Virus record (IMG/VR): IMGVR_UViG_3300030372_000644
Coordinates: 1-33,150 of that record
DNA: 33,150 bases
Reading direction: 5' to 3' (one strand)
Source: a virus
Taxonomy: Duplodnaviria > Caudoviricetes
Shown: piece by piece, positions 1-33,150 of the stretch
Layout of the letters: the number at the start of each line of letters is the position of its first letter
How positions within the stretch are numbered: position 1 is the stretch's first letter
Translations under genes and position numbers: made by a program
Notes under the pieces: model-generated
Database searches by the model: none
The model's input: only the letters and a program-made list of their open reading frames with translations
What the model was told of the DNA's origin: nothing

Positions 1-13
1 AAAGGAGGAGATA

Positions 14-241
14 ATGACTGCATGGACAGAAATTCATCTTTATAAAGATTGGGATGCAATAATAGGAATACATTTTCCCAAAGAATATTGCAAATTTGTA
101 AAAAAAAATTGGAACAAGTCAAAAGAAGATAGACCGACAGAAGAAGAATACAGAAAAAAACTAAAAGAAATTGTAAAAAAATATGAAAAAAAAAATAAGT
201 ATGTATCTGAGTTATCAAAAGGTTACATAAATGTCATGTGA
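14..241 (+). CDS. Hypothetical basic protein, present only in the left-end allele
   Basis: 75 aa ORF with strong SD (AAGGAGGAG, 2-10); no counterpart in the equivalent right-end locus. Confidence 0.6.
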   Translation: MTAWTEIHLYKDWDAIIGIHFPKEYCKFVKKNWNKSKEDRPTEEEYRKKLKEIVKKYEKKNKYVSELSKGYINVM

Positions 242-379
242 CCCTGATAAAGCAATCTATATTGTGCCAATAGCAGGTGCGATACGCATCTATATAGATA
301 CAGAACTGCATGAAGTTAAAATGACAAGAGATGATATGGCAGATTTAGCTACTGAAATCCTTGCAAGAAGAATTGAAAT
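231..379. repeat. Near-identical copy of 32699-32847
   Basis: 8 mismatches in 149 bp, all in the first 60 bp; 291-379 is identical to 32759-32847. Confidence 0.95.
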
Positions 380-392
380 AATTAAGTCGTAA
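231..392 (+). CDS. Small hypothetical protein (53 aa, MSCDPDKAIYIVPIAGAIRIYIDTELHEVKMTRDDMADLATEILARRIEIIKS); allele of 32699-32860
   Basis: Read manually (below the ORF-track cutoff); differences from the right-end copy are synonymous or mostly conservative. Confidence 0.7.
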   Translation: MSCDPDKAIYIVPIAGAIRIYIDTELHEVKMTRDDMADLATEILARRIEIIKS

Positions 393-475
393 CATTTTTC
401 ATACGTTGAACTAATCTATCTGCACGATTAGGTACTTGTCTGTACCATTTACTATCCATCATTTCATTAGATGCT
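379..475. repeat. Exact 97 bp repeat of the contig end 33054-33150 (circular overlap)
   Basis: Direct sequence comparison. Confidence 0.97.
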
Positions 476-828
476 TTCTGCCATTCACGATTGTCTACTG
501 CTCTTTTCATTTTATGAAAGCGAGATAGTCTTGGTCTACCCATGTTAAACATCATATTGGCTATGATTCTTTGTGCTTCTTCAGGCAATTCATCAAAGTC
601 ATAATAAAGTTTTCTACATTCATCTATAGTTATTTCTATATCCTGATCAAACAATTCATAAATTCTTTCTTCTCCTATTTCTGTACCAACTGGTAGCCCA
701 TGTTCTGGATCAGATTCTTGTATAAGGTGGCCGATTCCTGTTGTTGGCAAAGAAAGGTGGTCTAAATAAATTTCATACTTAATTCCTTCATCTAGTTTTA
801 ATTCTTCTCTTAATGCTACAGTATTCAT
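382..828 (-). CDS. Endolysin, phage lysozyme (GH24/T4-lysozyme-like)
   Basis: DEGIKYEIYLDHLSLPTTGIGH has T4L-like E/D/T catalytic spacing; NMMFNMG and DSKWYRQVPNRA motifs. Confidence 0.93.
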   Translation of the reverse strand: MNTVALREELKLDEGIKYEIYLDHLSLPTTGIGHLIQESDPEHGLPVGTEIGEERIYELFDQDIEITIDECRKLYYDFDELPEEAQRIIANMMFNMGRPRLSRFHKMKRAVDNREWQKASNEMMDSKWYRQVPNRADRLVQRMKNVTT

Positions 829-1220
829 TTTGTTAATCCTTTATACTTTTCAAAACTACGAAGTCCCCCCAATCCAAGCATACCCATAAGCACAGTCATA
901 AGACTGCCCATATCAAAGGTAGGCAGTTCAGGTATCTGTACATTAAGATAAGCACATACAAATATAGTTATTGGTGCAAGGACAAAGTGCCAACACAACG
1001 CAATGCCACAAGTCCAACCAATGAAAGGCCTCCACCCTGCAACAAAGATTGACTTGTGCTGTGCTTCAGCTTTGTTAATTTCAATCTGACCTTTAGCTAA
1101 TTCTTGTGCGTGTTTCTCTGCCATAGTAGCAAGGTCATGTGCCAATTTATTCTTGACATCTTTGTCCTCAATAAACTTACCAACAAGTTTACTTACTGGA
1201 CCTATTAGTGCTGTTAGCAT
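825..1220 (-). CDS. Putative holin (3TM holin / DUF3154-like)
   Basis: EAQHKSIFVAGWRPFIGW and GMLGLGGLRSFEK motifs, hydrophobic helices, adjacent to lysozyme. Confidence 0.85.
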   Translation of the reverse strand: MLTALIGPVSKLVGKFIEDKDVKNKLAHDLATMAEKHAQELAKGQIEINKAEAQHKSIFVAGWRPFIGWTCGIALCWHFVLAPITIFVCAYLNVQIPELPTFDMGSLMTVLMGMLGLGGLRSFEKYKGLTK

Positions 1221-1428
1221 TAACTACCTCCTTGTGTTCGTGACCCATCCATATACCAAATATACCAGTCATTGCACCCATAACAACAGATACAAAAGCT
1301 GATTGTGGTGCAGTAGGTTCTGTTAAATCCATAAACCATTCGCTGCATCTCCAACACATAAAGGTGGAACACAGCATCATAAATCTAGGAAGTATCTTCC
1401 ATTTTAAAAATCGTTCTACCCTTACCAT
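1189..1428 (-). CDS. Small two-TM membrane protein in the lysis region
   Basis: Two hydrophobic segments (ILPRFMMLCSTFMCW; AFVSVVMGAMTGIFGIWM); overlaps neighbours. Confidence 0.65.
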   Translation of the reverse strand: MVRVERFLKWKILPRFMMLCSTFMCWRCSEWFMDLTEPTAPQSAFVSVVMGAMTGIFGIWMGHEHKEVVNANSTNRSSK

Positions 1429-1616
1429 AATCTTACATTCTCATTAACATTAACAAGTTTACAAAAACATTCATAGCTTTTTATCTCCTCACCAATCTTA
1501 ACTGTTTGTTTATGTAAATGTTCACGAAAGTATTTACAGTTATTAATATTGCTTAAGTGCATTGTACCTTGTGGGTTACCTGCTAGATAACACATAAGTA
1601 AAAATGCAGGTTTCAT
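1422..1616 (-). CDS. Small Cys-containing hypothetical protein
   Basis: Coupled ORF in operon; hydrophobic N-terminus, C...CxC pattern. Confidence 0.6.
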   Translation of the reverse strand: MKPAFLLMCYLAGNPQGTMHLSNINNCKYFREHLHKQTVKIGEEIKSYECFCKLVNVNENVRLW

Positions 1617-1804
1617 CTCACAAGTAAACCTATCAATAAAAGAATAGCTGTACCTGAAGTGCCAATCATAATATGTTCTATTCTTTTAATACGAAGTATT
1701 GTTTCTTTCCATCTTTCTGCACACACAGCTTCATGTGTATCAACTTGTGCCTTCACTTCTTGTGCAGTTAATCGTGGCATATACTCTAATAACCTTCCTA
1801 TCAT
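1613..1804 (-). CDS. Small coiled-coil protein with C-terminal TM helix (start may be Met at 1780)
   Basis: HEAVCAERW motif followed by a hydrophobic C-terminus, typical of phage lysis-region ORFs. Confidence 0.65.
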   Translation of the reverse strand: MIGRLLEYMPRLTAQEVKAQVDTHEAVCAERWKETILRIKRIEHIMIGTSGTAILLLIGLLVR

Positions 1805-2349
1805 TCTTTAGGAAAGTCATATATAGGTGCATTGCCAGTTGGGTTGCCATCACTATCTACTGGTACATCAAACAATGCTTTAAATGCAGTAAGGTTTGCA
1901 CAATTATTAATCTTTGTTTCTATTGTGTTACAAGCAGTTCTTACTTTATCTCTAAAGGTAGTAGTTGCTGAAGCTATAGCAGTTCCTTTTTCAGATTTGC
2001 GAGTAACTTCCCAATCTGTTTTAGCTAACATATTGTTAGCAGTTTGTTTTGTTTGTCTAACCCAGATTGTTTTAAGTCCATAGTTGACAACTTGATTACC
2101 ATCAGCATCTTTAACTTTGTTGCCATCTGAATCTGTAGCATCTTCATCAGCTAACTTTCTTTCAACATCTTTACTCCAGTAAAATCTATCATCAAATCTT
2201 GTATCAGGGTCATCTGTCCATGTTACATCCCAGTCTTTTTTATTTTGGGAAGTCCAAGCAGTTGCCCAGTTATAAGGATGTTTAAAACCATTCTTATCTT
2301 TCCATGTGCTACCAACTTTAATTACATTTCCGTCATGTTTCCATACCAT
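1801..2349 (-). CDS. Putative tail fibre assembly chaperone
   Basis: LAKTDWEVTRKSE...FRDKVR motif resembles tail-assembly chaperones; directly downstream of fibre genes; SD AGGAGA. Confidence 0.6.
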   Translation of the reverse strand: MVWKHDGNVIKVGSTWKDKNGFKHPYNWATAWTSQNKKDWDVTWTDDPDTRFDDRFYWSKDVERKLADEDATDSDGNKVKDADGNQVVNYGLKTIWVRQTKQTANNMLAKTDWEVTRKSEKGTAIASATTTFRDKVRTACNTIETKINNCANLTAFKALFDVPVDSDGNPTGNAPIYDFPKE

Positions 2350-2361
2350 TATCTTCTCCTA

Positions 2362-4785
2362 TTAAAAAGCATTAGAATATTTTTCAGGGATTTCTGCAAA
2401 AGCCATGTATATATAGGTGTAACCAGTATTATTCCACTCGGAGTTGCCAGTATTTACCTTAAAACCATTGCTCAAAAATTGAACAGCATTAACTTCAGTA
2501 TCTGAAACTTCAGCAGATGAAGCATTTGCATCCAAATGAGCCCCAGTTCCAAGACTAGAGTTCATTCTTGGGGAACGTTTAGAATCAAATATCCACCAAC
2601 GACCAGTTCCACCTGAAGCTATTTTGCCCATAATCCATCTGGGTTTAAAACCAAGATGTATGTAAGGTCCATCTGAAGATGAACTATTGCCAACAAATTT
2701 TCCAAATTTAGAATATCCTTTAACTTCATGCCAACACCATATAACTTGTAATTTACCACTTAAATTTGCATTACCTGCCACTCCTATAGTTGTGCTACTA
2801 ACAGACGTTATTTGGTCGCTAGTTGCTACAGCATCAGTAGCATTTAATTTTAAAAATGTACCAGTAGAAATGCTTTTGTGCCAAACAACACGATTTGAAC
2901 CTGCACTATCTCTTGGAGTTGCTATTATAAAATCAGGTTGTTGACTTAATCCATGAGCAATAGTATCTGTTCCTGCAGTTCCACTATAAGTAATAATACT
3001 AAAACCTGCAGTTGTGTTTGCTTGATATGTGCTATCTTCTGAACCAACACTTGTTGCACTTGCATCATTTGTAGTCGTACTATTAGCATTAGCTTTCCAA
3101 TTCCAAGCTACAAAAGTATTAGAACTATGATTGACTAGATGATAACCACTACTTCCAGTAACTACAGTAAATCCATCAGCAGTAAAAGCTGATACATAAC
3201 CATATTGTTCTTGAGTTGTTTCTGCAGCTGTTGAATTTGATTCTAAATGTTTTTCAACACCTCTTGAACTGTCAAATAAAGTATGTTCATTTCCTTGATT
3301 TCTGGTCTTAATCCATACTAAATCAGGTTGAAAGTTTACTCCAGTTAATGTTCTTGTAGAATCGTTGCCAGTCCAAGTTATAATATTAAAATGGTCATCT
3401 GGTTGTTCATTTGAATTAGGTCCTAATGTTGGCTCTGGTAGGTTAGCAGAAGTTAGTAGACTGTAACCAGTTGGAATTGTACCAGTAAAAGAAGCTTGTC
3501 CAAAGTTAGCTTCCCAAGTCATTGAACCACCACCATTACCACTCCAGAAGGGAATGTAAGTTGAGTCAGTATTTGGAGATGCTACTTTATTTGTGCCATC
3601 TGAAAAAGTAGGTGTGCCATTTATATAAGTTCCATTAACATGAACCCAACAATGTCCACCATCCATATCAACTGCAAACCCAACTACTGCACCACTTTGA
3701 TTGCCAATGCTTCCAGTATAATTTGTGTTACTTCCACTTATATATATTGCATTATTATGAGTATAATAAGTAATAAAATCGCCACTAGTAGTAAACAGAT
3801 TATCACTAATACCAAGAGCTAAAGTGTCTGAATCATAAATACCACAATAAGGTGCTTGTGAGCCACCAGTATCTGCACCAGTAAAAGTTTGTTCCCAGTA
3901 CCACTTTCCCTCTTTAGGTAAAGCAAAAGTGCAACCATGATGTGTGTCATCTACATCACTTGTAAAAGAAGATTTTAAATTACCTTCTGTAAAAGTTATT
4001 GCATCAGCACCAGTAGATAAAATATTCATAGTCGGATAATTGTCCTCTGGACAGTCTGGCAAATTTGAATCAGTTGAAGCTAAATTACTAGATGTAAAAT
4101 GATTTGAATTAGCTGTGTCAGCACCTATGGTAGATGTTGAAGCAGTCCCAGTTCCAGTTTGTTTGAATTGTAATCTAAATCCATTAGTACCAAATGTTAA
4201 TCCACTTGTGTCTTTAGGAATCCAAGCACCTTCTTTTGTTTCACCAAAACTAGTTGGTGATAATGCTTGTCCATCTATAAAATTAACTTCTGCTATATAC
4301 CCATCAAAATAATTTGCAGATGCTTGACCTCCAATACCATGTGCTTCTGCTTTGTTTATTTCCCCTTCTCCAGAAGGATATGTTCCAGACAAAGTTTGCA
4401 AAACATTATTAACATATATTTTAAATCTATTTGAAGCAGTACCTTCGGTTGTATCATGGATAGCTACAATGTGATACCAAGAAGTTACATCTCTAAAAAC
4501 TGAGGAACTAACAACATTTCCAAATGCACCTTCAAATTTTAATGTGTTATCAGTATAAAACAAAAAATTGTAATCTCCTGCAGAAGCACAAAATAAAGTT
4601 GCAGTTCCACCTAGATTCCCTCTTTTAACCCAAGCACTCCAAGTCCAAGTTTCTCTATCACCTGCAGAACCAAATGTTCGTTGCAAAGATGCACTATCAT
4701 CATCATTTAATCTAACTGATTGAGTTGCTACACTATTATAAAAACCACTTGAGGGATTTGCTAACCATGCTTCTGAACTAAACAT
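2362..4785 (-). CDS. Concanavalin A-like (LamG) plus SPRY-like tail-associated / receptor-binding protein
   Basis: WTWSAWVKRG, FRDVTSWYHIV, FDGYIAEVNFIDG (LamG); GKWYWE and VGFAVDMD (SPRY-like); repeated FQPDLVWIK / PDFII / FKPRWIM modules. Confidence 0.8.
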   Translation of the reverse strand: MFSSEAWLANPSSGFYNSVATQSVRLNDDDSASLQRTFGSAGDRETWTWSAWVKRGNLGGTATLFCASAGDYNFLFYTDNTLKFEGAFGNVVSSSVFRDVTSWYHIVAIHDTTEGTASNRFKIYVNNVLQTLSGTYPSGEGEINKAEAHGIGGQASANYFDGYIAEVNFIDGQALSPTSFGETKEGAWIPKDTSGLTFGTNGFRLQFKQTGTGTASTSTIGADTANSNHFTSSNLASTDSNLPDCPEDNYPTMNILSTGADAITFTEGNLKSSFTSDVDDTHHGCTFALPKEGKWYWEQTFTGADTGGSQAPYCGIYDSDTLALGISDNLFTTSGDFITYYTHNNAIYISGSNTNYTGSIGNQSGAVVGFAVDMDGGHCWVHVNGTYINGTPTFSDGTNKVASPNTDSTYIPFWSGNGGGSMTWEANFGQASFTGTIPTGYSLLTSANLPEPTLGPNSNEQPDDHFNIITWTGNDSTRTLTGVNFQPDLVWIKTRNQGNEHTLFDSSRGVEKHLESNSTAAETTQEQYGYVSAFTADGFTVVTGSSGYHLVNHSSNTFVAWNWKANANSTTTNDASATSVGSEDSTYQANTTAGFSIITYSGTAGTDTIAHGLSQQPDFIIATPRDSAGSNRVVWHKSISTGTFLKLNATDAVATSDQITSVSSTTIGVAGNANLSGKLQVIWCWHEVKGYSKFGKFVGNSSSSDGPYIHLGFKPRWIMGKIASGGTGRWWIFDSKRSPRMNSSLGTGAHLDANASSAEVSDTEVNAVQFLSNGFKVNTGNSEWNNTGYTYIYMAFAEIPEKYSNAF

Positions 4786-4789
4786 CTAA

Positions 4790-6415
4790 CTATCCAAAGT
4801 TAAGTTGTGCTGCACCAAGTAGAATACTGTTATCAGCTTTTACAATATAAGGAACTACATCATAGTCATTGTTAGCTGAAGATAATGTAAGACCTGCTGC
4901 TTCAGCAGTTTCATAATCACCATGTAAACTAACTGTTCCTGCACTACTACTGCTTGGTTGAATAAATATTATAAATCCAGTCTGCCCTACTTGTGATGCT
5001 TCAGTTGTAGCTGCTGCTAAAGTATTAGACCCACTAGCTAATGTAATAATAAAGTTTTGATATGTGTCATAGTCAAGAACACCACTTGTTGATGATAAAG
5101 CAGCAGTATATGTGCTTGGTAATTGTGCTTTAGTAAAAGTATTTTGTTCATCTGTTTTAACAACAGCAGCTTCCAAACTTACAGCACCACTTGATACTGA
5201 AAAATCAGCAGATGAAAAAGAAGCTATACCTTTGTTACTTGTTGTAGCATCTTCACCTGCAATCGTTAATGTATCTGTAGCTGATACAGTAGCATCAATG
5301 CCTTCGCCACTTGTAACAGTTAAAGTATTTCCATCTGTAATAGATTGAGAAGTTGACCCATCACTTAAAGTAAAAGATGTCATACTACCTGAGCCATCTG
5401 CACCTGATTGAGCAAATGTAACAGTTACACCCATGCCATCAGAAAAAGTACCAGTAGATAACACATGAGTAACAGCTACTTTATTATAACCACTTGCATC
5501 TGTAACTGCACCTGACACTTTAAATATAGCATAGACGTTTGAAGCACCTTCTTTAGTAATATGTATAAAACCTCTTGAGGTTGCGTTTACTGCATCATCC
5601 CAAGACTGAACATAAGTTGCAATATTAACAGCATTGTCGTCTACATCATCTACATATAAAACAGATATTGAAGCTATTGTTCCATGATTTCCATAAATCT
5701 TACCTGCTCCACTGTCTGCATCACTTGTATCTGTGTCCCATGTCATAGGAATACCAATTCCTGCAGGACCAGTAGCACCAGTTGCACCAGTAGCACCAGT
5801 CGGAATACCAAAAGTAAAAGCAGCATTGTTATTAGTAACAGCAACAGATGCAGTAGATGAGCCACCTACTGAAACAGTATTTGTAGCAGCAACACTTGCT
5901 GTAGTTAATTGCGACACAGCTTGAGGTACACCAGTAGAAGAATGAAAACCTAAAACCTTATTTAATCTGTCTGCTTTCAAAGGTAAAGTCATTGAAGCAG
6001 CAGCATCAGAATCATTTAAAACTAATGAACGACCACTTGTATCATTAAAATCAGAGTGCATAGCAAGTAGTGTATCTAATTCTGTATTTAATTTTGCCAC
6101 TTCAAAAGCACCTGAACTTGGAAAATCAGTAGTACGAGCCAAAGGTATTGCACGAGTAATAACTACTGTACTGCCACCACTAGCACCAGTAACAGAAGTA
6201 GTGATGCTACCAGTAGAACCACTCCCACCTGATACAGTATATTGCGTAGTATTTGCAGTTGAAGCATGATAACTCCTAGCTGTATTGTCTACATAAACAT
6301 TAAGGTCTGTTGAGCCATCAAAGAAAACAAAGGGTACAGTAAAAGAAGTTTGAGATGCACTTTCATTTACTGTGTAACTAATTCGTGGTGTATTGTCACT
6401 TAATGCTATTGTCAT
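4790..6415 (-). CDS. Tail fibre protein with T7 gp17-like N-terminal anchor
   Basis: N-terminal SFTVPFVFF...DLNVYVD...VVITR...RTTDF...LNTELD; short collagen-like [13 protein letters not shown]; Ser/Thr/Gly-rich. Confidence 0.8.
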
Positions 6416-6451
6416 AATGTAATCCTTACTATTTTTATTAAAAAATGTCTA

Positions 6452-9400
6452 CTAATATCTAAAATCATTACTCCTAGATAAAGCTCTCATATCATCATCT
6501 AATCCTATTAAACTAATAATTGGTAAATTATAAGACAAATTTTTCATACCTTCTTCTGATCTATCATTTAACATATCATTAGCAGATAAAACCCATTCAC
6601 GAAGCATATTTGGTGTAGCACCTGATAATCCTAAAGCAGCATCCCAACCAGTAGCTTTATATCTACCTTTTAACCAAGAAGTATCAGGATCATGTAAACC
6701 ACTACCTACAGCAACGTTTACACCATGATAAAATAAATCAGCATATAATGAAAACACACCACTATGATCTACTACTCTCATTAATAATTCAGGAGTATCT
6801 TTATTTTCAAACCACCAATCAGGTTTTTTTAATTTATATATAATATAACTCATACCTAATAAAGACATCATTCCTGCAATTCTGTTTTGTTTTGCAGGAT
6901 CAAACATTGCTCTTGTAATTCTAGGTAATGCAGCAAAAGCAAAATTATAAAATTGAAATGGAAATGACATAACACCAGACTCTATTCTTGCTATTGGAAA
7001 ACGATAACTTCCGTCAGCTTGTTTACCAACAGATGCTCTTGGATCAGGCTCAATACCCATTCTTCTCATATAAGGTCGCCATTTTTTATAAACAAATCCA
7101 TCCATCATAGTTGGTCTATCAAAAGCTGTTGCATGAATAATTGTATTTCTTGCATTTGTTGCAATAACAGTTTGCATTGTTTGTTTTAAATCTCTTTGTA
7201 ATTTAGTATTTGTTGCCCAACCTTCAAGATTTAATAAAGGCATACCAGTATCAGTTTCTTGCCATGCTCCACCTTTTAATAAATTTGTTGCAGTTTTTTT
7301 GTCTACACCTATTTGATTTAACTCTATCTCATCAATTTTACTAATAGATCCATCAGCATAAGATTTTATTTGTTTATAAAATTTTGGAATATAAACAGCA
7401 GTCGTAAAACTTTTTCCTATAGAAGTAACTGGAGCTAAGCCATTAAATTTGTAAAACCAATTTTCAGCACCTTCAATAGTATTTTCTAATCTACCACTTC
7501 TATAACCTCTTAAATTATCATGTAATATTCTATCTTGAGATGTTTTTAAATTTAATTCCATACCTTCTAATGAATTTCTAACTTCATTTGCATTAGCTTT
7601 TATTTTTGCCCAGTTTCCATCTATAGCTCTAACTGCTGTTTTAAAAACTGGACCAAAGCCATTAGCCATTATAGGCATGGCAATAGTTTCTATCCCTGCT
7701 GTTACTCCTGCACCAGTAAGATAAGTCATACCTGCTAACTTTTTTGTAGATCTTGTAAACCTTGTGTCCCACCTATGAGGTGAATGAACCATTTGACCTG
7801 CAACCCTATCAAAGTCAGCAGTAAAATCAGATTTAATTGCAGCAATATCTCTATCAGGAAAATTTAGTTTTTCAAGTTGCATTTCTATACCTTGAAGCAT
7901 ACTACCTAAATCTTCATCACCAAATTTTCTTGCCCATTCAATTCTAAAAGACATCTTGCCACCATAAGAGTCAAGAACCATACTGTCTTTATGAATATAA
8001 TCAATAACTTTCCATTCAGGTATGTTAGTAATTCTTGCCATTAAATGTTTACCTTTACCAACATTTCTATAATCATAAACTTTATCTTGTGTAGTCATTA
8101 TAGTATCTAAATTTTTTTCTGCTTCAGATTGTGCTTTAGCAAAAGCAGCTTTTTTATCTGCAGGTAATCTAGTTTTAACTATACCTTGTCCTTCAACAAA
8201 ACGATCAAAGTAACCTTGCTCAAGATAATGATTACGAAATATACGAATTAATCTGTTAACATATTTTGATCCAACACCTGCATCTTGTAACTTTTGAATA
8301 TTGTAATTTATTGGAAACTTATAACCTTCTCTACTTTGAACATAATTTTCATGGAATTTTAAAGACTCTCTTCTTTTACTTAAAGCTAATTTAAATACTT
8401 CTTTAGCTATTGGATCTTTTTCTGCTAATATTTTTTTTTCAAGGTTTTGTATTATCTCTAAAATATTTTTGTTTGCTAATTGAAATTGTGTTTTATTTGT
8501 CATAAGACCTGCATCTTGTGCTCTTTGATCTATTTTACGAAAGTAACCTTCAAATAAAAGAACTGCATTTTTTTTAAATTCAGGAACTTGTTTCCAATAA
8601 CTTTTAAACCATTGTGGGTTGCCAGATAATATTTGTATATTAACTATCTCTTCAAAAAATTCATCAAAGGTAGGAGGTTCTGATAGTTGACCTGAATTAC
8701 TAACATACGTTTGTTTTGCATTACCAAACTTTCTATTAAATTTAATTAATGAGCTACGATAATCTATACCCATTAATTCACCAGTACCACCTAACTTACC
8801 TTCACCTGTTAGTTCAGTCATTGCACCTTCGTAAATACCTCGTACATTTTTTGTAACAACATGACTTTCTCTGGCAAGAATTAATTGTAATTGATCAATA
8901 GATTGAAAACCTTCACCTAAATAATTTTGTTTTAATGGCACTGATCCATTGTATGAAATTTCTGCATGAAGTTGTCTTATGTTATCAGGAACTTCTTTAC
9001 CATTATATTTACCTTGCTGTATTCTCCAAGCAGGTATAATACGATTAAAAATATTTATTTTATCAAAAAAATTATATGCAATACCTTTTTGACTTGAATC
9101 TTTTTTTTCAAGGTCTAATGCCATTTTTTCTAATGTATAGTTTTCACTTGTTTTAACTGGATTACCTTGTTGTTTTTTTGCTAATGCTTTACCTCTTATA
9201 CCTTGAAAAATATTACCCATTTGTCTTGTGCCACCACCAATAATGCCACCAAACAAAGTATTAGCAGTTACATTTGAAACAACCTCTAATGGTGTTGCAT
9301 AGGGATCAAATGGTGCTCTTAATATTTCACTGCCTGCACCAAATATAAAACCAAGTTTTGCTGATTCTTTTGCAACACCAAAAACACTTTTAGCACCCCA

Positions 9401-9850
9401 AGCTGCACGAAAGCCAACATTAAATACTGGATGAAACATAGCAATATTTAGAGGATCAACAACACCTGCCACAATTGCACTACCTAAACTAGCTCTATCA
9501 TAGATTTTTCTATTTTGTTCTAGTGCTTTTAAATTATTAAAAATGAAATCATAATGTTCTTTATTTTTTGATCTTGCTAATTCTTCTGCATACACAAAAG
9601 CATTGTCATCAATCATATGACTTTTAAAGTCAAAGTTTTCATCTTGTTCTTCAAAAGCAAAATTATAATACTCAAGTGTAGCATTAGTAATTGGAAGCCA
9701 TTGATACTTTAAACCTGATAATACACCTTCACCAAATGTAGGATCAGCAGTTCCTTCATTATTTGCTAATGATAAATGTACTGGCTTATAATCAACAATC
9801 CCATCAGGTTTATATGGTTGTAATTTTATTGGTGCATAAATATCTGTCAT
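6452..9850 (-). CDS. Large internal virion (ejection) protein, gp16-like position
   Basis: 1132 aa; podovirus gene order; C-terminal PFQFYNFAFA motif and Gly/Ala-rich hydrophobic helices. Confidence 0.65.
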   Translation of the reverse strand: MTDIYAPIKLQPYKPDGIVDYKPVHLSLANNEGTADPTFGEGVLSGLKYQWLPITNATLEYYNFAFEEQDENFDFKSHMIDDNAFVYAEELARSKNKEHYDFIFNNLKALEQNRKIYDRASLGSAIVAGVVDPLNIAMFHPVFNVGFRAAWGAKSVFGVAKESAKLGFIFGAGSEILRAPFDPYATPLEVVSNVTANTLFGGIIGGGTRQMGNIFQGIRGKALAKKQQGNPVKTSENYTLEKMALDLEKKDSSQKGIAYNFFDKINIFNRIIPAWRIQQGKYNGKEVPDNIRQLHAEISYNGSVPLKQNYLGEGFQSIDQLQLILARESHVVTKNVRGIYEGAMTELTGEGKLGGTGELMGIDYRSSLIKFNRKFGNAKQTYVSNSGQLSEPPTFDEFFEEIVNIQILSGNPQWFKSYWKQVPEFKKNAVLLFEGYFRKIDQRAQDAGLMTNKTQFQLANKNILEIIQNLEKKILAEKDPIAKEVFKLALSKRRESLKFHENYVQSREGYKFPINYNIQKLQDAGVGSKYVNRLIRIFRNHYLEQGYFDRFVEGQGIVKTRLPADKKAAFAKAQSEAEKNLDTIMTTQDKVYDYRNVGKGKHLMARITNIPEWKVIDYIHKDSMVLDSYGGKMSFRIEWARKFGDEDLGSMLQGIEMQLEKLNFPDRDIAAIKSDFTADFDRVAGQMVHSPHRWDTRFTRSTKKLAGMTYLTGAGVTAGIETIAMPIMANGFGPVFKTAVRAIDGNWAKIKANANEVRNSLEGMELNLKTSQDRILHDNLRGYRSGRLENTIEGAENWFYKFNGLAPVTSIGKSFTTAVYIPKFYKQIKSYADGSISKIDEIELNQIGVDKKTATNLLKGGAWQETDTGMPLLNLEGWATNTKLQRDLKQTMQTVIATNARNTIIHATAFDRPTMMDGFVYKKWRPYMRRMGIEPDPRASVGKQADGSYRFPIARIESGVMSFPFQFYNFAFAALPRITRAMFDPAKQNRIAGMMSLLGMSYIIYKLKKPDWWFENKDTPELLMRVVDHSGVFSLYADLFYHGVNVAVGSGLHDPDTSWLKGRYKATGWDAALGLSGATPNMLREWVLSANDMLNDRSEEGMKNLSYNLPIISLIGLDDDMRALSRSNDFRY

Positions 9851-12800
9851 TATAATCCAAAACCCCGAAGTGTGTAATCAGTAATTTTTTGAAATACTTT
9901 GTTTGTTTTCTTTTTACTTGCACTTAAAAAGGTTGGTTTTGTATCTGTAAAAAAACCTAATGCTTCTGCTCTTGTGTAATATCTATCATTAGGTATATTA
10001 AAATTATCAAAATCATTTACTGCTTTTGTTTTACCAGTAATCATTATTGATCCGTCAATATCTTCAAACTGTTCATAATTATATATTGCATTAAATCCTG
10101 CTCTATTAAAAAAGAATTGTCGTAAATTTAGATCATCAGTTGTAAGAGCAGAAGTAACTGATGCCCAATACTTTTGCCAATTTGTTTTATGACTTTCATA
10201 CCCATGTTGATATGCAAAATCTATTAATGCACTTTGTTGAGTAGCAGGTATCTCTGCAAATCTAGGTAAGTCTTTATTAAATTGATTATAAATTTTCATC
10301 ATTTTATATGTAAAAATCATTTTAGATTCTTCAGATGTAATTATTTTAAAGTTAGCACCTGACTTACCTCTAAAATTTTTATTAATATAATTTAATGCTT
10401 CTTCACTTGTTACCTTTTGATTACTACTTCCAACTCTATTTTTAATCATATAATCTCTTGCATCAAATAAAAACTTTCTTCTTCTTGCACTAGGTATCAA
10501 ATTGATTTCATCATCTGTTAAATATCTAATATTAAATCCTGCACCAACAGAAACAGTTTTAGCATCAACATAAGGCATACCATTATAACCTTCTTCTTCT
10601 GATGTTTTTTCTATTATTGATAACAATTCATTTTGTGCTTCAATAGCTACTTCAGGTGTAATATATTCTTTAACAACATTAGCAACTTCTTTTGGTAGTT
10701 TTTGTATATTAGTTAACATTTTGTTATAAATCATTTTCCAAATTGGATTTGTTGAATCTTTATTTGTATAAAATATTCTATCGTCATAGCTAGATGATAT
10801 ACCTAAATCAGTTACAGATGCAGGTTTAACAATACTATTATAAAACTCTTTAGTTTTTTCTGAAGTAAATAAAGGATCTCCGTTATTTGGGGAAGCAACA
10901 GCATCTTTTGTTCCTCTCATATATGACCTCATACCTTTATTAAATTCTTCAATAGCTTCAAAAGGAATAGCAGGTTCTTTGTAATTTTCAAAACTATCTA
11001 CTTCAGCATTTAATTCTTCTTGTGCTATTTTTGCAAGTCTTTGTTTTTCTTTAGTAAAGTCTGTACTTGCAATGTTTTGTGTAAAATCTAAATTTGTTTT
11101 CATAGATTTTTTAAATTGTTTTTTTGCTTCACTTGGTATTCCAACTAAAGATTCTTCCATCATGTCTGCACCAGTAGGAGAATGATAAAGTTTTTTTGCA
11201 TGATTAAATGCAACTAAATCATTTATTGCTAAATCAAATCCAAAAGGTCTTGTTTGAAAAGTATCTTGATTTGTAAATAATTCTGCTGTTGCAGTATTTG
11301 TATAAATATTATTTTTATTAATTTTAAAATCATCAAGCATTTTATAAATTGCAGCAACAGAAGTATTATTTTTTTTTGATGCAGTAGTTATTGCTTGTTC
11401 TAATTTTGAGCCAAATTCAGAATTGAGGGTTTTTTTATTAAATGCTAATGTTTCTATAACAAGTTCTTTATCTACTTTAGTAGTATCTATTTCAATTAAA
11501 TTACCTGCTTTACTCGTAATAGGTGTTCCATTTCCGTCTACTAATGTATAATAATTAGTATTTGTTGATGTGTTTCTAAAATCAGGTAAAAGAAAAACAT
11601 CTTCACCTAATCCTTCATATATTGTGTCTGTTCCTATAATTTTGTTTACAAAACTAACAAACTTACTATGGTGATACTCGTTAGGATATTTCCTTTTAGG
11701 AGATAAAAATGTTGGAGTTTTTGTATCATTACTATATATATCGTAAACCATTTCATCTTCTACATATAGTTTTTTATAAGTTTCATTTAATGATCCAATT
11801 GCTGCTTCTTTAGTAAAACCAGTTTCTTTTTCGTCACGACCTTTAACTTGTTTGTGATTTAACATAAGTCTTACATAAGGTGCAAACTTTTTATGAAGTG
11901 GTGCAGGTATTTTTGTTTCAGACAAAAATTGAAACACTACATCATTAGCATCAGCAACTAAATTTGGATTTAATCTGTTAGGTTTACCAACTGTATAACC
12001 AAATGAAACACCAGTATTTAAAACATTAACATCAATATCATCATCACCTGAACTTGTTTGACCTGCCATGTTAAAAGCATGAAGTGGGTCACCAGTGATT
12101 CTTGAATAAAAATTTATCATATCAAATCTTTTATAATCATCATCACTAATTTCTAACTTTGGTATTGGATCACCCCTATTTTTATCAGTTTTTCCAATAT
12201 TAAATGCAGTATTATTAAAAAGATTTAAAAATTTTGCTGCTATTTTTTTTTGAACATCAGGTGTTTGACTACCATATCTAGTCATAATTTTATCATTTGT
12301 AAAAGCTTCATAGATTGGAGTTGGAAGAATATTAACATTTGGTAAACTTAATATTTTCATTAAATTTTCTGTTTGATCTTTATCAAATTTTGCAAGATTA
12401 TCTATTGTCAAATCAATATTTAATTCTTTATTTATAAAATTTGTAAAATCATCTCTTGTTGCTTTAGTATTTTCTAAAATATTTCCACTTTTAAAATTTG
12501 TAGCAAAGGCATTTGCTTTAGATTCCTGACCTCTTTTAACTTCTAAAGAAGCAGCCACTCCTGATTTAACTGATACTTCACCTGCATAAACTTTCATATC
12601 TTCTGCTCTTGCATTTGTATCTTCTTTGATATTTTGTATTCGTAAAAGATCAGCTTCATTAAAATTGTGTGCTTCTTGCAAATAAGATTTAGCTAAAGGA
12701 GATGTTTTTTCTGTTAAAAGAATTTGCTGTATATACTTTAAAGCAGTACTATCATCTTGTACCTTATCTAATAAGGGATCAATAGATCCTCTTACATTAG

Positions 12801-13587
12801 CTAAAGATACTCTAGCATTTAATTCTTTAATTCCAACTGCTGAATAACCATTATCAATACCAACTAAAGCTTTTGAATCAACTGCTATTTCATTTTCTAA
12901 TTCTTTTATATCTGCAAGTTCATCAGCTTTATCTTCTTTTGTGCCTATAGTATTGTGATAATCAAATTGCAAAGCTTCTAATTCTTTTACTTTAGAGTCA
13001 ATTACTATCTTTTTATTTTGAACAGCAACTCGTTCTTCAAATGCTATTCTTCTATTTTGAATATCATTTGAATGTAATACACCTATGTTTTGTATTTTAG
13101 GAATTATTTGTGGCAAGTATGTTGACATATTATATGATGAGCCATCAGGTCTTGTTCTTGTTTTTTGAAACTCTTTAATATGTCCATCAATATATCCAAA
13201 TACATCTCTATCAAAACCTTCTTTATCAAATGTATTATTAGCAGTTCTATTTTTTTTAAAATTAGCTATTGTTTCTTTTGATTGCAATATTAATTGATTT
13301 GCATATCTATCTGCTAATATAGCATTTGCTTTATCTTCTCCAACTCTTGAAAATTTAGGTTGTACATATTGTAGCTCGTTTTTTTCATTATATATAGGAA
13401 GTGTTTTTGCTGTTTCTACATCCGATTTAATAGCTTGAGTTTTAGCTTCTTGCCAAAATATTTCTTGTAAAGCATTGCCAGTTTCTGCAATAGCTCGACC
13501 TAATTCTTTTGCACCAGTATCAGCACGAACAACACCGACTGGTCTATTTACAAAAGAAGTACGTTTTGATTTTAAAAATTCTGCCAT
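9850..13587 (-). CDS. Large internal virion protein (gp15-like position) with C-terminal lysozyme-like domain
   Basis: 1245 aa; gene order; EEEGYNGMPYVDAKTVSVGAG and QQSALIDFAYQHG near the C-terminus. Confidence 0.65.
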   Translation of the reverse strand: MAEFLKSKRTSFVNRPVGVVRADTGAKELGRAIAETGNALQEIFWQEAKTQAIKSDVETAKTLPIYNEKNELQYVQPKFSRVGEDKANAILADRYANQLILQSKETIANFKKNRTANNTFDKEGFDRDVFGYIDGHIKEFQKTRTRPDGSSYNMSTYLPQIIPKIQNIGVLHSNDIQNRRIAFEERVAVQNKKIVIDSKVKELEALQFDYHNTIGTKEDKADELADIKELENEIAVDSKALVGIDNGYSAVGIKELNARVSLANVRGSIDPLLDKVQDDSTALKYIQQILLTEKTSPLAKSYLQEAHNFNEADLLRIQNIKEDTNARAEDMKVYAGEVSVKSGVAASLEVKRGQESKANAFATNFKSGNILENTKATRDDFTNFINKELNIDLTIDNLAKFDKDQTENLMKILSLPNVNILPTPIYEAFTNDKIMTRYGSQTPDVQKKIAAKFLNLFNNTAFNIGKTDKNRGDPIPKLEISDDDYKRFDMINFYSRITGDPLHAFNMAGQTSSGDDDIDVNVLNTGVSFGYTVGKPNRLNPNLVADANDVVFQFLSETKIPAPLHKKFAPYVRLMLNHKQVKGRDEKETGFTKEAAIGSLNETYKKLYVEDEMVYDIYSNDTKTPTFLSPKRKYPNEYHHSKFVSFVNKIIGTDTIYEGLGEDVFLLPDFRNTSTNTNYYTLVDGNGTPITSKAGNLIEIDTTKVDKELVIETLAFNKKTLNSEFGSKLEQAITTASKKNNTSVAAIYKMLDDFKINKNNIYTNTATAELFTNQDTFQTRPFGFDLAINDLVAFNHAKKLYHSPTGADMMEESLVGIPSEAKKQFKKSMKTNLDFTQNIASTDFTKEKQRLAKIAQEELNAEVDSFENYKEPAIPFEAIEEFNKGMRSYMRGTKDAVASPNNGDPLFTSEKTKEFYNSIVKPASVTDLGISSSYDDRIFYTNKDSTNPIWKMIYNKMLTNIQKLPKEVANVVKEYITPEVAIEAQNELLSIIEKTSEEEGYNGMPYVDAKTVSVGAGFNIRYLTDDEINLIPSARRRKFLFDARDYMIKNRVGSSNQKVTSEEALNYINKNFRGKSGANFKIITSEESKMIFTYKMMKIYNQFNKDLPRFAEIPATQQSALIDFAYQHGYESHKTNWQKYWASVTSALTTDDLNLRQFFFNRAGFNAIYNYEQFEDIDGSIMITGKTKAVNDFDNFNIPNDRYYTRAEALGFFTDTKPTFLSASKKKTNKVFQKITDYTLRGFGL

Positions 13588-13591
13588 ATTA

Positions 13592-14038
13592 TCAACTCAC
13601 ATTGTAAGCATTATAAGCACCTTTTGCAACAGCACTAAATGCTTTTAATCTGTATGCTTTAGAAAGATTATTTGCTTTTACTAAAGTCATTTGTTCTTGT
13701 TGTGCAGCTTTACTTAATTCAGCTAAAGATTGTAAATTTGCTCTTTGTACTGTTTTCTCTGTATCTCTCAATGCTTTTTCTCGTATTGCTTTTATACTTC
13801 TATCTGATCCAGTATCTCTGCCCATAACTCCTGCACTTGCTGCATTAGTATTCATATAAGTACGATTATCAGCCATAATAGTATTATGTTCTTGCAAAGC
13901 TTTTAGCTTCATCATCTTTGCATTTTCTTTAATATTTCTTGCTGTAAGAGCACCTTCTTGTTGTGCTGCTTCAGCTTGTTGGTTATATCCTTGATAAGTT
14001 ATAGCTGTTGATGCTACTGCAAATGCTACTGCCCACAT
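13592..14038 (-). CDS. Small internal virion protein (gp14-like)
   Basis: Ala/Gln-rich helical protein with hydrophobic N-terminus directly after tail tubular B. Confidence 0.7.
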   Translation of the reverse strand: MWAVAFAVASTAITYQGYNQQAEAAQQEGALTARNIKENAKMMKLKALQEHNTIMADNRTYMNTNAASAGVMGRDTGSDRSIKAIREKALRDTEKTVQRANLQSLAELSKAAQQEQMTLVKANNLSKAYRLKAFSAVAKGAYNAYNVS

Positions 14039-14039
14039 A

Positions 14040-16634
14040 TTAAAAAGCCACCTCTACTACCATTCCGTTAATTTGTAAATTCAAAGGAAAGGACTGTGAT
14101 ACTATAACTCTAGGATCACGACTATATCCAATCATTCTAAATTCTTCTTTACCAGTTACTGGTATTCTGTCTAAACTCATATCATCTGTTACATTTCTTA
14201 TAACCATATCTCTACTCGTAGACGTTGTGCTTGGACCTTGTACACTAACAGCTAAAGTTTCATTTAAATCTAATATAACTTTAGGAATCTGTCTTGGTTC
14301 TCCAGTTATAGGTCCACCTTGTATTGCTACATCAATAGGTAATGTTTTAATTGTTGGTGTAAAAGCATACCCTATAAATGCTTGTGTTATCCCAGTTTTA
14401 ACACTACTTGCATCAATTTGTCCACCACTTACAGTAAAACTACCAAGAAAGTCATTGCCATTTGTAGCTTTAACTACAGCATTATTTGTAAAATGTGCTG
14501 AAGTTAATCCAGTAAATACACTTGCACTACCACTAAAACTATCACAAAAGTCCATTGGCATAGTATTTAAAAACTCTTCAAGGTATAACTTTGTAGTTCC
14601 AGATCCGTCATCTCTTGCAGAAACAGCAAACAATCTATCATGTACAGCACATATGCTATGCCACACACCTTGAGTGTCCCATAAAGTCCACCCTGCTTTT
14701 TGTTCACCACGAACAGAATAAAAAACTGCAATCGTACCATCCTTATTTATAAGAAAAGCATAAGACTCACTTCTACCTAATGCACCTTTGATTGAAGTTT
14801 GTTGCACTGGATTAAGTATTAAATGTGGTGCTAATGAAGATATAGCAACAGCAGTATATGCTGCTTCTGTATCTGTAAATAAAAACTCTCTTAATGCTGT
14901 ACCAGTTTTCTGTACAAATAAAGTTGCTCCGTCAAAAACAGTTGGTCTAACAAAACTTGCACCATAAGGTGTTTGTCTACGAATTTGTGCATTTGTAGGT
15001 GTAACTGCTTTATTTGAAATAGTTGGTATAAATAATTCTGCACCAGTCGTAAATATCTGCAAATCTCTATTGGAAACCAAATGACGTATAGAAAATATTT
15101 CACCTACATTTGCTGTTAAATCAAGAGCATCATTATCTTCTGCATCTCCCACATCAAAGTTAAAATACTCACCAGACCTGCTACCCCATATACCATCAGG
15201 TTGAGATAACGTACCACCAAACCACAATCTGTTTTGATGAAATGTAACAGCAGCAGGATAACCTCGTATAGCAGAATAACTTTGCTCTGACCATTCTGTA
15301 GTTGCTGCATTAGTAACAATTCTTGGACTACCTCCACCAACAGCACTTGACGTTGCAGTAGCACTACTACCTGCTGTAAACTCATAAGTGTTTTCATCTA
15401 TAACAGCAGTTATAGTTCTTGATCCATTTAAGTTACCTTGTGCAATGCCTCCTACAGCACCACATCTCTCAACAGTAATTGATGCACTAACTGCCAAACC
15501 ATGTAAGGCATGAGTTACTTGAACTGTGCCACTACCCTCAAATACTTTAATAGAATCAATAGGAAGTTGTTGATGTAAAGTTCCATTGATAGTTGCTGTA
15601 ACAACAGTTGCACTTGTATATCCAGTAACTCTACACCTTGTTTTACCTATAAGAACATCAGTACCAACATGACCTGATACCCAATAATCAGCAGAAGTTG
15701 TTAAAGTTTTACCAGTTCCAGTTGTGCCATTAGCAGTAATTGTTGTCCCTAAAGATTGAAAACTAAAGTATGGTTGATGTATATCATTGCCATCTCTTGA
15801 TGTATCAAAACTAAATGTACTAACAGCAAAGGTTGTAAGACTTGTTCTTTCTAATATTCTTGTCTGAAATGTAGGATGACAAATAAACATTAAGTCACCT
15901 TGTTGTGCAAATGTAAGTTCTTCAAGGTAAGGATCATCTGTTGTATTAACTAACCATGATTGACTTGTAAGTGTTTGTATTGAACTAACTGCACCAGTAG
16001 AAGCATTAATTTGAAAGATTTGTATTTGTGTATTACTAAATGCAATTATATATTTTTCATCATCTGAAAAAATAAATGGCTCTAATCTTATTTCCTGCCT
16101 TAAAACACTAAAGTTTGTAACTGCTAATCTTGTTGTATCTGAACTTACAACTTCAAGATTATCACTACCACCATCATCTCTTTTAACAGTAACAACATTT
16201 GCAGCAGGATTAGCAACTGTAAATCCGTCTACTGCATTTAAAGCAGTAAATATATTATCTGCTGTTGTATTGTTAGATTCGTTTGCCCTTACAAAATGAG
16301 TGTTACCAGATGCAGCAGAAGGTGCATCTCCACTTGATGTTTCCCATTTTAAAGTAATTATTGTTCCGTCATTAAAAGGCAATTTGATTGTAGATCCCAC
16401 AACAATGTTAGCATAATCTGTAACTGTAATAGTACAAGTGCCATTGGTATAGTTACCAAGATTTGCAAGTCTTTGTGAACCTGATCTTTTCAATAAACCA
16501 CCTTCACTACGAATAAAAAAATTTCTTATTTGTTCTGCTGAATTATTATAAACTTGTGTATCTGTTCTTGATGTTAAAGAAGGACTAACTTCGCCAAACT
16601 GAAAGTTATTCAATGGCACTCTTACTTTTGCCAT
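14040..16634 (-). CDS. Tail tubular protein B / nozzle (T7 gp12-like)
   Basis: NNFQFGEVSPSL..RTD N-terminus; GYPAAVTFHQNRLWFGG; follows tubular A. Confidence 0.88.
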   Translation of the reverse strand: MAKVRVPLNNFQFGEVSPSLTSRTDTQVYNNSAEQIRNFFIRSEGGLLKRSGSQRLANLGNYTNGTCTITVTDYANIVVGSTIKLPFNDGTIITLKWETSSGDAPSAASGNTHFVRANESNNTTADNIFTALNAVDGFTVANPAANVVTVKRDDGGSDNLEVVSSDTTRLAVTNFSVLRQEIRLEPFIFSDDEKYIIAFSNTQIQIFQINASTGAVSSIQTLTSQSWLVNTTDDPYLEELTFAQQGDLMFICHPTFQTRILERTSLTTFAVSTFSFDTSRDGNDIHQPYFSFQSLGTTITANGTTGTGKTLTTSADYWVSGHVGTDVLIGKTRCRVTGYTSATVVTATINGTLHQQLPIDSIKVFEGSGTVQVTHALHGLAVSASITVERCGAVGGIAQGNLNGSRTITAVIDENTYEFTAGSSATATSSAVGGGSPRIVTNAATTEWSEQSYSAIRGYPAAVTFHQNRLWFGGTLSQPDGIWGSRSGEYFNFDVGDAEDNDALDLTANVGEIFSIRHLVSNRDLQIFTTGAELFIPTISNKAVTPTNAQIRRQTPYGASFVRPTVFDGATLFVQKTGTALREFLFTDTEAAYTAVAISSLAPHLILNPVQQTSIKGALGRSESYAFLINKDGTIAVFYSVRGEQKAGWTLWDTQGVWHSICAVHDRLFAVSARDDGSGTTKLYLEEFLNTMPMDFCDSFSGSASVFTGLTSAHFTNNAVVKATNGNDFLGSFTVSGGQIDASSVKTGITQAFIGYAFTPTIKTLPIDVAIQGGPITGEPRQIPKVILDLNETLAVSVQGPSTTSTSRDMVIRNVTDDMSLDRIPVTGKEEFRMIGYSRDPRVIVSQSFPLNLQINGMVVEVAF

Positions 16635-17222
16635 TTAACTTCTCCTATTTGTAACAAATCTTGAAGTAGGTATTCGCCTTGTTGTTTGTTGCTGTGCATC
16701 AATGTTTCTTGCTTTAGCCATAAGTTGTTCTGCTTTTTTCTCAATGACCATCATAAGGCCATCATCTCTTGCAATAGAAGTTGCAAATATAGATGCTAAA
16801 GCATATTCCAAAGCTAAAGAAAAATAACTAGGAAAGTTATCTTCAGTTGCCCTGAATGTATAATCAGCAATCAAAACATCAGCAGATGTTGAATCTGAAA
16901 ATACTTTGTCACCATATACTGTATAATTAATTAATCTGTCATTTATTGTTACACCATGAAGCACTAATAAATTACTTGGAAGCTGATGAGCAATGTCAAA
17001 CCTTCCAGTTGGTGTATCTGATAATTGTGATAATTGTGCTTGTTCAGTTGCAAATCTCCACCTTGCTGTAGATAATGTTGCTCTTACTGTATCTTCATAC
17101 ATATTACTTGCTACTAATGCTTCGGTACTTGAAGAATCAAAAGAGGTAATTGGTTCTGCACCTATTAAAACTAATGCCCTTGATGCTATATCTATTGAAG
17201 AATTTGCTGCTGTACTTGTCAT
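16635..17222 (-). CDS. Tail tubular protein A / adaptor (T7 gp11-like)
   Basis: IASRALVLIGAEPITS...WRFA motif; position after capsid. Confidence 0.88.
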   Translation of the reverse strand: MTSTAANSSIDIASRALVLIGAEPITSFDSSSTEALVASNMYEDTVRATLSTARWRFATEQAQLSQLSDTPTGRFDIAHQLPSNLLVLHGVTINDRLINYTVYGDKVFSDSTSADVLIADYTFRATEDNFPSYFSLALEYALASIFATSIARDDGLMMVIEKKAEQLMAKARNIDAQQQTTRRIPTSRFVTNRRS

Positions 17223-17228
17223 ATATGT

Positions 17229-17252
17229 TAGAGGGAGATTACTCTCCCCCTA
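17229..17252 (-). terminator. Hairpin downstream of the capsid genes (possible attenuator/terminator)
   Basis: Minus strand TAGGGGGAGA-GTAA-TCTCCCTCTA: 10 bp stem with one G-U and a GNRA loop; no clear U-tract. Confidence 0.5.
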
Positions 17253-17263
17253 CCTTTTAGTGG

Positions 17264-17533
17264 TTAATCCCCATCAGTTTCGGCAACTGCTGTACCATCT
17301 GACACATCTACTGCACTTCCGTTATTTGATAAAACAGTAACGAAATTTGTAGTAGGCACATTAGTGTCGTGAACTATTATAAGATCACGAACAGCTAACA
17401 TATTTGCTGCATCATTAAAGTAGTTAGCAGTATTAACTGTTGCAATAGCATCTGTGGTTGTATATCTCCACAAGCTACCATTTGAGTCTCCACCTAGTCT
17501 AGTAAGACCACTTGCTGCATAAGCCATAATCAA
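17264..17533 (-). CDS. Small virion protein (possible capsid decoration)
   Basis: Immediately downstream of the major capsid; YTTTDAIATVNTANYFN motif; likely start MAYAASG at 17527. Confidence 0.6.
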   Translation of the reverse strand: MIMAYAASGLTRLGGDSNGSLWRYTTTDAIATVNTANYFNDAANMLAVRDLIIVHDTNVPTTNFVTVLSNNGSAVDVSDGTAVAETDGD

Positions 17534-17539
17534 TCTCCC

Positions 17540-18355
17540 TTATGAATTATTATCAAGTACTTCATAGACACCATTGTCATCTATAACAGACGCACCCATT
17601 GACATCATTGAAGTTGCTAAATGTGAAGCTTTTTCAGGAACATAGTTTAACTCTGTACTTACATCAGCACCGATACCAAGACCTACTGCTGAAGTATGGT
17701 AAGCAATATTCTTACCTGCTGTAATAGCTGAAGTTGAGAAAACTTTAAAACCTAAAAATTCTTTCATTGACATACCACCTGCGAATGGAAGATTTTGTTC
17801 ACCCACAAAGTCAGATGATGCAAACTCTGTTATTGCAAACAAATCGGCATATCCTTGTGGATTCATTGCTAAATATCTTCCTCCATCTTCTGGAATATTT
17901 GCAGACCCCATTGTTTCAAACAAAGATAATAAATCAGCTTTAGCCAAAGCAGAACCAGTGTCATGTATTGCTGATGAGTTTGCTCCTGCATCCATTGCTG
18001 TGTAAAGCAGTTCATCTGTCTTACGACCTAATGCTGCTGCTGCACTTTGTGCTACTGCTTGTCTTTCATCTATGTTTGTTTTTAATTCATCTAACTTGTC
18101 AATATACTCTGCTGCATAATAGTCAGATAAAGTTACGTCTACTGTTGTGTGTGCAAGTTCCATTGGTGTAATGTTACCATTTCTTGATTTAGTGGAAGCT
18201 GATCCAGTTCCAATCTTTTGAAATCTAACAGTATTACCAGTGGCATTACTTACAGTTCTAACAGTATTCCTTAATTTACTACCCATTCTCTGATATGCAA
18301 GATGAACCTCACTCTCAAATTGGGTAATAAAAGCTGTACTAATTGTATTAGCCAT
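17540..18355 (-). CDS. Major capsid protein
   Basis: AFITQFESEVHLAYQRMGSKLR, YIDKLDELK, AAAALGRKTD motifs; SD AGGAG; position after scaffold. Confidence 0.9.
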   Translation of the reverse strand: MANTISTAFITQFESEVHLAYQRMGSKLRNTVRTVSNATGNTVRFQKIGTGSASTKSRNGNITPMELAHTTVDVTLSDYYAAEYIDKLDELKTNIDERQAVAQSAAAALGRKTDELLYTAMDAGANSSAIHDTGSALAKADLLSLFETMGSANIPEDGGRYLAMNPQGYADLFAITEFASSDFVGEQNLPFAGGMSMKEFLGFKVFSTSAITAGKNIAYHTSAVGLGIGADVSTELNYVPEKASHLATSMMSMGASVIDDNGVYEVLDNNS

Positions 18356-18389
18356 TTCTTACTCCTAATTAAAGTTACTATTTATATAT

Positions 18390-18450
18390 CAGTTATCCGT
18401 CTTTTGCTTCATCTCGTTATCCAAAAGGGCGATCAGCTATAACAGGGCTG
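18390..18450 (-). promoter_or_regulatory. Structured capsid leader with two nested CCC...GGATAAC modules
   Basis: Minus strand: CAGCCCTGT...TCGCCCTTTTGGATAACGA...ACGGATAACTG. Confidence 0.5.
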
Positions 18451-18966
18451 CTCATTTGTAGATACAATATTTTGATTGTTCTTGCAACGATAAAATCGTA
18501 AAACTTTAAATCCATTTATCATAACTGGCTGATCAATAATATGAAATCCTAAAAAATCTAAATAATTCAATGTCTTAATATGATCAGCAGGTACAACATT
18601 TTCTAATTGATAAAACTTTTTTTGGAAGTAATCTATTACATATTTACTTAATTTCATAAAATTAATTGGATATTTTTCTAATTCATATGTACCAAGCATC
18701 CAAATATTAGCAATCATCTGTTCATAGATAGGTACAGTTCCAAACATAAAAGCAGGTTTGCCTTCTATTAATGCTGTATATGTTTCTGCTTGTTCTTCTC
18801 TTATACCTACCATTAATGCACGAAAAGGAGTTGCACCATGTATTAGACATTCACGAACATCTGTATTTCTTAAATTATCCTGAAGATATTTTATGTGGTC
18901 TATATCAGCTTCTACAACGGAAAACTCGTTGTAAATGCCACTACCCATAAAGTTTTTGAAAGTCAT
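18433..18966 (-). CDS. T7 gp13-like (DUF2833-like, GNAT-fold) protein
   Basis: NLRNTDVREC, IWMLGT, LENVV...LNYLDFLGF motifs. Confidence 0.72.
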   Translation of the reverse strand: MTFKNFMGSGIYNEFSVVEADIDHIKYLQDNLRNTDVRECLIHGATPFRALMVGIREEQAETYTALIEGKPAFMFGTVPIYEQMIANIWMLGTYELEKYPINFMKLSKYVIDYFQKKFYQLENVVPADHIKTLNYLDFLGFHIIDQPVMINGFKVLRFYRCKNNQNIVSTNEQPCYS

Positions 18967-19672
18967 TATTTACTTCTTGTACATATGCTTTATCTCTTTT
19001 AGCAGGATTCCAATATCTTTCATCTCTCATTTTTGTTTCAATATCACCTTGAGTTAATTGTGCAGGAGTAACTGCTTGACCATTTACTGCCACACCTTGC
19101 ATTTGTTTTTGTATAAACTCTAATGCTTTTATACCTTCAGCACTTGAACCTAATTCAACTATTGCATTGTGATATTCAGGTGGAAAAAACTTATTCATAA
19201 AAAGTTGTGCTGCTTCTACTCTTTGATTAGCATTATCACCTAGTTCTGTTTTGACTGCTTCTAAATCTACTTGCTCTCTATTCACATACTCTGCAAAAGC
19301 ATTGACACCTTCGTTAAACTCATCTTGTGATAAGCCATTATTCCAAGAGTATTTTGCCCACCAATTTAATAATTGATTATCAACAGCTTCTTTTTCATCA
19401 AGTATTTCTGGTATTTGATAATCATCTGCTGATGCAGGTCTTTGTGAAAATGCTTCTTCCTCTAATTCTTTATGAATAATACTTCTTATATCTTCTTCTT
19501 TTTTACCTTTCCATGACTCAAGTTCTCCGTAAGACTTTGCCATATCTTCAGGTGTTGTAAATTTTTCAGGCAACCAATTAGGTCGTGTTGGTTCTGCTAC
19601 TGGTGCAACAGACGGAGGAGTTTCTACTGATTGTTCAGTAGCAGATTCTTGTGTAACTTGTTCTTCACTCAT
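18941..19672 (-). CDS. Capsid assembly (scaffolding) protein
   Basis: RPNWLPEKF..PEDMAKSYGELES motif; acidic; C-terminal M.DERYW motif. Confidence 0.85.
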   Translation of the reverse strand: MSEEQVTQESATEQSVETPPSVAPVAEPTRPNWLPEKFTTPEDMAKSYGELESWKGKKEEDIRSIIHKELEEEAFSQRPASADDYQIPEILDEKEAVDNQLLNWWAKYSWNNGLSQDEFNEGVNAFAEYVNREQVDLEAVKTELGDNANQRVEAAQLFMNKFFPPEYHNAIVELGSSAEGIKALEFIQKQMQGVAVNGQAVTPAQLTQGDIETKMRDERYWNPAKRDKAYVQEVNNDFQKLYG

Positions 19673-19920
19673 GTTTTTATCCTTATTGAATGGTTAATTC
19701 TTTTAACTATTAAAGCAACAATATATCGTTGCCCTTCCAAATGCCGAAGTTCGGCATCTGAAATATTTGGTCCACTTACTGCTTCTACAGTAATAGACTT
19801 CAAATACTTTAAAACCTCTTGACCATTTGGTGTTTTAAAAAGTGATTCTACATCTTTAGATATTCGTTCATCAATTTCTTTAGAACGAGGATATCCGTCA
19901 ACCCCCAAGTGCTGTGGCAT
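19669..19920 (-). CDS. Bbp19-like small protein
   Basis: FKTPNGQEVLKYL...EGQRYIV motif between portal and scaffold. Confidence 0.75.
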   Translation of the reverse strand: MPQHLGVDGYPRSKEIDERISKDVESLFKTPNGQEVLKYLKSITVEAVSGPNISDAELRHLEGQRYIVALIVKRINHSIRIKT

Positions 19921-21463
19921 CAGGTTCTTCTCCCTCTTGTGGTGGAATCATTTGTTGTTGTTGCATTTGCATTTGTTGAGCCATTCTAACTATCTCTTGT
20001 CGTTCATCTAAATCTCTAATTAAACTATCAGGTATGCCAAATTTCTTTGCTAAATAAACTGCTGTTTGTTCTGATGATATTAAAATATTTAACATTTCAG
20101 GGCCAAATGTGTTGCCGACTGTTTGTAAGAATCTATTTAAAGATACTATGTCTTGATTAGATTGTGCTTGTGCAAGGGGAGATACACTACGAATCTTTAC
20201 TTCACGACCATTAACAGTCGGCATCTCTATCCTACCTTGTTTCTTCAAAATGTATATGACTCTTTGTAAAACTGGCTGTACCATTTCAGCTTGTAACCTG
20301 CCAAAAGCTGAACCTATTTTCCTAGATAGGTCTGCCATTCTTTCTGCTACTTCTGTTGCAGAAGCAGGAGTTTTATTTGGGTCACCTAGCATATCATTAT
20401 ACAATGCTCTCTTAATATTATTTCTCATATCATTAAGAATAAGGTTAGCTACATCAAAAGAACCTGCTGCTCTTACTGGTTGCAGTCCTTGTGTGTTTGG
20501 TGCTTTTGGAATCACAGTTCCTGGAACTAGGTTTATTGTATCTACATTAATGACACCATCATCATCTATCTGATAGATACCTGATATAGCCATTTGTGCA
20601 TTTTCTAATATTAATTCTATTGTAAGATTACAAGTTTTGATTGCACTTAAAGCATTTATAGCAGGACCTCTGCCATAAATTTCCCCACTTGCTTTGCTCC
20701 ATCTAAAAGCAATAAATGGATTTGCACCCACACCTTTGTAGGTTTCTTGCATAATCATTTTCTTATCAGCCATATCAATGATCATGTAGGAGTATTTTTC
20801 TTCATTTATATCATCATAAAGTTTACATGATATTTCTAATATTTTTGTAGATGCTTGTGGGTAGTTTGAAATACGTTCTAATATATTTGGACTTAATTCT
20901 GCTTTAGGATATGACACTAATATATCCTCATTTTTTATCATACGTTCTCTATACACATGGTCTACTTTTCCATCAGGGCCAGTATCTAAAACAACATGAG
21001 GTAAAGGTATAGATTGAAACCTTACTGGATTTACTGCATCACCTTCCATTACACAAAGAACAGCAGTACCTAAAGCAAGATCTATAAAACATTCATGTAT
21101 CTCTTGTGCAAAGTTTGATGTTTGCAATATTTCAAAAACATATTCGGTTACATCATCAAGAGAATTATTTACATCATCTCTTTCATTTTCAGGCACTTCT
21201 GATCCAGTAACAAAATCTGCCCACCTTGCAAAGTTAGGAGTTAAACCTGCTTGAAGTCTTGATGCAAATTCTTGAATACCAACAACAGCAGTTTCATCAA
21301 ATATTTTATCATCTCTTCTTTGTCCTGCTGAATAATTTTTAAATCCTTGACGTTGTGGCAAACAATATTCAAAGATTTCATCATACAATTCTTCAAACTC
21401 TCTCCTTACAGATAGAGCTTTCTCATATCTTTGAAGCATTAATTCAACAGTTTTTTCGTGCAT
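19898..21463 (-). CDS. Portal / head-to-tail connector
   Basis: RWSKASGEIYGRGP, SATEVAER, FGRLQAE, VSPLAQAQ motifs of T7/BPP-1-like connectors. Confidence 0.93.
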   Translation of the reverse strand: MHEKTVELMLQRYEKALSVRREFEELYDEIFEYCLPQRQGFKNYSAGQRRDDKIFDETAVVGIQEFASRLQAGLTPNFARWADFVTGSEVPENERDDVNNSLDDVTEYVFEILQTSNFAQEIHECFIDLALGTAVLCVMEGDAVNPVRFQSIPLPHVVLDTGPDGKVDHVYRERMIKNEDILVSYPKAELSPNILERISNYPQASTKILEISCKLYDDINEEKYSYMIIDMADKKMIMQETYKGVGANPFIAFRWSKASGEIYGRGPAINALSAIKTCNLTIELILENAQMAISGIYQIDDDGVINVDTINLVPGTVIPKAPNTQGLQPVRAAGSFDVANLILNDMRNNIKRALYNDMLGDPNKTPASATEVAERMADLSRKIGSAFGRLQAEMVQPVLQRVIYILKKQGRIEMPTVNGREVKIRSVSPLAQAQSNQDIVSLNRFLQTVGNTFGPEMLNILISSEQTAVYLAKKFGIPDSLIRDLDERQEIVRMAQQMQMQQQQMIPPQEGEEPDATALGG

Positions 21464-21702
21464 TATCTATCGTACTCACTAAAAAAACCTCGCCCTCCAC
21501 CAGAGCCACGAAGTAGACTTCTTCTACCTACACCTTTTCTTTTTCTTCTTAAATTAGTTTCAAGTGTATCTTCTCTTGCTTCACCTCTTATAGCTTGTTC
21601 TTCAGCCATTGCTGATTCTCTAGCTTGTTGTGCTTCAATTTCTGCATCACTTGGGGATGGTGGTGGTGGTGGCTTTTTTCTTTTAAATGGTCCTACACAC
21701 AT
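21463..21702 (-). CDS. Small virion-associated protein upstream of portal (79 aa from MCVGPF)
   Basis: SD AAGGAG before Met at 21702; MC..., Pro-rich, basic GRRSLL C-terminus typical of pre-portal genes. Confidence 0.7.
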   Translation of the reverse strand: MCVGPFKRKKPPPPPSPSDAEIEAQQARESAMAEEQAIRGEAREDTLETNLRRKRKGVGRRSLLRGSGGGRGFFSEYDR

Positions 21703-21712
21703 AGAGATCTCC

Positions 21713-23230
21713 TTACATTCTTGCCCATAATCCTTGTCGTTTTTGTTTAGGTCGTCTGTTAAAAACATCATAATCTGTTCTTGCATTAAATGTTTCAATC
21801 TTTTTATTCATACCTAATACTTGCCTTCCTTCACCTGCACCCAACATAAGATACTGCATAGCATCATGTATATGTGAGTATCGGTCTTTCAAAGGTTTAT
21901 CATCATATCGTTCTCCTGATACCTGAAGTCTACGATATTGATAACCCCCTTCAAATCCTTTTATCAGTTCTTTACACCTAAAGTCAATCAAAATTCCTGA
22001 TAAACCATCAACCATTCTATTTAACACAGAAGCAACCGACTCAATTCGTAAAGAAACATCATTGCTAGAAGTAGGTCTGGCTGTTAATCCTGCACCTCTT
22101 AAAACCTGAAAAGGAGTGGATTCATCTGTTTGTGAACGGAAATCTCCTGCAGGGTCACCAAATATATTTATCTCAAGATTGCTATATCGTGTGGCAATTT
22201 CTGCACGAAGTAACTCTGCAAATCTTACAATGCCCATATCAAATGCCACAATCTCCTGCAAGATTATCCATCTACCTCTAACCTTTTGACCAAAGACAGC
22301 AGCAGGTGTTAATCCAAAATCAAGACCAATATACAATGGAACTCCACTTGCTATTGGTATTTCTTCTTTAGCAACATGAGTATCAGCCACAAACATATTA
22401 TAAACTGGCTTACCATCTTGAATACTACCTAAACGATTCATTACATAGACATCTATCCATGATTTTGTTTTACCCTGAACAAGATTTGTATAGTAAGTCT
22501 TTAAAATATTTTTTGCATTTTCTGCTTTGTCATTTAACTTGTAACCAACAACAGAACCATCTTCATCTTTCTCTTCTATCATGCCACTTGGCTGTGTAAA
22601 GAACTGCCAGTTATCTGGCTTAACTAACATACGACTTTCTTCTAAAGTTATATGATCTGGAACTGGAACTTCACCTGACATGATTGACCACCAATGATCT
22701 TCTTCTGGACTATTGGTATCACATATTACACCTGACCATGTTGCACCTCCGTCTTTAACAGAAGGATATCTACCAACTCTCATAGTACAAGCATCAATAA
22801 TTGACTTGGGTATTTCTCTTGCTTCATTTACCCAAACTCCAGTTAACTCTAATGACAATAATTTTTTCACATCTTCAGGTCTATCAAGAGCAAGAAAGAT
22901 TACTTCCATATCTAATTCACCTTGCTTTATGTAATGTGTATAAGGAACAGACCAAGTAAATCTTCCCCATTCATTTTCAGGAAACCAGTCAAGCCAAGTC
23001 TTTATTGTAGTAGTTCTAAGTTGTGGATTAGTATTTCTTATAACTGCCCACCTTGTTTTTCTTTTACCATGTTGATCTTTATTCTGCATAAGTGAACGTC
23101 TAAACACTTCAATAGAACAAGCAACAGACTTGCCACTTCCTACTGGACCTCTTATGCCACGAAAGAAAGTACTATCTTTCATAAAGTCTTTTAAGATTTG
23201 CCCATCAGGTTTGTATTTAAATTGTATCAA
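21713..23230 (-). CDS. terL: Terminase large subunit
   Basis: Walker A GPVGSGKS, Walker B VWVNEARE, nuclease GLDFG and HIHDAMQY. Confidence 0.95.
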   Translation of the reverse strand: MIQFKYKPDGQILKDFMKDSTFFRGIRGPVGSGKSVACSIEVFRRSLMQNKDQHGKRKTRWAVIRNTNPQLRTTTIKTWLDWFPENEWGRFTWSVPYTHYIKQGELDMEVIFLALDRPEDVKKLLSLELTGVWVNEAREIPKSIIDACTMRVGRYPSVKDGGATWSGVICDTNSPEEDHWWSIMSGEVPVPDHITLEESRMLVKPDNWQFFTQPSGMIEEKDEDGSVVGYKLNDKAENAKNILKTYYTNLVQGKTKSWIDVYVMNRLGSIQDGKPVYNMFVADTHVAKEEIPIASGVPLYIGLDFGLTPAAVFGQKVRGRWIILQEIVAFDMGIVRFAELLRAEIATRYSNLEINIFGDPAGDFRSQTDESTPFQVLRGAGLTARPTSSNDVSLRIESVASVLNRMVDGLSGILIDFRCKELIKGFEGGYQYRRLQVSGERYDDKPLKDRYSHIHDAMQYLMLGAGEGRQVLGMNKKIETFNARTDYDVFNRRPKQKRQGLWARM

Positions 23231-23411
23231 TGTGCGTATTCTTCCCTATACGAATAAATTTTTCTACAATTTCAGGACCAATAGTAGATATAACTTTATC
23301 TGCTTCTCTGTTTGTACAAAACTCTTTAGGGTGATGCTTTAGGTGAACTCGTTTTACAACTTCTCGCAGTATGCGTCTTTCTTCTACTTTTAATGTATGT
23401 AAGAAACTCAT
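23217..23411 (-). CDS. Hypothetical protein
   Basis: Coupled ORF with SD AAGGAG. Confidence 0.7.
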   Translation of the reverse strand: MSFLHTLKVEERRILREVVKRVHLKHHPKEFCTNREADKVISTIGPEIVEKFIRIGKNTHIDTI

Positions 23412-23860
23412 AGTTCTCCTTTTAAAAACATTGCAAAATAATATATACCAAGTCCACCAACTATAGCAACAAACATTACAGCTAATGCTTTCATAATTGC
23501 ATCTTTTTGTTTTGCTTGTTGTTCTAATTGTTTCTTATGTTCGGCTCTTGCCCTTGCTATGGTTGCTTGTAATCTTTCCCATTGACCTGCACTACCATAC
23601 AACTGAAACAAGGAACGAAGTTCTTTTTTTAATCTGGCTTGTTCTTCTTCTTTAAAGTGTTGTTCAATAGCACTATCCATAATGCCACCAAAGATAGACT
23701 TCTTCTTTCTTTCCTTGCCAAACCCTAACTCGGCTTCTGCCTTTGCATATTTTTCAATAGCAGAAGAAGCACTGGCTAAATCTTTGCCCATCTCCACGCA
23801 CTTTTTAATTGCTCCATGTGCAGCAGTCAAAGCACCAAATGCAGATATAGGGTCAATCAT
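23408..23860 (-). CDS. Hypothetical coiled-coil protein with C-terminal TM helix
   Basis: MIDPIS start, helical middle, hydrophobic C-terminus. Confidence 0.7.
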   Translation of the reverse strand: MIDPISAFGALTAAHGAIKKCVEMGKDLASASSAIEKYAKAEAELGFGKERKKKSIFGGIMDSAIEQHFKEEEQARLKKELRSLFQLYGSAGQWERLQATIARARAEHKKQLEQQAKQKDAIMKALAVMFVAIVGGLGIYYFAMFLKGEL

Positions 23861-23869
23861 TTTGTTATC

Positions 23870-24130
23870 CTATGTAAAAGTTCTGTGGCTTTTCGTTTTT
23901 TGTGCAATCTTTCTGGGTTGTTTAGATACTTGTTTACCTTTTCTAATTGCTCTGCGTTTAGCAGCCGAAGTCTTTTTGTATTCAGAGTCAGATAAAGCTT
24001 TAATTGCTTTTTCAGGGAGATACCTTTCGCCAGTAGCTTCACTCCCTTGTGTACTAGGTTTACCAGATTTCGTTCTCCACTTTTGTCTAGTCCATGCACG
24101 AAGTGACCTTTGGGATTTTCCTAAAGTCAT
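23870..24130 (-). CDS. Small basic protein, C-terminal half of a DUF5872-like family
   Basis: QRSLRAWTRQKWRTKSGK...GERYLP...GKQ motif. Confidence 0.7.
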   Translation of the reverse strand: MTLGKSQRSLRAWTRQKWRTKSGKPSTQGSEATGERYLPEKAIKALSDSEYKKTSAAKRRAIRKGKQVSKQPRKIAQKTKSHRTFT

Positions 24131-24303
24131 TATCTGTAACCACCACCTTTGGATTTGTATTCTTTTGCCAACATCTGAGCTTTACGAGCAGACCATTGAC
24201 CTGATGAGCCACCTTTTGTTCCTGCCATAATTTTACGGAAGATAGCTTTTCGCATTGTTGGCTTGGTATAGTTTCCTGCTTCATTAACTTTACTCTTTGT
24301 CAT
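24130..24303 (-). CDS. Small basic protein (57 aa), N-terminal half of a DUF5872-like family; absent from the ORF track
   Basis: Manual translation MTKSKVNEAGNYTKPTMRKAIFRKIMAGTKGGSSGQWSARKAQMLAKEYKSKGGGYR; stop/start overlaps on both sides. Confidence 0.75.
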   Translation of the reverse strand: MTKSKVNEAGNYTKPTMRKAIFRKIMAGTKGGSSGQWSARKAQMLAKEYKSKGGGYR

Positions 24304-24410
24304 TTCTTTTTCTTTACGACCTTTTTCTTTGAAGGTAAAGAAATTTTTTTAATAGCAGCTTTTGGTGGTCTGCCCTTTTTACTTCCATACGTTCCTTTTC
24401 CCATTGGCAT
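24300..24410 (-). CDS. Very basic 36 aa peptide (MPMGKGTYGSKKGRPPK...)
   Basis: SD AAGGAG before ATG at 24410; Lys-rich tail. Confidence 0.7.
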   Translation of the reverse strand: MPMGKGTYGSKKGRPPKAAIKKISLPSKKKVVKKKK

Positions 24411-24423
24411 AGCTTTCTCCTTT

Positions 24424-24720
24424 TTAAGTTTTAGTTTTATTGCGTTTAGAAATTGCTTTAGCTTTCGCCCTAGCACTTGCTTTACTTGAAGCACCCCATG
24501 CTTTAAGCGAGAGTAACAACCTCGTAGGTTTACCTTTAGCATCTCTTTCTGGTCCTTTCATGTTTCCCATTCTTGCAAGAAAACTTGCTCGTCTGGGATT
24601 GTCGCCACTTTTGACTGGAGGTTTAAGAGTACCCTTCTTATAAGAGTCACGACCTTTTTGGTTTAAACCACCTTTAGGATTCTTTCCTTCTTTGCGAGTC
24701 CATGCTTCTGTCTTAGCCAT
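24424..24720 (-). CDS. Small basic protein (DUF6321-like)
   Basis: AWTRKEGKNPKGGLN.KGR...RRASFLARM motif. Confidence 0.72.
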   Translation of the reverse strand: MAKTEAWTRKEGKNPKGGLNQKGRDSYKKGTLKPPVKSGDNPRRASFLARMGNMKGPERDAKGKPTRLLLSLKAWGASSKASARAKAKAISKRNKTKT

Positions 24721-24849
24721 AACGTACCTTTTTTAAAAATAATGTTTGTAAGGGGGGTTGTTGTATAGGTGGCACACACTTTTTTAACCCCCCTGCCACC
24801 ATTAGTAAGCATCCATACCTACAGAGCAGACTGTATGCTGAAAGATCTA

Positions 24850-25221
24850 TCACGACAGATCAATACTTACTTCTATATTACCACTTATCAAGTGCATGGC
24901 TTTATCTATCGGTTTATATCCTGCACGATCTAGTATATCCTTACTAGCTTCAAGCTGAACGTACTCTGATTTAGCTGATGATGCTAGATCAAGAACCTTT
25001 TTACTAGCTATCGTAGCATTCAGTCCTATACTTTCTCTAACTCTTTGTTGCATATATTCTTGTATATGTGGCAACCTCAATGTCTTACTAGCTGTCACTC
25101 TGCCTGATTCCCCATCTGAATATCCTGCTATCTTACTGGCTTTAGTTACAGAACAACCAGTTGCTACAATCGTATCAATCAGTAGCATCTGTTTCTTGGT
25201 TAACTTTCTTTGTGTTAGCAT
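24850..25221 (-). CDS. terS: Terminase small subunit (likely start MLTQRKLT at 25221)
   Basis: LTKKQ...ASKIAGYS HTH-like N-terminus; SEYVQLEASKDILDRAG motif; G-rich SD before 25221. Confidence 0.8.
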   Translation of the reverse strand: MLTQRKLTKKQMLLIDTIVATGCSVTKASKIAGYSDGESGRVTASKTLRLPHIQEYMQQRVRESIGLNATIASKKVLDLASSAKSEYVQLEASKDILDRAGYKPIDKAMHLISGNIEVSIDLS

Positions 25222-25243
25222 CAACACCCCCTTATCCCCCTCT

Positions 25244-25272
25244 TTTATGAACTGCCGAAAATATGTTGTCAA
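25244..25272 (-). promoter_or_regulatory. Candidate sigma70 promoter for the late arm
   Basis: TTGACA (25272-25267), 17 bp spacer, CATAAA (25249-25244) just upstream of the terS SD. Confidence 0.5.
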
Positions 25273-25328
25273 GGGTATTTTTATTATCTTGTAGAATCAA
25301 ACACTTATAGAACACTAAGGAGAACCCC

Positions 25329-25754
25329 TTCGTTATCAGAATGAACTAACTTTGCAAGAGATCCCCAGTAACCTGAAGCATCAATCTCTGATTCGCTAAG
25401 TGGCGAACCAGATATTGTGCAACGGATAACTGCCCAACCTCTTCCCCTCTTGCAAAGTTCTTATCATCCTGATAAGCGAATCTCATATTTACAGAAATAT
25501 TGTATATATATCTAATTGGTATACGAACCAATTAGATATATGTTCTTACATAACTCGCAAGAACCAACGAGTTGTTTTTTGGGGATGCAAATCAAGTGCT
25601 CGGTATCTTATCATACGAGTAAAGGGTAGCATGATTACTATGAGTATGTCATCAAACTGATTGTAATCATGCTATGAACAAGTTCACTTCGCCCTTGACT
25701 CGCATGGGAGAGCAAACAGCGAAAGATTTGCAGACCCAAAAAACGTCTGTAAAT
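25329..25754. ncRNA. Candidate large structured RNA (or ssDNA) element
   Basis: Many nested inverted repeats, including perfect 13, 15, 12 and 9 bp stems and an 18/20 stem; no credible ORF. Confidence 0.6.
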
Positions 25755-25790
25755 TTATACATTAATATCAAAATATGAAAGGAAAATGAT

Positions 25791-26303
25791 ATGACAAATG
25801 TAAATACAAAAATAGAAGATATGGTACTATCACTAGGAGATATTTTCAACTATGGACAACTTGACAATCCAAACAAAGAAACTACCTTTGATGGAAAGAC
25901 AAACCCTAAATATAACAGCGACATTGTTTACATGTTCGGTGGTATTATCAGTCAAATAGCTTGGAGTTTAAACCAAAAGAAACCTTATGCTGATACTAAC
26001 CAAGCTAAATGGATTCAAGAAAAGGAAAACAATCCTGATAATCCTAATCCTGATATTCAAGAAAGACATGAACAGTCATTAGGTGCTATGGAGAATCTTC
26101 ATGCACTTTATGAATTTAATGTTCAATGCTTCAATACATTCTCTACATGGACATGGAACAATGGGAAGTCAACAGATGATTATGGTATGAAATGGTATGC
26201 TGAACATAGAGATCAGATATCAGATTCAAGATCATTTGGCAAGACATCAAGTCCTGAAGATAAAAAGAAAGCTTTGATGAAGCAACTTGCAAAATCTAAA
26301 TAA
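25791..26303 (+). CDS. Hypothetical protein, first gene of the early arm
   Basis: 170 aa ORF with SD AAAGGA, followed by a terminator. Confidence 0.8.
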   Translation: MTNVNTKIEDMVLSLGDIFNYGQLDNPNKETTFDGKTNPKYNSDIVYMFGGIISQIAWSLNQKKPYADTNQAKWIQEKENNPDNPNPDIQERHEQSLGAMENLHALYEFNVQCFNTFSTWTWNNGKSTDDYGMKWYAEHRDQISDSRSFGKTSSPEDKKKALMKQLAKSK

Positions 26304-26307
26304 CATC

Positions 26308-26335
26308 AAGAGGGAGTTCGCTCCCTCTTTTTTTT
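26308..26335 (+). terminator. Rho-independent terminator
   Basis: AAGAGGGAG-TTCG-CTCCCTCTT followed by a T-run. Confidence 0.9.
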
Positions 26336-26509
26336 ATGTCTAGTAAATGTACAAAGCTTCGCAATGTATATTTATTGTATTGCTAAAGCAATCATGCTTC
26401 GCATAGTTCTACAGATGCAGAACCACATCAAGTAGGGAAGTGTAACTCATGCGTGTAATCGCTTGGGTGTGCAAAATTCAACTCATCATTTTCAATTAGG
26501 AATCAAATT

Positions 26510-26650
26510 ATGATTATTCGGATTACAATTATGTGGTTAATAATACTATGTATATTTTTTACATGGGAAAAAGAAATCATAGGCAGTATTCATTGTATGT
26601 CGTTACATGAATACAACAATCAACACAATTTATTATGGAGTCAACATTGA
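26510..26650 (+). CDS. Possible 46 aa membrane peptide
   Basis: Manual ORF MIIRITIMWLIILCIFFTW...; weak SD AGGA. Confidence 0.35.
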   Translation: MIIRITIMWLIILCIFFTWEKEIIGSIHCMSLHEYNNQHNLLWSQH

Positions 26651-26727
26651 TTTATATAACAGAAGTTATTATTGTAGCTATGGTATTCATAGCATATTTA
26701 TTTGCAACAAATGCTTACACTTTATAA
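26647..26727 (+). CDS. Possible 26 aa single-TM peptide (TTG start)
   Basis: SD GGAG; MIYITEVIIVAMVFIAYLFATNAYTL. Confidence 0.4.
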   Translation: MIYITEVIIVAMVFIAYLFATNAYTL

Positions 26728-26736
26728 GAGGATAGT

Positions 26737-26988
26737 ATGATAAATCTAATTTTAAATCACTACAAGTTAATCGTAGGAGTTTGTATAATACTTTTTGGTC
26801 TAGCCACCATACCAATTGCAATGATTATATTAGATAGTGTTGAAACAAGTATTGATAAAGCACAAGTGTTTGATTATTTCGTCTGGTTTATATCAGTAGT
26901 TTTAATATTAAGTGGTTGTCTATTTAGTATTTTAGGAACTCACATAATAGTAGACTACACAACAGAAATTAAAAGGAGGATAATATGA
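26737..26988 (+). CDS. Two-TM small membrane protein
   Basis: SD GAGGA; two long hydrophobic segments. Confidence 0.65.
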   Translation: MINLILNHYKLIVGVCIILFGLATIPIAMIILDSVETSIDKAQVFDYFVWFISVVLILSGCLFSILGTHIIVDYTTEIKRRII

Positions 26989-27131
26989 ACAAGTTTATTG
27001 CTAAGCATATTTCAGAAACAAGTGATACTGGGTACAAATCTCAGTATTACAAAGTAATACTAAAAGAACTACTAGCTTTTAGTGTATTCCTAACAGCAAT
27101 GATAATGGTTTCATTACTGTTATTTATTTAA
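26985..27131 (+). CDS. 48 aa protein with C-terminal TM helix; absent from the ORF track
   Basis: SD AAGGAGGA; ATGA overlap; ...ELLAFSVFLTAMIMVSLLLFI. Confidence 0.65.
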   Translation: MNKFIAKHISETSDTGYKSQYYKVILKELLAFSVFLTAMIMVSLLLFI

Positions 27132-27156
27132 AACGATTCACAACATGGAGGTTACA

Positions 27157-28017
27157 ATGAATCATATAGAATCAATCAATAAAATAGTTGGTTATGAAAA
27201 TGACTATTCTTTTCCAATAGAAACTATACCAATGAAAGGTATGCTAGAATATGACACAGTAAATTGCCCTGATAGAATAATGATTATCAATGCAAATACC
27301 AATGAGTATCTAGGTAATCATTCAACTGCATACAGACCAGTTACAAACTCACAAATAGTAGATCCAATCAAAAATATACTAGCTGATGTATCAAATGAGT
27401 TTGTGCCACAGATAAAGACTTACGACAATGGCTCAATGATGTTGGCAAGGTTTACTTGTCGTGACATAAGGATCAAAGATCCAAGCAAAGATGATTACAT
27501 TGCATTTCAAGTTACAGTTCGTAACTCATACAATGGAGTGTGGTCTATTATGATTAATGCAGCAGGTCTACGATTATGGTGTATGAATGGGTGTACTACA
27601 GCAGATAGAGTGGCTAACTTCAGACTCAAACATAATGGTCATTTCAAATATAACTTTGACCATCTAAAACATTCAATTGATTTCTTTCATACCAATGAAC
27701 AGAGATATATGAAATGGGCAAACACTAGAGTTTCAGAGTGGGATGTTGAACGAATGTTTAATAAACTAACCTATACTGCAAGGCCTACCATTGACGGAAA
27801 GTATAGAAACGAAACACAATTCTATAATCTTATGCAGCAATGGAGAAACTATCGTGCAGATATGGGTGCAACTAAATGGTCATTGTATAATGCAGTCACT
27901 CATTGGATATCACATCCAGTTCAAGTATCTAACCCACACAAAACTGTTGTGGAAAGAGAAAGTAAACTTATCAGTTACATGAATAAATCAGATTCGTTAT
28001 TAAAGGAGGTTGCGTAA
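27157..28017 (+). CDS. DUF932/DUF945-family phage/plasmid protein
   Basis: YLGNHSTAYRPVTN, NSYNG...LRLWCMNG, TKWSLYNAVT motifs; SD GGAGGT gives start at 27157. Confidence 0.85.
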   Translation: MNHIESINKIVGYENDYSFPIETIPMKGMLEYDTVNCPDRIMIINANTNEYLGNHSTAYRPVTNSQIVDPIKNILADVSNEFVPQIKTYDNGSMMLARFTCRDIRIKDPSKDDYIAFQVTVRNSYNGVWSIMINAAGLRLWCMNGCTTADRVANFRLKHNGHFKYNFDHLKHSIDFFHTNEQRYMKWANTRVSEWDVERMFNKLTYTARPTIDGKYRNETQFYNLMQQWRNYRADMGATKWSLYNAVTHWISHPVQVSNPHKTVVERESKLISYMNKSDSLLKEVA

Positions 28018-28241
28018 TGAAACAAATAAATGAAGATACCATTGCATTACATTGGACAACAGAAGATGTGATGAATCAATGTGATTGGCTAACAAAAGAA
28101 CAAGCACGAGCAGTATTAAGTGTGTGTTTACATAAACATGATGCAAATCATGGTGTTAGTTGGGAGATAATAGACATATGGGCATGTGCTATGTACCCAA
28201 AGCACTCAACAAAACAAGTTTAATGGAGGTTGCGTAATGAA
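28000..28241 (+). repeat. 22 bp direct repeat (21/22 identical) at 28000-28021 and 28220-28241
   Basis: TTAA(A/T)GGAGGTTGCGTAATGAA, 220 bp apart, flanking one gene. Confidence 0.9.
28017..28223 (+). CDS. Hypothetical phage protein
   Basis: SD GGAGGT; W..EDV...LT.EQAR.VL...HDA..GVSWE motif. Confidence 0.8.
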   Translation: MKQINEDTIALHWTTEDVMNQCDWLTKEQARAVLSVCLHKHDANHGVSWEIIDIWACAMYPKHSTKQV

Positions 28242-28485
28242 CTACAGTAAAAAAGAAATGGATATGATACGAAATGTATATCGTATGGCATCACCTCAAG
28301 ATTTCAGACCATTGTATGAACACATGGTAGCTGTTGGCATTGATCGTGATGGACTTAATTCAGAAGCATGGATTAATAAGATGACTGTAATGACAACTAA
28401 TATGTGGGAGAAAGAAAATCTTTTAGACAATCCTGATATTAAAAACTTAATTGAAGATATAAGATTAAAACATTATGGTACATGA
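28237..28485 (+). CDS. Hypothetical protein (start MNYSKKEM)
   Basis: SD GGAGGT before 28237. Confidence 0.75.
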   Translation: MNYSKKEMDMIRNVYRMASPQDFRPLYEHMVAVGIDRDGLNSEAWINKMTVMTTNMWEKENLLDNPDIKNLIEDIRLKHYGT

Positions 28486-28712
28486 AGAACACACAACGAT
28501 ACCAATATCGTAAGATAATAAACAGTTTGATAGAGCAACGAAAATTGCAGAAGTTATCGCAAGAAAAAGTTGCTCTAACTATAGGAACTGACACCAAATT
28601 ATTTGGTCAATGGGAACGTATGGAGGTAGAACCACGACTATTTAACTTGCTCTGTTGGTGTGAAGCACTTAATGTGTTTCTAACAATATGTTGTGATGAT
28701 GATGAGTTCTAG
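28482..28712 (+). CDS. XRE/Cro-like HTH regulator
   Basis: RKLQKLSQEKVA..IG....GQWER...P....L..W..AL pattern. Confidence 0.85.
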   Translation: MKNTQRYQYRKIINSLIEQRKLQKLSQEKVALTIGTDTKLFGQWERMEVEPRLFNLLCWCEALNVFLTICCDDDEF

Positions 28713-28749
28713 TCTTAATGGCTAGGACTCATTAAAATATGGAGGTTAA

Positions 28750-29061
28750 ATGCCAAGCAAAAGTAAAATCAAAGGTAACTATCACGAGAATTGGTTTCTA
28801 AAATTATTTAACTCATGGAATATCCCCACCAAAAAAGTTCCCCTATCAGGTAGTCTGGGAGGGGAACATACTGGTGACTTAAAGATGATGTTAAATAATA
28901 AAGAACGAATTGTTGAGGTAAAGTATAGAGCAGTAGATAAATTCCCTAGTGTTTTCAAAGTGTTAGACGGAAAAGATATTGCTTTATATAAACGTAAAAC
29001 TGGTGACCCAAGATGGGTTGCTATTATTCCAGATAAATTATTTGAGGACTTATTAAAATGA
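28750..29061 (+). CDS. Hjc-like Holliday junction resolvase / PD-(D/E)xK nuclease
   Basis: SKIKGNYHE, PLSG, GDL...EVK motifs. Confidence 0.8.
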   Translation: MPSKSKIKGNYHENWFLKLFNSWNIPTKKVPLSGSLGGEHTGDLKMMLNNKERIVEVKYRAVDKFPSVFKVLDGKDIALYKRKTGDPRWVAIIPDKLFEDLLK

Positions 29062-29270
29062 ATTGGAATTTGGTATGTTGTATTTGTAAAAAAGATATTG
29101 AACCTTTACGAGATAAAGAAGGTCATATTCATTATCATGGTGGACATAATCCTTCACCAATTACAGATGAACCAGATAAATTTTGTTGTCAACAATGTAA
29201 TGACAAGATTGTATTTCCTGCACGAATGACAGAATTACAACTTAAATCTCAACAAAGGAGGAAAAAGTGA
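29058..29270 (+). CDS. Small zinc-binding protein
   Basis: CCIC...GHNPSP...CCQQCN..IV.PAR. Confidence 0.75.
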   Translation: MNWNLVCCICKKDIEPLRDKEGHIHYHGGHNPSPITDEPDKFCCQQCNDKIVFPARMTELQLKSQQRRKK

Positions 29271-29476
29271 GTAGATACAAAGACTTAATCATTGAATGGG
29301 AAGAAAAAGTAAGGTGGATAGAAGATTATCCAACATGGATAGAAGATGCTGAAAATGTATCAGAAGTTGTTGCCCATGTAGTAGATCATTTAGATTTAAA
29401 ATATGAAACAGATATCAGTCATGTGGTACAAATATGCACAGAAGATATGAATGAATATTGGAGCAGATACATATGA
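29267..29476 (+). CDS. Acidic hypothetical protein
   Basis: SD AAGGAGG, GTG start overlapping the previous stop. Confidence 0.7.
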   Translation: MSRYKDLIIEWEEKVRWIEDYPTWIEDAENVSEVVAHVVDHLDLKYETDISHVVQICTEDMNEYWSRYI

Positions 29477-29739
29477 AACTATCAAAAGATTGGCAACCAA
29501 GCCAAGCAGTCATGCAACAACACAAGGAGGTAAACCATGACAGAGAAATTAAATACTTCAAACATTTCTATATTACTAACCAATACGAAAGATCAGACTG
29601 GAATCAGGTCTATCGTCAATGGTGTGACAGACAAAGTAAAAGCAAAAACTTTGTTGGAACAAGGAAACTCAAACCCAAACCAAGTAACCAAAGCGACAGT
29701 TTCTATCATAGAGTCCATACTGCAATGCAAGATAAATGA
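29473..29739 (+). CDS. DnaT-like / replication-initiator C-terminal domain protein
   Basis: LSKDWQPS...EIKYFKHFY...SDWNQVYRQW pattern; ATGA coupling at 29473. Confidence 0.6.
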   Translation: MKLSKDWQPSQAVMQQHKEVNHDREIKYFKHFYITNQYERSDWNQVYRQWCDRQSKSKNFVGTRKLKPKPSNQSDSFYHRVHTAMQDK

Positions 29740-30136
29740 AGAAGTAAACAATCAATATATGTTTTTCAGATTTACAATGCCAAACACATTTGCATTTGAT
29801 CACAAGAAAAGACAGCAAGTAGTATCTGCACTCAAAGATTGTATGGCAGTAGCAGATAATGAGATGATTCGTAAATGGATTCTTGAAGTAATGGTATGCA
29901 CGAACAAGCAATCAGCATTAAAAGAAAATGATATGGCATTGAAAGCAAAAGTATATGCTTCAAAGTTACAGCATATACCTGCTGATATACTCAAAAATGC
30001 TTGTGATAAATTGTGTTACAAAGAGTCATGGTTTCCTGCACTAGCAGACATAATGAAATATGTTGAGCCAGAGTATTACTATCGTAAGTCTTTAGTAGAA
30101 CTTGTCAGTAGTAAATTAATACAACAATTAAAATAA
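29537..30136 (+). CDS. Putative helicase loader/inhibitor-like replication protein
   Basis: C-terminal Y...L..IPAD....AC......SWFPALADI motif; strong SD AAGGAGGT. Confidence 0.55.
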   Translation: MTEKLNTSNISILLTNTKDQTGIRSIVNGVTDKVKAKTLLEQGNSNPNQVTKATVSIIESILQCKINEEVNNQYMFFRFTMPNTFAFDHKKRQQVVSALKDCMAVADNEMIRKWILEVMVCTNKQSALKENDMALKAKVYASKLQHIPADILKNACDKLCYKESWFPALADIMKYVEPEYYYRKSLVELVSSKLIQQLK

Positions 30137-30274
30137 ATTCCTTATAGGGAAGTCTTAAACAGCATGGTATACCACTGGTTCAATCGGGTCTATGGTATGT
30201 AAACATGAATTAACATGAAAAAGATCAACGGACTAGCTATCCGTCAGCAAGTGTCATGTTGTTTAATTAAATGC

Positions 30275-30303
30275 TTGAATTTATTGGCATAATTTAGTAT
30301 GCT
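30275..30303 (+). promoter_or_regulatory. Candidate sigma70 promoter for the recombination module
   Basis: TTGAAT, 17 bp spacer, TATGCT upstream of SD GGAGGT. Confidence 0.6.
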
Positions 30304-30326
30304 GATAGCAACTATGGAGGTTAATA

Positions 30327-31139
30327 ATGGCAGAAGTACCAAAGCTATCGCCTATGAAAGAAGAATTTATTAGAGGAAGTGATATGGTTTCTCTAATGAG
30401 AGGTGACTGGCACAAATTATATCAAATCAAAAAAGGATTAGTAGGTCGTGATGACTTATCTAATATGTTCAATGTACAGTTAGGAACTTTTACAGAAGAT
30501 TTTAATTTGCAATGGGCAGAAAAAATTTATGAATTAACTTTTAAACCACAACATTCTGTATCAAAACAATATGGTAGTATTAAATTACAAGGAACACTTG
30601 ATGGTATAACAAAGTCAACAGCTACAAACTATGACATTGGTATTGAATGTAAGCATACACATTCAATGAATACTATGGAAAATATGATTAACTTTTATAT
30701 GCCACAGATACAATTTTATTCTTATCTATCAGGTATAAATAAAATGATACTGTCTGTAATATTTGGTAACAAATGGGAAGCAGTAGAGATTGAAGCATCA
30801 AGTGCTTATCAAGAAAAATTATTACAAGCTATTAAAACATTTTGGGAATATATTATTCATAACAAAGAACCTGATGGAATTGATACTATTGTAATAGATA
30901 ATAATATTACAGATAAAATTCGTATCAATGGTAAGACAAAGCGAGATGTATCAAAAAGCAACAGCTTTACTGAAGCTTGTACTGATTATTTACTACATGA
31001 AGATACAGCAAAATTATTTGAGAAAGCAAAGAAGCAACTCAAAGAAGAAATCAAGCATGATGAATCAGAAGTTTACAATGATGTTCTATCTATCAAGCGA
31101 GATAAACGAGGGTCAATTCGTATAACCAAGAAAGGGTGA
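30327..31139 (+). CDS. YqaJ-like (lambda-exonuclease family) viral recombinase
   Basis: FIRGSD, GTLDG, IECKHT, YMPQIQFY motifs; adjacent to ERF. Confidence 0.88.
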   Translation: MAEVPKLSPMKEEFIRGSDMVSLMRGDWHKLYQIKKGLVGRDDLSNMFNVQLGTFTEDFNLQWAEKIYELTFKPQHSVSKQYGSIKLQGTLDGITKSTATNYDIGIECKHTHSMNTMENMINFYMPQIQFYSYLSGINKMILSVIFGNKWEAVEIEASSAYQEKLLQAIKTFWEYIIHNKEPDGIDTIVIDNNITDKIRINGKTKRDVSKSNSFTEACTDYLLHEDTAKLFEKAKKQLKEEIKHDESEVYNDVLSIKRDKRGSIRITKKG

Positions 31140-31185
31140 GCAGACCCACTCACCCTTTCAACTATCTGTATAATGGAGGTTACAC

Positions 31186-31689
31186 ATGACAGATACTAAA
31201 ACTAATATCAAGAAACCAGTCCAAAGTAAAGTGTATAACTTAAAGACTGCTATGCTTGAGTTCCAAAAACTTGCTGTTTCTGCAAAGAAAGATGGCAAGA
31301 ACCCACACTTTAAAAGTAATTACTCTACACTAGAGTCAGTTATTACAGCAGTAAATCAAGGCAATCAGTTTGGCTTATTTTTCACGCAAGAAATTGATTA
31401 TGTATATGTAAGTCACAGAGAAACTATGTCAGAAGTAGTAGTTGTTACTACTGTAAGACATATCAATGATGAAGCTGCATACGTATCAAAGTTACCTATC
31501 ATATTATCTCAAACTAATATGGAGAACCCACAGAAAATTGGTAGTGCTATTACCTATGCAAAAAGATATACATTGCAATCTGTATATGGACTACCATCAG
31601 AAGATGATGATGGTAATAAAGCATCAGAGCCAACGATTAACATAAGTAATTCCAAGAAATCAGAAGGAGTTGAAGATGACGGATTATGA
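31186..31689 (+). CDS. erf: ERF-family single-strand annealing protein
   Basis: KNPHFKSNYSTL and PQKIGSAITYAKRYTL..VYGL.SEDDDG signature. Confidence 0.92.
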   Translation: MTDTKTNIKKPVQSKVYNLKTAMLEFQKLAVSAKKDGKNPHFKSNYSTLESVITAVNQGNQFGLFFTQEIDYVYVSHRETMSEVVVVTTVRHINDEAAYVSKLPIILSQTNMENPQKIGSAITYAKRYTLQSVYGLPSEDDDGNKASEPTINISNSKKSEGVEDDGL

Positions 31690-32125
31690 TAACACAGACA
31701 GAGGTAGTCTATTCAAACCTAGAGCAGATGAAAGTCTGCTCGTACAAGGCAAACTAAATAGTCAGGGTGATGAGTTTAGATTAGTAGTAGTCAAAGCATC
31801 ATTACCTGATGGTAACACAGCAAGAGATGTGTACCAAAAGGTAGGCACAATGTATGAGAATGACACAGCATTGAATGAAAAATCACCAGACTTTAGTGGG
31901 CCAATCACATTAGGAGGACAAGACAAACGTAGAATAGCAGCATGGAAAACTGTATCTAAAGATGGCAACACAAAGTTCTTGTCTTGTAGGATAGGCGACT
32001 CAACACCAAGACAAATTGCAGAAAAAGAATTAGGAGTATATGATGACGTTGTTACTACTGCAACAGTTCTTGAACATCAGGAAGTAGATTTAGGAGGGGA
32101 GAATCCAGATGACATCCCATTCTAA
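31676..32125 (+). CDS. ssDNA-binding-like protein (DUF736-like)
   Basis: YDNTDRGSLF, NEKSPDFSG, AAWK, acidic C-terminal DDIPF tail; follows ERF. Confidence 0.72.
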   Translation: MTDYDNTDRGSLFKPRADESLLVQGKLNSQGDEFRLVVVKASLPDGNTARDVYQKVGTMYENDTALNEKSPDFSGPITLGGQDKRRIAAWKTVSKDGNTKFLSCRIGDSTPRQIAEKELGVYDDVVTTATVLEHQEVDLGGENPDDIPF

Positions 32126-32300
32126 ATATAATAATTGTTGGGAGTGTGGCATAAATCTGCCACCTACCAATAGTCGTAGGCAAAATCCTACAAAGTGTAA
32201 AGTTTGTTCTAATCAAAACAGAGGATGGAAAATGAAAACAAATGATTTCAAACCATCAGTTTATTGTGAAATAGAACAATCACGAACAGCATTTGCATAG
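32109..32300 (+). CDS. Small zinc-finger protein
   Basis: CWEC...CKVC; SD AGGAGG upstream. Confidence 0.55.
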   Translation: MTSHSKYNNCWECGINLPPTNSRRQNPTKCKVCSNQNRGWKMKTNDFKPSVYCEIEQSRTAFA

Positions 32301-32309
32301 GAGGTATCA

Positions 32310-32630
32310 ATGACTGCAAGAGCAAGAACGCATGACCCAAAGACTTCATGGGATGCAGCAGGTAAAGTAAATACAAATCGTTTAGAAAAATTAGTATTAG
32401 ATTGCATCATTGCACATGGAGAACATGGTGCAATACATGATGATGTATGGGAAACTTTACCACAAGTAACAACTAAAGGTGGAATATCTGCTTATGTAAG
32501 AGAAGGTAGTATCACACCACGATATGCAACACTTGAAAAGAAAGGATTTATATATCGTGATGGCACTACACGCAAAGGTAAGATGGGTAGAAGCCAACTT
32601 GTTATGTATTTTAAAAGCAATAAAGCTTGA
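32310..32630 (+). CDS. Winged-helix-like phage protein
   Basis: ARTHDPKTSWDAA...TPRYATLEKKGFI...GRSQLV; SD AGGAGGT. Confidence 0.75.
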   Translation: MTARARTHDPKTSWDAAGKVNTNRLEKLVLDCIIAHGEHGAIHDDVWETLPQVTTKGGISAYVREGSITPRYATLEKKGFIYRDGTTRKGKMGRSQLVMYFKSNKA

Positions 32631-32639
32631 TTTAAGAGC

Positions 32640-32671
32640 CATACAGAGGGGGTAACCACCCTCTCTGTATG
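32640..32671 (+). other. 14 bp hairpin (processing site or terminator)
   Basis: CATACAGAGGGGGT-AACC-ACCCTCTCTGTATG, one G-U, no U-tract. Confidence 0.6.
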
Positions 32672-32698
32672 ATTACACCCTAGAAATAAGGAGTTATG

Positions 32699-32860
32699 AT
32701 GTCATGTGACACAGATAAAGGTATATATATTGTACCAGTAGCAGGTGCGATACGCATTTATATAGATACAGAACTGCATGAAGTTAAAATGACAAGAGAT
32801 GATATGGCAGATTTAGCTACTGAAATCCTTGCAAGAAGAATTGAAATGAAAGGAAAATAA
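32699..32860 (+). CDS. Small hypothetical protein (53 aa; alternative ATG at 32696); allele of 231-392
   Basis: SD AAGGAG; conserved frame with synonymous changes relative to the left-end copy. Confidence 0.75.
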   Translation: MSCDTDKGIYIVPVAGAIRIYIDTELHEVKMTRDDMADLATEILARRIEMKGK

Positions 32861-32861
32861 A

Positions 32862-33056
32862 ATGACTAAAGAAAATAAAGAAAACAAGTATGCTCTGATT
32901 GACAAACTTCCAGAGCAAACTCAAAGAGATATAAGGGTTGGTATGCTTGTTCAATCAAGACTTAGAAAAAAGAAATACAGAAATGTATGGGTTGGTAGTG
33001 GTTGGATAAGTTTAGACTCAAATGACAGATTAACTTTTAGAGAAGCAAGATACTAA
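32862..33056 (+). CDS. Hypothetical protein inside the 207 bp indel
   Basis: SD AAAGGA; stop abuts the lysozyme stop; absent from the left-end allele. Confidence 0.65.
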   Translation: MTKENKENKYALIDKLPEQTQRDIRVGMLVQSRLRKKKYRNVWVGSGWISLDSNDRLTFREARY

Positions 33057-33150
33057 TTAAGTCGTAACATTTTTCATACGTTGAACTAATCTATCTGCAC
33101 GATTAGGTACTTGTCTGTACCATTTACTATCCATCATTTCATTAGATGCT
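33054..33150. repeat. Exact copy of 379-475 (3' end of the lysozyme gene)
   Basis: Direct sequence comparison. Confidence 0.97.

Follow-up and report, generated by a model that had tools for sequence, protein, structure and literature searches.

What folds, and to what end, in the gap between the divergent late and early genes of a podophage? The window, by which we mean the whole stretch of DNA analysed, is a near-complete podophage genome (33,150 nt, IMGVR_UViG_3300030372_000644) encoding the late genes terS, terL, portal, capsid, tail, and lysis on the minus strand and early genes (DUF932, resolvase, RecE-like, ERF, and SSB-like) on the plus strand. A structured element (25329-25754) fills the gap between a terS promoter-like site and ORF1, the first early gene (Table 1). 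Among cultured phages the nearest is Pelagibacter phage EXVC031P Hodr (OQ414635), which has the same gene order (terL 64%, portal 59%, terS 53%), and the host of the window phage is therefore probably SAR11. The ORF1 protein is predicted to form a helical hairpin (AF2 pLDDT 87.6, 32 sequences) and forms 45 clusters at 50% identity in the metagenome library; it has one viral homologue (TM 0.85) and no PHROG, Pfam, or PDB match. Comparison with Gam-like and other known proteins gave no match, and such an assignment was dropped; a role in anti-defence or end protection is guessed from its position. Short, very basic ORFs cluster between terS and terL (23217-24720, minus strand).

Table 1. Window coordinates of the structured element, its parts, and the neighboring features
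Feature	Position	Strand	Description
Domain 1	25329-25480	-	Helix with an internal loop that is invariant and G-rich, then short helices and an apical hairpin that varies
Domain-1 stem	25348-60/25447-59		13/13 paired
Closing helix and side hairpins 25506-41, 25552-73	25487-25754		Vary between relatives
Domain-2 closing helix	25487-95/25746-54		9/9 paired
Domain-2 hairpin stem	25506-20/25527-41		15/15 paired
Rod, 171 nt	25574-25744	-	Lower helix, 18x18-nt bubble, upper helix, three-way junction with side hairpin, 12-bp apical helix
Rod lower helix	25574-93/25725-44		18/20 paired, the two mismatches adjacent
Rod apical helix	25627-38/25663-74		12/12 paired
Extended -10 box, TG-A-TAAGAT	25605-25613	-	TG paired, hexamer at bubble lip
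Bubble, non-template side, 18 nt	25594-25611	-	About -13 to +5; 17-23 nt in 18/19 clade sequences
Bubble, template side, 18 nt	25707-25724	-	15-19 nt in 18/19 clade sequences
TTGACT, -35-like, conserved	25695-25700	+	No conserved -10 behind; conserved T-C mismatch in minus-strand fold
ORF1, 170 aa	25791-26303	+	Monocistronic first early gene, helical hairpin
ORF1 intrinsic terminator	26308-26337	+	UUCG loop; positive RNA control
terS	24850-25221	-	PF03592 E=1e-7, phrog_2538; probable ATG 25221
terS promoter-like site	25227-25272	-	TTGACA 25272-67, 17-18 nt, -10 without -7T, then G-rich leader
G-run/A-run ... ACAAC ... ACAAACATT motif	24738-24793	-	Just past terS stop, before other late genes; 34/40 by pattern

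A sequence-only reading had put the element forward as a candidate large, multi-domain, structured noncoding RNA of an undescribed kind. Five of its listed stems were borne out by a base-pair check of the window sequence (Table 1), as was a small hairpin of six Watson-Crick pairs (25552-57/25568-73), and the minimum free energy fold contains, with bulges, both the outer domain-1 stem and a further stem at 25606-26/25692-711. The folding energy lies beyond that of shuffled sequences, with RNA fold z-scores of -11.5 (plus) and -11.2 (minus) and 0/100 shuffles as stable on either strand; the lowest-z window among 220 across the 33 kb falls in the element. The tandem GA mismatch of the rod is present in the window but is not conserved, being a single mismatch in two relatives (L081 and L082) and perfectly paired in another (L048). 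Assembly artefact was ruled out by contigs with 0 differences spanning the element in runs X2 (24614-26500), which belongs to the study that is also the possible source, and X3 (24436-26057), from a separate study. A search of 4227 Rfam families, including 6S, GOLLD, ROOL, OLE, HEARO, and ribozymes, gave no match at the gathering score, the best match at the E-value threshold being a miRNA with E=0.13. BLASTN against cultured phages returned chance matches only, of 25-38 nt, and there was no motif or contig match in four supplement files of the viral structured RNAs of Fremin et al. (PMC10690425).

Patterns from terS match ~1300 IMG/VR stretches. Relatives were gathered from the best 80 of at least 600 terS loci, two ORF1 loci, Hodr, and pattern matches (18, 30, and 8 loci); of the 30 matches to the domain-2 pattern, about half had arisen by chance in unrelated sequence and were removed. 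Among 83 terS-bearing sequences, including the window and Hodr (L083), the intergenic region could be parsed in 74, with nine left out, and these 74 were thinned to 40 nonredundant representatives (hereafter lineages) in 21 sequence clusters. The ORF1 start was set by hand in nine sequences, in three of which it is probably too far upstream. The terS-ORF1 gap ranges from 244 to 1048 nt and is highly diverse in sequence, and the relatives bear out, by covariation, that the structure is selected. Counted in 260-nt windows, z falls below -4 in a share of 0.38 at -300 from the terS start, 0.23 at both -500 and -100, 0.10 at +100, and 0-0.03 from +300 onward; the folding stays within about -1100 to +360 of that start. 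No comparable zone was found in HTVC010P, MEP301, or Vibrio phage 1.138.O, where z<-4 occurred in 1/265, 0/266, and 1/249 windows, respectively, the divergent junction of HTVC010P being divided by the record ends and hence outside the scanned windows.

Other strongly folded windows, in or between genes, occur at 19651-19850 (z -7.3; a series of late-strand hairpins within a Bbp19-like gene), 31651-31850 (-6.0), and 32551-32750 (-4.7). In about a quarter of lineages, the terS start or coding sequence (first 100-360 nt) is itself strongly folded (L009, L010, L028, L031, L034, L035, L037, L045, L046, L063, and L083). Four lineages (L028, L034, L035, and L045) have a second folded zone ~1100-1300 nt upstream of terS. 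This second zone follows the ORF1 terminator (z -7 to -12) and is also found in L011, where a hairpin loop resembling that at window positions 25558-67 reappears, and in L081, where it holds a copy of that sequence's domain-1 apical hairpin.

The strand that folds was indeterminable from the window sequence alone, as the sequence-only reading had noted, with G-U pairs numbering 8 vs 9, and RNA and DNA energy models failed to separate the strands (DNA, -93.8 vs -92.9). Wobble pairs in the relatives were informative. Single mismatches between Watson-Crick pairs were counted in helices found on both strands with G-T pairing disabled. Read on the plus strand, the 40 lineages gave 58 A-C vs 16 G-T mismatches (P=1e-6, or P=0.0012 when corrected for unpaired composition, which predicts a ratio of 1.5), and helices with one arm in the ORF1 ribosome-binding site (RBS) or coding start gave 28:5 (P=0.004 against arm composition), all of these P values being optimistic because the lineages share kinship. 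The A-C excess is present in 24 lineages and reversed in four, and the plus-strand ratio is 30:5 in intergenic helices and 16:1 in the 11-member window clade. As a control, 26 distinct ORF1 terminators gave 17 G-T and 0 A-C on the plus strand; within the terS coding region the same test gave 1 vs 1, without signal. The selected fold is therefore that of the minus strand, which is the template of ORF1. The asymmetry is equally compatible with a minus-strand RNA.

On the minus strand, the 5′ arm of the rod (high coordinates) is the ORF1 template and the 3′ arm carries an extended -10 box. The upper helix covaries on both arms within the window clade, and TG-n-TA-nnn-T ends the terS-side arm in 14 of 15 distinct clade sequences, its middle bases variable (TATAAT in three) and its own columns invariant in one alignment; no -10 was found on the sense strand opposite the bubble in this clade. 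A bubble of about -13 to +5 has the size of an open complex in sigma-70 geometry. Across the 40 lineages, TGnTAnnnT is enriched on the minus strand (76 vs 42.7±6.0 in shuffled sequence) and not on the plus (39 vs 34.4±5.8), and ordinary -35/-10 pairs are enriched on neither strand, including those that could serve ORF1 (35 vs 43±7). The stem-bubble-stem, promoter-mimic geometry that had been likened to 6S RNA is supported, as is the suggestion of a single-stranded DNA (ssDNA) structure. Among 18 matches on the non-template arm, 16 have the partner of the TG 56-90 nt before the ORF1 ATG, a range picked after inspection; the sense strand lacks the motif in 14 and carries it too in the other four. 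In L037, L046, and L063 the -11A is found on the non-template arm only, as a mismatch. The rod also pairs with at least 25 nt, and up to ~150 nt, of the ORF1 RBS and coding start in 22/40 lineages.

From this evidence we propose, at roughly even confidence, that the rod is a fold-back ssDNA promoter or priming site of the Frpo type in a double-stranded DNA (dsDNA) podophage. When single-stranded, the minus strand is predicted to take the shape of a promoter that is already open; host sigma-70 polymerase would recognize the TGnTAnnnT box at the lip of the bubble and transcribe ORF1 from about 25720-22, an inferred start ~70 nt ahead of its ATG, to its terminator, the transcript serving as mRNA or primer. 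Where the rod pairs into the ORF1 start, that pairing would act as the downstream promoter duplex. The sequences show the fold and the strand on which it forms, the conservation of the box, the geometry of the bubble, and a location ahead of ORF1; that the folded molecule is DNA, that polymerase binds it, and that the transcript is put to use are parts that we infer. Several results count against it. The motif occupies the non-template arm in 9/21 lineage clusters and is missing from the other 12; no conserved -35 was found 16-18 nt from the box in the window clade, although another clade shows TTGAC/TTTAC-16-TAAAAC; the -11A is unpaired in 7/18 matches, which is not significant (P=0.10); and this tailed phage has no evident ssDNA phase. 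Neither a relaxase or HUH protein nor an RNA polymerase of phage origin was detected among the scanned ORFs.

The main rival, which we consider unlikely though by no means negligible, is a phage 6S-like RNA: the minus strand would be transcribed through both arms, possibly antisense to ORF1 as well, and the 170-nt rod would sequester or reprogram host sigma-70 polymerase. The minus-strand G-U wobbles and the covariation suit such an RNA, and the rod fits the account of 6S in PMC8876501 in its size, in having a closing stem and a central bubble, and in a 3′ bubble that resembles a -10. It has no Rfam match, however, and in 22/40 lineages its closing stem extends into the coding sequence of ORF1, which a free decoy RNA would not need. 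We found no conserved minus-strand promoter in the first 300 nt of ORF1, and minus-strand terminators in just 3/41 intergenic regions with a scan that recovers 25/35 ORF1 terminators. GNRA or UNCG tetraloops close 3/46 hairpins on either strand vs 9/12 in terminators, and two-base YYNR loops, which prefer DNA, number 9/46 on the minus vs 1/46 on the plus strand. The rarity of RNA tetraloops, the missing minus-strand promoter, the few minus-strand terminators, and a template arm that reaches into ORF1 at a kept distance together lean toward DNA rather than RNA, none of the four being proof. Sequenced RNA adds little: one RNA-library contig (25683-25838, depth 3.3, unstranded) starts ~37 nt upstream of the predicted start and is either a weak point against a fold-back promoter or DNA carry-over, and run X13 gave 10 low-depth contigs over 7 kb and runs X21 and X23 none, leaving the element mostly uncovered, which counts neither for nor against a transcript, in unstranded data from which no level can be read.

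Domain 1 behaves differently from the rod. It is present in 12 of the 83 terS/ORF1 loci plus the window, accompanied or not by this rod, and is therefore a separate, swappable module. This separation makes a single 430-nt multi-domain noncoding RNA doubtful, as do the rare RNA tetraloops and the failure to find a flanking promoter or terminator. The domain-1 helix covaries, with both partners altered in 8/18 pairs, pairing kept in 99.5% of cells, and 0/500 shuffles reaching this in 11 sequences whose kinship may inflate the figure, and one pair alternates between T-G and G-C, which is valid on the minus strand only. The nearly invariant internal loop sets a 14-nt side (25446-25433) opposite a 5-nt side (~25366-25362), both G-rich on the minus strand. 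Four G-tracts are invariant in 11/11 sequences, and a quadruplex-aware fold chose no quadruplex. The G-rich terS leader (25227-25242, minus strand) is similar to the invariant domain-1 loop (25433-25453, minus strand), which is also rich in G, and the two could share a binding protein. The terS promoter-like site itself was aligned in all 40 lineages with TTGACA as the alignment anchor, its 40/40 occurrence hence being by construction.

Read in duplex DNA, domain 1 lies downstream of the -10 box of the rod, and a fold-back promoter leaves domain 1 without explanation. The box could be an ordinary leftward duplex promoter starting at ~25597, its leader RNA, with hairpins and domain 1, controlling terS and the late operon; the rod would then be a secondary control or attenuation structure, and a two-tier quadruplex might form in the G-rich loop. 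In duplex DNA the box cannot but be an extended -10 facing left, the strand so read is the one on which domain 1 folds and has its covarying U-G/G-C pair, and in some lineages a stem encloses the terS promoter and start. As a full account of the element this is nonetheless distinctly improbable: such an RNA would lack the other arm of the rod, yet both arms covary and the bubble size is kept; domain 1 is found in just 12/83 loci; and the quadruplex did not appear in the fold that allowed for it. A leftward leader is compatible with the fold-back promoter, in which the same box, once in duplex DNA, would drive transcription to the left, across domain 1 in the direction of terS, and domain 1 may act as RNA even if the rod is DNA. 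Combining the two gives a broader scheme, offered tentatively and with less assurance than the fold-back promoter itself, in which an abundant lineage of marine dsDNA podophages would bare one strand for ~1 kb where the genome enters first and use one sigma-70 -10 box as a switch on DNA state, firing rightward into ORF1, as an immediate-early gene, from folded ssDNA and leftward from the duplex, via the G-rich RNA module, into the packaging genes.

Such a scheme calls for a source of ssDNA, and resection of the entering genome end in the 5′-3′ direction or displacement during replication are speculative ones. The ACAAACATT motif is a candidate terminase (genome-end) site. If it were that, packaging would end, and entry begin, with terS, the element, and ORF1, and 5′-3′ resection would then bare the minus strand over the folding zone, its 3′ end lying there. 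Contig ends showed no sharp peak at this proposed genome end (24 upstream and 39 downstream true ends). PMC10504331 suggests that Skadi, a more distant phage, replicates by rolling circle and has its terminal repeats at terL, and nothing on termini or noncoding elements was found in the accessible portion of the HTVC010P-type paper (PMC8477408). The folded zone beyond the ORF1 terminator in some lineages is possibly a second fold-back site.

The element might instead be a DNA structure for replication or packaging, such as a single-strand origin, a primosome site, or a hairpin that protects the end or primes itself, with no part in expressing ORF1. We found no polymerase or primase genes, and a DnaT-like domain, RecE-like, ERF, and SSB-like genes are present, all of which would suit such a structure, as would a folded zone that stops at terS. 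Such a structure would not need to lie at a fixed 56-90 nt from where ORF1 starts, however, and no strand-switch joints (hairpin ends or inversions) were found in four DNA runs, whose contigs lose rare forms, and we judge this explanation to have only a small chance of being right; a priming role belongs to the fold-back promoter too. The DnaT-like domain of the window is a stand-alone 93 aa protein (29458-29739, plus strand) that overlaps the next ORF and scores below the Pfam cut-off (E=3e-4), and that of Hodr (E=4e-6) is fused to a helix-turn-helix (HTH) (L083 2009-2536). Least probable by far is that the ORF1 mRNA begins with a structured leader, as had been suggested for the first early gene, and that this hides its ribosome-binding site: the rod does pair with the RBS and start in 22/40 lineages and the plus strand folds well too, but the fold is on the template strand of that gene and is therefore not the leader of its mRNA, upstream plus-strand promoters are not enriched, and the wobble counts (28 A-C vs 5 G-U on the mRNA strand, where plus-strand RNA hairpins give 0 vs 17) already largely refute it.

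If the fold-back promoter is real, early infection by a dsDNA phage passes through an ssDNA stage, and the state of the DNA sets the timing of the first gene; should the 6S-like RNA be real instead, a phage encodes a polymerase decoy RNA. Either can be tested directly, a cultured member, Hodr on HTCC1062, being available. Hodr has a rod of ~500 nt in the equivalent position, with TGTTATTAT on both arms, but its element has no sequence similarity to that of the window, and its rod spans the terS promoter and ~150 nt of ORF1. The Hodr ArdC gene (L083 3510-4394), in the early arm, sits about where the window has DUF932 (27145-28017), as do 12/12 tested relatives, which suggests an exchangeable anti-defence slot.

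Among known systems, phage N4 is a dsDNA podophage in which template-strand hairpins are early promoters, used by a virion polymerase and very short. The present element resembles it as a template-strand hairpin ahead of an early gene in a dsDNA podophage, and differs in its host sigma-70 signature, its rod of 170-500 nt, and the lack of a detected phage RNA polymerase. The ssoA-type single-strand origins of rolling-circle plasmids are strand-specific imperfect rods, poorly conserved in sequence, at which RNA polymerase primes. The phage rod is likewise strand-specific, imperfect, and variable in sequence, and polymerase priming is proposed for it here; no rolling-circle Rep was seen, however, and the spacing to a terminated ORF is fixed. 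6S RNA, a rod of ~200 nt with a -10-like 3′ bubble (PMC8876501), is similar in rod length (171 vs ~200 nt), central bubble, 3′-side -10-like element, and 5′-side template. The phage rod differs in that it matches no Rfam model, that neither a promoter nor a terminator was found to flank it, and that its RNA tetraloops are few, and in overlapping the start of a protein gene in antisense in many lineages.

The closest counterparts are promoters for host polymerase on ssDNA, which are described for conjugative plasmids in PMC11541004 and PMC12672017 and in work of Masai and Arai (1997) as cited in the Frpo/ssi/ssp papers; a search that excluded most subscription papers found no description of such a promoter, or of a 6S-like RNA, in tailed dsDNA phages or pelagiphages. 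Four sources (PMC11541004, PMC12672017, PMC13478746, and bioRxiv 10.64898/2026.01.09.698686) describe promoters of the Frpo type as stem-loops of the plasmid ssDNA that is transferred, in which promoter boxes are rebuilt, whose duplex form is inactive for their genes, and which can prime synthesis. The phage element shares with Frpo, ssi, and ssp a long imperfect template-strand stem-loop just upstream of an early gene, a promoter box rebuilt in the fold with the -10 on the non-template arm (14/15 in the clade, 9/21 clusters), and, in Hodr, a nearby ArdC-type gene. ArdC is an ssDNA-binding anti-restriction protein (PMC7213743) and is among the top-100 plasmid leading-region families (PMC11541004 supplement); DUF932 is absent by name from the text and tables of PMC11541004. 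The published ssDNA promoters have a -35 (PMC12672017), whereas the phage stem has no conserved -35 box 16-18 nt upstream in the window clade; the phage element also has a large pre-melted bubble, is shown here at one site per genome, and belongs to a dsDNA podophage rather than to an oriT-linked leading region, with no oriT or relaxase seen and its promoter function predicted. Although it lacks two Frpo features, the -35 and the oriT-linked leading region, the element likely works like a Frpo promoter.
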